Assembly (NCBI GenBank): GCA_034668505.1
Contig: JAXDPD010000003.1
Coordinates: 5,441 to 69,440, forward strand
Reading direction: 5' to 3'
DNA from: Sphingomonadales bacterium
Lineage (GTDB): Bacteria; Pseudomonadota; Alphaproteobacteria; Sphingomonadales; Sphingomonadaceae
DNA length: 64,000 nucleotides
The notes under the pieces: generated by a model
The model's database searches: none
Told to the model about the DNA's origin: nothing
What the model saw: only the letters and a program-made list of their open reading frames with translations
Made by a program: the position numbers and the translations under genes
Shown: piece by piece, positions 1 to 64,000 of the stretch
Layout: every line of letters starts with the position of its first letter
Position numbering within the stretch: position 1 is the stretch's first letter

Positions 1-1
1 C

Positions 2-637
2 CTGCCCGCGAGCAGCGGCGTGCTGGCCGGCTTCGATCCCTTCTTCCGGCTGAGCGCAGGCGGGCCGGTCGTCGTCACCTCGCTCAATCTCACCCTGCAC
101 GGCGTGCGCGAGGACCGCGCCACCGGACGGGGCGGGGCGATCATCGCCTTGCCCGACGGCCGCCAGCTGAGCTTCGAGGTCGGCGAGGAGATCATGCCGG
201 GCGTCACCCTGACCGCGGTCGGCTTCGACAACGTCACCATCTCGCGCGGCGGCACCGCCGAGCAGCTCTTCCTCGACCAATCCGAGCCGGCGCCGGCCGC
301 CGGCGGCGCGGCCACGGCGCCGGGCGTGCCGGGCAACCCCCAGATGACGGCGCCGGCGATGTCGTCCGGCCCGTTTGGCGGCGCGGCGATGAACTTCCAG
401 CCGCGCATCGCCGGCGCCGGCATCAACGGCATCATCGTCACCCCCGGCGCCGACGGCGGCCTCGCCTTCCGCGCGGCCGGCTTCCAGCCCGGCGACGTCA
501 TCGTCTCGGTCAACGGCCAGCGCATCACCTCTCTCGATCAGGCGCGATCGGCGGCCGCCGGCTCGGGCGGCGAGGTCAACGTCATGGTCGATCGCGGCGG
601 CCGCGCGGTCGCGCTCAGGGTAAGGCTCAACCAGTGA
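2..637 (+). CDS. gspC: Type II secretion system protein C (PDZ-containing), 5' end outside window
   Basis: Frame is open from base 2. C-terminal PDZ-like segment (FRAAGFQPGDVIVSVNG). Stop overlaps the secretin start. First gene of the gsp cluster. Confidence 0.8.
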   Translation: MPASSGVLAGFDPFFRLSAGGPVVVTSLNLTLHGVREDRATGRGGAIIALPDGRQLSFEVGEEIMPGVTLTAVGFDNVTISRGGTAEQLFLDQSEPAPAAGGAATAPGVPGNPQMTAPAMSSGPFGGAAMNFQPRIAGAGINGIIVTPGADGGLAFRAAGFQPGDVIVSVNGQRITSLDQARSAAAGSGGEVNVMVDRGGRAVALRVRLNQ

Positions 638-2804
638 AACGTCTGTTGCTTGCTTTGGCGTTGCTCTTCGCGCCCCTCTCGGCCGCCCAGGCGCAGCATG
701 TGCTGAACCTGCGCGACGCCGACATCCGCGCCTTCATCCAGGACGCCGCGCGAGTGACGGGGCGCACTTTCATCATCGATCCCGCCGTCCAGGGCCGGGT
801 CTCGGTGATCACCCAGCGGCCGCTCTCGACCAGCGAATATTTCGAATTGTTCCTCTCGACGATGCGCGCCAACGGCTTCGTCGCGGTGCCGGTCCGGGGC
901 GGCGCCTTCCGCATCCAGCCGGTCGCCGGCGCGGCGGCGAGCGCGCCGATCAGCCGCGGCCGGCGCGGCAATCCCGCCGGCTTCGTCACCGAAATCTTCC
1001 GCGTCCGCCACATCGAGGCCGCCGCCGCGATCGAGAGCCTGAGGCCACTGGTCAGCCGCGACGGCGCGATCACCGCCAACAGGGGGTCGATCATCGTTTC
1101 GGACTTCGCCGACAATATCGCCCGATTGAGGCAGGTGCTGGCGCGGATCGACGTCGACCAGAGCGCGACCCGAGTCGTCGGCCTCCAATTCGCCGGCGCG
1201 CGCGAGATCGCCGCCGCTTTGACCGAGCTCGCGCCCGACGGCGTCTCGGTGGTGCCGGTCGACAGCTCCAACGCGATCGCCTTCCGGGGCGACGCCGCCG
1301 CGGTCGCGCAACTGATCCGAATCGCCGAGGATCTCGACCGCCGCGCCGCCAATGGCAGCGAGATCCGCGTCGTCTTCCTCCAGCATGCCGACGCGGCGCA
1401 ATTGCTGCCGGTGCTGGAACGGCTGCTCGGCCAGGCGCCGACCCAGCCGAGCGCGCCGCAGCGCACGCGGCGCAGCAGCGCGGGCGCCGCCGGCCAGAAC
1501 GGGGCGGCCGTCCCGCAAACCGCCGCATCCGCGTCCGCCCCGGCCGCCGCGTCCGGCGGCGCCCCGGCCTCCGGCGCCATCCAGACCGTGGGCCAGCGCA
1601 ACGCCGTCGTCACCCGCTTCGAGGGCGCCAACGCGATCGTCATCTCCGCCTCGCCCGACGTCCAGCGCACTCTGGGCGAAGTGATCCGCCAGCTCGACGT
1701 GCGGCGCCAGCAGGTGCTGGTCGAGGCGATCATCGTCGAGATCGGCGACACCGCCGCGCAACGGCTCGGCGTCCAGCTCTTCCTCTCCGGCCTGCGCGGC
1801 TCGAACATCCCGTTCGCGATCACCAATTATTCGAGCATCGTCCCCAATATCGGCACCATCGCCGGCGCCATCGCCGCGCGCGAGCTCGGCGGCTCCTCGA
1901 CCACGGTGACGACCGGCACCGGCTCGACCACGTCGACCACGACGGGGACCGGCTCCGACCTGATCGAAGCGGCGGCGGGCCAGCTCGCCGGCATCAACGG
2001 CGGCCTGGTCGGCGGCGCCATCCAGAGCGGCAACGCGATCTTCGGCGCGATCGTCAACGCCGTCCGCTCCGACAACCAGTCCAACATCTTGTCGACGCCC
2101 TCGATCATGACGCTCGACAATCAGGAGGCGCATTTCCTGGTCGGCCAGGAAATCCCGATCACCACCGGCGAGGCGCTCTCCCCCAATTTCGACAACACCT
2201 TCCGCACCGTCCAGCGCCAGAATGTCGGCGTCACGCTCGACGTGAGGCCGCAGATCAACGCCGGCGGCACGATCAAGCTCGACCTCAGGGTCGAGGTCAG
2301 CTCGATCGCCGGGCCGGTCTCGGCGACCTTCCAGGACCTGATCCTCAACAAGCGCGAGATTGAGAATACGATCACCATCGACGACGGCGAGATCGTCGGC
2401 ATTGGCGGCCTGCTCGACGACAATGACCGGCGCACGCTCGACCGCGTGCCCGTGCTCGGCGACATTCCGGTGATCGGCAACCTCTTCCGGTCGCGCGGGC
2501 GCTCGCGGGCGCGGACCAATCTCATGGTGTTCATCCGCCCGACCATCCTGCGCACCGCCGAGGACGTCCAGGCGATGAGCGCGCGGCGCTACAATTATGT
2601 GCGCGGCCACCAGATCATCGCCAGCCCGAACCGCGAGCCGACGCTGGACGAAATCGTCCGCGACTATCTCGGCACGGTGCCGCCGACCGTGCCCGAGGGG
2701 CCGGGGCCGCGGGACCAGGTGATCACGCCGGCAACGCTGCCTTCGCCGCCGCCGGAGGAACCGGAGGATGTCCCGGTGGAGGCCCCGGCGTTCCGGTCGC
2801 CGCA

Positions 2805-2808
<4 letters not shown>
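634..2808 (+). CDS. gspD: Type II secretion system secretin
   Basis: Signal peptide; N-domains (LNLRDADIRAFI, IIDPAVQGRV); secretin core (QVLVEAIIVE, NILSTPSIMTLDNQEA, VPVLGDIPVIGNLFRS). Confidence 0.95.
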
Positions 2809-4380
<1,572 letters not shown>

Positions 4381-4388
<8 letters not shown>

Positions 4389-5604
4389 TTTCGCTTATGT
4401 CGGCCTCGACACGGCCGGACGCGAGCGGCGCGGCTCGGTGCGCGCCGAGACCAGCGAGGCGGCGCGCGACCAGCTCAGCCAGCGCAAGCTCTATGTCGTC
4501 AGGATCGAGCCCGCCGGCGAGGATGCCGGGCGGCCCTTGCTCTCGCGCGGTCTGTGGGCGCGGCGCAAGATGGGGATCAAGCAGGTCACCCTCTTCACCC
4601 GCCAGCTCGCCACCCTGATCACGGTCTCGCCGCTCGAAGAGGCGCTGCGCACCATCTCGCGCCAGGCCGAGCGCGAGGAGGTCCGGCGCATCCTCACCCA
4701 CGTCCATGCCGGCATCGTCGAGGGCCTGCGCCTCTCCGATTCGATGGCGCGCGAGGCGGCGAGCTTCCCGCCGCTCTACCGGGCGATGGTCGCCGCCGGC
4801 GAGGCCTCGGGGACGCTGCCGCAAATCCTGGAGCGGCTCGCCAACCTCATGGAGCGGCAGGCGCAGGTCAGGAGCAAGGTGCTCTCGACGCTCGCTTATC
4901 CGATCATCCTCGCCTTCGTCGCCGCTTTCGTCGTCTTCGCCTTGATGATCTTCGTCGTCCCCAAGGTGGTCGAGCAATTCCAGGATGTCGGCCAGTCCTT
5001 GCCGCTGCTGACCCGGATGGTGATCGGCCTCTCCAATTTCCTCGCCGCCTGGTGGTGGGCGATCCTGCTCGCCGTCGCGGCCATCATCTTCCTCAGCCTG
5101 CGCGCGCTCAAGGACGAGGGCGTCCGGATGAAGTTCGACCGCTTCCTGCTGCGCCTGCCTCTGGTCGGCCGGCTGATCCGCGATCTCCACGCGGCGCGGA
5201 TGGCGCGCACGCTCTCGACCATGGTGGCGAGCCGGCTGCCCTTGCTCGAGGGGCTGAAGCTCACCGCCAGCACCGTCCACAACCGCGTGCTGCGCGCGGC
5301 CATGGCCGACATCGCCGAGCAGGTCCGCACCGGCGGCAGCCTGTCCGGAGCGATGCGGCGGGCGGGGATCTTCCCGCCTCTGCTCGTCTATCTCGCCGCC
5401 TCGGGCGAGGCCTCGGGCAAATTGGACGTGATGCTGGAGCGCGCCGCCGACTATCTCGAGCGCGAGTTCGACGCCTTCACCACGACCGCCTTGTCGCTGC
5501 TCGAGCCGGCGATCATCATAATCATGGGCGCGGTGGTGGCGCTGATCGTGCTTTCGATCCTGCTCCCGATCCTGCAACTCGACACATTGGCTGGAGGATA
5601 TTGA
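4381..5604 (+). CDS. gspF: Type II secretion inner-membrane platform protein
   Basis: FTRQLATL, GEASGTL/GEASGKL duplicated domains, LLEPAIII; three hydrophobic segments. Confidence 0.95.
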
Positions 5605-6107
5605 TGGCCGCTTCCTTAAATCCTCCCTGGAACGGGGAGGGGGACCGCACGAAATGCGGTGGAGGGGGTTCAGAGACCCGCGCCGAGCCCCCTCCACCAC
5701 GCGCTGCGCGCGCGGTCCCCCTCCCCGTCCCGGGGAGGATCCAAGGCTTCACCCTTGTGGAATTGATGGTGGTGATCGTCATCCTCGGGCTGCTGGCGAC
5801 GATCGTGCTGATCAACGTCATGCCGGCCACCGGCCGCGCCAAGCTCACCGCCGCCCATAGCAGCGTCAAGCAGCTCGAGCAGGCGATCGACATGTACAAT
5901 CTCGACAATGGCCGCCTGCCGACCCGCCAGGAAGGGCTGCAGGCTCTGGTCGCGAGCCGGATCCTGCGGCGGCTCGACCCCGATCCCTGGGGCAATGCCT
6001 TCGTCTACAGGATTCCGGGCCGGAACGGGCGCCCCTATGACGTGCTCTCCATGGGCGCCGACGGCCGCGAGGGCGGCACCGAGGACAATGCAGACATCTA
6101 TCCCTGA
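5604..6107 (+). CDS. gspG: Major pseudopilin with an extended (48-aa) prepilin leader
   Basis: G|FTLVELMVVIVILGLL cleavage motif at 5748; DPWGN...SMGADGREGG. ATG 5604 overlaps the gspF TGA and follows GGAGGA. No other in-frame ATG/GTG/TTG occurs before the cleavage site. Confidence 0.9.
   Translation: MAASLNPPWNGEGDRTKCGGGGSETRAEPPPPRAARAVPLPVPGRIQGFTLVELMVVIVILGLLATIVLINVMPATGRAKLTAAHSSVKQLEQAIDMYNLDNGRLPTRQEGLQALVASRILRRLDPDPWGNAFVYRIPGRNGRPYDVLSMGADGREGGTEDNADIYP
5620..5740. repeat. REP-like palindromic element, family C (long form), inside the gspG leader
   Basis: Arms 5620-5648 and 5712-5740 are reverse complements at 27/29 positions; inner arms GGTGGAGGGG/CCCCTCCACC. Confidence 0.9.
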
Positions 6108-7140
6108 TCCCGGAGCGGCCATCCTGCTTGCCTTCGCCGGCGAGGGGGCGGCGCCCGGGCGCTGGCTGCTCATCGAGGGCGGCCGGGTCACCGCGCGCGG
6201 CGAGGAAGGCGACGAGGTGCTGCTCGCGCCGGGCACGCGCACGGCGCTGGCCGTGCCCGGCGCCGAGGTCGCGATCCACTGGCTCGACCTGGCCGAGGGC
6301 CTCGCGCCGGCCCAGGCCGCCGCGGCGGCGCGGCTGATGCTCGCCGACGCCAGCGCCGGCAGCCTCGCCGACATGCACGTCGCCGTCGGCCTGCCAGAGC
6401 GCGACCTGACGCCGGTGGCGCTGGCGCCCGCCGCGCTGATGGCGGCCTGGACCGCGCGCGACCCGGACATCGTCATCCCGACCTCGCTGCTGCTGCTGCC
6501 GCCCGAGGAAGGGCTGGCCCGGCGCGACGCAGGCCGCACCACCCCCGATTATCGCGGGCCCGCCGCCGCGTTCAGCGTCGAGCCCGAGATCGCGCAGCTG
6601 CTGGTCGGCGAGGCGCCGACCGCGGCGATCGACGAGGAGGCGTTCGAGGCGGGGCTTGCCGCCGCTCTCTCGCCGCCCGCCGTCAACCTGCGCCAGGGCG
6701 CCTTCGCCCGCCGCCGGCAGTGGCGGGTCGACGGCTCGCGGCTGCGCCGCGTCGCCTGGCTGGCGCTCGCGCTCGCCGCTTTGTCGCTGATCGTCCAGCT
6801 CGCCCAGATCCTCGCTTATTCCTCCTCCGCAAGCCGGATCGCGGACGAGGCGGCGGCGCTGGCGGCGCGGGCGCCGGCCGGGGCCAATGCGCGGCTCGGC
6901 TTCACGCCGCTCGCCGCGACCCTGTTCGAGGCGATCCGGGCCGTGCCCAATGTCGAATTGAGCCGGCTCGAATACCGGCCCGACGGGATCCTGTCGGCGA
7001 TCGTCACCGTCGACAGCCCGGCGACGCTGGCAGTGCTGCGCCAGCGGATCGCGGCGAGCGGCCTGATCGTCCAGGACGGCGCGCCGCAGCCCGCCGGCGG
7101 CGCCCGCTCGACCGCCGAATTGCTGCTGAGGCCGGCATGA
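6088..7140 (+). CDS. gspL: Type II secretion system protein L
   Basis: Position in cluster; cytoplasmic actin-like region (DMHVAVG, VNLRQGAFA) followed by one TM helix. Start taken at ATG 6088 overlapping the gspG end. Confidence 0.8.
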   Translation: MQTSIPDPGAAILLAFAGEGAAPGRWLLIEGGRVTARGEEGDEVLLAPGTRTALAVPGAEVAIHWLDLAEGLAPAQAAAAARLMLADASAGSLADMHVAVGLPERDLTPVALAPAALMAAWTARDPDIVIPTSLLLLPPEEGLARRDAGRTTPDYRGPAAAFSVEPEIAQLLVGEAPTAAIDEEAFEAGLAAALSPPAVNLRQGAFARRRQWRVDGSRLRRVAWLALALAALSLIVQLAQILAYSSSASRIADEAAALAARAPAGANARLGFTPLAATLFEAIRAVPNVELSRLEYRPDGILSAIVTVDSPATLAVLRQRIAASGLIVQDGAPQPAGGARSTAELLLRPA

Positions 7141-7595
7141 GCCTGTGGTGGGCGGAGCGCAGCGCGCGCGAGCGCCGGCTGATCCTGGCGATGCTCGCGC
7201 TGGCCGTGATCGTGCTCGGCTGGCTGATGGTGGTGCGGCCATTGTCGGACGCGCTCGACGCCGCCAAGACGCGCCAGGCGGCCGCCACCGTAGCGCTCGG
7301 CGAGGCGCGGGCGCGCGTGAGCCAAAGCGCCGGCCCGCGCGGCCCGGCGCCGGCGCTGCCGGCCGACAGCCTGATCGGCCGCGCGGCGAGCGAAGCCGGC
7401 TTCACCAGCGCCCGCATCGCCAGCCAGGGGCCGATGCGCGCCAGCGTCGCCATCGACGCCGCGCGGCCGCAGGCGCTGTTCGCCTGGCTCCTGCGGCTCG
7501 AGCAGAGCGGCCTCGTCGTCGAACGGCTGCGCGTCCGGGCGAACAGCGACCGCACCCTGGCCGCCGAAATCGCCTTGCGGGCGCGGGGGCGCTGA
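7137..7595 (+). CDS. gspM: Type II secretion system protein M
   Basis: WWAERSARERRLIL + TM helix, LFAWLLRLE; ATGA overlap with gspL. Confidence 0.85.
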   Translation: MSLWWAERSARERRLILAMLALAVIVLGWLMVVRPLSDALDAAKTRQAAATVALGEARARVSQSAGPRGPAPALPADSLIGRAASEAGFTSARIASQGPMRASVAIDAARPQALFAWLLRLEQSGLVVERLRVRANSDRTLAAEIALRARGR

Positions 7596-8314
7596 TGCGG
7601 CTGCGCCTGCCCTTGCGACGCACCGTCTTCTTCCTCGCCGCTCTGGCGGCGGCATTGGTCGTGCTGCTGCCGCTGCGCGCCGCCATCGGCTGGTTCGACC
7701 TGGGCGGCCGCGGCCTCGCCGCCCGCGAGGCCGAGGGCAGCCTGTGGTTCGGCAAGTTGCGGGAAGCGCAATTCGGGCCGGTGGCGCTCGGCGATGTCGA
7801 TGCCCGGCTCAACCTCCTGCCGCTCTTCCTCGGGCGCGCCCGGCTCTCGCTGAGCCGCGAGGAGGCGGCGGGCGGCCGGTTCAGCGGCGCGATCACGGTC
7901 AGCCGCCACAGCTTCGGGCTCGACGACCTCAACGGGCAATTGCGCACCGGCGCGCTGTTCGCGCCGCTGCCGGTGACCACGCTCGACCTCAGCGGCGTCA
8001 CCGTCCATTTCGACAACGGCATATGCGAGAGCGCCGAGGGCGAGGTCCGCGCGGGGCTCTCGGGCGACGTTGGCGGGATCGTGCTGCCCTCGGGGCTGCG
8101 CGGCAATGTCCGCTGCGCCGAGGGCGCGCTGCTGCTGCCGCTGACCGGCCAGTCGGGCCTCGAGCAGATCGAGATCCGCATTTCGGCGGGCGGGCGCTGG
8201 CGGGCCGAATATATCGTCCGCCCGGCCGATCCCGCCGCGATCGAGCGGCTGACGGCGGCCGGCTTCGTGGCCGGGCCGGGCGGCTATGTGCGGCGGATCG
8301 ACGGCTCCTTCTGA
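7595..8314 (+). CDS. gspN: Type II secretion system protein N
   Basis: N-terminal TM, EGSLWFGKL, GNVRCAEGALLLPL; TGATG overlap with gspM. Confidence 0.8.
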   Translation: MRLRLPLRRTVFFLAALAAALVVLLPLRAAIGWFDLGGRGLAAREAEGSLWFGKLREAQFGPVALGDVDARLNLLPLFLGRARLSLSREEAAGGRFSGAITVSRHSFGLDDLNGQLRTGALFAPLPVTTLDLSGVTVHFDNGICESAEGEVRAGLSGDVGGIVLPSGLRGNVRCAEGALLLPLTGQSGLEQIEIRISAGGRWRAEYIVRPADPAAIERLTAAGFVAGPGGYVRRIDGSF

Positions 8315-8434
8315 CGGGCCGAGCGCGGCGCCGGAGAAAAAGAGCGGGATGAGCCGTTGGTGCGGCGTGCGGCGAGGGGGTTCTCGCCCGGCGGCGCCGC
8401 TCGCGCGCGGCCGGCACAAAGCACGGAGCTCGAC

Positions 8435-9094
8435 ATGAAATCACTTACGCTCGCCGCGGCGGCCTTGCTGTTCAGCACCTCCGCTCTGGCCTTGGCGCCA
8501 TCGACCGAGCCGGCCGCCGCGCCCGCGGTCGCCAAGGACCCGCTCGTCGTCACGCCGGCCGAAACCACGGCCGCCGCCGATCCCGCCGGCTGGGCGAGCT
8601 ATGCGCCGGTCCTCCAGCCCGCTTCGGCCGTGAGCTGGGAGACGGCGGGCGGCAAGGCCGGCGATCCCGACCTCGACCTCGCCGTCGATCCCGACGCCGA
8701 GCAAGCCAGCCTGACCGGCATGGGCGGCCCCGACGAAGCGGTCGACGTCGAACCGGCGCCGGAAACGCTGGCGGCGGACAACGTCGCCCCGGCGCCCGAA
8801 ACGCTGGCCGCCGCCGACATCGCGCCGCGCCCGGCCGCGCAAAACTATCCGGCCTGCCGCCCGGGCCCCGGCGACGACAATTGCATCCAGCTCTACGAGC
8901 CCGGCGTCCGCCTGGCGCTGGCCGGCTGGACCCGGCCGACCGGCGGCCTGGCCGACGGCACGGCGACCGCGATGGGCGGCCCCTACGAGCCGGTCGACGA
9001 CGCGGCGGGCCTCGAGACGGCGATGGCCGGCGACGGCGTCGTCGACGCGGGCATGGGCGAAATGAGCGCCGACGAGGATGCGGTTGCGATCTAG
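8435..9094 (+). CDS. Exported low-complexity hypothetical protein with a YPAC...CIQLYE motif
   Basis: Signal peptide MKSLTLAAAALLFSTSALA; GGAG RBS; Ala/Pro/Asp-rich; short tandem repeat PAPETLAA x2. Confidence 0.7.
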   Translation: MKSLTLAAAALLFSTSALALAPSTEPAAAPAVAKDPLVVTPAETTAAADPAGWASYAPVLQPASAVSWETAGGKAGDPDLDLAVDPDAEQASLTGMGGPDEAVDVEPAPETLAADNVAPAPETLAAADIAPRPAAQNYPACRPGPGDDNCIQLYEPGVRLALAGWTRPTGGLADGTATAMGGPYEPVDDAAGLETAMAGDGVVDAGMGEMSADEDAVAI

Positions 9095-9095
9095 G

Positions 9096-9168
9096 CTGTT
9101 CCCCGGCGAAAGCCGGGGTCCAGCTCTTTCGTCAGCGCCGCTGGGCTCCGGCTTTCGCCGGGGAACAG
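9096..9168. repeat. REP doublet, family A (CCCCGGCGAAAGCCGGGGTCCA)
   Basis: 21-bp perfect inverted arms 9096-9116/9148-9168 between convergent genes. Confidence 0.9.
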
Positions 9169-9181
9169 GGGCGCCGGCGGC

Positions 9182-9724
9182 TCAGCTGTCCGCGGCGGGA
9201 GGCTCCGCGGGCGCAGCCCCTCCCTGCTTGTCGGCGAGCCAGGCGTTGAGCTTGGCGATCGTCCGTTCGAGCGCGCGGACGATGGCGCGGACCTGCTCGG
9301 GATCCTCCTCGGCGATGGCGATCTCGGAGAGCCAGCGCGTGTCGGACAGCCACTCCTCATTGTCCTCGCGGTCGCTGACCGAGATGCCGATATAGGCTTC
9401 CTCCGCCTCCACCCAGGCCTCGCCGTCGAGGGCGAGGCTGTGCAGGCGGATCTGCGCATTCTCCTCGATGTCGCCGATGCAGACCTCGCGCGCCGCCTCG
9501 AAGAAGGGCGCGACCAGCGCCCAATCCATCTTGGTCTCCGACAGGATCGAGAAGACCGCGTTCAATATCTGCTTCTGGGCGATATTGTGGAAATCGGCGG
9601 TGGTGAGCGGCGCATCGTCGGCGGGCTCGTCCGCCAGCGGCTCGTCTTCGCCCGCCACCAGCCAATCGGGGTCGGGCGGCGGCTTGTCGGGCGAGTCGTC
9701 GCCTGGATCGTCTTGCTTGGCCAT
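9182..9724 (-). CDS. Acidic hypothetical protein
   Basis: 180-aa ORF with natural globular composition, directly downstream of the YihY gene on the same strand. Confidence 0.7.
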   Translation of the reverse strand: MAKQDDPGDDSPDKPPPDPDWLVAGEDEPLADEPADDAPLTTADFHNIAQKQILNAVFSILSETKMDWALVAPFFEAAREVCIGDIEENAQIRLHSLALDGEAWVEAEEAYIGISVSDREDNEEWLSDTRWLSEIAIAEEDPEQVRAIVRALERTIAKLNAWLADKQGGAAPAEPPAADS

Positions 9725-9755
9725 AGATGCGGGCTGCCTCGCGGGCGCCGCGCGG

Positions 9756-10652
9756 TCAAGCGGGCTTTCGCCGCCCGGCGTCGATTTCCAGGATCGCGTT
9801 GAGCTCGCCGCCGAGCAGCAGGATATAGGCGCTGAGATAGAGCCAGGTCAGGAAGACGATCACCGCGCCCAATGCGCCGTAGGTCGCGTTGTAATCGTCG
9901 AAATTGGCGACATAGATGCCGAAGCCGAGCGTCGCCGCCAGCCAGGCCAGGGTCGCCGCCGTGGATCCCGGCGTGATCCACTTCCAGGGCGCCTCCGGCC
10001 GGCAGGGGACGAAGCGGTAGACGAGCGCGAGCAGCAGCATGACGAGCAGGCCGGCGGCGATCAGGAAGAGGATCTTGAGCAGGATTTCGGTCAGGCCGCC
10101 AAGGCCGGGCAGCAGGCTTTCGAGGAAGGTCAAGGCCGAGATGGTGCCAAGCGCGAGCACCAGCGCGAACAGGGCGCCGGCCGTCACCTGCAACGTGATC
10201 AGCGTCTGCCGCAGCCAGGATCGGCTTTCCTTCGCCTCGTAGACGATGTTGAGCGCGGTCATGATCGCGCCCGCCGCCTTGCTGGCGCCGAACAATGCGA
10301 TCGCCAGCGCGACCAGCAAAGCGAGGCCCGTCTTGGCGCCGCTCGCCTCGGTCATCGACTCGAGCTGGTCGGCGACGATCCCGGCGGCGTTGGCGGGCAG
10401 GATCCCGGCCAGCGCCTGGACGTCGCGCGTCACCGTGGCCGAATCGGCGAACAGGCCGTAGCTCAGCACCAAGGCGGTGAGCAGAGGCACGAAGGCGAGA
10501 AAGGCGTAGAAAGCGACGCCCGCCGCGACCAGCCCGAGATTGTCCTCGCCGGCGTCGGTCCAGGTATCGACCAGGACCGTCTTCCACAGCCGCCAGCCGC
10601 TGGCGGCGCGCGCCCCTTTTCCGCCGGCCTTGGGTCGCTTGGATCGAGCCAT
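9756..10652 (-). CDS. YihY/BrkB family inner-membrane protein
   Basis: DNLGLVAAGVAFYAFLAFVP, YNATYGALGAVIVFLTWLYLSAYILLLGGELNA. Confidence 0.9.
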   Translation of the reverse strand: MARSKRPKAGGKGARAASGWRLWKTVLVDTWTDAGEDNLGLVAAGVAFYAFLAFVPLLTALVLSYGLFADSATVTRDVQALAGILPANAAGIVADQLESMTEASGAKTGLALLVALAIALFGASKAAGAIMTALNIVYEAKESRSWLRQTLITLQVTAGALFALVLALGTISALTFLESLLPGLGGLTEILLKILFLIAAGLLVMLLLALVYRFVPCRPEAPWKWITPGSTAATLAWLAATLGFGIYVANFDDYNATYGALGAVIVFLTWLYLSAYILLLGGELNAILEIDAGRRKPA

Positions 10653-10734
10653 GTCCGCATAGTAACCGGCGGCCCCGGATGTTCCAGCGCCGCCGCGCTT
10701 TTCCCTCCCCGCCGCCGATGCTACCGACCGGAGG

Positions 10735-13700
10735 ATGAGCGCCGCCTGGACCTTCTCGATCGACCGCGGCGGCACCTTCACCGACATCGTCGCCCGCGCC
10801 CCCGGCGGCGCGACGATCGTCCGCAAGCTGCTCTCGGACAATCCCGGGCGCTATGACGACGCCGCGGTCGCTGGCATCGCCGCGATCCTCGCCGAGGCCC
10901 GGGCCAAGGGGCTTTCAACCGAGGTCGGCGCGGTCAAGATGGGGACGACGGTCGCGACCAACGCCCTCCTCGAGCGCAAGGGCGAACGGGTGGCGCTGGC
11001 GATCACCGCCGGGCTCGGCGACGCGCTCAGGATCGGCTACCAGGCGCGGCCCGACATCTTCGCGCGCCATATCGTCCTGCCGGAGCCGCTCTACGGGATC
11101 GTGATCGAAATCGACGAAAGGGTGACGGCGGCGGGCGCGGTGCTTCGCCCGCTCGACGGCGAGGCCGCGCGCGCCGGGCTCCAGGCGGCGTTCGACCAGG
11201 GCTATCGCGCGCTCGCCATCGTGCTGATGCACGGCTGGCGCTGGACCGCGCACGAGGCCGCGCTGGCCGGAATGGCGCGGGCGATCGGCTTCACCCAGAT
11301 TTCCGCGAGCCACCAGGTCGAGCCCCTGATCAAGCTGATCGGCCGCGGCGACACCGCCGTGGTCGACGCCTATCTCTCGCCGGTTTTGCGGCTGTACGTC
11401 GACAAGGTGGTCAAAGGGCTGAACTGCACAGACTCGTTCGTCCCGAGCGAAGTCGAGGGGCGCGGCACCGACTCCGAACGCCCCTCGACTTCGCTCGGGA
11501 CGAACGGGAGTGAGAATCCAGGACAGCGCCTGTTCTTCATGCAGTCGAACGGCGGGCTCACCGACGCGGGCCGCTTCCGGGGCAAGGACGCCATTCTCTC
11601 CGGGCCGGCGGGCGGCATCGTCGGCATGGCGCGGACGGCGGCGGAGGCGGGCTTCGGCCAGGTCATCGGCTTCGACATGGGCGGCACCTCGACCGACGTC
11701 TCGCATTTCGCCGGGCGCTACGAGCGGACCAGCGAGCGCGCCGTCGCCGGCGTGCGCGTGCGCGCGCCGATGCTGGAAATCCACACCGTGGCGGCGGGCG
11801 GCGGCTCGGTCTGCGCGTTCGACGGCCGCCGCTTCCGGGTCGGGCCGGACAGCGCCGGGGCGGTGCCCGGCCCGGCCTGCTACCGGCGCGGCGGGCCGCT
11901 GACGGTGACCGACTGCAACGTCGTGCTCGGCAAGATCCGGCCCGATCATTTCCCCCGCGTCTTCGGGGCCGGTGGCGACCAGCCGATCGATGCCGAGGCT
12001 TCGTTCGCCCGCTGCAAGGAGATCGCCGGTCTGGCGGGCAAGAGCGCGCGCGACGTGGCCGAGGGCTTCATCCGCATCGCGGTCGACAACATGGCCAATG
12101 CGATCAAGCAGATCTCGATCGCGCGCGGCCACGACGTCACCCGCTACACCTTGCAATGTTTCGGCGGCGCGGGCGGCCAGCACGCCTGCCTGGTCGCCGA
12201 CGCGCTCGGCATTGGGCGGGTGATGATCCATCCGCTCGCCGGCGTGCTCAGCGCCTACGGCATGGGGCTGGCGGACATGGTCGAACTGCGCCAGCGCTCG
12301 GTGGCTGGCGGGGATCTGGAGGCGATCCTGGCCGCGCTCGAAGCCGAGGCCCGCGCCGGGCTGGCGGGGCAGGGGGTCGAGGATCCGGAGATCCTGCGGC
12401 GCGCGGCCCTGCGCTACGACGGCAGCGATTCCAGCCTCGAAGTGCCGGTCTCCGATCATATGCGCGCGGATTTCGAGGCCGCGCACAAGCAGCGCTTCGG
12501 CTTCACCGCGCCGGAGACGGCGGTGATGGTCGAGACCGCGATCGTGGAGGCGGTGGGGAAGGGACAGGAAGAAACCACGAACTCGTTCGTCCCGAGCGAA
12601 GTCGAGGGGCGTTCTGACTCGGTGCCGCGCCCCTCGGCTTCGCTCGGGACGAACGATTCTTTGCCTGTTACGGATCGATCACTGCTGAAGGCAGGCGACA
12701 CCATCCCCGGCCCGGCCCTCGTCATCGATCCCTCCGCCACCACCGTCGTCGAGCCCGGCTGGCAGGCGCAGGTGGATGCACTCGGCAACCTCATCCTCAC
12801 CCGCGCGACCCCGCGCGCCGCCGCCGCGGCGGGCGCCGCGGTCGATCCGGTCATGCTCGAGGTCATGGCGAACCTGTTCATGGCGATCGCCGAGGAGATG
12901 GGGGTGGCGCTGCAGAACACCGCCTCGTCGGTCAACATCAAGGAACGGCTCGATTTCTCCTGCGCGCTGTTCGACGGGGACGGCGACCTCGTCGCCAACG
13001 CGCCGCATATCCCGGTCCATCTCGGCTCGATGGGCGATTCGATCCGCACGATCATCGCGGCGCGGGGCGAGGGACGCGACGGGCGCGGGATGAAGCCCGG
13101 CGACGTCTACGTGCTGAACGCGCCCTATCGCGGCGGCACCCATTTGCCGGACATCACCGTGATCATGCCGGTCTTCGCCGACGACGCCGATGCTGCACCG
13201 GCCTGGTACGTCGCCGCGCGCGGCCACCATGCCGATATCGGCGGCATCGCGCCGGGATCGATGCCGCCCGACAGCCGCTCCGTCCATGACGAGGGCGTGC
13301 TGATCGACAATATGCTGCTCGTCGATGCGGGCCGCTTCCTCGAGGCGGAGATGCGGGCGCTGCTCGACGCGGGCGAGTGGCCGGCGCGCAATCCGGACCG
13401 CAACATCGCCGACCTGAAGGCCCAGATCGCCGCCTGCGCGCGCGGCGCGAACGAGCTCCGGCGCGTCTCCGGCGACTACGGCCGCGCCGCGATCGACGCT
13501 TATATGAGCCACGTCATGGCCTATGCCGAGGAAGCGGTGCGGCGGCTGATCGGGCGGCTGAGCGACGGCGCCTTCAGCTATGAGATGGACAACGGCGCCC
13601 ATGTCTCCGTCTCGGTGACGGTCGATCGCGCGGCGCGCGCGGCGACCGTCGACTTCGCCGGCACCAGCAAGCAGCAGGACGACAATTTCAACGCGCCTTA

Positions 13701-14385
13701 TTCGATCTGCCGGGCGGCGACGCTCTACGTCTTCCGCACTTTGGTCGACGATCCCATCCCCTTGAACGACGGCTGCATGCGGCCGATCACGCTCGCCGTG
13801 CCCGAAGGCTCGATGCTCAATCCGCGCTATCCGGCCGCGGTGGTGGCGGGCAATGTCGAGACCAGCCAGGTCGTCACCGACTGCCTGTTCGCGGCGATGG
13901 GCGCGCTGGCGCCGAGCCAGGGGACGATGAACAATTTCACCTTCGGCAACGAAGCCTATCAATATTATGAGACGATCGCGGGCGGCGCCGGGGCCGGCCC
14001 GACCTTCGACGGAGCGAGCGCGGTCCAGACCCACATGACCAACTCCCGGCTCACCGATCCCGAGATATTGGAGACGCGCTTTCCGGTGATCCTCGAACGC
14101 TTCGCGATCCGGCGCGGCTCGGGCGGGGAAGGGGCCCACCGGGGCGGCGACGGCGTCGAGCGCCGCATCCTCTTCCTCGAGCCGATGCAGGCGAGCATCC
14201 TCTCCAACCGCAGGCGGGTGGCGCCGCGCGGGATCGAGGGCGGGGGAGGTGCGAAGGCGGGGGTGAACCGGGTGGTGCGCGCTAACGGTGCGGCAGAGGT
14301 CTTGTCGGCGACCGCGTCGGCGGACATGCAGGCGGGGGACACCTTCGTGATCGAGACGCCTGGGGGAGGGGGATTCGGACAATGA
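10735..14385 (+). CDS. Fused hydantoinase A/B-type 5-oxoprolinase (ATP-hydrolysing) carrying two in-frame palindrome insertions
   Basis: [77 protein letters not shown]. Confidence 0.92.
11435..11506. repeat. REP-like palindrome, family B, in frame in oxoprolinase (copy 1)
   Basis: Perfect 28-bp inverted arms 11435-11462/11479-11506 with a 16-nt loop; encodes FVPSEVEGR...RPSTSLGTN. Confidence 0.92.
12584..12655. repeat. REP-like palindrome, family B, in frame in oxoprolinase (copy 2, opposite orientation)
   Basis: 28-bp arms with one mismatch; its loop matches the reverse complement of the copy-1 loop at 14/16. Confidence 0.92.
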
Positions 14386-14391
14386 GGCAGA

Positions 14392-14475
14392 GTCGTCGCC
14401 CCGGCGAAGGCCGGGGTCTCAGGACAAGAAGTCTCGGTGGGTCTCCACGGGATCCCGGTCTTCGCCGGGATGACG
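14392..14475. repeat. REP doublet, family A
   Basis: GTCGTCGCCCCGGCGAAGGCCGGGGTCTC ... GGGATCCCGGTCTTCGCCGGGATGACG, intergenic. Confidence 0.85.
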
Positions 14476-14482
14476 GGGGACG

Positions 14483-15160
14483 GTGATGGAATACCTCCCC
14501 CTGATCGGCATCGCGATCATCGTCGTCGGCTTTCTGCTGCGGATCAATCCGCTGCTCGTGGTGACGGCGGCCGCGCTTGCCACCGGGCTTGCCGCCAAGC
14601 TGCAATTCACAATCGTGCTCGATGCGCTGGGCAAGGCCTATAACGAAAATCGCTTCATCACCGTCGTCTATGTCGTGCTGCCGGCGATCGGCCTGCTCGA
14701 ACGCTACGGGCTGCAGCAGCGCTCGCGCGCGGTGATCCTCAAATTGCACCGGGCGACGGTGGGCCGGCTGCTCATCGTCTATCTGGTGATCCGCCAGGCC
14801 GCCGCCGCGATCGGCCTGACCTCGGTCGCCGGCCACCCGCAGACGGTGCGGCCGCTGGTCGCGCCGATGGCGGAGGCGGCGGCCGAGCGCGAGCATGGCG
14901 CCATCGACGAGGCGACGCGCGACAAGGTCAAGGCCTATGCGGCGGCGACCGACAATGTCGGCCTGTTCTTCGGCGAGGACATCTTCATCGCCATCGCCTC
15001 GATCCTGCTGATCAAGGGCAATCTCGCCACCCACGGCATCAATCTCGACCCGCTCGAACTCTCTTTATGGGCGATCCCGACCGCGATCCTCGCCTTCCTG
15101 ATCCACGCCTCGCGCCTCGTCTGGCTCGACCGCAGCCTCAGGCGGGGGGCGAAGCCATGA
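14483..15160 (+). CDS. DUF969 family membrane protein (putative 5-oxoproline transporter subunit)
   Basis: LPAIGLLERYGL, SVAGHPQTVRPLVAPMAEAAAE, DNVGLFFGEDIFIA. Confidence 0.88.
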   Translation: MMEYLPLIGIAIIVVGFLLRINPLLVVTAAALATGLAAKLQFTIVLDALGKAYNENRFITVVYVVLPAIGLLERYGLQQRSRAVILKLHRATVGRLLIVYLVIRQAAAAIGLTSVAGHPQTVRPLVAPMAEAAAEREHGAIDEATRDKVKAYAAATDNVGLFFGEDIFIAIASILLIKGNLATHGINLDPLELSLWAIPTAILAFLIHASRLVWLDRSLRRGAKP

Positions 15161-16107
15161 TCACGCTCCAGCATCTCTACGACCTCGGCGGGGCGATGTT
15201 CGTCGGCTTCGCCCTGCTCAGCCTGTTCGACCGGACCAACAGGAAGCGGCTCGGCAACGCGCTCTTCTACGCGTTGCTCGCGACCAGCTTCCTCGCCGGC
15301 CATCTGCTCGGCGACCGCAACAACGGCATATTGGCGCTGGCCATCGCCGGCGTCGCCGGCTTCGGCCTGCTCGGCCGGGGCGAGCCGCCGACCACCTCGA
15401 CGGCCGAGCGCGAGGCCTTTGCGGACGTGTTCGGCAACCGGCTCTTCCTGCCCGCTTTGGTGATCCCGGCGACCGTCTTCGTCGGCACGCTCGCCTACAA
15501 GCTCACGCCGCTCGGCCAAGCCGGCCTGTTCGAGCCCGCCTGGGTGACGCCGATCCTGCTCGGGCTCGGCGCCTTGCTCGCCTTGCTCGTCATCGTCGTC
15601 TGGCGCCGGCCGCCGGCGCTGGCGCCGCTCAACGAGGGGCGGCGGCTGATGGACGCGATCGGCTGGGCGGTGGTGCTGCCGCAGATGCTCGCCGCTTTGG
15701 GCGCTGTCTTCCTGCTCGCGGGAGTCGGCAATATCCTGGGCGGAATCTTCGGCCAGATCATCCCCGACGGCAGCCTGTTCATCGCGATCGTGGTCTATGC
15801 GCTCGGCATGGCGGCGTTCACGATGATCACCGGCAATGCGTTCGCCGCCTTCCCGGTCATGGTCGCGGCGATCGGCGTGCCGGTGCTGATCAACTCCTAT
15901 CACGGCAACCCGGCGGTGATCGGCGCGATCGGCATGCTGGCCGGCTTTTGCGGGACCTTGATGACGCCGATGGCGGCGAACTTCAACATCGTGCCGGTGC
16001 GGCTGCTCGAGCTTCGCGACCAGAATGCGGTGATCAAGGCGCAGCTCGGCACCGCTTTGCCGCTGCTGCTGGCCAATGTCCTGCTGATCTATTTCCTGGC
16101 CTTTTGA
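15157..16107 (+). CDS. DUF979 family membrane protein (putative 5-oxoproline transporter subunit)
   Basis: LPQMLAALGAVF, FTMITGNAFAAFPV, GFCGTLMTPMAANFNIVP; ATGA overlap with DUF969 gene. Confidence 0.88.
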   Translation: MITLQHLYDLGGAMFVGFALLSLFDRTNRKRLGNALFYALLATSFLAGHLLGDRNNGILALAIAGVAGFGLLGRGEPPTTSTAEREAFADVFGNRLFLPALVIPATVFVGTLAYKLTPLGQAGLFEPAWVTPILLGLGALLALLVIVVWRRPPALAPLNEGRRLMDAIGWAVVLPQMLAALGAVFLLAGVGNILGGIFGQIIPDGSLFIAIVVYALGMAAFTMITGNAFAAFPVMVAAIGVPVLINSYHGNPAVIGAIGMLAGFCGTLMTPMAANFNIVPVRLLELRDQNAVIKAQLGTALPLLLANVLLIYFLAF

Positions 16108-16109
16108 CA

Positions 16110-16131
16110 ATCCTCCCCGTTCCGGGGAGGA
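16110..16131. repeat. Family C palindrome, short form
   Basis: ATCCTCCCCGTTCCGGGGAGGA equals the two outer ends of the 5620-5740 element joined together. Confidence 0.7.
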
Positions 16132-16143
16132 ATTGGAGTAGGA

Positions 16144-17139
16144 ATGAAGCACCGCCTTACCGCCGAGACCGCCGCCCGCTTCGCCGGGATCGCGCTCTCG
16201 CACGTGACCCGCGAATATCCGCACAAGCTCGATCATGTGATGGAGGGGCCGGAGGATGTGCTCGGGCCGCGCGCGCTCCATCCGGTCTTCTTCGGCAGCT
16301 TCGACTGGCACAGCTGCGTGCACGGCTATTGGCTGCTGATGCGCACGCTCAGGCTCTATCCGGACATGGCCGTTTCTGTCCGGATCCGGACATTGCTCGA
16401 CGAGATGCTCGTCGCGGACAAGGTGGCGGGCGAGCTCGCCTATCTCGACCGCGCTTATACCGGCGGCTTCGAGCGGCCTTATGGCTGGGCCTGGCTGCTC
16501 GCGCTCCACCGGGAGGCGGGCCGGCACGAGGCGGGCTGGGCCGACGCGCTGGCGCCGCTCGCCCGCGCCTTCGCCGAGCGGTTCAAGGCCTATCTGCCAA
16601 GGCTCACCTACCCGATCCGCACCGGGGCCCATTATAACAGCGCCTTCGCGATGATCCTGGCGCTCGCCTGGGCCGGGGCGAACGACGCCGCGCTGGCCGC
16701 TTCGATCCGCGAGCGCGCCGCTTTCTATTATCGCGGGGACCGGGCCTGCCCGGGCTGGGAGCCGGCGGGCGACGACTTCCTCTCCTCGGCGCTGACCGAG
16801 GCGCTGCTGATGCGGCGGGTGCTGGCGCCGGACGAGTTCCGCGCCTGGTTCGGCGCCTTCCTGCCCGATCTCGCCGCGGGCGCGCCCCGCAGCCTGTTCA
16901 CCCCCGCCTTCGTCTCGGACCGTTCGGACGGCAAGATCGCCCATCTCGACGGGGTCAATCTCAGCCGGGCCTGGTGCTGGCGCGGGCTCGCCGGCGCGCT
17001 CGACCCCGATCTCGCCGCTCTGGCGCAGGGCACCGCCGACGCCCATCTCGACGCCAGCCTGCCGCACGTCGCCGGCGATTATATGGGCGAGCATTGGCTG
17101 GCCACCTTCGCCTTGCTGGCGCTCGGCGCCGAAGATTGA
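16144..17139 (+). CDS. DUF2891 family protein
   Basis: REYPHKLDH, HPVFFGSFDWHSCVHGYW, FERPYGWAW, HLDGVNLSRAW, YMGEHWLATFA. Confidence 0.9.
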   Translation: MKHRLTAETAARFAGIALSHVTREYPHKLDHVMEGPEDVLGPRALHPVFFGSFDWHSCVHGYWLLMRTLRLYPDMAVSVRIRTLLDEMLVADKVAGELAYLDRAYTGGFERPYGWAWLLALHREAGRHEAGWADALAPLARAFAERFKAYLPRLTYPIRTGAHYNSAFAMILALAWAGANDAALAASIRERAAFYYRGDRACPGWEPAGDDFLSSALTEALLMRRVLAPDEFRAWFGAFLPDLAAGAPRSLFTPAFVSDRSDGKIAHLDGVNLSRAWCWRGLAGALDPDLAALAQGTADAHLDASLPHVAGDYMGEHWLATFALLALGAED

Positions 17140-17153
17140 TTGGGAGACACGCA

Positions 17154-17444
17154 ATGAACCATCTCTATCTGCAGCTCGGCCGCGCGATCGCCGGAACATG
17201 CCCGCCGGGCTTCAAGGAGGCGCGGCTGGACGCGGCGCCGGGCGAGGACCGGCTCGACGTCGCCTGCACCCTGGCCGACGGCAGCCAGGTTTCGCCGCCG
17301 CTGGACGCGGAGGCGCGGCGGGGCATCGGCGCGGCGCTCGGCGAGGTCCGCCAGGCGATGGCCGCGCAGGACGGCAAGAGCTGGCGCTCGTGCACGGTGA
17401 CCCTGGTCGCCGGCGGCGGCTTCAGCATGGAGGTGACCGAATAG
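17154..17444 (+). CDS. Small hypothetical protein resembling YezG/DUF600 immunity proteins
   Basis: GGAGA RBS; pattern LYxQLGxxIxxxxPxGFxxAxL ... LxEVRxxMxxxDGxxWxxxTxTLxxxGxFxM. Confidence 0.6.
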   Translation: MNHLYLQLGRAIAGTCPPGFKEARLDAAPGEDRLDVACTLADGSQVSPPLDAEARRGIGAALGEVRQAMAAQDGKSWRSCTVTLVAGGGFSMEVTE

Positions 17445-17593
17445 GGCCTGCCCACGGCCAGGCCCGTCACCGGCAAGACGAAGGTGGAGGGATGTGACCA
17501 CAGACCGCCGGCCTGTCGGGATGGTTTACAAAAGCTTACCCGTTAACTCTCGCGACCCGCGCTTTTCCGCCATTGGCCCGCATCTTGCCTAGG

Positions 17594-17638
17594 TGCGGGC
17601 ATGAGGGGAATGCGGGCATGAGGGGAAATGCGGGCATG
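17594..17638 (+). repeat. 17-nt tandem repeat (TGCGGGCATGAGGGGAA x2 plus partial third) over an RBS/start region
   Basis: Directly visible: 17594-17610, 17611-17627, partial 17629-17638. Confidence 0.85.
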
Positions 17639-17911
17639 TGGAAAAAATTCGGTCGGCTGTTCATCATCAAGAGCCGGTTCGAGGCGCTGGCGGTGATCTA
17701 CGCGCTCGCGGTCGGGGCGATCGGGCGCGGGCTCCATTATCTGGACGTCTATCCCGGCTTCGGCGGCTGGATGCTGTTCGCGGCCTGCACCGGCGCGGTG
17801 TTCATGGCAGGCGCCCGGCTGCTCGAATTCACGCGGAAGGACAACCGCCAGCGCCGCCGCCGCTCGGATTTCGCCGGCTCCGACCAAAGATTGGCGGAAA
17901 TTCCCAACTAG
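17636..17911 (+). CDS. Small two-TM membrane protein
   Basis: MWKKFGRLFIIKSRFEALAVIYALA...GWMLFAACTGAVFMAGA; AGGGGA RBS upstream. Confidence 0.75.
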   Translation: MWKKFGRLFIIKSRFEALAVIYALAVGAIGRGLHYLDVYPGFGGWMLFAACTGAVFMAGARLLEFTRKDNRQRRRRSDFAGSDQRLAEIPN

Positions 17912-17971
17912 CGGCGGCTGCCTGAGGGCCCGCCTGCGCTCCATGAAAACAAGAAATGGCGGATTTCCGCC
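17891..17971. promoter_or_regulatory. Two palindromes, candidate binding sites for a PspF-like enhancer-binding protein
   Basis: TTGGCGGAAATTCCCAA (17891-17907) and GGCGGATTTCCGCC (17958-17971) upstream of the sigma54 promoter. Confidence 0.35.
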
Positions 17972-17983
17972 GAAAATTCGAGT

Positions 17984-17999
17984 TGGCACGGCTCCTGCT
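17984..17999 (+). promoter_or_regulatory. Sigma54 (-24/-12) promoter
   Basis: TGGCACG-GCTC-CTGCT; GG and GC are separated by exactly 10 bp; lies upstream of pspA. Confidence 0.85.
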
Positions 18000-18043
18000 A
18001 ACCTTGTGGGCATCAGTTTCACGAAGGTTCAAGGAGCAACGAC

Positions 18044-18187
18044 ATGATCAACTTCACCAACATCCGCAAGACCATCACCGCCAGCATCGGCGCCGTCTTC
18101 ATCTCCACTTTGTTCGTCGTCGCCGCGATCGGCAATCCCGTCGCCGCCGGCTCGACCCCGAGCATGACCGTTCAGGCCCAGGCCTGA
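18044..18187 (+). CDS. 47-aa hydrophobic peptide, first gene of the psp transcript (absent from ORF track)
   Basis: AAGGAG RBS; MINFTNIRKTITASIGAVFISTLFVVAAIGNPVAAGSTPSMTVQAQA; basic N-terminus then hydrophobic stretch. Confidence 0.7.
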   Translation: MINFTNIRKTITASIGAVFISTLFVVAAIGNPVAAGSTPSMTVQAQA

Positions 18188-18286
18188 CCGCCCGGCGCGC
18201 GGCCGGCGGGGCAGTCTCTTCCCCCTTGGCTCCTCCTCCGGCCGCCGCCTTACCCCTTTGCAACGCCTCCAGTTCGGAACCCCGAG

Positions 18287-18964
18287 ATGAGCATCTTCTC
18301 CCGCACCCGCGACATCATCGCCGCCAACGTCGTCGACCTGGTCAATAGGTCGGACGACCCCGCCAAGATGATCCGCGTGATCATCATGGAGATGGAGGAG
18401 ACCCTGGTCGAGGTGCGCGCCTCCGCGGCCCGCGGCATCGCCGACCAGAAGGAGAAGAGGCGCCAGGTGGCGCAGCTCGCCGCCTCGCAGGAGAGCTGGA
18501 CCGAGCGCGCCGCGCTGGCGCTCTCCAAGGGCCGCGACGATCTCGCCCGGCTCGCCTTGATCGAGAAGGAAAAGCTCAGCGGCCTCGCCGGCGAGCTCGA
18601 GGAGGAGATCGCCGCGATCGGCGAGGGGCTGCGCGCCTTCGAGGGCGACATCTTTAAGCTCCAAGCCAAATTGCGCGAGGCGCGGGTCCGCCAGAATGCG
18701 GCCGCGACCCGCTTCGAGAGCGCCCAGAACCAGGCGCGGCTGCGCGAGCTCTATGCGGGCAGCCGCACCGAGGAGGCCTTCGCCAATTTCGAGACGCTCG
18801 AGCGCGAGGCCGATCTGGCCGAGGGCCAGGCCGACGCGCTCCTGCTCGCCGCGCCGCGCAGCCTCGAGGACGAGATCGCCGAATTGAAGGTCGCCGAGCG
18901 GGTCGACGCCGAGCTGGCGGCGATGAAGGCGGCGATGAAGACCGGCGAGAGGCTGGCGGCATGA
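18287..18964 (+). CDS. pspA: Phage shock protein A
   Basis: MSIFSRTRDIIAAN, DPAKMIRVIIMEMEETLVEVR, AALALSKGRDDLARLALIEK; coiled coil. Confidence 0.93.
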   Translation: MSIFSRTRDIIAANVVDLVNRSDDPAKMIRVIIMEMEETLVEVRASAARGIADQKEKRRQVAQLAASQESWTERAALALSKGRDDLARLALIEKEKLSGLAGELEEEIAAIGEGLRAFEGDIFKLQAKLREARVRQNAAATRFESAQNQARLRELYAGSRTEEAFANFETLEREADLAEGQADALLLAAPRSLEDEIAELKVAERVDAELAAMKAAMKTGERLAA

Positions 18965-19137
18965 GCGCGATCGAGGCGGATTGGGCCGAGGCCGAGCGGC
19001 TGTGGCGGTGCTCCGCGCGGATGGACGAGCGGCTCGACATGGTCGAGCGCGCGCTCGCCGCGATCGGCCGCCGCCAGGACGATGACATATATTCAGGAAC
19101 GCCCGGACGTGACCGGGACCCAGGGAGGACGAAATGA
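18961..19137 (+). CDS. 58-aa PspB-like protein lacking the N-terminal TM helix (absent from ORF track)
   Basis: ATGA overlaps at both ends (pspA stop, pspC start). AEAERLWRCSARMDERLDMVERAL resembles the PspB cytoplasmic C-terminal helix. Confidence 0.6.
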   Translation: MSAIEADWAEAERLWRCSARMDERLDMVERALAAIGRRQDDDIYSGTPGRDRDPGRTK

Positions 19138-19499
19138 ACGTGCGCGGCAGAAGGTTCGAGGTCGACAAGGCCAATGGCAAGATCGCCGGCGTCTGCGCCG
19201 GGATCGGCGAGCATGTCGGCGTCGATCCGACGATCGTCAGGATCGGCTTCGTGCTGGCGGCGGTGATCGGCTCCTTGTGGCTGGCGCTGGTCGCTTATGG
19301 CGTGCTCGCCTTCGTCGGGCAGAAAAAGGGCCTGTCCCGCCGGACGCCGGCCCGCGCCGCGCTCCGCTATCCGTCGCGCGAGGAGACAGGCGAGCGGATG
19401 CGCGACATCGACCGGCGCATGCAGGAGGTCGAGACCTATGTCGCGAGCGCCGACAGCAACAACAGCCGGCTCGCCCGCGAGATCGAAGAGCTTCGCTAG
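19134..19499 (+). CDS. pspC: Phage shock protein C
   Basis: DKANGKIAGVCAGIGEHVGVDPTIVRI, TM helix, RMRDIDRRMQEVETYV...LAREIEELR. Confidence 0.9.
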   Translation: MNVRGRRFEVDKANGKIAGVCAGIGEHVGVDPTIVRIGFVLAAVIGSLWLALVAYGVLAFVGQKKGLSRRTPARAALRYPSREETGERMRDIDRRMQEVETYVASADSNNSRLAREIEELR

Positions 19500-19538
19500 C
19501 TTTGGTTTGAACGTGATCATCCGTCCAGGGAGGAAGAG

Positions 19539-19775
19539 ATGAACGATCCGATGACGACGATGACGGTGGCGGGCGCGGCCCTCTCCGGCCTCGGCATCGC
19601 CACCTTCGCGGCCCTGCGCGGCTGGCAGGGCTGGCTCGAGGTCCGGAAGATGGAGCTGGCCGGCCCCGCCCGCCGCGACGAGCCGCGCAGCCCCGCCGGC
19701 GACATGATCGAGGTGGCGGACTTGAAGGAACGCGTCCGCAAGCTCGAAGCGATCGCCGCCTGCGTCGATCTGTAG
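19539..19775 (+). CDS. Small psp-associated membrane protein
   Basis: GGGAGG RBS; N-terminal TM, LRGWQGWLEVRKMEL, IEVADLKERVRKLEAIA coiled coil. Confidence 0.75.
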   Translation: MNDPMTTMTVAGAALSGLGIATFAALRGWQGWLEVRKMELAGPARRDEPRSPAGDMIEVADLKERVRKLEAIAACVDL

Positions 19776-19779
19776 GGAA

Positions 19780-19806
19780 GCCCTGGACGGGCTCAGGGCA
19801 AACGGG
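19780..19806. repeat. Degenerate single arm of a family B-like REP
   Basis: GCCCTGGACGGGCTCAGGGCAAACGGG resembles the right arm at 55798-55823 (GGCTTCGACAGGCTCAGCCCGAACGG). Confidence 0.5.
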
Positions 19807-19829
19807 TCTGATTGCTCATGGTCTGCGGC

Positions 19830-20759
19830 TCATGTGGAGGCTCCCAGCCGAGCGCCTCCGCTGTCTGAAACATCTTGGTTGCGCTGCGCGAGCATCGCGT
19901 ATCGCATCCGCAGCGCTGGCGGGATAAGCGCGGGAATCGGATAACGTTCGACGAATTCGGTGTTCATCAGCTGCCCATAGGCGGTGCCGACCTGAACCAT
20001 CGTGAGCGCGTCGCGCGGCGCGTGCTGAAGGATGGTTTCGCCGACTTCGATTGCTTCCTGAAAGCGACGCTCGGAGATCAAAAACTCCACCACAATAGTC
20101 GCCATCAGAGCAACGACCTCGCGTCGGGTGAGGGTTCGCAGATAAAGGCCGCTTTCTACGGCCCGATCGGCCATGGGCATTTGCTGGCGATACCAAATCG
20201 TCCGTGCCGGATGCCCGCCGCTGGTAGCTTCTAGGTTCATCTCGCGCCCGAGCGGATCGATGTAGCGGACGAACACATGCAGCGGGGCGGTGGCGAGCGA
20301 CAGGTTCAAGCCCATCCGCTCGCCGACGAGCAGGAAGAGCATCGGCATCGACACGCAATTGCCGCGCCGGGTTGCGAGATACGTCGATATCAGCTTGTTG
20401 CGGACGTTCTGGCCAAGCGGGTCGGTTTGATCATAGCTTAGCGGCCGGTTGTCATTCCAGGCGCCGCCTTCATAAATCACGTTCCGCAGCGCAGCCAGCT
20501 TCGCAGCGTCAGTCGCACGAGGCCCCGCCAGTGCTGTCGCCTGAGCGGCCAGGCGCTCGATTTGAGCAAGGGTGGCGTCGGCATTTATCGACGGATCGAC
20601 GATGTGATCGAGGGCCAGTTTTGCATTCGCATAGTCGAGGCGATCATCAGGCGGAGAAAGCACCCGACGGGTCACATCAGGTGGGCTGGTGCTCACGTGA
20701 GCAAAAACATCCGCGTGCCAACACATGGCCGTCATTAAGAATACAAGGAGCCGCGCCAT
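19830..20759 (-). CDS. Exported transglutaminase-like (SirB1/Transglut_core2-type) protein, possible 3' frameshift
   Basis: Signal-like N-terminus; YLATRRGNCVSMP, APLHVFVRY, NLEATSGG (Cys-His-acid triad pattern); TPR-like C-terminus. Confidence 0.75.
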   Translation of the reverse strand: MARLLVFLMTAMCWHADVFAHVSTSPPDVTRRVLSPPDDRLDYANAKLALDHIVDPSINADATLAQIERLAAQATALAGPRATDAAKLAALRNVIYEGGAWNDNRPLSYDQTDPLGQNVRNKLISTYLATRRGNCVSMPMLFLLVGERMGLNLSLATAPLHVFVRYIDPLGREMNLEATSGGHPARTIWYRQQMPMADRAVESGLYLRTLTRREVVALMATIVVEFLISERRFQEAIEVGETILQHAPRDALTMVQVGTAYGQLMNTEFVERYPIPALIPPALRMRYAMLAQRNQDVSDSGGARLGAST

Positions 20760-20875
20760 CTCCAGAAAATGCTTCCAGTTGTTATATATTCAGTCCCCGT
20801 GATTATCTTGCAGCGCCCAACGGCAATACAGAGCGAGAGCCGTAGAGAGATTATAGAATTCGCCCTCGCGTCTCC

Positions 20876-21466
20876 TCATGAATCCGCCCCCTCACAGCCG
20901 GGTTGGCGCGGGTCCGCCAGCACGCCGACGCGGCCGCGAAGCCACATCGCGCCTAGCGGCAACCCCTGCTCCATGTCGCCGACGACGCTGTAGGCGAGCA
21001 TTCCCAGGCAACGGTCCACGTACATAAAGTGTTGGAGAGGGCCTCGGGTGGAATCATTCCCGCTAGCCGGCGCCTCGACTTCGACTATCGCCGCCCGGCA
21101 GTCGTTGAAGCAGCGCGTCACGCGGAAGCTGCTCCTGAGACACCGATAGCGATCGCCGCTCCGGATCGGCCGCCTGATCGCCAGCTCGACCGCGCTTTCG
21201 CGTGGTCCGATCAGGACGCATCGCACCCCATCTTCAGATTCGATGAGCTCAGCCCGGTGCGAGGGCCACAACCCGGGAAGGAGCGCATTAAGATCGCCAA
21301 AACGGGTTCCCTGTCTTGAAAAGACCAGCACGCTGCCAAGATCGGTGCTTATGTAGCGAATGTCCTGGGCCGGCTCGAACGTGGACATGGGCGCCGTCGG
21401 CGGCTGGGCGGCAGCGGGGCCGGCCAGGGCCAGCGCGATAACGGCCCAAACTCTCCCAATCAGCAA
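20876..21466 (-). CDS. Exported Cys-containing hypothetical protein, candidate immunity protein
   Basis: TTG start overlaps the upstream gene's stop by 7 nt; signal peptide MLIGRVWAVIALALAGPAAA|Q; six Cys. Confidence 0.65.
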   Translation of the reverse strand: MLIGRVWAVIALALAGPAAAQPPTAPMSTFEPAQDIRYISTDLGSVLVFSRQGTRFGDLNALLPGLWPSHRAELIESEDGVRCVLIGPRESAVELAIRRPIRSGDRYRCLRSSFRVTRCFNDCRAAIVEVEAPASGNDSTRGPLQHFMYVDRCLGMLAYSVVGDMEQGLPLGAMWLRGRVGVLADPRQPGCEGADS

Positions 21467-22191
21467 GGCCTCTCCCCCAGCAAGCAGGAGGCTGCGCCGT
21501 CATAATCGTCTTCGTGCGGAATCCGGCTCAACGGATAATTGCGAGTCTGCAGGCCACCTGTCCATTCCTGGTAGGTCCCGTGGATGCCGCCGTCATGGAC
21601 AATGTGTCGTTCGCGCACGTCAAGCGTCCTGTTGGTCACCAGTGTTTCATTGTCGTCGACGGCATGTGTCCGGTCGTTATAGACGCCGGGTGAAACCATG
21701 CGAAGAGAGGAGTTGTTCGCCACGGTACCCTCCACGTAGACAAACTTCCTGTCGACAAGCGATGCCAGCGATTGCGCGGCGGTGATGGTAAAGCCTCCCT
21801 TATCGCCCTGCTGGTCTGGAATCCTAGCTTCCCTCATCTGATTCCTCGCCAGCGTATTGGCTGCCGCGCTGTAGCGGGAGTTGAAATTCCGGAATCTGCC
21901 ATTTTGTTCGCGCTCGGTCGGCGCCCGCCTCTCCCACCCACCATTCTTGCGCTCACTCACAAAGTCCATGCGGCAGTGAAGTTCGGGCGCACCGCCTCGT
22001 TGCGTGCCAACCTGCGTGCAAGTGGTCCCGGTCGGATCGGCGCGATTCACCGGGTCATTCCCCACGTACGCATACAGATTGAATTGATCCTGATATCCGA
22101 CGGGATCGGCCTGCAGGAAGCGGGCCTGTGCGGGGACCGTCAAGCCCAGCAGCGTGACGGCGCTCAAGACATTGCGGGCCTTGGCGATCAT
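21460..22191 (-). CDS. Signal-peptide-fused mini-Rhs (Rhs core tail plus 188-aa C-terminal domain)
   Basis: GGAGGGG RBS before ATG 22191; MIAKARNVLSAVTLLGLTVPAQA|RFLQADPVGYQDQFNLYAYVGNDPVNRADPTG then unrelated C-terminal domain. Confidence 0.85.
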   Translation of the reverse strand: MIAKARNVLSAVTLLGLTVPAQARFLQADPVGYQDQFNLYAYVGNDPVNRADPTGTTCTQVGTQRGGAPELHCRMDFVSERKNGGWERRAPTEREQNGRFRNFNSRYSAAANTLARNQMREARIPDQQGDKGGFTITAAQSLASLVDRKFVYVEGTVANNSSLRMVSPGVYNDRTHAVDDNETLVTNRTLDVRERHIVHDGGIHGTYQEWTGGLQTRNYPLSRIPHEDDYDGAASCLLGERPC

Positions 22192-22342
22192 GATCTCGAT
22201 CCCCCTCCAATAAAGGCGAAGGAGAGTGATCATCGATTTTGAATAAGAATCAAGGCATAATTCACGGAAACCGAAAAGTGTGGACAGTCACTGGGATCAG
22301 ATACTGTCCCATTGCGCCAACTCACACTGACGAGTTTCGGGG

Positions 22343-22837
22343 CTAAGGCCTCGCTAGAGCCAGATAGACGCTGTCGCAGACCTCCTCGCCGATCGTCCAA
22401 GTGCCCTTTGCCCGGCTCGTCTCGCGAAAGCTCAAGCGCTTGAGGAGGCCGAGCGAAGCCTGGTTGCGGGGATCCACGTCGGCGATCAGCGTTTCGAGCG
22501 GGCGGGTCGCGAAGAGGTGCCGGATCACCGCCTCGAGCGCCTCGCGGGCCAAGCCCTGACCCCAATAATCCGGGTCGAGGATGAAGCCGATCTCCGGCAG
22601 CCGGTAGCAGCCCGCTTTGCCGATCACCCGCCCCTCATGCTCGATCACATAATCGTCGCTGATCTCCTCCGGCGCGTCGATCATCGATTGCAGCCACTCG
22701 CGGGTCCGCTCCTCCGTTTCATGCGGCAGCGACGACCAGTAGCGCATCGCGCGGGGGTCGCTCATGATGGCGTGGATGCGGGGCAAATCCTCGATCCGCG
22801 CGCGGCGGAGGAGGAGGCGCGGGGTCGCGATCGTCAC
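22343..22837 (-). CDS. GNAT family N-acetyltransferase (RimJ/RimL-like)
   Basis: TPRLLLRR, EIGFILDPDYWGQGLAREA, DVDPRNQASLGLLKRLSF. Confidence 0.9.
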   Translation of the reverse strand: MTIATPRLLLRRARIEDLPRIHAIMSDPRAMRYWSSLPHETEERTREWLQSMIDAPEEISDDYVIEHEGRVIGKAGCYRLPEIGFILDPDYWGQGLAREALEAVIRHLFATRPLETLIADVDPRNQASLGLLKRLSFRETSRAKGTWTIGEEVCDSVYLALARP

Positions 22838-22841
22838 GGGG

Positions 22842-23336
22842 TCAGCGCGGCTCGATCCGCATCCGCTCGGTGGCGCCCCCCGGGCGGACGCGCCAGATGT
22901 CGCCGAAATCCTCGTGGACCAGCGGCGCCGGCCGGCTGCCGCCGAGCGCCGCGACGATGTCGGGCACGGTGTTGCTGTGGCCGACGATCAGCACCGGGCC
23001 GGGCTCGGCGCGGACGCGGGCGATCAGCGCCGGCGTGTCGCTGGGGTCGTAAAGGGTGAGCTGGAGGCCGAGGCGCTCGGCGAGCGGGCCGGCGGTCTGG
23101 CGGGTGCGCTTATAGTCGCTGACATAGATCGCCACGGGGCGCGCGCGCTCCCGTTCGAACCAGCCGACGAGCAGGGCCGCGACGCGCGTGCCCTCGGGCA
23201 GCAGGTCCGGATCCCTTTCGCCGGCCGGGGTGTTGAGGTGCCGCATCACATAGGTGGCGGGCGGCGCGGGCGCGCCCATGGTCGCGCAGCCGGCAAGGGC
23301 GGCGAGAGCAATGACAAGTAAACCTGACAGGCGCAT
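22842..23336 (-). CDS. Histidine phosphatase family lipoprotein (SixA-like)
   Basis: Lipobox LAGC; YVMRH, SDYKRTRQT, LIVGHSNT. Confidence 0.85.
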   Translation of the reverse strand: MRLSGLLVIALAALAGCATMGAPAPPATYVMRHLNTPAGERDPDLLPEGTRVAALLVGWFERERARPVAIYVSDYKRTRQTAGPLAERLGLQLTLYDPSDTPALIARVRAEPGPVLIVGHSNTVPDIVAALGGSRPAPLVHEDFGDIWRVRPGGATERMRIEPR

Positions 23337-23414
23337 GAGGCCGATCCTTCACAAGGGGTGCATCGCCGCGAAAAATCCAGTAACGGCTGCGCGCACGATA
23401 GACGCACAGGGTAG

Positions 23415-25699
<2,285 letters not shown>

Positions 25700-25703
25700 C
25701 CGC

Positions 25704-27074
25704 ATGGCGCGCTACGAATTCAAGCTGCCCGACATCGGCGAAGGCATTGCCGAGGCGGAGATCGTCGCCTGGCACGTCAAGATCGGCGACAGCGTCGCGG
25801 AGGACCAGCAGCTCGCCGACATGATGACCGACAAGGCGACGGTGGAGATGGAATCCCCTGTCGCGGGCAAGGTGCTGGAAGTGGCCGGAGAGGTCGGCGA
25901 CATGATCGCGATCGGCTCGGTGCTGGTGGTGATCGAGACCGAAAGCGAGGCGGCGGCGGAAGAGCCGATGGCCGACGGCATGGCCGAAGTGCCGGAGGCG
26001 CTGGACGAAATCGTCCCGACCACCGACGTCGAGGCCGAGGAGCGGCGGCGGACCGGCGAGCGCCGTCAGGAGGAAGCGCCCGTCGAGGCCGACCGCCGCG
26101 AAGGCGAATGGCGCGCTGCCAAGGCGCCGCAGGCCGGAGGCACCGGCGGCAAGCCGTCCGACCCCGGCACCGCGGTCGGCTTCAATCCGCAGCCCGATCC
26201 GCCGGTGGTGGCCAGGGGGCCGATCCTGGCCTCTCCCGCCGTTCGCGCCCGCGCCCGCGATCTCGGCATCGATCTGGGCCAGGTCAAATTTGCCGGCGAC
26301 CGCGTCCGTCACGCGGATCTCGACGCATTCCTGCTCTACAATGGCGCCAGCCCCTCGGCCCGGCCCGGCGCGAAGCGGCAGGACGAAGCGATCAAGGTCG
26401 TCGGCCTGAGGCGCAAGATCGCCGAGAACATGCAGGAGGCCAAGCGCCGCATCCCGCATTTCACCCTGGTCGAGGAATATGACGTCACCGCATTGGAGCA
26501 GACCCGCGCGATGATGAACGCCGATCGCGGCGGCAGCCCCAAGCTCACCATGCTGCCCTTCCTGATCAGCGCGCTCTGCCGGATTTTGCCCGATTATCCG
26601 CAGCTCAATGCGCGCTACGACGACGAGGCCAACGTCATCCACCGCTCGGGCGCGGTCCACATGGGCATGGCGACCCAGACCGACAACGGCCTCTCGGTGG
26701 CGGTGATCCGCAACGCGGAAGGACGCGACCTGTGGAGCCTCGCCGCCGAGGTCAAGCGCCTCGCCGACGCCACCCGCGCCGGCAAGGCGGCCCGCGAGGA
26801 ATTGTCGGGCTCGACCATCACCATCTCCAGCCTGGGGCCGATGGGCGGCCTCGTCTCGACGCCCGTCATCAACCGGCCGGAGGTCGCGATCCTCGCGGTC
26901 AACAAGGTCAAGGAGATGCCGGTCGTGATCGACGGCGACCTCGAGATCCGCAAGATCATGAACCTGTCGCTCTCCTGCGACCACCGCGTGGTCGATGGCT
27001 GGGACGCCGCCAATTTCATGCAGGCGCTGAAGAGCCTGATCGAGAATCCGCTGAAACTGCTGTCGATGCGCTGA
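25704..27074 (+). CDS. bkdB: Dihydrolipoamide acyltransferase E2
   Basis: Lipoyl domain (MMTDKATVE), E3-binding domain (ILASPAVR), catalytic SCDHRVVDG. Confidence 0.93.
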   Translation: MARYEFKLPDIGEGIAEAEIVAWHVKIGDSVAEDQQLADMMTDKATVEMESPVAGKVLEVAGEVGDMIAIGSVLVVIETESEAAAEEPMADGMAEVPEALDEIVPTTDVEAEERRRTGERRQEEAPVEADRREGEWRAAKAPQAGGTGGKPSDPGTAVGFNPQPDPPVVARGPILASPAVRARARDLGIDLGQVKFAGDRVRHADLDAFLLYNGASPSARPGAKRQDEAIKVVGLRRKIAENMQEAKRRIPHFTLVEEYDVTALEQTRAMMNADRGGSPKLTMLPFLISALCRILPDYPQLNARYDDEANVIHRSGAVHMGMATQTDNGLSVAVIRNAEGRDLWSLAAEVKRLADATRAGKAAREELSGSTITISSLGPMGGLVSTPVINRPEVAILAVNKVKEMPVVIDGDLEIRKIMNLSLSCDHRVVDGWDAANFMQALKSLIENPLKLLSMR

Positions 27075-27156
27075 GCGAGGCCCGCCGGCGGCGCGCGGCT
27101 GGACCTCGGCTCTATTTCGGGCGATCATGCCCCCGGGCGGAGCGGGGGGCGGCGAG

Positions 27157-27618
27157 ATGCGGCGTGGATCGGGCAGACTGGCAATATTGTGGGCCGCGGC
27201 GGCCATGCTCCCGTCATGCGGGGGCGAACCCGAGGAACGGAGGTCCGAAGGCCCGGCCGCGGCGAACGGCGGATTGCTCGCGCCGCCTCCGGCAAAAGCG
27301 TCCGGGATGGGCGCCGCAATGGCGGAGGCCTCGCCTTGCCGCGACGTGATTTCCGAGGCGGCGCTCGCGACGCTCAGGCGGACGGAATCGATCGACCCGG
27401 TCCTTAACCGGGTCACCCTTGGCCGGCAGGGGACGATCGCGTGGAACGGGACCCCCGTCACTCTGCCCGTGCTCCGGCAATATCTCGACCGCACCCGCCA
27501 ATTGCCGACCCAGCCGATGCTGGTCACGAGCGCCGAGGCCGGGTCCGATCCGGCATTCGTCGAGACCGTCCGGGAAGCGATCTTCGTCAGCCTGGATTGC
27601 CGGCCGGACAGCTTTTAG
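27157..27618 (+). CDS. Lipoprotein with an ExbD/TolR-like periplasmic C-terminal domain
   Basis: Lipobox-like LPSC; NRVTLGRQGTIAWNGTPVTLPVLRQYL...QPML. Confidence 0.55.
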   Translation: MRRGSGRLAILWAAAAMLPSCGGEPEERRSEGPAAANGGLLAPPPAKASGMGAAMAEASPCRDVISEAALATLRRTESIDPVLNRVTLGRQGTIAWNGTPVTLPVLRQYLDRTRQLPTQPMLVTSAEAGSDPAFVETVREAIFVSLDCRPDSF

Positions 27619-27640
27619 ACGCGGCAGGGGCGTTCCCCGC

Positions 27641-30600
27641 TCAGACGACGACGAAATCCAGCTGGGTCACCGCATCGCCCGGCATCAGGGAGGCGAAGAG
27701 CACCGCCGCGCCCGGCCCGCTGCCATCGGCGTCGTAGGAGAGCCAGCCGAGGCCGGGGGCATAGAGGATGCGGGCCTCCGGGGTATTGGCCCCGGAATCG
27801 CTGAAGGCGCCGCTGCCGAGCGCGCCGAGCGGGCCGATCCCGACGAAGACGTTGTGGTCGAGCAGGATCTTGTCCGTGCCCGAGACGAAGTCGGCGATCG
27901 TGTCCCAGTTGCTGCCGCTGGGGGTGGTGTTGAACAGGAAATTGTCGGCGCCGCCAAATCCCCAGAGCGCGTCGTGGCCGAGGCCGCCGCTCAGGGTGTT
28001 CGCGCCGGCAGTGCCGTAGATGAAGTTGCCATATTCGTTGCCGGTCAGGTTCATCCCGCCCGTCGAACCGGGATCGATCGCCGACAGGATCTCGACCTCC
28101 GTGCCCGCGGCGAGCGTGTAGCTGGCGACCGCGTAGACGGCGTCGGTGCCGCCGCCGACTGCCTCGACGACCGCATCGCCCGCTTCCTCGACCCGGTAAT
28201 AATCGTTGCCGCCGCCGCCGAGGAGTGTGTCCGCCCCGCCGCCGCCGATCAGCGTGTTGCTGCCGGCATTGCCGTAGATCGAATTGGCGAACTCATTGCC
28301 GGTCAGATCCATCGCCGTGGTCGCGCCGGGATCGATGGCGGAGAGCAATTCGACCTCGGAGCCGGCGGCCAGCGTGTAGCTGCCCACCGCATAGACGGAA
28401 TCGGCGCCGCCGCCGACGGCCTCGACGACGACGTCGCCGGCTTCCTCGACCCGGTAGAAATCGCCGCCCGCGCCGCCGATGAGGACGTCGGCGCCGCCGC
28501 CGCCGATCAAGGTGTTGGCGGCGGCATTGCCGTAGATGAGATTCGCATATTCGTTGCCGGTCAGGTTCATGCCGGCGGTGGAGGCGGGATCGATCGCGGA
28601 GAGCAGCTCGACCTCCGAGCCGGCGGCAAGCGCGTAGCTCCCCACCGCATAGACGGAATCGAAGCCGCCGCCGCTGCCCTCGATGACGATGTCGCCGGCT
28701 TCCTCGACGCGGTAGAAGTCGTTGCCGGCGCCGCCGATCAGCGTGTCGGCCCCGCCGCCGCCGATCAGGGTGTTGCCGGCGGCGTTGCCGATGATGAGGT
28801 TGGCATATTCGTTGCCGGTCAGGTTCATCGCCGCCGCCACGGCCGGCGCGATCGCCGAGAGCAGCTCGATCTCCGAGCCGGCGGCGAGCGTGTAGCTGCC
28901 GACCGCGTAAATGGCATCGAAGCCGCCGTTCGCATTTTCGACGACGACATCGCCGGCTTCCTCGACCCGGTAGACGTCGTTGCCGGCGCCGCCGATCAAA
29001 GTATCCGCGCCGCCGCCGCCGATCATCGTGTTGCTGCCGGCCGTGCCGATGACGAGGTTGGCGAACTCATTGCCGGTCAGGTTCATGCCGACGGTCGAGC
29101 CCGGATCGATGGCGGAGAGCAACTCGACTTCGGACCCGGCGGAGAGCGCGTAGCTGGTCACCGCATAGACGGCGTCGGAGCCCTCGCCGACCGCCTCGAC
29201 GACGATGTCGCCGGCCTCCTCGACGCGGTAGAAATCGCTGCTCTTGCCGCCGCTCAACGTGTCGGCGCCGCCGCCGCCGATCAGCACGTTGACGCCGCTA
29301 TTGCCACGCAAATGGTTGGCGAATTCATTGCCGGTCAGGTTCAGCGCCTGGGTGCCGTAGCGGCTCGCCGCTTCCAGCCGCTCCACCTCGGCGCCCGCCC
29401 CGAGCGCATAGCTGGCGCTGGCCCGCACGACGTCGCTCCCGCCGCCCACCGCCTCGACGACGACGTCGCCGTCCTGGTCCACATAATAGATGTCGTTGCC
29501 GGCGCCCCCGGTCATCGTGTCGGCGCCCGTATCGCCGATCAGGAAGTCGTTCGCGCCGGTGCCGGTCAGATTGTCCGCCGCCAGGGTTCCCTGCACCGCG
29601 TCCGCCACGAGCGGATTGTTGATCCGCATCAGGCCATTGTCGCCGAGGAAGGTGAAATAGCGCAGGTCGGGCCCGATTTGCAGGTCGCGCGCCCCGGTGA
29701 GGTCGAAGAGAAGCGGGATCGTGTTGACGATGCTCCAATCCGCCGTGGACAGCTGGACGATCACGTTCTGCCCGATTTCGAGGGCGAACAGGGAGGCGCC
29801 GGTCTCGTCGAAGGCGAGGCCGTGGATGGAGGCGGCCCATTGCGGATTATATTGGGTGAGCTGCGTCTTCAAATGCAGTTCGGCATCGTAAATCAGAATG
29901 CCGCCGCCATGGGTGGAGATGGCGGTGAGGCCGGTCTCGCCGCTATAGGCGATCTCGAGAGCGGGGAAGAGACCGCTCGTATCCCGGTACAGGGACCCCA
30001 GCACCTGATCGTAGATCGAACCGGGCATCGTGCTGGTCGATCCGATCAGCACGCGGTCGCCTTCGGCCGACCGCTGCAACGCCCCCGCCCCCGGGACATT
30101 CAAAGATGTGAAGGCGCCCGTTGCCGGATCGAACAAGGCCATGATCTCGGCGGCGAGCAGCACCTTGCCGTTGCTGAGATAGGAAAGGTCACCGAACGTC
30201 GCGGTGCTGCCATGCACTTCATAGGTGTGGGTGGTGACCGCGCCCGTCACAAGATCGACCCGGTGCATTGCGATGACGGTGACGATGTCGTTGATTGGCG
30301 TGCCGGGCGGAGAGGTGGAGACGATGTGGCGCTCGGTGACGGCCAGCCAGCGCCCGTCGAGCGAGACGTCGAGCGCTCCAAGCTCATCGCCGACATCGAT
30401 CGTCTGGATCAGCGCGCCGGTTTCCGCGCTGTAGATGCGGACGAAGCCGTCGCTGCTCGCGGTGTAGAGCCGGAGCCCGTCGCCGCTGAGCACGCTGTCG
30501 TTCGGCGAGGGCGAGGCGACGGTGATGGACCGCGGCCCTTCCGGCGGCGGCGGGGGCGGGGGCGGCGGACCGCTGGGCGCGGTCACGCTGATCTGGGTGG

Positions 30601-31591
30601 TAACGGTGGCCGTATTGTCTTCGCCCTGGGTGGTGAAGGCGCCGCTCTTCAGGATGAAGGAGACCTCGCGCAGCAGCAAGGAGGGATTGAAGCCGTTGGT
30701 ATTGGCGTAGGTGACCGCGCCAATGATCTGCGCCACCGCGGCTGGGGTCGCCACATTGTTGAAACGGATGACGAGGTCGGAGCCGACATTCACCGGCTCG
30801 ACGGTACCGACGGTCGTCCCGTTGACGAAGACGAAGCCCGCGGCCATCGACACGCCGCTGCCTGCCGCGAGGCCGAACAGGTCCTCGCCCAGGGTCCGAT
30901 TCTGGGTCATCCGGACAACCAGCGAGCCGGTGTTGAAGTTGACATTGTCGATATCGGTCACCGCGGCGGCGATGCCCTGGTCGAGCCGAACCGCGCCGCC
31001 GGCCGCGACCGCCGCCGCCTGATCGCCGGCGAGATTGGCGATGACGGGCGCATCGTCGGTGGCGAACAGGACGACGTTGGTATTGGCCTGCACCGAGCCG
31101 CCGCTGCCGTCGCTGACCTCGAAGGTGAGAGACCGGCTGTCCGAGAAGGGGCCGTTCTGCTCGACGCTTTCCAGGCCCACCGCCCGGATAAGGGCCTGAA
31201 CCGCGCCGGGAGTGGCGTTCGCATTGAACGAGATTGTGAGGCTGCCGCCGCCAAAGCCGCCGCCGCTCAGCGTCCCGATCGTCATGCCCTGATAGGAGAC
31301 GTCGCCGCCGCTCACCGAAATATCCGGCCCGGTGACGACCAGCCCGATCCGGTCGGTCGCTTTCGGGCTCGCGAGCGTCACGACCAGCGCGCCGCCCCCC
31401 AGGCTGGGCGAGTCCGAATCGCCGAATTGGGCGGTGGAAGCGGCCAGGCTGAGGCCCCTGTCTTCCACGACCGGAAAGCCGAAGCCGAGTGTCAGCGTCG
31501 GGGCGATCCCCGCGCTGATCACGACGCCCGCCAGATTGTCCGATTCGTCACCGACACGGCGCAAAGCGGCCGTCCTGGACTGCGTCCGCAC
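27641..31591 (-). CDS. Large RTX-type calcium-binding secreted protein (Ig/cadherin-like domains, beta-propeller, ~85-aa repeats, type I secretion signal)
   Basis: GGxGxD nonapeptides; repeated YRVEEAGD...GSEVELLSAIDP...NLTGNEFAN; C-terminal DTIADFVSGTDKILLD...YDADGSG. Start taken at GTG 31591 after GGGGGA. Confidence 0.88.
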   Translation of the reverse strand: MRTQSRTAALRRVGDESDNLAGVVISAGIAPTLTLGFGFPVVEDRGLSLAASTAQFGDSDSPSLGGGALVVTLASPKATDRIGLVVTGPDISVSGGDVSYQGMTIGTLSGGGFGGGSLTISFNANATPGAVQALIRAVGLESVEQNGPFSDSRSLTFEVSDGSGGSVQANTNVVLFATDDAPVIANLAGDQAAAVAAGGAVRLDQGIAAAVTDIDNVNFNTGSLVVRMTQNRTLGEDLFGLAAGSGVSMAAGFVFVNGTTVGTVEPVNVGSDLVIRFNNVATPAAVAQIIGAVTYANTNGFNPSLLLREVSFILKSGAFTTQGEDNTATVTTQISVTAPSGPPPPPPPPPEGPRSITVASPSPNDSVLSGDGLRLYTASSDGFVRIYSAETGALIQTIDVGDELGALDVSLDGRWLAVTERHIVSTSPPGTPINDIVTVIAMHRVDLVTGAVTTHTYEVHGSTATFGDLSYLSNGKVLLAAEIMALFDPATGAFTSLNVPGAGALQRSAEGDRVLIGSTSTMPGSIYDQVLGSLYRDTSGLFPALEIAYSGETGLTAISTHGGGILIYDAELHLKTQLTQYNPQWAASIHGLAFDETGASLFALEIGQNVIVQLSTADWSIVNTIPLLFDLTGARDLQIGPDLRYFTFLGDNGLMRINNPLVADAVQGTLAADNLTGTGANDFLIGDTGADTMTGGAGNDIYYVDQDGDVVVEAVGGGSDVVRASASYALGAGAEVERLEAASRYGTQALNLTGNEFANHLRGNSGVNVLIGGGGADTLSGGKSSDFYRVEEAGDIVVEAVGEGSDAVYAVTSYALSAGSEVELLSAIDPGSTVGMNLTGNEFANLVIGTAGSNTMIGGGGADTLIGGAGNDVYRVEEAGDVVVENANGGFDAIYAVGSYTLAAGSEIELLSAIAPAVAAAMNLTGNEYANLIIGNAAGNTLIGGGGADTLIGGAGNDFYRVEEAGDIVIEGSGGGFDSVYAVGSYALAAGSEVELLSAIDPASTAGMNLTGNEYANLIYGNAAANTLIGGGGADVLIGGAGGDFYRVEEAGDVVVEAVGGGADSVYAVGSYTLAAGSEVELLSAIDPGATTAMDLTGNEFANSIYGNAGSNTLIGGGGADTLLGGGGNDYYRVEEAGDAVVEAVGGGTDAVYAVASYTLAAGTEVEILSAIDPGSTGGMNLTGNEYGNFIYGTAGANTLSGGLGHDALWGFGGADNFLFNTTPSGSNWDTIADFVSGTDKILLDHNVFVGIGPLGALGSGAFSDSGANTPEARILYAPGLGWLSYDADGSGPGAAVLFASLMPGDAVTQLDFVVV

Positions 31592-31769
31592 GATTTTTCC
31601 CCCGGTTCCCTGCTGCTGGCTCGCACATCGCGCGGAGGTTTCCAAGTATTATTCGGTTAGGCCGCGAAACGAATAATCAGTCCTGTCAAGGTGTTGCCGA
31701 AACGGGGCAACAACAACCTTGCCAAATTGCCCAGCCTATAGTCCACCATGCCGACAAGGCGGCGGAGCG

Positions 31770-31787
31770 CCGTCATGAGAGCGTCAC
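31770..31787 (+). promoter_or_regulatory. Candidate PHO box
   Basis: CCGTCAT-GAGA-GCGTCAC: GTCAT/GTCAC direct repeat with 11-bp period, about 40 bp upstream of the TBDR-phoD pair. Confidence 0.4.
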
Positions 31788-31828
31788 CGGATAGGAAGAT
31801 GACGCCCGCAAGGGGAGGGAAACCATCA

Positions 31829-34381
31829 ATGAACCGCGCCGTCATGCTGACCGCCGCCAGCAGCCTCGCGCTGCTCGCCCCGCAACCGGCCTTCGCCCAG
31901 GACGCGCCGCCCGCCGCGGCGGCGCCGGCGCCGGCCGAGGACGACAATGAGATCGTCGTCACCGCCCAGTTGCGCAGCCAGCGGATCAGCGAGGTGCCGA
32001 TGGCGCTCACCGCCTATAGCGGCGAATTCCTCGACGATCTCGGCCTCAACGATTTCGAGGATGTGTCGCGCTTCGTGCCCGGCTTCGAGGTGCAGAACCA
32101 GTCGCCCAACAATCCCGGCTTCGTGATGCGCGGCATCACCTCGGACAGCGGCACCGCGTTCAACGAGGCGCGGGTCTCGGTCTATCAGGACGGCGTCTCG
32201 ATCTCGCGGTCGCGCGGCTCCTATGTCGAATTGTTCGATGTCGAGCGGATCGAGATCGCGCGCGGGCCGCAATCGACCCTTTACGGGCGCGGCGCCCTGA
32301 TCGGTGCGGTCAACATCATCCAGAACCGCGCCGACCCGCGCGCCTTTTCGGGCTTCTTCGAGGCCGGCTACGGCAATCTCGATTATTGGTCGCTCGAAGG
32401 CATGCTGAACGTGCCGCTGGGCGAGAATGCCGCCTTCCGTGTCTCCGGGCGCTACCGCAACCGCGATGGCTTCATCCCCAATCTGCTCGGCGGCGAGGAT
32501 TTCAACTCGGTCGACACCGGCGCGATCCGCGGCACCATCCATATCGCGCCGTCCGAGCGGATCAGCATCGACGTCTTCGGCAATTACCAGGAGGATCATC
32601 CGGCCGGGACCTCGTTCAAGTCGCTGGGCTTCCGGCCGACCGACCCGGTGACCGGTGCCGTGCTCGGCACCAGCGATCCCTGGACCGGCGCGGCTTTGGC
32701 GCCGGGCGCGGGCTTCGAGGGCGGCCGGCCCCTGGGCCTCGACCGCGAGGTCTGGGGCGTCACCGGCCTCGTCCGCATCGCTTTCTCCGACAGCTTCACG
32801 CTCAATTCGATCACCGCCTATCGCGACTTCGAAAGCCTCGAAGTGTTCGACGCGGACGGCATCTCGCTGCCCGCCCTGACCGCGGCGGAGGGCGCCCAGG
32901 GCCAGCAGTTCAGCCAGGAATTGCGGCTGACCTACGACAATGAGGGGCCGATCACCGCTTTCCTCGGCGTCGCCTATTTCAACGAGGAGGGCTCGCAGCG
33001 CACGCCCGCCCAGTTCGACGAGCGGGTGCTGCTGGCGCGGCTCGCCGGCGCGCTCAACGGCGGCGGCCTGATCCCGGGCCGGCCGGCGACGGATCCGGCG
33101 CCGGGCGCGATCTTCGGCAACACCGCTTTCACCGGCGCGCTGCTGCAGGGCGTCGCCGCCTCGCGCGGCTATGTGCTGGCGCCGGGGCTCGCCCAGGCGA
33201 TCGCGGCGAACCTCAAGCCCGGCCATCTCGAGACCGCGACCAACTTCGCCGAGACCGAGGCGTTCGACATCTTCGCCGATCTGACCTGGCACGTCTCCGA
33301 GCAGTTCGAGATCGGCATCGGCGCGCGCTACAGCCATGACGACAAGACTTCCTCGATCAGCTCGGCGGTGCTCAACGGCCGCTCGATCCTCGGCGGCTTC
33401 ATCGGCGCGCTCTCGCAGCCCGAGCCGATCCGCACCGGCCTGATCACCGCTCTGGCGGCGCCCGGCGCGGCGAACATTCCGCCTTCGCCCATGTATCCGG
33501 TGCCGTTGTTCGGCCTCGGCTTCCAGCCGACCAACAACAATGGCGACCTCGTCTCCCAGGATCTGAGCGACGGCGGCTTCACCTGGCGCCTCACCGCGCG
33601 CTACGCGCCGAGCCGCGACAGCTCGATCTACGCGACCTATTCGCGCGGGCGGCGGCCGGAAATCTTGTCGGCGACGACGCCGGCGACGCCGTTCGGCGCG
33701 GCCCGCTTCAACCAGCTCAATGCCGAGACGGTCGACAGCTTCGAGCTCGGCGCGCGCACCTCGACCCTGGGGCGGACCTTGTACCTCGACGCGTCGGTCT
33801 TCTATTATCGCTACGACAATTTCCAGACGACCGAGCAGCAGGGCGTCCTCTTCGTCACCACCAATGCCGGCGAGGCGACCGCCTACGGCTTCGAGGCGCA
33901 GATGCGCTGGCGCGCCCATCGCAACGCCACCATCTTCGCCACCTACGCCTTCAACCACAGCCGCTTCGACACCGGCGTGCGCGACGGCAACCGCTTCCGC
34001 CTGTCGCCCGATCACAGCTTCTCTTTGGGCGGCCAGTTCGGCGTCGACATCGGCCCCGGCCGGCTCGCCTTCACGCCGAGCGTCACCTATCAGTCGCGCG
34101 TCTTTTTCGACGACGACAACGACCGGACCGCCTTGCAGCAGCCGCCCAACGCGCTCGTCCCCGACAATTTCCAGGACGAAGTGCAGGGCGGCTACGTGCT
34201 CGCCAATGCGCGGCTCGGCTATACGTTCAACGACAGGTTCACGATCGAAGCCTTCGTCAACAACATCTTCGACGAGGAATATATCAAGGACGCGGGCAAT
34301 ACCGGCGACGCGGTCGGCTTCCCGACCTTCATCTCGGGCGAGCCCAGGCTCTACGGCGTGCAGGCAAGCGTGCGCTTCTGA
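31829..34381 (+). CDS. TonB-dependent receptor
   Basis: Signal peptide, TonB box EIVVTAQ, plug (DVERIEIARGPQSTLYG), C-terminal YGVQASVRF. Confidence 0.95.
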   Translation: MNRAVMLTAASSLALLAPQPAFAQDAPPAAAAPAPAEDDNEIVVTAQLRSQRISEVPMALTAYSGEFLDDLGLNDFEDVSRFVPGFEVQNQSPNNPGFVMRGITSDSGTAFNEARVSVYQDGVSISRSRGSYVELFDVERIEIARGPQSTLYGRGALIGAVNIIQNRADPRAFSGFFEAGYGNLDYWSLEGMLNVPLGENAAFRVSGRYRNRDGFIPNLLGGEDFNSVDTGAIRGTIHIAPSERISIDVFGNYQEDHPAGTSFKSLGFRPTDPVTGAVLGTSDPWTGAALAPGAGFEGGRPLGLDREVWGVTGLVRIAFSDSFTLNSITAYRDFESLEVFDADGISLPALTAAEGAQGQQFSQELRLTYDNEGPITAFLGVAYFNEEGSQRTPAQFDERVLLARLAGALNGGGLIPGRPATDPAPGAIFGNTAFTGALLQGVAASRGYVLAPGLAQAIAANLKPGHLETATNFAETEAFDIFADLTWHVSEQFEIGIGARYSHDDKTSSISSAVLNGRSILGGFIGALSQPEPIRTGLITALAAPGAANIPPSPMYPVPLFGLGFQPTNNNGDLVSQDLSDGGFTWRLTARYAPSRDSSIYATYSRGRRPEILSATTPATPFGAARFNQLNAETVDSFELGARTSTLGRTLYLDASVFYYRYDNFQTTEQQGVLFVTTNAGEATAYGFEAQMRWRAHRNATIFATYAFNHSRFDTGVRDGNRFRLSPDHSFSLGGQFGVDIGPGRLAFTPSVTYQSRVFFDDDNDRTALQQPPNALVPDNFQDEVQGGYVLANARLGYTFNDRFTIEAFVNNIFDEEYIKDAGNTGDAVGFPTFISGEPRLYGVQASVRF

Positions 34382-34391
34382 CTCTTCGAAT

Positions 34392-34457
34392 GGGGACAGT
34401 TACTCGTAACTGTCCCCGCAAGGCGCCGAATGGGGACAGTTACAAGTAACTGTCCCC
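34392..34457. repeat. Two tandem copies of the perfect palindrome GGGGACAGTTAC-NN-GTAACTGTCCCC (family D)
   Basis: Copies at 34392-34417 and 34432-34457, 40-bp period, each preceded by CGAAT. Confidence 0.92.
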
Positions 34458-34468
34458 CGGAGAATGGC

Positions 34469-36094
34469 ATGACCATGGAGATGGACCGCCGTTTGCTGCT
34501 GAAGGCGGGCGCGCTCGGGCTCGGCGCGCTGGCGGTGCCGGGGGCGGCGCAGTTGATCGGTGGGCGCGGCTTTACGCACGGGATCGCGAGCGGCGAGCCG
34601 CGCCAGCGCTCGGTGATGCTGTGGACGCGCTACGTGCCCGTTGCCGGCGGTTCGGGGCGGCTGAGCTGGCAGGTGTCGCGCTCCGCCGATTTCGCGCGGA
34701 TCGCCGCCCAGGGCAGCGCCGCCGCCGAGGAGGAGCACGATCATTGCGTCAAGCCGGTCGCTTCGGGCCTCGCGCCCGGGCGCTGGTATTATTACCGCTT
34801 CCGCGACGCCGCCGGCGCCTGGTCCCCGGTCGGGCGGACGCGGACCCTGCCCGAAGGGCCGACCGAGCGCTTCCGGATCGGCATCTTCTCCTGCGCCAAT
34901 ATGGGCTTTGGCTGGTTCAACGCCTACGCCCACGCCGCCGCCCGGCGCGACATCGATCTGATGCTCCATCTGGGCGATTATTATTACGAGTTCGAGCAGG
35001 GCCGCTATCCCGCCGATGCCGAGCGCGTCGCCGGCCGCGACATCGATCCCCTGACCGAGGCGGCGACCTTGGCCGGCTACCGCCTGCGCCACGCCGCCTA
35101 TCGCCGCGACCCCGACCTCCAGCTGCTGCACCGGCTGTTCCCGATGGTGATGATGTGGGACGACCATGAAAGCGCCAATGACAGCTGGCATGGCGGCGCC
35201 GTCAACCACCAGCCCGAGACCGAAGGGCCGTGGGCGGTGCGCAAGGCGGCGGCGAAGCGCGCTTACCGCGAATGGCTGCCGGTCTCGGAGCAGGATTGGG
35301 ACAGCTATGAGATTGGCGATCTTGCCACCCTGTTCCGCCCGGAGACGCGGCTGACGGCGCGCTCCGAGCCGTTGAGCCTGGGGGCGGTGCTCGGCCGGGG
35401 CGGCGACCCGGCGGCGGCGCTCGCCGCCTTCCGCGACGGGCCCTGGCGCGATCCGGCCCGCACCATGCTTGGCCCGGCGCAGGAGGCCTGGCTGGCCGGC
35501 GGCCTTCGCCGGTCCGCCGCGGCCGGCACCAAGTGGCAGCTGCTCGGCCAGCAGGTGATCATGGGCTCGGCCCGGCTGGCGCCGGAGGTGGCCGGGATGA
35601 TGACGCCGGCCGCGTCCGAACGGGTGCGGCGCGAAGTGGCGGCGGGGCTGGCCGCCGCGCGCGCGGGCCTGCCGTTCAACCTCGACCGGTGGGACGGCTT
35701 TCCGGCCGCGCGCGACAGGCTGCTGCGCTCGAGCCTGGACGCGAACGCCAATCTCGTCGTGCTCTCGGGCGACAGCCACAATGCCTGGGGCTTCGATCTC
35801 GCCTTAAGCGGTGCCGCGGCGGGGGTCGAGTTCGCCGGCCAGAGCGTCACCTCGCCCGGCTACGAGACCTACATGCCCTGGGTCGAGCCGGCCGCGCTCG
35901 CCCGGGTCAGCGTCGCCTTCAACCCCCAGCTCAAATGGATGGAGGCGAGCCGGCGCGGCTATATGATTCTCGACCTGACGCCCGCGCGCGCGACCGGCGA
36001 ATGGCTGTTCCTCGACACGGTGCGCCAACGCTCCACCGCGATTGCGGGGCGGCACGGCATGACCACCGCGCGCGGCACCAACCGGTTCGGCTAG
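34469..36094 (+). CDS. phoD: PhoD-type alkaline phosphatase (Tat-exported)
   Basis: MDRRLLLK twin-arginine signal, FTHGIASGEP, LHLGDYYYE, WDDHESAND, LSGDSHNAW. Confidence 0.93.
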   Translation: MTMEMDRRLLLKAGALGLGALAVPGAAQLIGGRGFTHGIASGEPRQRSVMLWTRYVPVAGGSGRLSWQVSRSADFARIAAQGSAAAEEEHDHCVKPVASGLAPGRWYYYRFRDAAGAWSPVGRTRTLPEGPTERFRIGIFSCANMGFGWFNAYAHAAARRDIDLMLHLGDYYYEFEQGRYPADAERVAGRDIDPLTEAATLAGYRLRHAAYRRDPDLQLLHRLFPMVMMWDDHESANDSWHGGAVNHQPETEGPWAVRKAAAKRAYREWLPVSEQDWDSYEIGDLATLFRPETRLTARSEPLSLGAVLGRGGDPAAALAAFRDGPWRDPARTMLGPAQEAWLAGGLRRSAAAGTKWQLLGQQVIMGSARLAPEVAGMMTPAASERVRREVAAGLAAARAGLPFNLDRWDGFPAARDRLLRSSLDANANLVVLSGDSHNAWGFDLALSGAAAGVEFAGQSVTSPGYETYMPWVEPAALARVSVAFNPQLKWMEASRRGYMILDLTPARATGEWLFLDTVRQRSTAIAGRHGMTTARGTNRFG

Positions 36095-36126
36095 GCAGAG
36101 TCCGCGCGACGCGATAGTCTGCGCGG

Positions 36127-36480
36127 ATGCAGATATTCCTCCTCGCCGCCGCGCTAGCGTTTTCCGCCCAACCCGAGCCCGAAGGCGACGGCATCGGCGG
36201 CCGCGAGCTCCCCGAAAGCTCGGCCAATCTCGATTTCATCATCGTCAACAAGACCGGCCAGACGATCACCGCGCTCAACATCTCGCCGCGCGGCGAGGAA
36301 AGCTGGACCGGCAATCTGCTCCATCATCGGGACGTGCCGCCCGACGAGCGTGCCGCCGCCTCCTTCACGCGCGACGTCGAGCTCTGCCGCTGGGACGTCC
36401 GCGTCACCTACGAGAGCGGGCGGCGCCAGTCCTGGCCCGCCGTCAACCTGTGCGACACGGTGCGCGTGGAGCTGCGCTGA
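36127..36480 (+). CDS. Small secreted hypothetical protein (DFxxVNxTG...W motif family)
   Basis: Signal peptide; LDFIIVNKTGQTITALNISP...WTGNLL; Cys pair. Confidence 0.7.
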   Translation: MQIFLLAAALAFSAQPEPEGDGIGGRELPESSANLDFIIVNKTGQTITALNISPRGEESWTGNLLHHRDVPPDERAAASFTRDVELCRWDVRVTYESGRRQSWPAVNLCDTVRVELR

Positions 36481-36487
36481 GCGGATC

Positions 36488-37975
36488 CTAGAGGACGAAA
36501 AAATCGGTCGCGACGATTGCCGGCATGGTCTGCAGCGTCAGGAACTGGACCGCGGCGGCGGCGGTGCCGTTGCCGTCGGCATCGAAATAGACCGCGCCGG
36601 TGGCCTGATTGTAGAGGATGCGGTCGTCGGCATCCAAGGCCGCGCTGCCGAGGACGAAGGCTCCGGCGGCGAGCAGGCCCTCGGCCATGCCGGTGAATTG
36701 CGCATTGTCGATCACGATGAGGTCGGTCCCGGACACCATGTCCGTGATCACGTCGATATTGCCCGGCCCGAGCGGCGAGATGAAGGCGAAGACATCAGCG
36801 CCGCTGCCGCCGGTCAGCTGGTTGATTCCCGCATTGCCGATCAGCGTCTGGCTGTTGCCATTGCCGGCGAGATTGATCGCTGCGGTCGAGAAGGGATCGA
36901 TCGCCTGCAGGAGCTCGACCGACGCGTTCACCGACAAAGCGTAGCTCACGGTCGCGTAGACCGCGTCGGTGCCGCCGCCTCCCGCCTCGACGACGGAGGT
37001 GCCCGAATTCTCGACCCGGAAGAAATCGTTGCCGCCAAAGCCGTACAAAATGTCGACGCCGCCGCCGCCGATGATGGTGTTGGAGCCCGCGCTGCCGACG
37101 ATGGTCTGGTTGAATTCGTTGCCGGTCAGATCCAGCGTCACCGTCGAATTGACATCGATCGCCCTTATCTCCTCGACGCTGATCCCCGGCCGGACCGCCC
37201 AGCTGCCAACGAGGGCGCCGACGAAGGCCTGGTCGAAGCCGCCATTGGCATATTCCAGGATGACGTCGCCGGATTCCTCGATCCGGTAATCGTCATTGCC
37301 GAGGCCGCCGGCCATGACGTCGTCGCCGCCGCCGCCGATCAAGTGGTCGCCGCCCGTCGAGCCGATGATCGTGTTGGCATATTCGTTGCCGGTCAGGGTG
37401 AACCGCCCCTGCTGCGGCGGCGCGCCGAGCGCCGCCAGCAGCTCGATCTCATAGCCCGCTCGAAGCGTGTAGCTGGTCGTCGCATAGACCGAGTCGAAAC
37501 CGCCGCCGGCATATTCGAGGATTTCGTCGGCGGCCTCCTCGACCCGGTAATAGTCGCGGCCGCCGCCGCCGGCGAGGACGTCCGCGCCGCCGCCGCCGAT
37601 CAGCGTGTTGCTGCCCGCGGTGCCGATCAAGGTATTGGCGAATTCGTTGCCGGTCAGGTCCATGTCGCCGGCCGAATTGGGATCGATCGCCGAGAGCGTT
37701 TCGACCTCGGCGCCGGCGCGCAGCACGTAGCCGGTCACCGCATAAGCGGCGTCGATTCCCTCGCCGACGGCCTCGACGATGATGTCGTCCATCGTCTCGA
37801 CACGGTAATTGTCATTGCCGGTGCCGCCGATCAACGTGTCCGTGCCGCCTTCGCCGATCAACGTGTCGTTGCCGGCGCCGGCGTCGATCGTGTCGTCGTC
37901 CGGCGTGCCGATCAAAGTGTCGTCGCCCGACGTGCCGGGAATGAGGATGGCCTGGGTTCCGCGCTTCTTCAGCAT
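36488..37975 (-). CDS. RTX-type calcium-binding protein consisting almost entirely of repeats
   Basis: GGxGxD motifs, same ~85-aa repeat as 27641-31591, C-terminal type I secretion signal (DVITDMVSGTD...YFDADGNG). Confidence 0.88.
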   Translation of the reverse strand: MLKKRGTQAILIPGTSGDDTLIGTPDDDTIDAGAGNDTLIGEGGTDTLIGGTGNDNYRVETMDDIIVEAVGEGIDAAYAVTGYVLRAGAEVETLSAIDPNSAGDMDLTGNEFANTLIGTAGSNTLIGGGGADVLAGGGGRDYYRVEEAADEILEYAGGGFDSVYATTSYTLRAGYEIELLAALGAPPQQGRFTLTGNEYANTIIGSTGGDHLIGGGGDDVMAGGLGNDDYRIEESGDVILEYANGGFDQAFVGALVGSWAVRPGISVEEIRAIDVNSTVTLDLTGNEFNQTIVGSAGSNTIIGGGGVDILYGFGGNDFFRVENSGTSVVEAGGGGTDAVYATVSYALSVNASVELLQAIDPFSTAAINLAGNGNSQTLIGNAGINQLTGGSGADVFAFISPLGPGNIDVITDMVSGTDLIVIDNAQFTGMAEGLLAAGAFVLGSAALDADDRILYNQATGAVYFDADGNGTAAAAVQFLTLQTMPAIVATDFFVL

Positions 37976-38052
37976 TCACCGTCTCCAACGCGGCCAGGCC
38001 TACCGCATTGAAATGGAAAAAATAACGGAATGTTCCGCCGGCCCGCCCTTCG

Positions 38053-38637
38053 TCAGGCGGCGAGCCTGACCAGGTTGCGGCCGCCCGCTTTGGCTTGGTA
38101 AAGCGCGCCGTCGGCACGGGAGACGAGATGGTCGCAGCCTTCGTCGCCGGCCAGAGGGGCGACGCCGCTCGAAATGGTGACCCGGCCAGACGTGCCGTTT
38201 GGATAATGGAGGATCCGCGTGGCGACCGCGCGGCGCAGCCGCTCGCAGGCGAGCTGCGCCTGATCGATGTCGGTCTCGGGCATGATGATCGCGAATTCCT
38301 CGCCGCCGAAGCGGCCGAGCAGGTCGCCGCCGCGGGTGACCTCGCGCAATTCCTCGGCCACCGCGCGCAGCACGTCGTCGCCGACGGGATGGCCGTGGGT
38401 ATCGTCGATCGCCTTGACGGCGGTTTCGAGGCGGCCGGCGGCCAGCAGCACGTCGAGCGTATGGATCTGCAGCGCGTCGGCCTGCCGCCGCTCCGCCGTC
38501 GCCCGAAAGGCGTTGAGGATGATCGTGCCGAACATCAGGCCGATGGCGAGCAGGGCGCAAAGGCCGATGCGGCGACCCAGCCGCGCTTCGCGCTGGAGTT
38601 GGGGGATATGTTCTTTAAGCCGGACTCTCTTTTCGAG
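38053..38637 (-). pseudogene. Internally deleted CHASE3-GGDEF diguanylate cyclase remnant
   Basis: TM plus start of CHASE3-like helix (HTLDVLLAAGRLETAV) joined in frame to KAIDDTHGHPVGD...RFGGEEF. The GGDEF N-terminal strand (DIDxF) is missing. The upstream TM segment has no canonical start codon. Confidence 0.7.
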
Positions 38638-38742
38638 TCAGCCACTTAGGCTGCCGTGGCGAACAGCCGGTTGGGGACAGCTACCGGGAGTCCCGCAAGA
38701 AAGAGCGTGCAGCTTTCGCCGGAATGGCGATATGGGCGCGCC

Positions 38743-41061
38743 ATGCTGAAGAAGAGAGAAGGGCCGGACCGCGACGCGCTCAGGCTGATCGACGAACGCC
38801 TCCGCTGGCTGTCGGCCTGGACGATCCACAATGCCAACCATCTGCGCGAGAGTCCCGACGGGCTGAAGGTCGGCGGGCATCAGGCGTCGTGCGCGTCGAT
38901 GACGGCGATCATGGCGGCGCTCTATTTCCACGCGCTCGGGCCCAACGACAAGGTCGCGGTGAAGCCGCATGCCGGGCCGGTGCTGCACGCCGTCCATTAT
39001 CTGCTGGGCTCGCAGACCCGGGAGCAGATGGAGAATTTCCGCGGCTATGGCGGCATGCAGAGCTATCCGAGCCGGACCAAGGACGCGATCCCGGTCGATT
39101 TCTCGACCGGCTCGGTCGGGCTGGGCGTGGCGATCACCGCCTTCGCCAGCCTGGTCCAGGACTATCTCGTCGCGCACGGGCTGATGCAGGCCGAGGAGGC
39201 GGGGCGGTTCGTGGCGCTGATGGGCGATGCCGAGCTCGACGAGGGCAATATCTACGAATGCCTGATCGAGGCGCACAAGCACGACATCCGCAATTGCTGG
39301 TGGATCGTCGATTATAACCGCCAGTCGCTCGATGCGACGTCCGCCGACCGCATGTTCAGCCGCTTCGACGAGATCTTCGCCAGCTGCGGCTGGCGGGTCG
39401 TCACGCTGCGCTACGGCAAGGCGCTGGAGGCGGCGTTCCGCGAGACAGGAGGGGATGCCCTCAAGGCTTGGCTCGACGCGGTCCCCAACGCCGATTATTC
39501 GGCGCTGACCTATCTCGGCGGCGCGGCCTGGCGCGAGCGGCTGCTGACGGAGGCGCCGGCGGCCGGCCCGATCCTGGAGGGGCGCGACGACGCGGCGCTG
39601 GCGGCGCTGATGACCAATCTCGGCGGCCACGACATGGACGCCCTGGTCGAGGCGTTCGACGCGGCCCAAGACGACGTCCCGACCCTGTTCATCGCCTTCA
39701 CCATCAAGGGCAACGGCCTGCCCTTCGCCGGCCACAAGGACAATCATGCCGGGCTGATGAACCCCGGCCAGATCGCCGCACTGCGGGAGAGCATGGGCAT
39801 CGCCGAGGGTGAGGAATGGGAGCCCTGGGCGGGGCTCGGCGGCAACAGCGCCGAGGCGGCCGGGGCCCTGGTCGCGGGCAGCCGGATCGCGCGGGAGAAA
39901 AGCGCGCGGCCGTGGACCGTGGCCGAGGTGCCTCCCATCGTCCCCCCTTCGGGCGCGGAGCAATCGACCCAGGCCGCGTTCGGCAAGATATTGCTCGACA
40001 TCTCCCGCGCCGGCGGCGCGCTCGCCGACCGGATCGTCACCACTTCGCCCGACGTCACCGTCTCGACCAACCTCGGCGCATGGGTGAACCAGCGCGGCCT
40101 GTTCCGCCGCAGCGAAATGGCGGACGTGTTCGCGGCGGCGAAGATCCCCTCGGCGCAGAAATGGGGCGGGCACGCCGCCGGCCAGCATGTCGAGCTCGGC
40201 ATCGCCGAGAACAACCTCTTCCTGATGCTGGCCGCGCTCGGGCTCGCGGGCGACGTGTTCGGCGAGCGGCTCTTCCCGATCGGCACCGTCTACGACCCGT
40301 TCATCGCCCGCGGGCTCGATGCGCTCAATTACGCCTGCTACCAGGATGCGCGCTTCATGCTGGTGGCGACGCCGTCGGGCGTGACCCTGGGGCCGGAGGG
40401 CGGCGCCCACCAGTCGATCAACCCGCCGCTCATCGCCATGGGACAGCCGGGCCTTCGCCATTACGAGCCCGCCTTCGTCGACGAGCTCGCCTTGATGATG
40501 GAGGAAGGCTTCCGCCTGATGCAGGCGCCGGACGGCGAGAGCGTCTATCTGCGCCTTACCACGCGGACCATCGGGCAGGTGGCGCGGGCGGACGAGCGCT
40601 GGAAGGCCGGCGCGCTCGCCGGCGGCTATTGGCTGCGCGCGCCGGGGCAGGGGGCCCAGGCCGCCCTGGTCTATTCCGGCGCGCTGGCGCCCGAGGCGCT
40701 GGCCGCCTGGGAGGCGCTCAGGGACGACGTGCCGGGCCTCGGCCTGCTGGCGGTGACCTCGCCCGATCTGCTCCACCGCGGCTGGAGCGAGCGGCGTTCG
40801 GGGCGCTGGACGGGCAAAGGCGCGGCGCTCAGCCATGTCGAAACCCTGCTCGCGCCTTTGTCGCGCGATGCCGGCCTTGTCACCCTGCTCGACGGCGCGC
40901 CGGCCTCGCTCTCGTGGCTCGGCGGCGTCGCCGGCCACAAGGTCAGCCCATTGGGCGTCGAGCGCTTCGGCCAGACCGGCACTTTGCCCGACCTCTATCG
41001 CGCCTATCGCCTCGACGTCGACGCGATCGTCGAGGCCGCGGCGGAATTGTTCCTGGACTAG
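38743..41061 (+). CDS. AceE/MdeB-like homodimeric 2-oxoacid dehydrogenase E1 (transketolase family)
   Basis: KVGGHQASCAS, DFSTGSVGLG, GDAELDEGN TPP motif, EGGAHQS. Confidence 0.85.
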   Translation: MLKKREGPDRDALRLIDERLRWLSAWTIHNANHLRESPDGLKVGGHQASCASMTAIMAALYFHALGPNDKVAVKPHAGPVLHAVHYLLGSQTREQMENFRGYGGMQSYPSRTKDAIPVDFSTGSVGLGVAITAFASLVQDYLVAHGLMQAEEAGRFVALMGDAELDEGNIYECLIEAHKHDIRNCWWIVDYNRQSLDATSADRMFSRFDEIFASCGWRVVTLRYGKALEAAFRETGGDALKAWLDAVPNADYSALTYLGGAAWRERLLTEAPAAGPILEGRDDAALAALMTNLGGHDMDALVEAFDAAQDDVPTLFIAFTIKGNGLPFAGHKDNHAGLMNPGQIAALRESMGIAEGEEWEPWAGLGGNSAEAAGALVAGSRIAREKSARPWTVAEVPPIVPPSGAEQSTQAAFGKILLDISRAGGALADRIVTTSPDVTVSTNLGAWVNQRGLFRRSEMADVFAAAKIPSAQKWGGHAAGQHVELGIAENNLFLMLAALGLAGDVFGERLFPIGTVYDPFIARGLDALNYACYQDARFMLVATPSGVTLGPEGGAHQSINPPLIAMGQPGLRHYEPAFVDELALMMEEGFRLMQAPDGESVYLRLTTRTIGQVARADERWKAGALAGGYWLRAPGQGAQAALVYSGALAPEALAAWEALRDDVPGLGLLAVTSPDLLHRGWSERRSGRWTGKGAALSHVETLLAPLSRDAGLVTLLDGAPASLSWLGGVAGHKVSPLGVERFGQTGTLPDLYRAYRLDVDAIVEAAAELFLD

Positions 41062-41131
41062 TTCCCCGGCGAAGGCCGGGGTCCAACTGCGCGGCAGGAA
41101 AAACTGGACCCCGGCCTGCGCCGGGGAACTA
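41059..41131. repeat. REP doublet, family A, whose terminal TAG/CTA are the stops of both convergent genes
   Basis: 27-bp arms 41059-41085/41105-41131 with one mismatch. Confidence 0.9.
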
Positions 41132-43081
41132 TTGCTCCGGCGTCAACGGCTCGACCCGGGGCGGAGCGGGGAGGGTGACGGCGTTGGCTGGCGGGAGGGG
41201 CTCGTCGGGGACGGGCGGCGTGTCGACGGGGACGACCGGCTCGACGCCGTTGACGGGTGCCACGACGTTCGAATCGCCGCGGTCGGCCTGCGACAGCGGC
41301 ACCGGCGGGGCCGCCGGGCGGGCGCCGAGCGCCTCGGTCATGAACGCGCGCCAGATCCGCGCCGGCGCGCCGCCGCCGGACGTGCCGGGCAGCGGGCTGT
41401 TGTCGTCATTGCCGATCCAGACGCCGACGACGAGGTCGCCGGCGAAGCCGACGAACACGGCGTCGCGATAGTCCGACGTGGTGCCGGTCTTGCCGAAGGT
41501 CGGCACGGAAAGGTTCGCGGCCCGGCCGGTGCCGCGCCGGACGACGCCGTAGAGCACCTCGCGCATGTAGCGCATGGCGGGATCGCGGCGCATCGCGGAT
41601 TCGGACGGGGCGTCGCCCGGTATGCCGTAGGGGCGGATCGGGAAGCGGCCCGAGGCGATGCCGGCATAAGCCGAGGTGAGCTCGAGCAGCGAGACGCCGT
41701 TGACGCCGAGCGGCAGGCTCGGCGCGGGCCTCAACTCGCTGGTGATGCCGAGGTCGCGGGCGGCCTGGATGACATTGTCGCGGCCGACCCGCTCGGACAG
41801 CTGCACCGCCACCGAATTGCTCGAAAAGGCGACCGCGTCGCGCAGCGGGATCATGCCGCGATAGGAATCGCCGTAATTGCGCGGCCGCCAGTCGCCGAGC
41901 CGGATCGGCACGTCGTTGACCATCGTATCGGGCCTGAGGCCGGCGCGGAAGGCGGCGAGATAGACGAAGACCTTGAACGCCGAGCCCGGCTGGCGGCGCG
42001 CCTGGGTGGCGCGGTTGAACACGCTTTGCGCATAATCGCGGCCGCCGACCATCGCCACCACCCGGCCGTCGAGCCGCATCGCGACCAAGGCGGCCTGGGT
42101 GCGGCCCAGCCCGGCGCGGCGCACCGCGCGCACCGCCGCGCGCTGGAGGTCGCCCTCCAATGTGGTGCGGATGCGGCGCTGGCCATAGCCTTCGTCGTCG
42201 AGATTGTTCGCCTCGGGCAGCACCCAATCGGCGAAATAGGTGCCGGTCGGGACATTGTCGCGCGGCGCCGGCTGGAGGCGCGCGGGCCGGACCGCGGCGC
42301 GCTCGGCCTCGGTGATGAAGCCGCTTTCGACCATGGTCTGGAGCACCAGATCGGCGCGGGCGCGGGCGGCGCCGAGGTGGCGGCTCGGCGCCAGCCGGCT
42401 CGGCGCGTTGACGACGCCGGCCAGCATCGCCGCCTGGGCGAGGGTCAATTGGTCGGGCGCGACGTTGAAATAATGGCGGGCGGCGGCGCGCAGCCCGTAG
42501 ACGTTGTCGCCGAAGGCGACGTTGGAGAGGTAGCGGCTGAGGATCTGGTTCTTGGTCAGCCGCGCCTCCAGCCAGAGCGCGATCATCGCCTCCTGCGCCT
42601 TGCGGACATAGGTGCGGTCGGGGGAGAGGAAGCTGGTCTTGGCGAGCTGCTGGGTGATCGTGCTGCCGCCCTCGCGGACCGAGCCCGAGCGGGTGTTGCG
42701 GACCAGCGCCCGGCCCATGCCCCAGGGATCGAGCCCGCTATGATAATAAAAGCGCCGGTCCTCGATGGCGACGAAGGCCAGGCCGACATGGGCCGGCAGC
42801 TGGGTCACGTCGACCGGCTCGCCGATGATCGAGCCGCGCCGGGCGATCGGCTCGCCCTCGGCCGAGAGGATGGTGAGGCTCGGCGCCGCGATCGGCCCCA
42901 GGGATTGCGACAAGGGCGCGGTGATCATCAGCCAGATCAGGATCAGCAGGAAGAGCAGCAGGAGCAGCTTGATGCCCTGCTTGATCCGCCTGAGCCGCGA
43001 CGCCCGCTCGCGCGACGGCGGCGGGGGAGGGGGCGGCGCCGCATCCGCCTGGTTGCCGACCACGATGGCTTCAGAAGTCAT
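41129..43081 (-). CDS. Class A penicillin-binding protein (PBP1A-like)
   Basis: TM anchor; EDRRFY, GSTITQQLAK, RKAQE transglycosylase motifs; SAFK, SSN, KTGTT transpeptidase motifs. Confidence 0.92.
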   Translation of the reverse strand: MTSEAIVVGNQADAAPPPPPPPSRERASRLRRIKQGIKLLLLLFLLILIWLMITAPLSQSLGPIAAPSLTILSAEGEPIARRGSIIGEPVDVTQLPAHVGLAFVAIEDRRFYYHSGLDPWGMGRALVRNTRSGSVREGGSTITQQLAKTSFLSPDRTYVRKAQEAMIALWLEARLTKNQILSRYLSNVAFGDNVYGLRAAARHYFNVAPDQLTLAQAAMLAGVVNAPSRLAPSRHLGAARARADLVLQTMVESGFITEAERAAVRPARLQPAPRDNVPTGTYFADWVLPEANNLDDEGYGQRRIRTTLEGDLQRAAVRAVRRAGLGRTQAALVAMRLDGRVVAMVGGRDYAQSVFNRATQARRQPGSAFKVFVYLAAFRAGLRPDTMVNDVPIRLGDWRPRNYGDSYRGMIPLRDAVAFSSNSVAVQLSERVGRDNVIQAARDLGITSELRPAPSLPLGVNGVSLLELTSAYAGIASGRFPIRPYGIPGDAPSESAMRRDPAMRYMREVLYGVVRRGTGRAANLSVPTFGKTGTTSDYRDAVFVGFAGDLVVGVWIGNDDNSPLPGTSGGGAPARIWRAFMTEALGARPAAPPVPLSQADRGDSNVVAPVNGVEPVVPVDTPPVPDEPLPPANAVTLPAPPRVEPLTPEQ

Positions 43082-43112
43082 GGCGACTGTCTCAGCACTT
43101 CCGCTGGCTTTT

Positions 43113-44231
43113 TCAAGCGCCGAGCAGCCGTTCGGGGCGGATTTGCGCCGGCGACGCGGTGAGCCCGGCCGGCCAGGGGGCGCCGGTGACCAGAGCCTCG
43201 ACGATCTGCGCCATTGCGGGCGCGGTCTGCAGCCCGTAGCCGCCCTGGCCGGCGAGCCAGAGGAAGCCGGGCGCGCCGGGCGCGAAGCCGGCGGTCGGCA
43301 CCCGATCGGCGGTGAACGTGCGCAGGCCGGCCCAGCGATGGGCGATGCGCGCGACGCGGAGCGAGGTGTAATGTTCGAGCCGGTCGGCGGCGAAGGCGAT
43401 GTCGTAATCCTCGGGCTGGGCGTCGCAGGGATCGTCCGCCACCTCGTCGACCGGCGAGACGAGCAGGCGGCCGGCCTCGGGCAGCATGTAGAAATCGCCG
43501 AGGACACTGTGCGCGAACGGCCAGGCGGCGATGTCCGTGCCGGCCGGCGGATCGACCGCGATGATGGTGCGGCGCCTGGGCTGGAGGCCGAGCGGCGGCA
43601 CGCCGGCGAGGCTGGCGATTGCATCGGCCCAAGCGCCGGAGGCGTTGACCAGGATGGGCGCCGACAGGCGGCCGTCGACGATCCAGGCCTCGCCGCGCCG
43701 CTCGATCGTGGCGATTCGGCGGCCGAGGCGGATCTCGCTGCCCTGGGCGCGGACGGCGCGGGCGAAGCCGTGGAGCAAGGCGTCGGCGTCGAGCTTGAGG
43801 CCGGTCGGATCGAGCAGTCCGCGCACCGCGGCGCCGGGGCCCGTCTTGAGGACCGGGCAAAGGGCCGTCAGCTCGTCCGCGCCGATGGGGCGGATCGCAT
43901 CGGTGAACTCCGCCATCGCCGCCGCGAGCGACGCCAGGGCGGGCAATTCGTCCTCGCCGGCGAAATAGAGCGAGGCGAAGGGCTGGGCGATCGGGACCGC
44001 GCTGAAGCCCGCCGGCGGCTGCTCGAAAAAGGGCCGGCTGTAGGCGGTGAGCGCGCGCACCGCCTCGCCGCCGATGCCGTAATGGCTGAACGAGACGCTG
44101 CGGCCCGAGCTGTGATAGCCGAGCGCGTCCTCGGCCTCGACGACAATGACCTTGCCGTGCCGCGCCAGCCGCGCCGCCGCCGACAGCCCGGCAATGCCGC
44201 CGCCAATGACGATGAAATCCGCGCCGTCCAT
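43113..44231 (-). CDS. FAD-dependent oxidoreductase (D-amino acid dehydrogenase/DAO family)
   Basis: IGGGIAG, WAGLRTFTADRVP, GQGGYGLQTAPA. Confidence 0.85.
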   Translation of the reverse strand: MDGADFIVIGGGIAGLSAAARLARHGKVIVVEAEDALGYHSSGRSVSFSHYGIGGEAVRALTAYSRPFFEQPPAGFSAVPIAQPFASLYFAGEDELPALASLAAAMAEFTDAIRPIGADELTALCPVLKTGPGAAVRGLLDPTGLKLDADALLHGFARAVRAQGSEIRLGRRIATIERRGEAWIVDGRLSAPILVNASGAWADAIASLAGVPPLGLQPRRRTIIAVDPPAGTDIAAWPFAHSVLGDFYMLPEAGRLLVSPVDEVADDPCDAQPEDYDIAFAADRLEHYTSLRVARIAHRWAGLRTFTADRVPTAGFAPGAPGFLWLAGQGGYGLQTAPAMAQIVEALVTGAPWPAGLTASPAQIRPERLLGA

Positions 44232-44313
44232 GGTGCGCAGCTAGAGCGTATTTTTCGCCCGAGGTGAACCACCTGCATCGCTGGAATGACGGGCAGAGGC
44301 GACGGGAAAGCCG

Positions 44314-45474
44314 CTAGCCGATCCGGCGCAAGGCCTCGATCCGCGGCCAATCGTGCGCGAACTCGTCGATCGGGCGGCCGAGCAGGCCGGCCGTGATCCG
44401 CTCGGCGGCGCGGCCGTCGCCATAGAGGTGCGAGCGCACTTCGGGCGGATGCGGCACGGCGAGCAGATGCTCGGCGGCGTGGAGGATGCGCTCGGGATCG
44501 GTGCCGACGCGCAGGGCGGCGCCGGTCTCGATGCCCTCTGGCCGCTCGGTGGCGTCGCGCAGCACCAGCATCGACTTGCCGAGAGCGACCGCCTCCTCCT
44601 GCACGCCGCCCGAATCGGTGAGGACCAGCCGCGCGCGCTGCATAAGCCGGACGAAGCGGGGGAAATCGAGCGGCGGCAGCAGATGGACGTTGGCATGGCC
44701 GCCAAGGCCGGCCTCGGCCGCCGCGCGCAGCTCGGGATGGGGATGAAGCGGGAAGATGATGGCGACGTCGGGCCGCTCGGCGAGCTTTGCCAGCGCAGCG
44801 CAGATCGCGCGGAACGGGGCGCCCAGGCTCTCGCGGCGATGGGCGGTGACCAGCACCGGCGCGCGGCCCGCCTCGATGCGCGGCAGGCCGGCGTCCATCT
44901 CCGCGCCCAGCTTCGCGTCGCCGTCGAGCCGGTCGAGCACCAGATCGAGCGCGTCGATGCCGCTATTGCCGGTGACATGGACGTCGCCCCCCAGCCGTTC
45001 GGCGACCAGATTGTCGCGCGCGGCGCGGGTCGGCGCGAAATGCATGTCGGCGATCAGGCCGATCGCCCGCCGGTTATACTCCTCGGGAAAGGGCTGGCCG
45101 CCGCGATAGGTGCGCAGCCCCGCCTCGACATGGGCGACCTTGATGCCGCGGTGGAAGGCGGCGAGCGAGGCGGCGAAGGCGGTGGTGGTATCGCCCTGGA
45201 CGATCACGCGATCGGGCGCGGCGCGGACGAGGATCGGGTCGAGCCGCTCGATCAGCCTGGCGACGAGCGGATTGAGCGCCTGCTCGGGCGCCATGACCTG
45301 GAGGTCGAAATCCGGGCGGAGCGAGAAGAAGTCGAGCGCGGCATCGAGCAGGTCACGATGCTGGCCGGTTACGCACAGGCGCGTTTCTACCGAAGACTCG
45401 CGCTCCAGTGCCTTGATCACCGGCGCGATCTTGACCGCTTCAGGACGAGTGCCGAAAATCGCCAGAAACTTCAT
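44314..45474 (-). CDS. wecB: Non-hydrolysing UDP-GlcNAc 2-epimerase
   Basis: FGTRPEAVK, TGQH, QGDTTT, HVEAGLR, TAHRRES, TDSGGVQEEA, LYGDGRAAERI. Confidence 0.93.
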   Translation of the reverse strand: MKFLAIFGTRPEAVKIAPVIKALERESSVETRLCVTGQHRDLLDAALDFFSLRPDFDLQVMAPEQALNPLVARLIERLDPILVRAAPDRVIVQGDTTTAFAASLAAFHRGIKVAHVEAGLRTYRGGQPFPEEYNRRAIGLIADMHFAPTRAARDNLVAERLGGDVHVTGNSGIDALDLVLDRLDGDAKLGAEMDAGLPRIEAGRAPVLVTAHRRESLGAPFRAICAALAKLAERPDVAIIFPLHPHPELRAAAEAGLGGHANVHLLPPLDFPRFVRLMQRARLVLTDSGGVQEEAVALGKSMLVLRDATERPEGIETGAALRVGTDPERILHAAEHLLAVPHPPEVRSHLYGDGRAAERITAGLLGRPIDEFAHDWPRIEALRRIG

Positions 45475-45543
45475 ACGCGCCCCCTGCATCTCAGATGCAG
45501 ATAAGCACAGGCCATTGACCTCGTATAGTAGAATTGTGTTCGT

Positions 45544-45590
45544 AAATGGGGACAGTTACTTTTTTTCCGAAAAAATAACTGTTCCTATTT
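45544..45590. repeat. Family D palindrome, long-loop variant
   Basis: AAATGGGGACAGTTAC-T-rich/A-rich loop-TAACTGTTCCTATTT. Confidence 0.7.
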
Positions 45591-45595
45591 ATCTT

Positions 45596-46111
45596 TTAGT
45601 ATGTTCCGCCCGAAGACCGGCGCGCGTCGGCGCGGCCCGCAAGATAAGCGGCGCAGCTCGCGCGCAGCGAGACGCTGTCGTCGGTCGAGAGCGAATAAGC
45701 GCTGCTCAGGCGGGCGAGGAAGCCGGCGGGGTCGTCCTGATTGCCGGCGGCGCGGCAGATGGTGGTGATCTGCGCGAGATCGAGCGGGCTGCCGCCCGAG
45801 ACGCGGCGCGCGGCCGTTCGCCGGGCCGGGCCCGGGACCTGGACGCGGACCGGCGCCGCGGCGACCCTGACCGGGCCGCGGGCGGGCGGCGTCGAGGCCT
45901 TGTTTGAGCGCGAAGGCGTTGAGGCGGCGACGGTGCGCGGACGGGCGGCCTGCGTCCGTGCCGGCGCCGCCCGGCGCCGCTGCACGGTCCGGGCCTGAGT
46001 CCGGCTGCGCGGCTGCAGCGCTTCGGCGCGGGCCTGAAGATCCAGCGCGGTCCGGTCGATCTGGGGCAGGGGGCTCGCGCCTGCCAGGAGTGCCGTCAGC
46101 AAGATGACCAT
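45596..46111 (-). CDS. Putative exported Arg/Ala-rich protein with a C-terminal Cys pair
   Basis: Hydrophobic N-terminus; low-complexity basic middle; ITTICRAAG...LRASCAAY. Confidence 0.55.
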   Translation of the reverse strand: MVILLTALLAGASPLPQIDRTALDLQARAEALQPRSRTQARTVQRRRAAPARTQAARPRTVAASTPSRSNKASTPPARGPVRVAAAPVRVQVPGPARRTAARRVSGGSPLDLAQITTICRAAGNQDDPAGFLARLSSAYSLSTDDSVSLRASCAAYLAGRADARRSSGGTY

Positions 46112-46165
46112 TTCAAAATCCCCCCGGGAAACCTTCCCGTGGAGCCGGTAATTATACGGGGATGG

Positions 46166-46182
46166 TAAACAAGGCGTTAACC
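46166..46182. promoter_or_regulatory. Candidate CtrA box
   Basis: TAAA-N7-TTAACC, one mismatch to TTAA-N7-TTAAC, in a divergent intergenic region. Confidence 0.35.
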
Positions 46183-46234
46183 TTATTGGCGGCGCCCGGC
46201 TTGTGCCGCGGCCCGGCCGGGGGCATCAGGCCGC

Positions 46235-46975
46235 ATGACCGACGAAGAGCTTGCGGCGCATCTGGCGGGGGAGGCGGGGCGGCTGCTGATCGGGCAGCGC
46301 ACCGGCGCGCTCCTCGAAGGCGCAGCCCTGGGCCGTGCCGCCGACCAGGCCGCCAATGCCTTCATCCTGAGCGGGCTCGCCCAATGGCGGCCCGACGACG
46401 CCTTGCTCTCGGAGGAAAGCCCCGACGATCCGGCACGGCTCGGCGCCCGCCGGGTGTGGATCGTCGATCCGCTCGACGGCACCCGCGAATATACCGAAGG
46501 GCGGGCCGACTGGGCGGTCCATGTCGCGCTGGCGGTCGGCGGCGCGCCGCTGGTGGGCGCGGTGGCGGTGCCCGCGCGCGGCCGGGTCTTCCGCTCGGAC
46601 CAGGTCGCGATGCCCGCCAGCGCAAGCCGCGCGCGGCCGATCATGCTGGTCAGCCGCACCAGGCCGCCGGTCGAAGCCGGGGCGGTCGCGGCCATGCTCG
46701 GGGCCGAGCTGGTGGCGATGGGCTCGGCGGGCGCCAAGGCGATGGCGGTCGTCGTCGGCGAGGCGGACGTCTATTATCATGCCGGCGGCCAGCACGAATG
46801 GGACAATTGCGCGCCGGCCGCGGTCGCGCTCGCCGCCGGCCTCCACGCCAGCCGGCTCGACGGCTCGGCCTTGGTCTATAATCGCGCCGACACGAACGTC
46901 CCCGATCTGGTCATCGCCCGGCGCGATCTGGCGGCCCGGATCCTGGGCTTTTGCGCGGGGCGCGCTCACAGATAA
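46235..46975 (+). CDS. cysQ: 3'(2'),5'-bisphosphate nucleotidase (inositol monophosphatase family)
   Basis: LSEE, WIVDPLDGTREY, GSAGAKAM, HEWDNCAPAAV. Confidence 0.85.
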   Translation: MTDEELAAHLAGEAGRLLIGQRTGALLEGAALGRAADQAANAFILSGLAQWRPDDALLSEESPDDPARLGARRVWIVDPLDGTREYTEGRADWAVHVALAVGGAPLVGAVAVPARGRVFRSDQVAMPASASRARPIMLVSRTRPPVEAGAVAAMLGAELVAMGSAGAKAMAVVVGEADVYYHAGGQHEWDNCAPAAVALAAGLHASRLDGSALVYNRADTNVPDLVIARRDLAARILGFCAGRAHR

Positions 46976-47463
46976 GCGGCGAGCTGCATCCAGGCGCCGC
47001 GCTTCTTCTCGAACGGCAGGCTCGCATAAGCGGGGCTGCTTGAGGGCAGGTCGACGAGCGCCGGGCCGGGGAGGCCGGCGAGCTGCCGGCGGCCGATGCG
47101 CGCCGAGGTGGCGCCGTTGAAGCCGATCGCGCGCAGGTCCGGCAGCGTGGCGGCGAGCGCGGCGAGGTCGCTGGCTTCGTGCAGGCGGATGTCGGCGTCG
47201 AGGCTGCCCCGCCGCGTCGCCGCCGCGACCGTGTCCCACAGGCCGACCCGCGCCTCGAGCAAGGCCGCCAGCCGCGCCTCGTAATCGAGCGCGGCGAGGT
47301 CGCGGCCGATGACCGCGCCGATCAGCCGCCAGAACAGATTCTGCGGATGCGCGTAATAGCGGCCCTGCGCGAGCGACGCCGCGCCCGGCAGGCTGCCGAG
47401 GACGAGGAGGCGGGTGTCGGGCCGGGTGACGGGCGGGAAGCAGTGGTGCATGATCGAAGCCAT
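46966..47463 (-). CDS. DNA-deoxyinosine glycosylase (uracil-DNA glycosylase superfamily)
   Basis: LVLGSLPG, YYAHPQNLFW, GLWDTV, LPSSSPAYA. Start at 47463 or 47451. Confidence 0.88.
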   Translation of the reverse strand: MASIMHHCFPPVTRPDTRLLVLGSLPGAASLAQGRYYAHPQNLFWRLIGAVIGRDLAALDYEARLAALLEARVGLWDTVAAATRRGSLDADIRLHEASDLAALAATLPDLRAIGFNGATSARIGRRQLAGLPGPALVDLPSSSPAYASLPFEKKRGAWMQLAAYL

Positions 47464-47586
47464 GAAAGTCCAGGGCGGCTGCCATTGCAAGAAGGTCCGG
47501 TTCGGGGCGGAAGTTCCCCGCCGTCGAGGCGGCTTGCCCCGGCGGCGCGGCGGGGCCTAGAACCTGCCCGAAAAGGGGAGATCAGA

Positions 47587-48957
47587 ATGGCAAAAGGGGC
47601 GCCGGCGCGGACGAAGCTGGTGATCGCCGCCTCGTCGGTCGGCACCGTCTTCGAATGGTATGATTTCTTCATCTGGGGCACGCTCACCGCCTCGGGCATC
47701 CTCCAGCGCAGCTTCTTTCCGCCGGGCGACGAATTGCTCGCCACCCTGCTCGCCTGGGCGACCTTCGCGGTCGGCTTCGCGTTCCGGCCGTTGGGCGCGA
47801 TCCTGTTCGGCTATCTCGGCGACCGGCTGGGGCGGAAATACACCTTCCTCGTCACCATCACCCTGATGGGCGTGGCTACCGCCGGCATCGGCCTGATCCC
47901 GAGCTATGCGACGATCGGCGTCGCCGCGCCGCTGCTGATCATCCTGCTCAGGATCCTCCAGGGGCTGGCGCTCGGCGGCGAATATGGCGGCGCCGCCATC
48001 TATGTCGCCGAACATTCGCCGCCCGGGAAGGCCGGCTTCTACACCAGCTTCATCCAGGCGAGCGTGGTCGGCGGCTTCATCCTCAGCCTCGCCGTCGTCT
48101 TGCTCTTCAAGGGCATGGTTTCGGCGGAGGCATGGAGCGCCTGGGGCTGGCGGCTGCCGTTCCTCTTCTCGATCCTGCTGCTGGCCGTGTCGCTGTGGAT
48201 GCGGCTCAAGCTTGCCGAAAGCCCGGTGTTCACGGCGCTCAAGGAAGCGGGCGAGACCGCCGCCAATCCGTTCAAGGAGGCGTTCACCTATCCCGGCAAT
48301 CTGAAGCGGCTGTTCGTCGCTTTGTTCGGCATCGCCGCCGGGCTGACGGTGATCTGGTACACGGCGATGTTCTCGGTGCTCGACTTCCTCCAGCGTTCGA
48401 TGCGGGTCGACGGGACCGCCGCGCAGCTGATCGTCGCGAGCGCCGCCTTGCTCGGCCTCGGCTTCTTCGTCGGCACCGGCGCGCTCTCCGACCGGATCGG
48501 CCGCAAGAAGCCGATCGTGATCGGCTATGCGCTCACCCTGATCCTCCTCTTTCCCCTGTTCTGGCTGATAGGATGGGCGGCGGGCGGCGGCGGCGGCGCG
48601 GCGGCGGGCGCGACCTTCGTGCCCGAGGCCTGGCGCATCGCCGTCATCGTCGGCGCGATCCTGGCGATGATGTGCCTTTCGGGAATGACCTACGGCTCGG
48701 TGGCGGCCTTGCTCTCGGAGATGTTCCCGCCCAAGATTCGCTACAGCTCGATGTCGATCCCCTATCATTTCGGCACCGGCTATTTCGGCGGCTTCCTGCC
48801 GCTGATCAGCGCCTCGATCGTCGCCAAGACCGGCAATCCCTATTCGGGCCTGTGGTATACGTGGGGGGTGGTGGCGATGGCGTTGGTGGTGACCGTGCTG
48901 TGGCTGCCAGAGACCGTCGGCAAGCGCCGGGATGACTCGGCGGAGCGACAGCGCTAG
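47587..48957 (+). CDS. MFS transporter, metabolite:H+ symporter family
   Basis: GTVFEWYDFF, RPLGAILFGYLGDRLGRK, QGLALGGEYGGA. Confidence 0.92.
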   Translation: MAKGAPARTKLVIAASSVGTVFEWYDFFIWGTLTASGILQRSFFPPGDELLATLLAWATFAVGFAFRPLGAILFGYLGDRLGRKYTFLVTITLMGVATAGIGLIPSYATIGVAAPLLIILLRILQGLALGGEYGGAAIYVAEHSPPGKAGFYTSFIQASVVGGFILSLAVVLLFKGMVSAEAWSAWGWRLPFLFSILLLAVSLWMRLKLAESPVFTALKEAGETAANPFKEAFTYPGNLKRLFVALFGIAAGLTVIWYTAMFSVLDFLQRSMRVDGTAAQLIVASAALLGLGFFVGTGALSDRIGRKKPIVIGYALTLILLFPLFWLIGWAAGGGGGAAAGATFVPEAWRIAVIVGAILAMMCLSGMTYGSVAALLSEMFPPKIRYSSMSIPYHFGTGYFGGFLPLISASIVAKTGNPYSGLWYTWGVVAMALVVTVLWLPETVGKRRDDSAERQR

Positions 48958-48967
48958 TCACCGGCCG

Positions 48968-50002
48968 ATGGTCCATGTTCCCCTGCGCCTGAGGCTCGAC
49001 GGCGCCGCGCTCGTTTCCAACTGGCACTGGCTCGCGCACCGCAGCGGCGGCGCGGCCTGCGGCGCGGCGGTCAAGGCCGACGGCTACGGCCTCGGCGCGC
49101 GCGAGGCGGTGAAGCGGCTGCAGGACGCCGGCTGCCGCGACTTCTTCGTCGCCACCTGGCGCGAGGCCGAGGCGCTGACGCCCTGGCCCGGGGACCTCGA
49201 CCTCAGCGTGCTCCACGGCGTCCTGCCCGGCGACATGGCGGTGGCGGTCAAGGGCCGCGCGCGCCCCGTGCTGAACAGCCCCGGGCAGGTCGCGCGCTGG
49301 CGCGAGACCGGGCTGCCCTGCGACGTGATGGTGGACACCGGCATGAACCGGCTCGGCCTCGCGCCGGCCGACGTCGCGGCGGGCCTGCTCGACGGGCTCG
49401 CCGTCGAGACCCTGATGAGCCACCTCGCCTGCGCGGACGAGGACAGCCCCGCCAATCGCGCGCAGCTGGAGGCGTTCACCGCGATCGCCGGCAAGGTCCG
49501 CGCGAAGCGGCTCAGCCTCGCCAACAGCGCCGGCATCTGCCTCGGCCCCGATTTCGCCTTCGGCCTGACCCGGCCCGGCCTCGCGCTCTACGGCGGGGTG
49601 CCGCGCCGCGAGGCCAAGGGGCATATCCAGCAGGTCGCGCGGGTCGAGGCCGAGGTGATCCAGCGCCGCCGCGTCGAGGCCGGCGGCAAGGTCGGCTATG
49701 GCGGCACCTTCACCGCCGAGGAGGCTTGCGAGCTCGCCATCCTCAACATCGGCTATGCCGACGGCTATCTGCGCGGCTTCTCCAGCCGGGGGCGGGCCAG
49801 GATCGGCGGCATCTGGGCGCCGGTGGCCGGCCGCGTCTCCATGGACCTGACCGCGATCCGCGTCGACGCGGCGCCGGAGGTGGCGGAGGGCGACTGGGTC
49901 GAGCTCGACTACGATCTGCCCGAAGCCGCGCTGCAATCGGGGCTCAGCCAATATGAAGTGCTGACCACGTTGGGCGCCCGGTTCAAGCGCAACTGGATTT
50001 AG
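48968..50002 (+). CDS. alr: Alanine racemase
   Basis: AVKADGYGLG PLP-lysine motif, VDTGMNRLG, GYADGY, GRVSMDL, YEVLT. Confidence 0.93.
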   Translation: MVHVPLRLRLDGAALVSNWHWLAHRSGGAACGAAVKADGYGLGAREAVKRLQDAGCRDFFVATWREAEALTPWPGDLDLSVLHGVLPGDMAVAVKGRARPVLNSPGQVARWRETGLPCDVMVDTGMNRLGLAPADVAAGLLDGLAVETLMSHLACADEDSPANRAQLEAFTAIAGKVRAKRLSLANSAGICLGPDFAFGLTRPGLALYGGVPRREAKGHIQQVARVEAEVIQRRRVEAGGKVGYGGTFTAEEACELAILNIGYADGYLRGFSSRGRARIGGIWAPVAGRVSMDLTAIRVDAAPEVAEGDWVELDYDLPEAALQSGLSQYEVLTTLGARFKRNWI

Positions 50003-50060
50003 CGGTCCCCGGCGAAAGCGGCACCGTGGAAGGGCTGGGCGCGGCTTTCGCCGGGGAACG
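50003..50060. repeat. REP doublet, family A (degenerate)
   Basis: CGGTCCCCGGCGAAAGC ... GCTTTCGCCGGGGAACG between convergent genes. Confidence 0.8.
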
Positions 50061-50066
50061 ACGAAG

Positions 50067-50363
50067 CTAGCCCATCACCTCATATTCGCCGATGCGGTGC
50101 TCGCAGGCGGTCCAGCCTTCGGTGGAGCGGTCGAGCGCGTCATAATCGTCGCGGTGGGCGGCGAGGAAGGCGTCGAAATCGGCGCGCGAGCGCCAGATGT
50201 CGAGGGTGAGGTAGGAGCCGTCCTCGGCGCGGAACAATTCGGTGCCGCGATAGCCCTCGCCGCGGGCGAAGAGCTGGGCCCAGGCGCCGGTCGGCGCATA
50301 GGTCGCCTCGAAGGCGGCGCGCGCCTCTTCCAGAACCTCGTAACGCCAGATCAACGCGATCAT
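50067..50363 (-). CDS. ABM (antibiotic biosynthesis monooxygenase-like) domain protein
   Basis: MIALIWRYEV...FEATYAPTGAWAQLF...GYRGTEL...YLTLDIW. Confidence 0.8.
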   Translation of the reverse strand: MIALIWRYEVLEEARAAFEATYAPTGAWAQLFARGEGYRGTELFRAEDGSYLTLDIWRSRADFDAFLAAHRDDYDALDRSTEGWTACEHRIGEYEVMG

Positions 50364-50479
50364 GCCCTTCGCCCTTTCGAGGGCGGCGAGACTAGACCCC
50401 CCGCCGGCCCCGGACAAAGGCCCAGCGCCGCGCTGGCGCGGGCTGTGTCGGAATGGCACGCCCGCCGCGGCTGGCCGGC

Positions 50480-51232
50480 TCACCGGCGCGTCGCCGGCAT
50501 GCGGCGATAGACCGCCTCGGTCAGGCTGAAGAGGCCGAACAGGATGACGCCGCCGGCGACCGCGATCTGGACGGAACGGGGCAGCGAGCCGAGCGCGTCG
50601 TCGATGCCGCCCGCCGCCGCCGAGCTGTGCGACCGCGCCGCCTGCACGACGAGCCATGCGATGACGAGGAAGACGATGCCGCGCGCGGCGAAACCCGCCC
50701 GCCCGAGCCAGGGGATCCAGTCGCGTTTCGCCGCCTCGGGCTTCAAATGCTTCAGGAATTTCAGCGACCAGGCCTTGCGGAACTGCTGGACGCCGACGGC
50801 GGCGACGATCGCCGCGCCGATCCACAGCAGCGCCTCGCCGCCGGGAAGGCTGAGCGCCACCGCCGCTCCTTCTTCCGGAGTGTCGCCGCCGCCGCCGCTT
50901 TTCCTGTGCAGCGCCGCGAGCACGGCGACCCCGCCGAGGCCGAGATGGACCAGGCCCGAGCCGGCGCCGGCGAGACGGGCGCCGATCGCCTTCGCATCCT
51001 TGCCGCGGCCTTCGGAATCGATCCAGGCCTCGAGCAGCCGCCAGACGCCGTAGCTGAGGAATCCGGCCGCCATCGCCGCGACCAGAAACCCGCCGGCGCC
51101 GGTCGAGAGATAGTCCATCACCCCGCCCGCATCCTCGGTGCGGCCGCTGCGCAGGGCCAGATAGCCGATCGACGCGTACATCAAGCCGCGCGCCGCGAAG
51201 CCGAGCCGGGTCACTGCCTCGAATGCTGTCAT
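50480..51232 (-). CDS. DUF1206 family membrane protein
   Basis: Repeated RLGFAARG / RAGFAARGIVF segments with multiple TM helices. Confidence 0.85.
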   Translation of the reverse strand: MTAFEAVTRLGFAARGLMYASIGYLALRSGRTEDAGGVMDYLSTGAGGFLVAAMAAGFLSYGVWRLLEAWIDSEGRGKDAKAIGARLAGAGSGLVHLGLGGVAVLAALHRKSGGGGDTPEEGAAVALSLPGGEALLWIGAAIVAAVGVQQFRKAWSLKFLKHLKPEAAKRDWIPWLGRAGFAARGIVFLVIAWLVVQAARSHSSAAAGGIDDALGSLPRSVQIAVAGGVILFGLFSLTEAVYRRMPATRR

Positions 51233-51414
51233 GCCGGCTATCCCCCTCAGGTCATCCGCCGGATAACCGCGCAGAGCCGCGACCGTTCCGGAGCGGGACC
51301 GATTCATTGAGAGGCTCGCCGGCTTCCGCTCTTGCGTGGCGAAGACTTGGCGCGCCGAGCCATTGCTCTTGCATGTCCAGACCCATAACAGATGTGGTCT
51401 GCACGGGTGATGAA

Positions 51415-54300
51415 ATGGCGGATAGCCTGACCGACACTGTCCTGAAGCGACGAAGCGCCGCCAAGACCGGCGGTTTCGCGCTCGCCGGCGTGGGTCTGGG
51501 GCTGTTGTTGAAAGCCGCATTCGGGTTCGAGCCGGCCGACGCTTTTTTCAGTTCGATCGAATCCCTCACGGACTGGTTTTCAGGCGTGAAGACGTGGCTC
51601 GACGCCAATCCCGACGTGCGCGGCTGGATCGTTGGCCCGGTGGCGCTCGGACTGCTCTTTCTGGGGTTCGCGAACATCGGCTGGTTGCGCCGCAACCTGT
51701 TGGATCGCTTCTTCCCGGATCCGCCTCCGTTCGTGCGCAGCGATCTGGACGAGGCGCGGCGACGCGAGCAGATGCTCTCGCTGGAGGGCCCTCCTTTGAG
51801 CTTCGTCGGTCGGGAGGCGGAGCTGGATGAGCTTGCGCGGCTGCTCGACAAAGGCGGCGAGCGGTTCGTCTGGCGCACCGTCACCGGGCCGAGCGGGATC
51901 GGCAAGACCAGATTGGGCCTGGAATGGCTGAACCGCGCGCGCGCGGCCGGCTGGGATTGGGGCATCGTCGATCGGGATGATCTGGCAAAGTTGGCCGAAT
52001 GGGCGGCGCGCCGACCGACCGCCCTCGTGATAGACGAAGCATCCCGCTCTTATGGCGAACGGCTGGGCGAAGTCCTCACCGCGCTTGGCAGGGCAGCGTC
52101 CCGTCATCCGATACGCGTCCTTGTCATCGATCAAATGCGCGCCGTCCCCGCTATCTCGGTCGGGGAAGATCGGCAGATGGTGCGTGCCGCCGAAATGAGC
52201 GGGTCGCTGAGAGTCGGAGCCTTGCGGGATCCGGATATCGTCGCGCTTCGGTCGGCGGCGGGCCACAGCCGGCTCGACGAGGAGACCCTTATCCGGGAAA
52301 GCGCCGGGCGGCCGCGCGCGGCCTTGATTCTGATGAACGCGCCAAGCGCCGAACGTGTGCCCGAGGCGCTGCTGGATTGGGCCGACGGGATCCTGCCCGG
52401 GCTGGCCGACGAGGGCCGGGCGCTGCCGGTCAGCCTCGCCGGCCCCCTCTTCCTGTCGGCGCTTGCCGGCCCGATCGAGACCGACGAGGCCAGGGCGATT
52501 TTCGGTCCGCTCTCGATCGAGGCCCTGCTGCGCTTCTACCTGGAAGCCGAGCCCGACGCGCTGGAACGGTCTTTGCCCCCGATCGTGCCGGACGATCTTG
52601 CGCAGGAATTGCTGTTGCGCCTCCTTCCCCGCCTCGATCTTCGGCTGAGGGAGAAGGCGGTGGACCGAATGATCGCGACAGCGCCCGCGCTCGTCGAGAT
52701 GCGCCTGGGGAGCATTTGGCGGAACTGCCCCGATCTTCGCGACGGGGAGCGCGCCTCGCAGCGCGCCAAAGCGCTGGAATGGCTGCAGACGCGCCTTGAC
52801 GACGCTCGGCCGGAACGCGTGGCGGCGGTGCACGAGCGGCTCAGGGAGATTGCCAATATGGGCCTTCAGAAATCGATCACCCCGGGCGAGTGCGACGAAG
52901 GCCTGGCCGAATTGATCGCGCTCGTCTCGACGCGGCCATTCGATCCGGTCGTCCGTCGCTTCGAAGCGCCGGCCCTGGTAAATTTCGGCATGCGCTACGG
53001 CGAATGGGGACGCCTCGATGAGGTCGAACGCTTGCTGGCGCGCTGCGACCGATTGGCGGAGAATCCGCTTTTTTCAGACGTGACCGAAATCAGGATCGGC
53101 CAGGCGCGCGGCCTGTCCAACGCGATTTGCGCCTACGTCGATGCGGGCCGGCCGGACGGCGGGGAAATATGGGCCGACCGATTGGCCGCGATCGTCGACG
53201 ATCCGCGCTTCGCCGATACGCCCGAAATGCGCGAAATCGAAGCGGCCGGAGCGGCGTTGGCGATCGTCGCCTTCGGCCTCACCGGAAATGCCGCGCAGAT
53301 GGACCCATGGAAGAATCGCATCGAGATCCTTGCCGAAGATCCGAGGTTCAATCGCGATTTCGAGATCATGAGAGAGGTCGTCAAAGCGGCAATGAATGCG
53401 ACCTCCCAATGTGAACCCGACCGCAGTGACAAGGAGCTCGATAAGTGGCTTAAATTCGTGGTGAACATCGCCGGCCGCGCCGAATTCCGCGACCTCGATA
53501 TCGTCAAGAGAATCGAGGTCCAGGCCCATGTCAATGCAATGCGCTTTTACGGAAACCGGCGCGACTTCGAGAATATGGAGCGTCTTGGAAGAGATTTGAT
53601 CGGGATCATCGAAGATCCCCGGTTCGAAGGCGACGCCGAAATCCGGCTTTATGGCGTGCGTGGCGATTCAAATTCGATAAATTGCTACGCGAAAGCCCGG
53701 GAAATACCCGATTCCGGACTTGGCTCCGAGCAGATCGCCGACGGAATCGCAAGATGGGGGCGGCGCATGCTGGCGGTCGCGCACGACGTCCGGTTCGCGA
53801 ACGTGGAGTTCGTGCTCCTCGAGATTTCCACCGCGCTGATGAACGCAACCGATGCGTGCGAGCATTTCGACGAATCCGGGCTCGCGCACTGGGGTGCGGA
53901 ACTGACGGCGTTCCGCGAGAAAGCCGAGGCGATCGGCTCGCGCGCGACGTGGCTCAACATCGCGCGGGCGACCGTGAACCTGATGCTGACGAACGGTCGC
54001 GGCCGCCTGTTCAAGGAGATGAGGCATTGGGGGGAGCGACTCGAGACCATCATGTGCCGCCCGCAATTCTCGGCCGATCCCGACTTTGCCGAGGTCGATG
54101 CATCGGGGGCGGTGAACGCCATGGTCACCCTGGTGGATGGGGGACGTGGCGATTGGCCGGTCTACAACCATTGGCGCAAGCATTTTGCACGCCTCGCGCG
54201 GCGCTTTCCGGTCCATGCGCAAATCCAGGAATGGGGGCACCAGATCGGCCTCTCCGTGCTGGACCAGCGCCGAGACGGCTATCCCTTCGGCGACGCCTAG
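51415..54300 (+). CDS. Membrane-anchored STAND-like P-loop NTPase with C-terminal helical repeats (NLR/Avs-like)
   Basis: Two N-terminal TM segments; FVGREAEL; Walker A GPSGIGKT; Walker B LVIDEA; RVLVID; about seven 45-50-aa repeats; atypical codon usage. Confidence 0.75.
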   Translation: MADSLTDTVLKRRSAAKTGGFALAGVGLGLLLKAAFGFEPADAFFSSIESLTDWFSGVKTWLDANPDVRGWIVGPVALGLLFLGFANIGWLRRNLLDRFFPDPPPFVRSDLDEARRREQMLSLEGPPLSFVGREAELDELARLLDKGGERFVWRTVTGPSGIGKTRLGLEWLNRARAAGWDWGIVDRDDLAKLAEWAARRPTALVIDEASRSYGERLGEVLTALGRAASRHPIRVLVIDQMRAVPAISVGEDRQMVRAAEMSGSLRVGALRDPDIVALRSAAGHSRLDEETLIRESAGRPRAALILMNAPSAERVPEALLDWADGILPGLADEGRALPVSLAGPLFLSALAGPIETDEARAIFGPLSIEALLRFYLEAEPDALERSLPPIVPDDLAQELLLRLLPRLDLRLREKAVDRMIATAPALVEMRLGSIWRNCPDLRDGERASQRAKALEWLQTRLDDARPERVAAVHERLREIANMGLQKSITPGECDEGLAELIALVSTRPFDPVVRRFEAPALVNFGMRYGEWGRLDEVERLLARCDRLAENPLFSDVTEIRIGQARGLSNAICAYVDAGRPDGGEIWADRLAAIVDDPRFADTPEMREIEAAGAALAIVAFGLTGNAAQMDPWKNRIEILAEDPRFNRDFEIMREVVKAAMNATSQCEPDRSDKELDKWLKFVVNIAGRAEFRDLDIVKRIEVQAHVNAMRFYGNRRDFENMERLGRDLIGIIEDPRFEGDAEIRLYGVRGDSNSINCYAKAREIPDSGLGSEQIADGIARWGRRMLAVAHDVRFANVEFVLLEISTALMNATDACEHFDESGLAHWGAELTAFREKAEAIGSRATWLNIARATVNLMLTNGRGRLFKEMRHWGERLETIMCRPQFSADPDFAEVDASGAVNAMVTLVDGGRGDWPVYNHWRKHFARLARRFPVHAQIQEWGHQIGLSVLDQRRDGYPFGDA

Positions 54301-54322
54301 CTCGGCCCGCTAAGGGCTGTGC

Positions 54323-54367
54323 CGCTCAATCCCGCTCGACGCAGAGCGCGATGCTTATGCCGCCGCC
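54323..54367. repeat. Direct-repeat copy of the phaA 3' end (att-like)
   Basis: 42/45 identical to 54540-54584; encodes [13 protein letters not shown] versus [13 protein letters not shown]. Confidence 0.9.
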
Positions 54368-54369
54368 AG

Positions 54370-54540
54370 CTAGTTGAGCGTCGCTGGTCGCCGGCCGTTC
54401 CCGGAGCATTTCGAACAGCGCCTGCGCCTTGGCATCCGCCGCGCGGACCTCGGACGTTGGACAGGTGCGGCGGCGGCGGACGCCGCCAGCAGCAGGACGG
54501 CAAGCGCCCAGCGCACAAACCGTCCCGCCGCCTGCGTCAC
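54370..54540 (-). pseudogene. 56-codon signal-peptide ORF or gene remnant between the two phaA-end repeats
   Basis: GTG 2 nt after phaA stop; MTQAAGRFVRWALAVLLLAASAAAAP...; stop at 54370. A more protein-like continuation (AADAKAQALFEMLRERP) is in another frame. Confidence 0.45.
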
Positions 54541-54542
54541 GC

Positions 54543-55718
54543 TCAGTCCCGCTCGACGCAGAGCGCGATGCCCATGCCGCCGCCGATGCAGAGCGTGGCG
54601 AGGCCCTTCTTGGCGTCGCGCTTCTCCATTTCGTAGAGCAGGGTGGTGAGCACGCGCGCGCCCGAGGCGCCGATCGGGTGGCCGATGGCGATGGCGCCGC
54701 CATTGACGTTGACCTTGGCGGCGTCCCAGCCGAGCTCCTTGCCCACGGCCAGCGCCTGCGCGGCGAAGGCTTCGTTGGCCTCGATCAGGTCGAGGTCGGC
54801 GATCGTCCAGCCGGCTTTCTCCAGCGCCTTCTTCGAGGCCGGGACCGGGCCGATGCCCATGATCGAGGGGTCGACGCCGGCGCTGGCCCAGCTTGCGACG
54901 CGGGCGAGGATAGTGGCGCCGCGGCGCTCGGCCTCCTCGCGGCTCATCAGGACGAGCGCGGCGGCGCCGTCGTTGAGGCCCGACGCGTTGGCGGCGGTGA
55001 CGGTGCCGTCCTTCTTGAAGGCGGGACGCAGGGCCGAAAGGCCCGATTGCTCGACGCCGTCGCGGATATATTCGTCATCCTCGACGATCGTCTCGCCCTT
55101 GCGGGTCTTGACCGTGACCGGGGCGATTTCGTCCCGGAACCGGCCCGAGGCGCGGGCGGCCGAGGCCTTGTTCTGGGAGGCGGTGGCGAAGGCGTCCTGG
55201 TCGTCGCGGGTGACCTGATATTGCTCGGCCAGATTCTCGGCGGTGATGCCCATGTGATAATTGTTGAAGACGTCGGTCAGGCCGTCCCTGATCATCGTGT
55301 CGACGAGGCTGACGTCGCCCATCTTGGTGCCGCCGCGCAATAATTGGGCGTGGGTGGAGAGGCTCATATTCTCCTGGCCGCCGGCGACGACGATAATCGC
55401 GTCGCCGGTCTGGATCGCCTGGCTGGCGAGCGCAACCGCGCGCAGGCCCGAGCCGCAGACCTGGTTGACGCCCCAGGCCGGCACTTCCTTGGGGATGCCC
55501 GCGGCCATCGAGGCCTGGCGGGCGGGGTTCTGGCCCTGGGCGGCGGTGAGCACCTGGCCGAGGATGACCTCCGACACGTCCTCGGGCGCGACGCCCGCCT
55601 GCGCCAGCGCCGCCTCGATGGCGACTCGGCCGAGCTCATGGGCCGGGGTGGCGGCGAAGGCGCCGAGGAAGGACCCGACCGGGGTACGCTTGGCGGCGGT
55701 GATGACGACGTCGGTCAT
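54543..55718 (-). CDS. phaA: Acetyl-CoA C-acetyltransferase (beta-ketothiolase)
   Basis: [31 protein letters not shown]; PHA gene context. Confidence 0.93.
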
Positions 55719-55741
55719 TGAACTGAGCTCCTTGAAAGACT

Positions 55742-55823
55742 CCGTTCGCCCTGAGCCTGTGGAAGGGCTTTCCTTCTCACTGCGCAAGAAAGGAGAGGGC
55801 TTCGACAGGCTCAGCCCGAACGG
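55742..55823. repeat. REP-like palindrome, family B variant, intergenic
   Basis: CCGTTCGCCCTGAGCCTGTGGAAGGGC ... GGCTTCGACAGGCTCAGCCCGAACGG. Confidence 0.85.
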
Positions 55824-55844
55824 GTGGAAAGAATCGCAGTGCCC

Positions 55845-56831
55845 CTAGCAGCTTGCTGCAGTGCGGGAAAGCCAGCCGGCCAGCGGCTCCCACAGCATCT
55901 TTTTCGCGCGCGAGCCGACCACCATGCCGACATGGCCCAGAGCGAGGTCGAGCCGCTCGCCGGCGCGAGGCGCGGTGGCGGCGGGGACGATGCGGTCGGT
56001 GGTCGAGACGATGTTGAGCAAGGGGATGGCGAGCGATTCGGGATCGGCGATGGCGCCGCCGACCGACCATTTGCCGGCGCCGCTGAGATCGTCGCGGAAC
56101 AGGCTTTCGAACATCTCGCGGGCGGCGGCGCCGGCGACGGGAGGACCGTCATTGGCCCAATCCTCGAGGCGGACGAAGGTCCTCGCCTCTTCGCCGTCGA
56201 GGCCTGCAAAGGCTTCGAACTTGGCCACGGTGCGGGCCGGGTCGAGGCTCCAGAAGGCGCATTGCAGCACCTCCATCGGCAGCAGGCCCAGCGCCGCGAC
56301 CGTCGGCCCGGCATCGGCCCATAATTTGGCGAGGGAAGCGCGGGCCTCGTCCGGAAAACCGTGGAAATGCCAGGGCGCGGCGATGGTGACGACGCTGCGC
56401 GCGGGCCCGGTCTGGGCCGCGGCGAGCGCCATCGTCCCGCCCAGGCAATAGCCGACCAGGTCAATGGGCGCGCCGATCCCGGCCATCAGCGGCAGCAGTA
56501 TACGCTCGACATGGCCGGCGACCGACATCTCCCTGCGGTCCTCGCCCGGCCAGCCCCAGTCGAGCAGCAGCACGCGGCGCCCCCGGCCGCTCAGCCAGCG
56601 CAGCAGCGAGCGATCGCCCATGTCGAGCACGTTCGGCGGATTGATCAGGGAGGGGACGAACAGCACTGGCGGCCCTTCGCCGCCATAATCGCGCAGCGCC
56701 GCGCCGTGCGCCGTCGCCAAGGCCGGCATTGGGGCGGGCGGCGGCGGCCGCCCGGCCTCCTGGTAGCGCCTGAGGCCGGCCAAAGCCGCTTTCATCCGCG
56801 CCGGATCGCCTTGGGTTTCGCTGCGCAGCAT
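55845..56831 (-). CDS. Short PhaC-like alpha/beta hydrolase (start uncertain)
   Basis: VLFVPSLINPPNVLD, LLDWG, VGYCLGGT lipase-box Cys, GHVGMVVG; lies between phaA and phaR. Confidence 0.75.
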   Translation of the reverse strand: MLRSETQGDPARMKAALAGLRRYQEAGRPPPPAPMPALATAHGAALRDYGGEGPPVLFVPSLINPPNVLDMGDRSLLRWLSGRGRRVLLLDWGWPGEDRREMSVAGHVERILLPLMAGIGAPIDLVGYCLGGTMALAAAQTGPARSVVTIAAPWHFHGFPDEARASLAKLWADAGPTVAALGLLPMEVLQCAFWSLDPARTVAKFEAFAGLDGEEARTFVRLEDWANDGPPVAGAAAREMFESLFRDDLSGAGKWSVGGAIADPESLAIPLLNIVSTTDRIVPAATAPRAGERLDLALGHVGMVVGSRAKKMLWEPLAGWLSRTAASC

Positions 56832-56922
56832 GTCGAGGAACAGAGGCAGCGGCCGCGGCCGTTGTTGCGGTGCGGCATGGCTTGGTGCTAAAGCACTGCC
56901 TTCTATCGGTAAGGAGCCTGGC

Positions 56923-57486
56923 ATGGCGGCGTCGCGGTCCCCGGATGATGTGGTCATCATCAAGAAATATGCGAACCGGCGGCTCTACGATACCGAAAGC
57001 TCGACCTACATCACATTGGAGCGCCTGGCCGAGATGGTCCGCCAGAAGCGCCAGTTCCAGGTCCTCGACGCCAAGAGCGGCGAGGACATCACCCGCTCGG
57101 TCCTGACCCAGATCATCATGGACGAGGAATCGCGCGGCTCGACGATGCTGCCGGTCAATTTTCTCAGGCAGCTCATCTCGATGTACGGCGACCAGATGCA
57201 ATCGGTGGTGCCGCAATATCTGGAGGCGTCGCTGGACGCGCTGCAGCGCAACCAGAGCCAGATGCGCGAGGCGATGGCCGGCGCCTTCACCGCCAACCCC
57301 TTCGCCGAGATGGCGCGCCGCAACATGGAGCTGTTCACGGCGGCCTCCGCCGGCAAGGCCGCCGCCGAGCCCGACGACAAGCAGAGCGAGACGCTGGCGA
57401 CCGGCACCGACACCAAGGCCGAGCTGGCCGGGCTCAAGGCCAAGCTCGCCGACTTGCAGAAGCAGCTCGACCGTCTGAGCGGCTAA
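56923..57486 (+). CDS. phaR: Polyhydroxyalkanoate synthesis repressor
   Basis: IIKKYANRRLYDTESSTYITL, DITRSVLTQII, LPVNFLRQLI; AAGGAG RBS. Confidence 0.95.
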   Translation: MAASRSPDDVVIIKKYANRRLYDTESSTYITLERLAEMVRQKRQFQVLDAKSGEDITRSVLTQIIMDEESRGSTMLPVNFLRQLISMYGDQMQSVVPQYLEASLDALQRNQSQMREAMAGAFTANPFAEMARRNMELFTAASAGKAAAEPDDKQSETLATGTDTKAELAGLKAKLADLQKQLDRLSG

Positions 57487-57510
57487 TCCTCTCCGGGACG
57501 GGGAGGATTA
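57484..57510. repeat. Family C palindrome, short form, ends formed by both convergent stop codons
   Basis: TAATCCTCTCCGGGACGGGGAGGATTA. Confidence 0.8.
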
Positions 57511-58362
57511 CGGCTTCACGAACCGCAGCGTCATGCGGTCGCTTTCGCCGATGGCGAGGTAGCGTTCGCGGCCTTCCGCGCCCAGGCGCAGCGACGGCGG
57601 CAGCGTCCAGACGCCGCGCGGCCAATTCGCCGTGTCGCGCGGATTGGCGTTGATTTCCGACGCCGCCACCAGCCGGAAGCCGGCCGCCTCGGCCAGGCGG
57701 CGGACGGTCGAGACCTTGACGTAGCCGCTGGTCCGCTCGCGCTCCGCATCGGCATTTTCGGGAAGGCGGTGGTCGACCACGCCCAACGTGCCGCCGGGGC
57801 GGAGCATCGCGTAGATCTGGCGGAAGGCGTCGGCGCTGTAGGGCCGGCTGCCCCGCTGATAGCCCATCTGCCAATTGTGGACGTTGCGGAAGGTGAGGAC
57901 GACGTCGGCGCTGCCGTCGGGGACGCGCGTCTCGGCCGCGTCCCAGGCCGGGAAGGCGGCGAGCCGGATGCCGCCGTAGAGCCGGGCACTGGCGGCGATC
58001 AGCCGGCGCACGCCGTCATTGCCGTTCGCGCCCATCGCGGCGGCATGATAAGTGCCGCCGCCGGCCAGCACATAAGGCGCGAGGATCTCGGTATACCAGC
58101 CGCCGCCCGGCCAGATCTCGACGATTGTGTCGCCGGGCCTGACCCCGAAGAAAGCGAGCGTCTCGCGCGGATGGCGGTAGCGGTCGCGAAGAACGTTGGC
58201 CGGGGTGCGGGTCGGCGCCGCGATCGCGGCCTGGAGCGCATTATGCTCGGCGGTGGAGAGACCGGCCGGGCGCCGCTGCACCGCGGCCGAGGCGACGCAG
58301 GCGAGGACCAGGGCGGCACCGGCGGCGCCGGCAAAAGCGGCGCGCAGGGGGTGGCGGATCAT
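57508..58362 (-). CDS. Exported class I SAM-dependent methyltransferase-like protein
   Basis: Signal peptide; RDRYRHPRETLAFFG, EIWPGGGWYTEIL, VLTFRNVHNW, IGESDRMTLRF. Confidence 0.85.
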   Translation of the reverse strand: MIRHPLRAAFAGAAGAALVLACVASAAVQRRPAGLSTAEHNALQAAIAAPTRTPANVLRDRYRHPRETLAFFGVRPGDTIVEIWPGGGWYTEILAPYVLAGGGTYHAAAMGANGNDGVRRLIAASARLYGGIRLAAFPAWDAAETRVPDGSADVVLTFRNVHNWQMGYQRGSRPYSADAFRQIYAMLRPGGTLGVVDHRLPENADAERERTSGYVKVSTVRRLAEAAGFRLVAASEINANPRDTANWPRGVWTLPPSLRLGAEGRERYLAIGESDRMTLRFVKP

Positions 58363-58416
58363 CTTCTGCTCCCTAAATAGGCTCTTCTTTTCGGGCGTGC
58401 TCATGAGGCAGGCGGG

Positions 58417-58620
58417 ATGACGACGCAAGATTGGTTTTGGGGCGCGGACGGCGCGGCGCTGGCGCTGGCCGTGCTCGCGGGCGTCGCGGAAAGCCGCCGC
58501 AATCGCCGCCGCAACCTCGACGATACCGGCTGGGTGCCGTGGCGCGGCATCCAGGCCATCGCTTTGTTCGCGGTGCTTGGGCTGACCATCCTCGCGCTGA
58601 AGGCCGCCGGGAAGCTCTAG
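58417..58620 (+). CDS. Small two-TM membrane protein
   Basis: Hydrophobic helix, ESRRNRRRNLDDTGWVPW, second helix. Confidence 0.7.
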   Translation: MTTQDWFWGADGAALALAVLAGVAESRRNRRRNLDDTGWVPWRGIQAIALFAVLGLTILALKAAGKL

Positions 58621-59060
58621 AGAATCAGGCGCGACAGCTTGAGCGCCGCCTCCAGATAGGCGCGGACGTTCTCGGCGGCGGCGGCGGAGAGGCCGACCGG
58701 GGCGGCGCGCTGGTCCCCCTCATGGGGCAGGCGGACGAGCAGGCCGCGGCCGAGCAGGTGGGTCGCCCAGCGGTGCGCGGTGCTGCGCGGGATGCCGGCC
58801 GGGGCGCCGATCGCGGTCATCACCACGCCGCGCCCTTCGAGCCGAGCGGCGAAGGCGTCGAGCAGCAGCGCCCAGCCGACATCGCCGACCGCGGGCCGGA
58901 AGCAATCGTCGCGCAGCCGGCGCGCGGCGAGGATCGTCCGCACCGCCTTGGCATCCATGCCCGGCGGCCGGGTCAGCTCGCTCGAGACCCACGACAGCAC
59001 GCGCTCGATCCGCCGCAGCTCTCGGGTCATCTGCTGAAGGTTTTGCGCTCTGCCGCTCAT
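58617..59060 (-). CDS. MarR-like winged-helix DNA-binding protein
   Basis: WALLLDAF, GIPRSTAHRW, LLVRLPHEGDQR. Confidence 0.75.
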   Translation of the reverse strand: MSGRAQNLQQMTRELRRIERVLSWVSSELTRPPGMDAKAVRTILAARRLRDDCFRPAVGDVGWALLLDAFAARLEGRGVVMTAIGAPAGIPRSTAHRWATHLLGRGLLVRLPHEGDQRAAPVGLSAAAAENVRAYLEAALKLSRLIL

Positions 59061-59198
59061 AGAGAATCATCGATTAGCGCAAGTCGACGGCCATGAATAC
59101 CCGTTTTAGATGAATCGGAGAGACGGCGCCCTCGCGCCCCCGGGTTGAGCATCGCCGACCGGCTCGGCGTGCCCCGTCCCCGTCAGCCCGGCGCCGTG

Positions 59199-60836
59199 TC
59201 AGTCCTGGCAGACCTCGAAGCCGAAGCAGGCGTCGGTGTCGCCGTGGAAGCAGGCGTCGAAGCAGATGCCCTCGACGCGGATCTCGTATTTGCCGCCGGG
59301 GGCGCCGCGCAGACGGAGCACGAACTCGCGGCTGACGCAGGTGCAGGGCGCGATATCGTCGAAGCAATAAGGCCCGATCGGCACGAGCTGGATCGACGGG
59401 GTGCCGTCGGGGAGGTTGGGCACCGGATTGCCGTTCGCGTCGACGACGGCCAGTTCGTAGACGGTGAGGTTGGACAGGGTGAGGTTCGAATAAGGGTTGC
59501 AGACGGTGAGATACATGATCTCGGTATCGTCGCCCTCGATGCAGTCGCATTTGCTGTTGCCCCAGGTGATGTAGGTCTGGGGCCGGATTTCCGGGATCGG
59601 CAGCGGTTGGCATTGGCGTGGGGGAGGCGGCTCTCCCTTGCAGGTCGCCATCGAATTGTGCAGCTCCGCGCGGTCTTCCAGGGTCGCGTTGATCTCGGCC
59701 GCGAGCGTGCTGCATTGGTCGTCGCAATCGGGCGGAATGCGGGTGAAGGTGGGCAGGCCGAGCATCGAAAAGGTGTTTGGCGGGAAGACGAGGTTTCCGC
59801 CGCCCGCTTTGGTCGCCATCGGCTTGAAGAGCACGGCCGCCGCGGTCGCGGTGGCGTTGTCGGGGTCGCCGATCTCGAAAGGGGTGTGGAGCACCGAGGC
59901 CCCGTAGATCTTGCCGTTCGGGGCAAGCTCAAGGGCACCGATGCTGGCACCTTGGGCCGGAAAGCTGACCATCGCAATCTGGACGGTCGATGTGACGGGC
60001 GTCGAGCTTCCGCTCGCACCCATCGTGTGGCGCCTGATGCTTCCGGGCAACGATGTGAAATAGAGATACAGGCCGTTGGGAGAGAATTCGACGCCATAGG
60101 GTCGCTTGGTTCCGGTAAGGCCGGTAATCTGGGAATGGGCGGCGATGAGGCCGGTCGCGCGATCGAATTTCACGATATCGATGGTGTCTAGCGAAGTGAT
60201 CGCGAGCAGCGTTCCGTCCTGGGAAAATTTGACGCAGGATTTCGGAGCGACCGTGCTGGTGAACGGATAGGGTTGCGAGCTGACGGGGGTCGGACCGGCG
60301 TCGGAGGCAATCAGCATCGAGTGGAGCGTGCCCACCGCGGGCTGCGTGCCGTCGATATTGAGCGATATCACCCAATATTTGTCGCAATCCGCGTGCGACA
60401 CGGCGGCAAGCTTTTCGGCGGCCTGGCTCGGCCCGAAGCCGAGCGGGGCGGGGCCGGACGGGATCGAAACGGCGCCCGAGCCCGAGACCGAAACGGCGGT
60501 ATAGGTCAACGGCCCGACATTCGCCGGCCACTCACCCACCGCCAGGATATGGTAGCGCGCGCCTCCGCCAGCGGGCGGAACGATGATCGCCGAATGACAG
60601 GAATGGGGGCCGCCGCCCAAAGGCGAGGTCGACCCGTTGATCTGAACATGCGCGGCATTGTACAGATTTCTTCCGTCGGTGTAGAACAGCAGATTGCCGC
60701 TGGTATCGCTAATGGTCGCGCAGCCGTCATCCGTGACGAAGGCCTGAGGACTCATATCGACGGGATCGCCGCCATTTTGAAATGAGATGTGGCAATATGC
60801 GCCGAACGTCCAATGCCAGTTGCGCTTGCTCGCCAT
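59199..60836 (-). CDS. Beta-propeller protein with a Cys-rich C-terminal domain, no signal peptide
   Basis: NWHWTFG, GCATISDTSGNLLFYTDG, GVEFSPNGLYLY, LELAPNGKIY; 14 Cys in the last ~175 aa. Confidence 0.75.
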   Translation of the reverse strand: MASKRNWHWTFGAYCHISFQNGGDPVDMSPQAFVTDDGCATISDTSGNLLFYTDGRNLYNAAHVQINGSTSPLGGGPHSCHSAIIVPPAGGGARYHILAVGEWPANVGPLTYTAVSVSGSGAVSIPSGPAPLGFGPSQAAEKLAAVSHADCDKYWVISLNIDGTQPAVGTLHSMLIASDAGPTPVSSQPYPFTSTVAPKSCVKFSQDGTLLAITSLDTIDIVKFDRATGLIAAHSQITGLTGTKRPYGVEFSPNGLYLYFTSLPGSIRRHTMGASGSSTPVTSTVQIAMVSFPAQGASIGALELAPNGKIYGASVLHTPFEIGDPDNATATAAAVLFKPMATKAGGGNLVFPPNTFSMLGLPTFTRIPPDCDDQCSTLAAEINATLEDRAELHNSMATCKGEPPPPRQCQPLPIPEIRPQTYITWGNSKCDCIEGDDTEIMYLTVCNPYSNLTLSNLTVYELAVVDANGNPVPNLPDGTPSIQLVPIGPYCFDDIAPCTCVSREFVLRLRGAPGGKYEIRVEGICFDACFHGDTDACFGFEVCQD

Positions 60837-61039
60837 GGCCCACCCCCCGATTGTTCGTAAGTGCCGGGTCGCAAGAATCCTACCGCGCGAAAGCACGGTT
60901 GTTACTTATGTTTGCGACTCGACAGAAATATAGCGGGCGGAAGGATGCGCTCAATAATGGATAAGTCAAGTTTTGAAGCTTGATCTGTCCGATCGGGAAA
61001 TCTTGGCGCAGATGGGAGGTGCGAAGATCTTGCGTTCCG

Positions 61040-61312
61040 CTATTGCGGCGCCCGCACCGTCTGGCCGTCATTCTGGCCCTGGGTGACCTGGAGCGAGACG
61101 GGCAGGCTGGCTTTCGCCTCATCCTCCTGCTGCCATTGCTCCGCGGTGAGGCAGCGGCGCCGGGTCCGGACATGGCTGCCCAGCTGCCTTTCCCCGCCGC
61201 CGCGGCAGATCAGCTGCTGCTTGCCGGCGGGCGCGGGCGGGTCGGCCGCGAAGGCGCCGGCGGTGGTCAGGATGGCGGCCAGAGCGAGGAGGCCAAGAGA
61301 CTTGCCGGCCAT
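61040..61312 (-). CDS. Small secreted protein with an ICR...GS...RRCLTxxQW motif
   Basis: Signal peptide, Cys pair; GGAGA RBS. Confidence 0.75.
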   Translation of the reverse strand: MAGKSLGLLALAAILTTAGAFAADPPAPAGKQQLICRGGGERQLGSHVRTRRRCLTAEQWQQEDEAKASLPVSLQVTQGQNDGQTVRAPQ

Positions 61313-61384
61313 GATTCATCTCCGCGAGAGGGCTGCCCACCACGCGGCAAGGTGAAGCGCCCGCGCGGGCGAGTCAATCAGAGC

Positions 61385-62923
61385 CTAGAGGCAGGCCTCG
61401 AGATAGGGCTGGTCGAAGCCGAACATCTTGGCCTTCTCGAGCGTATAGGGCCTGAGGCCCATCGAGCGATACTCGCCGATGATCTTGCCGTCGGGAGTCT
61501 CGTCCAGATATTCGAACTTGAACAATTCCTGGGTGACGATGACGTCGCCTTCCATCCCGATCACTTCGGTGATGTTGGTGCAGCGGCGCGTTCCGTCGCG
61601 CAGGCGCTTGACCTGGACGATGAGGTCGACCGAATCGGCGATCTGGCGCGAGATCGCTTCCTTCGGCACCTTGATGTCCGACATCATCACCATGTTCTCC
61701 ATACGCGCCAGGCATTCGCGCGGGCTGTTGGAGTGCAAGGTGGCCATCGAGCCGTCATGGCCGGTGTTCATCGCGGCGAGCAGGTCGAAGCATTCGCTGC
61801 CGCGAATCTCGCCCAGGATGATGCGATCGGGCCGCATGCGCAGCGCGTTGATGACGAGGTCGCGGATCGAGATCGCGCCCTGGCCCTCGAGATTGGGCGG
61901 CCGGGTTTCGAGCGGCAGCCAGTGCGGCTGCTGCAGCCGGAGCTCGGCCGCGTCCTCGATGGTGAGCACGCGCTCGCCTGGGTCGATCAGCTTGGACAAT
62001 GCGTTGAGCATCGTCGTCTTGCCCGAGCCGGTGCCGCCCGAGATGATGACGTTCATCCGGCTGGCGCCGGCGATCTTGAGCACGGTCGCCATCTTCTCGT
62101 TCAGCGAGCCCCAGCCGCGCATCATGTCGATGGTGATCGGCTTTTCGGAGAATTTACGGATCGAGATGGCGGTGCCGCGCAAGGAGAGCGGCGGGATGAT
62201 GACGTTGACGCGGCTGCCGTCCTGGAGGCGGGCGTCGGCGAGCGGCGTGGTCTGATCGACGCGGCGGCCGACCTTGTTGACGATGCGCTGGGCGATCTGG
62301 AGCAGATGCTCCTCGTCGCGGAACTGGATCTGGGCGAGCTCGAGCTTGCCCTTGCGCTCGATATAGGTCTGCTGCGGGCCGTTGACCATGATGTCGGAGA
62401 CGTCGGGGTCGTTGAGCAATTCCTCGAGCGGGCCCAGACCGAGCAATTCATCGACCAGCACCTTTTCGAGCGCGAACTGCTCGCGGCGGTTGAGGTTGAT
62501 CTTCAGCTCGGCGAGCACTTCGCCGATGATCGGGCGGAACTCCTCGGCGAGCTCGTCCTTGGACAGGGTGGCGGCCGCCTCGGGGTCGACGCGCTCGAGC
62601 AGGCGCGGGAGGACCTGCTCCTTGATGCGGTGGATCGAGGCTTCGAAGCCTTCGTTCTTCGATTGGCCCTGCTCGCCCGACTGCGCCTGGCGGTCGGCCA
62701 GGCGGGCCATGGCCTCGGCGTGGCCGGCCGGCAAAGGCGTGGTGACGATGCCCTCGTCCTCGAGCGATTCGGGATCGATCGGCGGGAATTGGGCGCCGCC
62801 TTCGGCCTGCTTGGACTGGGCCGGGGCGGCGGGGCCCTTCATCGGCTGCGCCGTGCCGAAGCTCGGCCGGCCGCCGCCGGAGCCGCCGCCATTCACGCCA
62901 TTGCGTCGTCCAAATGCACTCAT
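61385..62923 (-). CDS. cpaF: Tad pilus assembly ATPase CpaF/TadA
   Basis: LGLGPLEELL, DARLQDGSRVN, GGTGSGKTT, LRMRPDRIILGE, MNTGHDGSMATLH. Confidence 0.93.
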   Translation of the reverse strand: MSAFGRRNGVNGGGSGGGRPSFGTAQPMKGPAAPAQSKQAEGGAQFPPIDPESLEDEGIVTTPLPAGHAEAMARLADRQAQSGEQGQSKNEGFEASIHRIKEQVLPRLLERVDPEAAATLSKDELAEEFRPIIGEVLAELKINLNRREQFALEKVLVDELLGLGPLEELLNDPDVSDIMVNGPQQTYIERKGKLELAQIQFRDEEHLLQIAQRIVNKVGRRVDQTTPLADARLQDGSRVNVIIPPLSLRGTAISIRKFSEKPITIDMMRGWGSLNEKMATVLKIAGASRMNVIISGGTGSGKTTMLNALSKLIDPGERVLTIEDAAELRLQQPHWLPLETRPPNLEGQGAISIRDLVINALRMRPDRIILGEIRGSECFDLLAAMNTGHDGSMATLHSNSPRECLARMENMVMMSDIKVPKEAISRQIADSVDLIVQVKRLRDGTRRCTNITEVIGMEGDVIVTQELFKFEYLDETPDGKIIGEYRSMGLRPYTLEKAKMFGFDQPYLEACL

Positions 62924-63029
62924 CGCTTCGCCAACCCCGCAAAGGTCTTACGTCGGGCTCTCCCGGATCAGGGTGGTGAATAAGGCGGAAACTTTGACAA
63001 AGGCCTAACCGGGACCGCATCAGTTTCCG

Positions 63030-63935
63030 GTGAACGCCCCGACAGCCCGAAGCGCCCTGCTCCTCGCCCTGGGCGGTTTCGTGTCGCTGTCGATCGGCGA
63101 TGCGGTGGTGAAGTCGATGGCCGGCGCCTGGCCGGGGACGGCGGTGGCGGCCCTGCGCTACAGCTTCGGCGCGCTGGCGCTGGCCGCGATCGTCGCTGCG
63201 CTGCACGGCCGGGCGGGGTTCCGGGTGCCGCGGCCGCGCCTGCAATTCGGGCGCGGCGCGGCGGTGGCGCTGGCGACGATCTGCTTCTTCATGGGGGTGA
63301 TGGCGATCCCGCTCGCCGACGCCACCGCCATCCAGTTCACCAGCCCGATGCTGACCGGCCTCCTGTCCGTGCTGGTGCTTGGCGAGCGGGCGCCGCGGGC
63401 GGTCTGGGGCGCGACCTTGTTGGCCTTTGCCGGCGTGCTCATCGTGCTCCGACCCAATCTGCTCGCTCTGGGCCCGGCGGCTTTGTGGCCGCTCGGGGCG
63501 GCGTTCGGCATGGCCTGGCTGATGATCTTCAACCGCAAGGCCGCCGGCCTCGCGCCCGCCGTGGCGATGCAGCTGCTGCTGGCGATGATGGCGGCGCCCC
63601 TGCTGGTCGCGGCGGCCCTGCTCGCGCACCTGAGCGGCGCGCCGCATTTCCGAATCCCAGCGCCCGACGCGGCGGTCGTGCTGAAATGCGCCGCGGTCGC
63701 GGTCTTCGCGACCTTCGGGCATCTGCTCATCTATGCGGCGACGGTGCGGGCGTCGGCGGCGGTGGTGGCGCCGATGACCTATGTCCAGCTGGTTGTCGCC
63801 ATGGCTTTGGGCTGGGCCTGGTTCGGCAACGCGCCGGACCTGCCGATGCTCGGCGGCGCCGCCCTGATCGTCGGCGGCGGCCTCCTGCTCTGGCGCTCGC
63901 AAAGGCCGCGCGAGGTGCCCGAGGTGCCGGACTGA
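63030..63935 (+). CDS. DMT/EamA family transporter
   Basis: About ten TM helices; [24 protein letters not shown]. Confidence 0.88.
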
Positions 63936-63945
63936 GCCTCGGAGC

Positions 63946-63971
63946 GGGGACAGTTACTGGTAACTGTCCCC
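63946..63971. repeat. Family D palindrome
   Basis: GGGGACAGTTAC-TG-GTAACTGTCCCC, 10 bp after the DMT stop. Confidence 0.92.
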
Positions 63972-64000
63972 ATTCATGCTCGGCAGCTCAGCCCTCGGCG

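Follow-up and report, generated by a model that had tools for sequence, protein, structure and literature searches.

A palindromic repeat of a dispersed family, here called family A, lies within the leader-coding part of gspG, the gene of the T2SS major pseudopilin precursor, in a window of 64,000 nucleotides (the whole stretch of DNA analysed) from a Sphingomonadales bacterium. We consider it very probable that the repeat was inserted into the leader, is translated, and is then discarded together with the leader, leaving mature GspG unaffected. Judging from the sequences of 87 species, the disposable GspG leader appears to be a favoured harbour for such repeats in the genus, with the reading frame kept in 86 of them.

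Results

The gspG gene, its start codon and its leader

The T2SS cluster of the window comprises gspD, gspE, gspF, gspG and gspN, with Pfam matches to secretin, T2SSE, T2SSF and T2SSN. The platform protein gene gspF (4381-5604, + strand; taken from the open reading frame list; Pfam T2SSF, E = 1e-60) ends with a TGA at 5602-5604 that overlaps the ATG of gspG at 5604. From this ATG the frame is open through 6107, and gspG (5604-6107, + strand) encodes a precursor of 167 aa with Pfam matches to T2SSG (residues 71-165, E = 9e-27) and N_methyl (residues 46-69, E = 1e-7). Its consensus Shine-Dalgarno sequence GGAGGA (5593-5598, + strand) lies within the 3' end of gspF, 5 nt before the ATG, and the arrangement GGAGG..TGATG or ATGA at this junction is conserved genus-wide. 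The leader (5604-5747, + strand) has 48 codons (MAASLN..PGRIQG) and ends at the predicted prepilin peptidase cleavage site Gly48/Phe49 (GGC TTC, 5745-5750, + strand), which is placed by the N_methyl motif and continues with TLVELMVV..; the cleavage region, G48 followed by FTLVELMVVIVILGLL, aligns with the motif of 100 orthologues. A Peptidase_A24 gene is located at C3:4477-4797, ~650-960 nt ahead of the first position of the window; C18 carries a second copy. GspG thus combines a T2SSG domain, an N-terminal methylation motif (G/F-T-L-x-E with a hydrophobic helix after it), a place behind gspE and gspF in a T2SS operon and a prepilin peptidase encoded in the same genome, as is required of a T2SS major pseudopilin.

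The first-pass annotation had taken the gspF-coupled ATG to be the only available start, giving a leader of 48 aa, and no usable downstream start was found. The other in-frame start-like codons are only TTG 5601, ATC 5739 and GTG 5757; the ATC abuts GGAGG without a spacer, and the GTG is past the cleavage site. A protein containing the G/F site could start only from ATG 5604 or the adjacent TTG.

Structure of the palindromic element

The full family A element is a nested structure of 133 bp (5614-5746, no strand assigned), counting the outer weak CCTT/AAGG pairs. As annotated earlier, it lies between the coupled ATG at 5604 and the G/F site at 5745-5750, and it encodes or touches 44 of the 48 leader codons. 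The repeat finder returned outer inverted arms of 38 nt (5614-5651 and 5709-5746, 87% complementary) and an inner inverted pair of 14 nt (5658-5671 and 5685-5698, 93% complementary). The palindrome of 121 bp that had been claimed (29-bp arms, 27 matches) was recovered from the sequence as core arms 5620-5648 and 5712-5740, which match at 27/29 positions (ATCCTCCCTGGAACGGGGAGGGGGACCGC versus the reverse complement ATCCTCCCCGGGACGGGGAGGGGGACCGC). The left terminal inverted repeat (5620-5648, no strand assigned), kept in all copies of the same genome, holds a small hairpin of its own, CCTCCC..GGGGAGG. The right terminal inverted repeat, GCGGTCCCCCTCCCCGTCCCGGGGAGGAT (5712-5740, no strand assigned), which was delimited by the sequence and the family alignment, includes a GGAGGA at 5734-5739 that at gspG has no start codon after it. 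A small variable hairpin, CCGCA-CGAAA-TGCGG (5645-5659, no strand assigned), emerged from alignments with two related species and is fully compensated in both (CCAGG..CCTGG in G103; CCGTG..CACGG in G081). The inner hairpin (5658-5698, no strand assigned) consists of GGTGGAGGGGG, a variable loop and CCCCCTCCACC, the cores being conserved in family alignments. The element ends are ATCCTCCC.. and ..GGGAGGAT, and an unpaired GTAG/CGTC tag is absent.

The element region is predicted to fold strongly as RNA (-110.6 kcal/mol, z = -7.3; none of 200 shuffles was equally stable), in agreement with the hairpin proposed in the first-pass annotation. Compensatory changes keep the stems, with 7 of 38 pairs altered on both sides. 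An Rfam search of 5000-6500 returned only sub-threshold miRNA hairpin models, which are chance matches to any long hairpin.

Family A copies elsewhere in the genome

A search of the genome with the element returned the self match at 100% and ~20 paralogous matches. The genome holds ~19 two-armed copies, with arms spaced 73-94 nt apart, and ~13 solo arms; the element is therefore far beyond chance and belongs to a dispersed family. Among the matches listed, a copy is also present in Sphingomonas sp. IC-56, which hints at the genus. The copies lie mainly between cistrons, directly behind the upstream stop codon, where GGAGGA of the right arm is the Shine-Dalgarno sequence of the downstream gene and is paired with the 5' arm. 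At least three copies are in frame within domain linkers, with intact domains on both sides: in CoaBC, between Flavoprotein (9-179) and DFP (223-402; Pfam); in LigD, between the PE domain (41-148) and the ligase domain from 260; and in RNase R, between CSD2 (164-233) and RNB from 290.

A consistent target-site duplication was not seen at the ends of 18 aligned family A copies, and no family A arm pair in the genome flanks a gene. A search of Y1_Tnp genes and DUF559 cassettes revealed no parent IS or transposase. An origin of the arms in DUF559 cassettes was rejected, as the only DUF559 fragment of the genome and 30 DUF559 loci of the genus lack family A cores; these loci carry a different palindrome, CCCTCTCCC..GGGAGAGGG. 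An association with RAYT was rejected as well: the four Y1_Tnp genes of the genome are flanked by unrelated palindromes.

Survey of GspG leaders in the genus

We examined the interval from the gspF stop to the G/F site of gspG in 87 species of the genus, where it spans 26 to 245 nt. At positions -1 to +8 relative to the gspF stop, 86/87 species have an ATG in frame with the G/F site, and the leaders have 10-83 aa; those lengthened by repeats are predicted to be far longer than any described. Element-free relatives have leaders of 10-27 aa that start from the same coupled ATG. It should be noted that insert-free leaders in this order are also unusually long and basic (10-27 aa), and that wrong gspG starts are often chosen here by gene callers.

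The 63 leaders longer than 27 aa were taken as insert-bearing. They contain no in-frame stops in 2,905 codons; the other two forward frames contain 34 and 69 stops, and each reverse frame 28-46. These leaders come in 27 distinct lengths, all multiples of three, and form 46 clusters at ≥80% identity. Together with the coupled ATG, these numbers support the earlier view that the insertion is translated. Species differ in the internal frame in which they read one and the same element (GEGD.., GRGT.. or WGGGPPEGWW..), which indicates that only the total frame matters. In one species (G015) the frame is lost, with a possible TTG start inside the last REP.

At least three repeat families occupy the site. 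The 87 species comprise 29 with family A, 23 with CGTC-type REP dimers (family B), 12 with other inserts and 23 with none; several of the family B inserts begin with CGTCATCCCGGCGAAAGCCGGGA. The mean MFE is -110 kcal/mol for family A leaders, -70 for family B and -15 for element-free leaders. The occupancy of 64/87 species is far above that expected for a family with ~20 copies per genome; neutral processes alone may not fully account for it. Repeats have also settled in minor pseudopilin leaders, in protein linkers and at other junctions. The net charge of the leaders is mostly positive and is zero or below in 14 of them; the net charge of the used frame is not distinct from, and no more positive than, that of the unused frames.

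Turnover and selection among close relatives

Very close relatives differ at this site: some have this element, others a different REP or no insert. In the clade of the window, family A is found in G000, G103 and G081, and REPs in G152 and G089; three species with identical flanking protein rows show all three states (family A in G017, none in G087, family B in G070). In a metagenomic relative (L185), whose gspF end is nearly identical and whose mature GspG is 92% identical, the leader has 16 aa and no element, so that, with the 10-27-aa leaders of other species, the predicted short leader does exist in close orthologues. This 16-aa leader differs and is not a clean empty site, and comparison with it defined neither an exact insertion point nor a target duplication. 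A long leader shared among orthologues, which the first-pass annotation named as evidence against its view, was seen only in the two nearest species (G103 and G081), which have the same inherited insertion. A tree from the columns of the gspF tail and the GspG N-terminus gave 39 state changes but has only one strongly supported branch, and is too poorly resolved for counting independent insertions; the 87 species are not phylogenetically independent.

Purifying selection acts on mature GspG only: in comparison with G103, the leader has a dN/dS of 0.78, and mature GspG one of 0.18. The value for the mature part versus G081 was left out, because an unaligned indel makes it unreliable. This difference, along with the preserved frame, supports the earlier suggestion that the insertion is tolerated because the leader is discarded.

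Discussion

Proposed explanation and alternatives

Under the explanation that we favour, a non-coding MITE/REP-like repeat of family A (~120-135 bp, with terminal inverted repeats of 27-29 bp that enclose three to five hairpin modules) would have inserted 10 nt past the gspF stop. The usual landing or survival zone of family A would be just behind the stop codon of the upstream cistron; since the gspG start overlaps the gspF stop, this zone falls within the leader-coding sequence. Ribosomes would re-initiate after gspF at ATG 5604, or initiate there de novo on GGAGGA (-11 to -6), and would then unwind the hairpin and translate across it, producing a prepilin with a 48-residue leader. The leader would remain cytoplasmic and would be cut after Gly48 by the peptidase encoded just upstream of the cluster, and mature GspG would be unchanged because the leader is cut off there. 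The insert would have to satisfy only two constraints, a length that is a multiple of three and the absence of stop codons, and its peptide sequence would drift freely. As far as the sequence can tell, ribosomes almost certainly translate the element, and prepilin peptidase almost certainly removes the product afterwards; cleavage of a 48-aa leader is extrapolated, because the published range is 6-26 aa (PMC4471445).

An alternative that we regard as unlikely is that the hairpin was selected as a regulator, and not merely tolerated, so that any palindromic repeat landing here is kept. A stem of ~-105 kcal/mol located 10-16 nt past the AUG could enforce gspF-dependent translation of gspG (coupling) or slow elongation, and an RNase III/RNase E site or a protective structure could set the GspF:GspG ratio. 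Strongly structured inserts at this one junction in 64 of the 87 species, with the low mean MFE of both families compared to element-free leaders, are in line with such a role, as is the replacement of different repeat families by one another at the gspF-gspG site. The compensated stem pairs also point in this direction; however, quasi-palindrome correction or conversion from paralogues would produce such changes in palindromic repeats of any kind, without selection on RNA. In addition, 23 species, some of them with identical flanks, lack an insert and show little structure, and the hairpin is thus unneeded for T2SS function, while the colonisation of minor pseudopilin leaders, protein linkers and other junctions fits a harbour for repeats. 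The intercistronic copies, with their Shine-Dalgarno sequence paired with the 5' arm behind a stop, do have a layout that suits translational coupling. It is conceivable, although, taken as a whole, improbable, that family A is a self-contained intercistronic cassette in which TCCTCC of the 5' arm masks the Shine-Dalgarno GGAGGA of the 3' arm; behind stop codons only a ribosome terminating on the upstream cistron would unmask the next gene, and the hairpins in pseudopilin leaders would be kept for stoichiometry or coupling of pilin synthesis. If this were true, the prepilin leader would be a lineage-wide regulatory segment built from repeats, and not only a dump for selfish DNA.

It is very unlikely that the element is untranslated, with gspG starting at the non-canonical ATC 5739 or being inactivated here. 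This codon is in frame and adjoins GGAGG, and the out-of-frame junction of G015 with its possible TTG start in the repeat offers a parallel; however, the missing spacer and a leader of just 3 residues argue against such a start, which would also leave it unexplained why 63 insert-bearing species show 3n lengths and no stops, and the dN/dS of mature GspG, together with intact T2SS genes and peptidase, argues against inactivation. We give even less credence to a function of the long leader peptide itself, be it in membrane targeting, topology, timing of processing or as a released peptide. The long, basic insert-free leaders of the order and the net positive charge of most leaders would agree with it, but the peptide sequences are entirely different from species to species, owing to the use of different frames and families, and neither the leader dN/dS nor the charge of the used frame, with 14 leaders at zero or below, suggests selection on the peptide.

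Comparison with known repeats and prepilins

Insertion into a discarded leader would fit the principle known from Rickettsia RPEs and intragenic REPs, in a niche that appears to be new. RPEs are palindromic repeats with many copies, a sizeable fraction of which are in frame in functional genes and translated (Ogata et al. 2000, summarised in PMC10969869 and PMC3733652). Family A is similar to them as a multicopy palindrome of ~100-150 bp found in frame at sites that proteins tolerate (the GspG leader and the linkers of CoaBC, LigD and RNase R), and its insertions into open reading frames, as predicted, leave the domains intact. In contrast to RPEs, to which it appears unrelated in sequence, family A is GC-rich, its host is a free-living sphingomonad and not an obligate intracellular bacterium, and it has no conserved element-encoded peptide, several frames being used. 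Moreover, the peptide encoded in gspG would be removed post-translationally with the mature protein untouched, and one host site has been recolonised by several families across the genus.

The GTAG/CGTC REPs are mostly located between unidirectional ORFs near stop codons, some lie wholly within ORFs, often at the N- or C-terminus, where they are proposed to be harmless, and the CGTC families include those of Sphingomonas wittichii and Sphingobium (Di Nocera, De Gregorio and Rocco 2013, PMC3733652). In relatives, the GspG leaders of family B contain inserts of this CGTC type, whereas the window element, a composite palindrome of larger size, has terminal inverted repeats of 27-29 bp, no CGTC/GTAG tag and, unlike REPs/REPINs, no association with a RAYT (Y1 transposase) gene among the four Y1_Tnp genes of the genome. 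Prepilin leaders are not among the intragenic REP targets in the supplement of PMC3733652, and our literature search found no paper on repeats in prepilin leaders.

Several bacterial MITEs are known to act on neighbouring genes, e.g., Correia/NEMIS, ERIC, RUP and BOX (reviewed in PMC10969869). Family A agrees with MITEs in being small, non-coding, multicopy, intercistronic and co-transcribed with operons, with terminal inverted repeats (27/29), and its intercistronic copies supply the downstream Shine-Dalgarno sequence; neither a consistent target-site duplication among the 18 aligned copies nor, at the Y1_Tnp and DUF559 loci searched, a parent IS or transposase was found.

In type IVb/Flp prepilins (class III signal peptides), the leader length is 6-26 aa (Berry and Pelicic 2015, PMC4471445). 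GspG of the window shares with them a hydrophilic N-terminal leader that ends in Gly and would be removed by prepilin peptidase at the cytoplasmic face, but its leader of 48 aa (up to 83 aa in the genus) is outside this range, and the excess length is repeat DNA and not a conserved lineage-specific leader.

Implications

The GspG leaders of this genus represent a natural experiment of unusual size, with 87 species and 46 sequence-distinct inserts. They suggest that the leader of a class III signal peptide, whatever its sequence, can grow from ~10 residues to 48 or more, the longest in the genus having 83. If cleavage is confirmed, neither prepilin peptidase nor membrane insertion would be sensitive to the length and content of the leader, which would be relevant to pilin engineering and gene annotation, and the combination of 3n length, absence of stops and free sequence would be a population-genetic signature of translated selfish DNA. 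The finding would extend the Rickettsia RPE phenomenon to free-living, GC-rich Alphaproteobacteria, with the copies in CoaBC, LigD and RNase R in the same genome, and it suggests that such repeats have their niche close to stop codons.

The gspG gene and the palindrome in its leader

The window holds a type II secretion cluster consisting of gspD (634-2808, Secretin), gspE (2805-4388, T2SSE), gspF (4381-5604, T2SSF), gspG (5604-6107), one unassigned ORF, and gspN (T2SSN). The window (C3:5441-69440 of its genome) begins ~650-960 nt downstream of a Peptidase_A24 gene, of which a second copy is on contig C18. The translated gspG frame is 167 aa long, with the Pfam domains N_methyl (residues 46-69) and T2SSG (71-165); prepilin cleavage falls at G48|F49-T-L-V-E (codons 5745-5750). 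The TGA that ends gspF (5602-5604) shares bases with the gspG ATG (5604) in a TGATG overlap, and GGAGGA is found 5 nt upstream of this ATG. The only other in-frame start-like codon before the cut, ATC 5739, abuts GGAGG with no spacer, and GTG 5757 is past the cleavage site; the gspF-coupled ATG is the sole usable start, as the first-pass annotation had it.

Within the leader, a repeat finder identified outer arms of 38 nt (5614-5651 and 5709-5746, 87% complementary) and an inner pair of 14 nt (5658-5671 and 5685-5698, 93% complementary). The palindrome described earlier, with 29-nt arms and 27 matches, is real and corresponds to 5620-5648 and 5712-5740. As RNA, the region folds at -110.6 kcal/mol (z = -7.3), and 0 of 200 shuffles were equally stable. 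A search of Rfam yielded nothing similar; the only matches, to miRNA hairpin models, were below threshold and due to chance. The strong stem starts at +17 from the gspG AUG, and initiation there is probably not blocked by it; under the folding model, elongating ribosomes would have to melt ~100 kcal/mol of structure in the leader.

Family A copies in the genome

The suggested genome-wide search (3.78 Mb in 91 contigs) revealed that the element (5614-5746) belongs to a palindromic repeat family, here family A, with ~17-20 full-length copies of 72-83% identity. The arm cores GGGGAGGGGGACC and GGTCCCCCTCCCC form ~19 pairs at 73-94 nt spacing, none of which encloses a gene, in addition to ~13 solo arms. 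In an alignment of 18 copies, the order from 5' to 3' is left arm ATCCTCCCCGGGACGGGGAGGGGGACC, a small variable hairpin, GGTGGAGGGG, a variable loop, CCCCTCCACC, another small variable hairpin, and right arm GGTCCCCCTCCCCGTCCCGGGGAGGAT. RNAalifold predicted 38 pairs for 13 leader copies from different species, 7 of which are altered on both sides with pairing kept.

Most copies are intercistronic (for example, C84:12242-12359 between nuoI and nuoJ, C8:6288-6414, C3:2553-2675, C88:54497-54620 and C40:7803-7929); the 5' end lies 1-15 nt past the stop that closes the preceding gene, and the 3' end, GGGGAGGAT, is 4-8 nt ahead of the next start codon. From their sequences, we take the downstream genes to be ExbD/TolR-like, PaaB-like, NuoJ, HpcH-like and SufD-like. 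Such copies supply the Shine-Dalgarno sequence of the next gene, most clearly at nuoI-nuoJ; in the RNA, this sequence would pair with TCCTCC of the 5' arm, which could be a built-in translational-coupling device.

At least three copies are in frame within proteins, exactly at inter-domain linkers, with intact Pfam domains on either side: in CoaBC (C88:16571-16687; element residues 182-221, between Flavoprotein 9-179 and DFP 223-402), in LigD (C88:78077-78204; residues 197-239, between the PE domain 41-148 and the ligase from 260) and in RNase R (C23:11828-11953; residues 247-289, between CSD2 164-233 and RNB from 290). A ThiC-like protein carries half an element in its C-terminal tail (C73:52544-52607).

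Reading frames of gspG leaders across the genus

GspG was found in 100 of the 156 species of the genus, and the sequence preceding each G|F codon was retrieved; for 87 species, a single stretch covered both the gspF end and the G|F site. In these, the gspF stop and the Gly codon are 26 to 245 nt apart, and leaders are 10 to 83 aa long. An in-frame TGATG or ATGA overlap is present in 76 of the 87 species, and ten more have an ATG 3-8 nt past the gspF stop, also in frame; the frame is lost only in G015, which carries three REP copies. The expected short, element-free, basic leaders were recovered by alignment of orthologues in 23 species (10-27 aa, e.g., MKKRHHSEEG|F), and 63 species have leaders longer than 27 aa. 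Across 2,905 codons, these long leaders lack any in-frame stop, compared to 34 and 69 stops in the unused forward frames and 28-46 in each reverse frame.

The 63 inserts have 27 lengths, all multiples of three, and form 46 clusters at >=80% identity. By type, inserts across the genus are family A in 29 species, CGTC-type REP dimers (e.g., CGTCATCCCGGCGAAAGCCGGGA..) in 23 and other palindromes in 12, and some contain nested insertions (G114, G130). The internal frame used for family A varies from species to species, and only the total frame is conserved; therefore, the leader peptides differ among species (..NPPRDGEGD..PPPPRAARAVPLPVPGR..; ..PPRHLPGRGTTRRVVEG..PLHHASHGPPP..; ..LPIAKRWGGGPPEGWWRG..). 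Judging from these alignments, the inserts are almost certainly translated from the gspF-coupled ATG, and we see no other explanation for the kept frame and missing stops. The mean leader RNA folding energy is -110 kcal/mol for family A, -70 for REPs and about -15 for element-free leaders.

For the window's genome versus G103, dN/dS is 0.18 in mature GspG and 0.78 in the leader; gspG is functional, and its leader peptide is close to neutral. The net charge of the leader in the used frame was not distinct from that in the unused frames.

At the G015 junction (L036), the coupled ATG does not share the G|F frame and an in-frame stop is present; a start at the TTG within the last REP would yield an 11-aa leader, MRRDDGPNEEG|F. 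Possible explanations are that a new start rescues the gene, that the assembly contains an error, or that the gene is dead.

Turnover among close relatives

Only the nearest orthologues share the long leader of the window, and other close relatives have a REP or no insert. In G103 (95% identical mature GspG) and G081, the insertion is orthologous, sharing its flanks and 143-nt interval with the window's copy, and one small hairpin is wholly re-paired, from CCGCA..TGCGG to CCAGG..CCTGG (G103) and CCGTG..CACGG (G081). In G152 and G089, which belong to this small clade, REPs take the place of family A. Three species with identical flanking protein sequences have family A (G017), nothing (G087) and a REP (G070). 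Of two metagenomic proteins with 92% identical mature GspG, P0003 has a leader built from a REP and P0004 one of 16 aa; P0002, at 70% identity, has a family A leader. In the P0004 contig, the gspF end and mature gspG are nearly identical to those of the window, and the element is absent. Because close relatives hold family A, a REP or nothing, the insert at this site is evidently gained, lost and replaced over short time scales; the flank-based tree is too weak for counting insertion events.

The 16-aa leader of P0004 (L185:427-480, ATGCGTATGAAATTCCCCCGCGACGACGAAGCG..) aligns at ~60% with the opening 30 nt of the left arm of family A; perhaps an excised element left this remnant, since decayed, or perhaps the match is due to chance in GC-rich sequence.

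Other prepilin leaders and candidate transposases

The minus strand of C18 (~33.7-34.7 kb), apart from the window's cluster, encodes three more prepilin-type proteins with GspH-, GspI- and GspJ-like N-termini; the GspI-like leader contains a REP (..PFPGESRGP..WAPAFAGER..). We also observed a 33-nt unit coding for GF(T/K)P(L/W)RRSAE(H/N), present in 1-4 copies directly upstream of the true G|F site in GspG, GspH, GspI and GspJ leaders, each copy remaking the G-F-T motif. It was seen in L035 (G009), L037 (G005), L044 (G022) and L046 (G003), and in the gspG leaders of G094, G108, G129 and G132. The unit might represent a small element that duplicates its GGCTTCAC target, or it might have arisen as pseudopilin leaders underwent slippage or conversion with one another.

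Among the Y1 transposase genes and DUF559 cassettes examined, none could be tied to family A. Each of the four Y1 (IS200/RAYT-like) genes of the genome (C76:8581-8901, C76:17226-17549, C74:7889-8212 and C4:5046-5366) has flanking perfect palindromes of its own, with GGGGACACACACGTGTGTGTCCCC and GGGGACAGTTACGTAACTGTCCCC as examples; these loci are REPIN/RAYT candidates with no relation to family A. Of the 61 genus genomes searched, 59 contain DUF559 (Vsr-like endonuclease) genes, at 1-10 copies per genome, and the cassettes are likewise enclosed by another palindrome of modular build, CCCTCACCC..CCCTCTCCC-loop-GGGAGAGGG..GGGTGAGGG (C46:25100-25560; relatives L155-L184). Beside the DUF559 fragment in the window's genome lies a palindrome unit similar to the insert nested in the gspG leader of G114.

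Discussion

REPs in general sit just past the stop codons of co-directional genes (PMC3733652), and so does family A. Since the gspF stop and gspG start overlap, the post-stop zone here is the gspG leader, which is the only dispensable coding stretch within a tightly overlapping operon. Leaders of class III signal peptides stay in the cytoplasm and are removed after Gly-1 by prepilin peptidase (PMC4471445). By analogy, the GspG leader would be kept in the cytoplasm and cut after Gly-1, and because of this cut ~44 repeat-encoded residues would never be part of the pseudopilus.

A hairpin selected as a regulator (of coupling, stoichiometry, or RNase III/E processing) would fit the 74% occupancy of the gspF-gspG site and the Shine-Dalgarno-masking layout of intercistronic copies; however, 23 species lack any insert, and we consider this reading unlikely. 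It is far less probable that gspG starts downstream of the element or is dead, given the kept frame, the stop-free inserts across the genus and the low dN/dS of mature GspG. Least probable of all is a function of the leader peptide itself, as its internal frames are swapped among species and its dN/dS is 0.78.

In-frame palindromic repeats are known in Rickettsia as RPEs (PMC10969869). GTAG/CGTC REPs, including those of sphingomonads, also occur in frame, and their authors proposed that terminal insertions may be harmless; no pilin targets are in the intragenic REP supplement of that study (PMC3733652). Published prepilin leaders are 6-26 aa long (PMC4471445), and our literature search found no paper describing palindromic or REP repeats in prepilin or pseudopilin leaders. 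Family A is RPE-like in its own genome, because copies lie in frame in the CoaBC, LigD and RNase R linkers; its host, however, is a free-living, GC-rich alphaproteobacterium. The translated repeat in the GspG leader is thus a well-supported new setting of the known in-frame palindrome principle, and its chief worth is the unusually clean comparative evidence.

Follow-up and report, generated by a model that had tools for sequence, protein, structure and literature searches.

Knowledge of in-frame palindromic repeats goes back to the RPEs of Rickettsia. In the portions of the literature that deal with them, RPEs and the intragenic GTAG/CGTC REPs are repeated palindromes lying in frame within conserved, unrelated genes (Ogata et al., 2000, 2002, via PMC10969869; Di Nocera et al., 2013, PMC3733652; Delihas, 2011, PMC3184786). 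The CGTC REPs have 8–9-bp stems, 4–5-nt loops and a CCA tail (PMC3733652). Another related system is that of the Ssn ssDNA nucleases, which are accompanied by NTS/SRM hairpin repeats in an NTS-ssnA-NTS layout (Chenal et al., 2025, PMC11893778); the word "intragenic" does not occur in the main text of that paper, and in-frame coding copies are not a topic of it.

The window, i.e., the whole 64-kb stretch of DNA analyzed here, contains a gene for a fused HyuA/HyuB enzyme in which two 72-nt palindromes of one family (family A) lie in frame. With a probability of roughly 0.8 for the explanation as a whole, we consider that both segments are copies of a mobile, non-autonomous palindromic repeat that landed in this gene and are translated within the enzyme. 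The phenomenon is RPE-like, with an Ssn-like partner, and is a known kind of event; what is new here is that the repeat was traced to a GIY-YIG cassette and that the two loops are refilled by different repeats in relatives. The features of the gene are as follows.

10735..14385, plus strand: host gene, a HyuA/HyuB fusion of 1216 aa (open reading frame with translation; Pfam domains)
11425..11526, plus strand: inserted block at site 1, 102 nt, consisting of the palindrome and imperfect outer extensions (DNA alignment with the empty-site orthologues L021, L022, L093 and L005)
11435..11506, plus strand: family-A palindrome copy 1, 72 nt; arms 11435–11462 and 11479–11506, loop 11463–11478 CGGCACCGACTCCGAA; residues 234–258
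12584..12655, plus strand: family-A palindrome copy 2, 72 nt; arms 12584–12611 and 12628–12655, loop 12612–12627 TTCTGACTCGGTGCCG; residues 617–641, in the HyuA/HyuB linker

The source organism of the enzyme is an Allosphingosinicella bacterium. The protein matched the Pfam models Hydant_A_N (E = 5e-49), Hydantoinase_A (3.5e-103) and Hydantoinase_B (1.4e-196), and its best relative in the PDB was the N-methylhydantoinase 7hk5. Judged from these matches, it is a member of the oxoprolinase/N-methylhydantoinase family, with a substrate assignment at the family level only. An earlier reading of the DNA made from the letters alone (the sequence-only reading) had called it a 5-oxoprolinase. Pfam supported the family, but the substrate name was rejected because no NCBIfam equivalog was matched at its cut-off, and "5-oxoprolinase" is therefore kept as a family-level label. 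The dN/dS of the gene against its nearest relatives was 0.13 (0.13–0.14 with or without an insert in the partner). By this measure the gene, which is intact, is under purifying selection, and the enzyme itself appears to be ordinary and functional.

The family-A arm is 28 nt long (CGTTCGTCCCGAGCGAAGTCGAGGGGCG), and its pattern had four matches in the 64-kb window vs. none in 100 shuffles. The arms of copy 1 were complementary at 28 of 28 positions and those of copy 2 at 27 of 28, where the one mismatched position forms a G-U pair in the sense RNA. Predicted hairpin energies were −72.1 kcal/mol (z = −11.4) for copy 1 and −67.4 kcal/mol (z = −8.5) for copy 2. When reverse complemented, the loop of copy 2 matched that of copy 1 at 14 of 16 positions, i.e., it is flipped relative to copy 1. 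These results agree with the sequence-only reading as to two 72-bp elements with 28-bp arms and loops that are near reverse complements; its statement that the copies are inverted relative to each other holds for the loops, which are the only part that sets the orientation of a family-A element. It was also right that both copies keep the frame open: their starts are 1,149 nt (383 codons) apart, so they lie in the same phase of the open reading frame 10735–14385, which runs through both. Each copy encodes 24 residues, the peptides of the two being nearly the same (FVPSEVEGR...RPS[T/A]SLGTN), and the peptide from the frame in use is acidic and rich in Ser, Thr, Gly and Pro. We infer from the open frame that the inserts are translated.

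An AlphaFold2 model of the host protein had a pLDDT of 88.2 and a pTM of 0.90. Only two segments fell below a pLDDT of 50, residues 234–259 and 622–640; both are coil and coincide with the inserts. Low values at the inserts are partly expected, because most alignment rows are gapped there. Copy 1 is located in the loop after helix 201–234 and copy 2 in the linker between the A and B halves. The prediction thus places both inserts, as in RPE-type cases, at a surface loop or linker where the fold can accommodate them, and the proposal that they occupy permissive loops stood up to the model check. Both inserts are lineage-specific and lie at positions that tolerate extra peptide.

The inserted segments were absent from distant oxoprolinases and from most close orthologues. 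Site 1 was empty in 15 of the 18 same-genus orthologues of the first set, and also in L021, L022 and L093. In the genome under study (G000) it spans 102 nt, whereas the nearest relative has 9 nt at its empty site, so that 93 nt (31 codons) net were gained; the left extension of the site-1 block resembles the CACCAAAGGCCTC flank of intergenic family-A copies. The filled sites were those of G044 and, in separate clades, of G020 and of L023/G128/G074/G125. G044 has an orthologous 72-nt copy whose arms are identical to those of G000 at 56 of 56 positions despite a dS of 0.36, and although the arms are identical, the direct flanks of the element have strongly diverged between the two genomes. The loop of copy 2 is the exact reverse complement of the site-1 loop of G044. 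Loop lengths at site 1 vary by clade (16 nt, 19 nt and a nested form of ∼50 nt). No target-site duplication was recognizable in the alignment of filled and empty sites, and the variable flanks prevent the insertion points from being located to the exact nucleotide.

Site 2, the A/B linker, was occupied by palindromes of family A, B or C in approximately 20 of the 26 orthologues with ≥ 72% identity, and sister taxa differed; six close orthologues had no palindrome there. The whole clade lacks ∼14 aa of the native site-2 segment present in distant orthologues. Because relatives carry other palindrome families at this site, copy 2 most probably took the place of another element or followed it. 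The earlier suggestion that copy 2 replaced native sequence is therefore modified: a prior occupant was probably replaced, but it was another palindrome, and the ∼14 aa of native segment are missing clade-wide. The alignments indicate that, in related species, family A and other palindrome families have repeatedly occupied sites 1 and 2.

Two further palindromes in the window belong to other families.

5620..5742, plus strand: family-B composite palindrome (TCCTCCC..GGGGAGGGGGACC..GGTGGAGGGG / CCCCTCCACC..GGTCCCCCTCCCC..GGGGAGGA) at the 5′ end of the gspG reading frame, read from the sequence
55742..55823, no strand assigned: family-E-type intergenic palindrome (CCGTTCGCCCTGAGCCTGTGGAAGGGC ...), just upstream of the start of a minus-strand gene

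In most relatives, family B is also the occupant of site 2 in the oxoprolinase-family gene. The intergenic element at 55742 had been reported as related to the two copies; it is real and related, but belongs to a different family (arm identity ∼18/27), and the true same-family copies (∼10) lie elsewhere. In-frame palindromes were also found in at least six other genes, namely those for RNase R, CoaBC, SucB, a MiaB-like enzyme, TruB and terminase. Five of these six lie between Pfam domains, and the one in TruB lies within TruB_N. In other species the CoaBC linker contains different palindrome families, and, as far as these sequences indicate, it is at least one more slot that behaves like the sites in the host gene.

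Contrary to the possibility that the element has no other genomic copies, G000 contains ∼10 further copies of family A, of 76–78 nt and apparently intergenic, and the repeat was present in 34 of 61 genus genomes, with 0–133 arm matches and up to ∼66 copies per genome. Its arm sequences are identical between species that differ by ∼20% elsewhere. Of 15 copies with perfect core arms sampled from other genomes, 14 are complete, and 13 of these look intergenic. This gene is the only place where the 72-nt variant occurs; among the sampled copies from other genomes, only the one in the G044 oxoprolinase gene is 72 nt long. With 28-nt arms and a size of 72–78 nt, the elements have the terminal inverted repeats and the small size without a transposase that characterize MITEs. 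A family-A arm alone folded no better than shuffled sequences (z = 0.37 and 1.6), and the arm was rejected as an autonomous REP hairpin; by analogy, a weak CCC...GGG stem around the conserved GAGC-N-TCGA core is possible. None of the four Y1_Tnp (PF01797) genes in the genome is flanked by family A, and an association with RAYTs was rejected on this basis. The two on C76 have other palindromes (GGGGACA-type and others) at their flanks, and no palindromes were found alongside those on C74 and C4. The designation "REP/MITE family" is thus appropriate as regards dispersed copies, inverted repeats and small size, but the family is tied to a small GIY-YIG nuclease gene and not to a RAYT.

This gene was found at C63:23336–23682 of G000, in the order arm, GIY-YIG gene (PF01541, E = 5.8e-14), arm, which makes up a full-length family-A cassette of ∼0.35 kb. 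The gene or an orthologue of ≥ 67% identity lies between family-A arms in nine of the nine genus genomes that hold such a gene, G000 included, and the gene and the repeat co-occur across the genus (Fisher p = 5.3e-6). The gene is single-copy; G000 and G044 share the flanks of its locus, five genomes share its internal layout, and the short derivatives far outnumber the gene-bearing form. Intact orthologues have a single domain with a core of ∼95 residues; the cognate gene of G000 is frameshifted by a 5-nt deletion, unless this is an assembly error. Several family-A-rich genomes have no close orthologue, only paralogues of ∼58% identity. The loop of the mini-elements (CTGGCACGG...CATCACGxG) matches both ends of the cassette interior. 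From their sequence, the 72–77-nt elements look like deletion derivatives of the ∼0.35-kb cassette, a longer gene-bearing element that shares their ends and whose gene does not code for any known transposase. Family E, family C' and the NTS-like family D, three further repeat families found here, flank their own paralogous GIY-YIG genes, an arrangement that agrees with the NTS-ssnA-NTS layout; the gene flanked by family-E arms is at C6:14482–14694 of G000 and that flanked by family D at C20:1950–2171. Family D fits the NTS/SRM consensus CGTCATTCCCGCGMAVGCGGGAATCYRG, and the family-A arm does not. The nearest solved relatives of the family-A GIY-YIG protein are the UPF0213 proteins 1zg2 (E = 1.7e-18) and 1ywl, to which it is nearer than is the family-D partner; the identity between the two partners is 39%. 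A literature search for UPF0213/YhbQ together with GIY-YIG found no paper.

Several other explanations of the inserts were weighed. The hairpins could be selected cis-elements, acting in the mRNA by ribosome pausing between domains, through RNase III or stability, or as attenuators, so that the linker "must" hold a hairpin and the peptide is a by-product. The ∼20 of 26 close orthologues that keep a very stable palindrome of one family or another at site 2 are consistent with such a role, as are the arms shared unchanged by G000 and G044 between strongly diverged flanks, and the only arm substitution in copy 2, which keeps a G-U pair on the sense strand. However, the six close orthologues without a site-2 palindrome, and the majority without one at site 1, are equally conserved, and the same families occur in many unrelated genes and intergenic sites. 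For 26 in-gene elements, the folding energy was not biased between sense and antisense strands (13 vs. 12, Wilcoxon p = 0.44), which gave no sign of selection at the mRNA level; no intrinsic terminator or promoter was called at the inserts, and this candidate was likewise discarded. We consider a selected cis-element unlikely. Slightly less unlikely, but still improbable, is that homologous recombination of gene fragments, or gene conversion from other copies in the genome, carried the shared inserts from species to species, which would make repeated insertion at the same site unnecessary. The arms that are identical in species ∼20% different elsewhere would fit this, as would the similar loops and the near-identical left extension GCCCAA(G/A)CCT of the site-1 copies of G000/G044 and G020; this extension also occurs at intergenic copies, and is therefore part of the element. 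In sliding windows, the nearest relative did not switch at either site, G000 being closest to G044 and L021 to within ∼90 nt of the inserts, and import of insert-bearing segments was rejected for this reason. The clade-specific loop lengths also argue against it.

The draft assembly is repeat-rich, and among its 91 contigs some end in family-A copies (C8 and C39), which might raise the suspicion of a chimera. Both copies, however, lie inside unique, collinear coding sequence and preserve the frame exactly, and independent assemblies (G044, G020, L023, G128, G074 and G125) have the same element at the same site, so that an artefact is very improbable. We give the same very low weight to removal of the inserts before the mature protein is formed, by translational bypassing, RNA excision or intein-like splicing, which would leave no added peptide. 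Very stable hairpins within an open reading frame would suit such a process, but all of the inserts, including the orthologous and analogous ones, leave the frame open and lengthen it by multiples of three bases, which is a signature of selection on read-through translation. Unlike known bypass sites, they contain no in-frame stop; there was no match to an intein or intron, and the only Pfam domains were the three hydantoinase domains.

In the preferred explanation, that of a mobile repeat translated in place, the 72–77-nt elements would be internal-deletion (MITE-like) derivatives of the GIY-YIG cassette. By analogy with Ssn and its NTS/SRM, the nuclease might copy or homogenize them in trans by acting on single-stranded hairpin DNA; mobility of family A and activity of the partner nuclease are predictions from the sequence, and the identical arms could reflect gene conversion instead of re-copying. 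Selection would retain only insertions of 3n bases, in a benign frame and at a disordered site, and this filter would yield the "slots." Copy 2 may descend from the lineage of the site-1 copy, because the rare 72-nt variant with a 16-nt loop was found only in this gene, and may then have replaced an earlier linker element. Since the cognate nuclease is frameshifted in G000, the copies may now be immobile passengers there. A more speculative proposal, which we hold only tentatively and regard as doubtful, is that UPF0213-like GIY-YIG genes between inverted "GAGC-N4/5-TCGA" arms are a second, undescribed Ssn-like nuclease/repeat class widespread in Alphaproteobacteria, with coding-competent mini hairpins that cycle through fixed linker slots. 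The resident hairpin, exposed as ssDNA, would serve the next element as a place to land or as a cleavage site, family would replace family in place, and a frame-compatible variant could hop within a gene, here from site 1 to site 2. If this were true, such nucleases would generally drive the evolution of linkers, and the enzyme behind RPE/CGTC-type coding palindromes, long missing, would have a name.

The genus bears on two questions: what moves coding palindromes, and why they end up where they do. It offers a natural experiment, with repeat families that each have their own GIY-YIG gene and related genomes that either have or lack each pair. In one conserved enzyme, two slots have been filled, emptied and refilled many times, with arms frozen while the host gene gained 0.36 synonymous changes per site. 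The proposed link between an Ssn-type nuclease and coding palindromes is directly testable in the laboratory, and would provide a concrete route for selfish DNA to lengthen and remodel interdomain linkers.

Compared with the Ssn systems, the locus is similar in that a single-domain GIY-YIG gene of ∼95 aa has its own repeat on either side (nine of nine loci), the repeat occurs in tens to hundreds of dispersed copies, and gene and repeat co-occur across genomes. Several nuclease/repeat pairs are present in one genome, including family D (CGTCATTCCCGCGAAAGCGGGAATCC) with NTS-like repeats. In contrast to Ssn repeats, family A departs from the NTS consensus and its lone arms are not significant hairpins; its gene, of predicted activity, lies inside one long palindrome, and gene-less miniatures exist. 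The resemblance to REPIN/RAYT systems and MITEs consists in the hairpin-forming inverted doublet, the single-copy partner gene and the excess of short derivatives over the gene-bearing form. However, the partner here is a GIY-YIG nuclease and not a Y1 (IS200/IS605-type) transposase, and no target-site duplication was recognizable in the variable flanks. Family A could not be assigned to the described CGTC/GTAG repeats, as its arm does not fold as a CGTC unit, or to the RPEs, which were compared by description only. It resembles both, as far as the cited sources describe them, in being a dispersed multicopy palindrome that lies in frame in a conserved gene with empty sites in orthologues, sometimes twice per ORF, that adds 20–45 residues in linkers or loops and leaves the gene functional, and whose own transposase is not evident. 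It differs from them in forming one long hairpin with 28-bp arms, vs. a REP stem of 8–9 bp or an RPE of 100–150 bp in those sources, and in that the host belongs to a free-living sphingomonad genus, several families refill the same two sites genus-wide, and a candidate partner enzyme has been identified.

The sequence-only reading had placed one palindromic element twice, in opposite orientations and in frame, within a 5-oxoprolinase gene. The features concerned are as follows.

Host gene and its two palindromes (window positions)
10735-14385, plus strand: host reading frame, 1216 aa, with Hydant_A_N, Hydantoinase_A and Hydantoinase_B domains (Pfam)
11435-11462 and 11479-11506: arms of copy 1 (72 nt), 28/28 complementary, loop CGGCACCGACTCCGAA
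12584-12611 and 12628-12655: arms of copy 2 (72 nt), 27/28 complementary, loop TTCTGACTCGGTGCCG

The coordinates, the 28-nt arms and their complementarity were confirmed, as was the claim that the loops are near reverse complements (14/16 positions identical between loop 1 and the reverse complement of loop 2). The arm, referred to here as family A, has four matches in the window vs none in 100 shuffles. The reading frame is open, and the start-to-start spacing of 1149 nt equals 383 whole codons, so the copies share a reading phase; outside the loop the element reads the same on either strand, so that both orientations encode nearly the same peptide (24 letters given for each), as had been noted. 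RNA folding gave -72.1 kcal/mol (z -11.4) for copy 1 and -67.4 kcal/mol (z -8.5) for copy 2. Being self-reverse-complementary, the copies at 11435-11506 and 12584-12655 are at once direct and inverted repeats of one another, and recombination between them could remove 383 codons in frame or flip the segment. Since the nearest solved structure is 7hk5, an N-methylhydantoinase, and no NCBIfam equivalog reached its cut-off, we set aside the designation as a proven 5-oxoprolinase and name the host an oxoprolinase/hydantoinase-family enzyme. Its gene is under purifying selection, with dN/dS of 0.13-0.14 and dS of about 0.36 both against G044, a related genome with an insert at the site of copy 1, and against L021, an orthologue without it.

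Site 1, the loop in the HyuA half that holds copy 1, reads AG[IL]G/S-x-G-x-RLFF without an insert in most orthologues from the same genus and in every distant orthologue. It spans 102 nt in the genome under study (G000, Allosphingosinicella) vs 9 nt in L021, the nearest relative without an insert there (89% nucleotide identity), a net gain of 93 nt; the extra DNA consists of the palindrome and imperfect outer extensions that are also found beside intergenic copies. Lineage-specific insertions of 10-40 aa occur at site 1 in unrelated lineages as well, namely betaproteobacterial and cyanobacterial MAGs (L068, L085, L087, L092, L098), and the loop seems generally permissive. At site 2, the HyuA/HyuB linker that holds copy 2, distant orthologues have about 50 aa of conserved native sequence, and the linker of the Allosphingosinicella clade is shorter and hypervariable. 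The suggestion that copy 2 replaces native sequence was thus partly right. In the part of this linker that follows ETAIVEA, about 14 residues (a ...V-x-M-F/Y-x-G-G-x-W-x-x-T... strand region) are absent in Allosphingosinicella and close relatives (L001-L026) and kept in distant fused orthologues (L027-L100). For residues 1-1200, an AlphaFold2 model from an alignment of 81 sequences had a mean pLDDT of 88.2 and a pTM of 0.90. Values below 50 occurred only at 234-259 and 622-640, both coil, matching the inserts at residues 234-258 and 617-641, although gaps in most of the alignment rows over these segments by themselves depress confidence. The alignments and the model together indicate that both copies are insertions at permissive sites, in agreement with the earlier proposal of new peptide at permissive loops.

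We then compared the two sites on a maximum-likelihood tree of orthologues built with the insert columns masked, which groups G000, G044 and L021 with strong support (100/99).

Occupancy of the two sites by palindromic repeat families
G000: site 1 family A; site 2 family A
G044: site 1 family A; site 2 family B
L021: site 1 empty; site 2 family C'
L022, the next outgroup: site 1 empty; site 2 family B

Family-A-type elements also occupy site 1 in two more clades, namely G020, whose relatives G013 and G007 have a decayed remnant and a 2-aa scar, and L023/G128/G074/G125, which hold a nested variant (about 110 nt). A strong palindrome of family A (FVPSEVEG-type), B (TCCTCCCC..GGGGAGGGGGACC..GGTGGAGGGG) or C (CCGGCGAAGGCCGG-type) stands at site 2 in about 20 of the 26 orthologues (identity of at least 72%). 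Sister taxa are often unlike there (L004 A vs L007 B; L006 A vs L008 B), and family B is present in two Sphingomonas MAGs outside the genus, the sisters of which are empty. Sliding-window identities gave no sign of recombination import of insert-bearing segments. Both sites have been filled anew repeatedly.

The usual family-A copies are 76-78 nt long with loops of 20-22 nt and are apparently intergenic, and the 72-nt variant with a 16-nt loop was found only in the host gene (twice in G000, once in G044). Copy 2 most likely descended from the site-1 lineage, because its loop, when reverse-complemented, is identical to the loop at site 1 of G044. With about ten family-A copies in a genome of 3.78 Mb, two within a single gene of 3.65 kb far exceed what chance would give. 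At site 1, G000 and G044 have arms identical at 56/56 positions against a host-gene dS of 0.36, and the immediately adjoining loop codons have diverged, with indels; the arms of G020 are 55/56 identical, and the same arm is found without mismatch in many species. Selection on mRNA structure was rejected as the cause of these frozen arms, since sense and antisense folds were equally stable over 26 in-gene elements; some process at the DNA level, such as re-copying, gene conversion or recognition constraints, holds the arms constant. The element is open in all three frames, and every family-A copy seen in the host gene is read in the acidic, Ser/Thr/Gly/Pro-rich frame, the unused ones being basic (RSSRAKSRG... 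and VRPERSRGA...). This choice is consistent with selection on the peptide, though the insertion site itself may set the phase.

Family A could be followed to a cassette outside the window, in which its arms enclose a small GIY-YIG gene.

Family-A cassette in G000
C63:23336-23682: arm, 291-nt "loop", arm
C63:23336-23758: arm, GIY-YIG gene, arm and a solo third arm, with the next gene beginning just downstream

The interior encodes a small GIY-YIG protein (PF01541, E 5.8e-14) whose last codons extend into the right arm (...PPHE/RPSTSLGTN), and the following gene looks dnaG-like (DnaG primase) by its N-terminus. The cassette gene is present in G000 and eight other genomes of the genus (orthologues of at least 67% identity) and lies between family-A arms in 9/9 holders; the internal layout is common to five aligned loci, and the outer flanks are alike in G000 and G044. 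All nine gene-holding genomes have at least 13 arm matches, and the gene occurs in 0/42 genomes with fewer than 10 (Fisher p 5.3e-6). The miniature-copy loop, CTGGCACGG...CATCACGxG, matches the cassette interior at its first and last bases, as would be expected if the miniature copies arose by internal deletion. The G000 gene has a frame-shifting 5-nt deletion relative to G044, G070, G049 and G007; if this is real, the family-A copies of G000 may now be stranded.

G000 has three more GIY-YIG genes that are each bordered by a different repeat family, and no flanking repeat was found for a small GIY-YIG gene at C31:2284-2478.

Other repeat-bordered GIY-YIG genes in G000
C6:14482-14694: family E (type also seen at window 55742 and in a MiaB-like gene)
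C12:60039-60260: GTGCTCCTGCGAAAGCAGGAGCCCAG, the type in site 2 of L021
C20:1950-2171: CGTCATTCCCGCGAAAGCGGGAATCC

The family-A and family-E partner proteins share 39% identity with the partner of family D (the repeats at C20) and are much nearer to the UPF0213 structures 1zg2 and 1ywl (E 1.7e-18 vs about 1e-6); they constitute a second protein type. A homologue of this type occurs in 14/200 other alphaproteobacterial genomes sampled. Inverted repeats flank 7/15 such loci (L187, L188, L191, L193, L194, L195, L201), five with the motif CCTCATCCTGAGCTTGTCGAAGGATGAGG and two, L188 and L191, with related sequences. The motif has a GAGC-N-TCGA core in common with families A and E, which suggests that this GIY-YIG type is paired across the class with the common GAGC...TCGAAGG repeats. 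A RAYT partner for family A was rejected: none of the four RAYT-type Y1 transposase genes in G000 has family-A flanks, and their surroundings held other palindromes or none that we found. Near the RAYT-like Y1_Tnp genes at C76:8581-8901 and 17226-17549 are, among others, GGGGACACACAC- and GGGGACAGTTA-type palindromes, and a terminase gene on the same contig has an in-frame palindrome starting GGGGACACTTAC.

Screening G000 for strong palindromes in a continuous high-GC3 frame, followed by Pfam on the matches, identified six more real genes, all with Pfam domains on both sides of, or around, the insert.

In-frame palindromes in other genes of G000, and palindromes elsewhere in the window
C23:11829-11951: RNase R, family B, between CSD2 and RNB
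C88:16569-16687: CoaBC, family B, between Flavoprotein and DFP domains
C88:68987-69046: SucB E2, family C, between lipoyl and E3-binding domains
C55:393-485: MiaB/MtaB-like enzyme, family E, between UPF0004 and Radical_SAM
C43:59205-59286: TruB, family D, within the TruB_N domain
C76:15110-15181: phage terminase large subunit, another type, between N and C domains
Window 5620-5742: family-B composite palindrome, 5' end of the gspG reading frame
Window 55742-55823: family-E-like palindrome, intergenic, about 25 nt upstream of the start codon of a minus-strand gene

Most relatives have no insert in the CoaBC linker; it holds different families in G000 and G015, and is also longer in G005, G007 and G029. 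The gspG palindrome belongs to the family found in the RNase R and CoaBC linkers of G000 and, in most relatives, at site 2. The element at 55742, previously taken as a relative of the two copies, is intergenic as described, and it belongs with family E, the arms of which border their own GIY-YIG gene.

The interpretation given in the sequence-only reading is supported. We consider the best explanation, with a probability of roughly 0.8, to be that selfish hairpin repeats are translated as disordered loop and linker peptides and tolerated by a functional enzyme. The GIY-YIG nuclease would copy or homogenise the family-A repeats, a role to which we give roughly even odds. In-frame palindromic repeats are described as RPEs in Rickettsia (Ogata 2000, 2002, as summarised in PMC10969869); intragenic GTAG/CGTC REPs, at times two per ORF, have been reported, with a flexible-linker location suggested (Di Nocera 2013, PMC3733652), as have other repeats fused to ORFs (Delihas 2011, PMC3184786). 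Our core finding is a further instance of what RPEs and intragenic REPs share, a palindromic repeat in frame. SsnA, a site-specific ssDNA nuclease, is bordered by its own hairpin repeats (Chenal et al. 2025, PMC11893778), and the C20 repeats fit the NTS/SRM consensus of that Ssn system, in an SsnA-like layout. Beyond the available literature are the tracing of family A to a UPF0213-like GIY-YIG cassette that is bounded by palindromes and has miniature derivatives, the presence in one genome of several nuclease/repeat pairs that each supply coding insertions, genus-wide turnover documented at defined slots, and arms frozen against a dS of 0.36.
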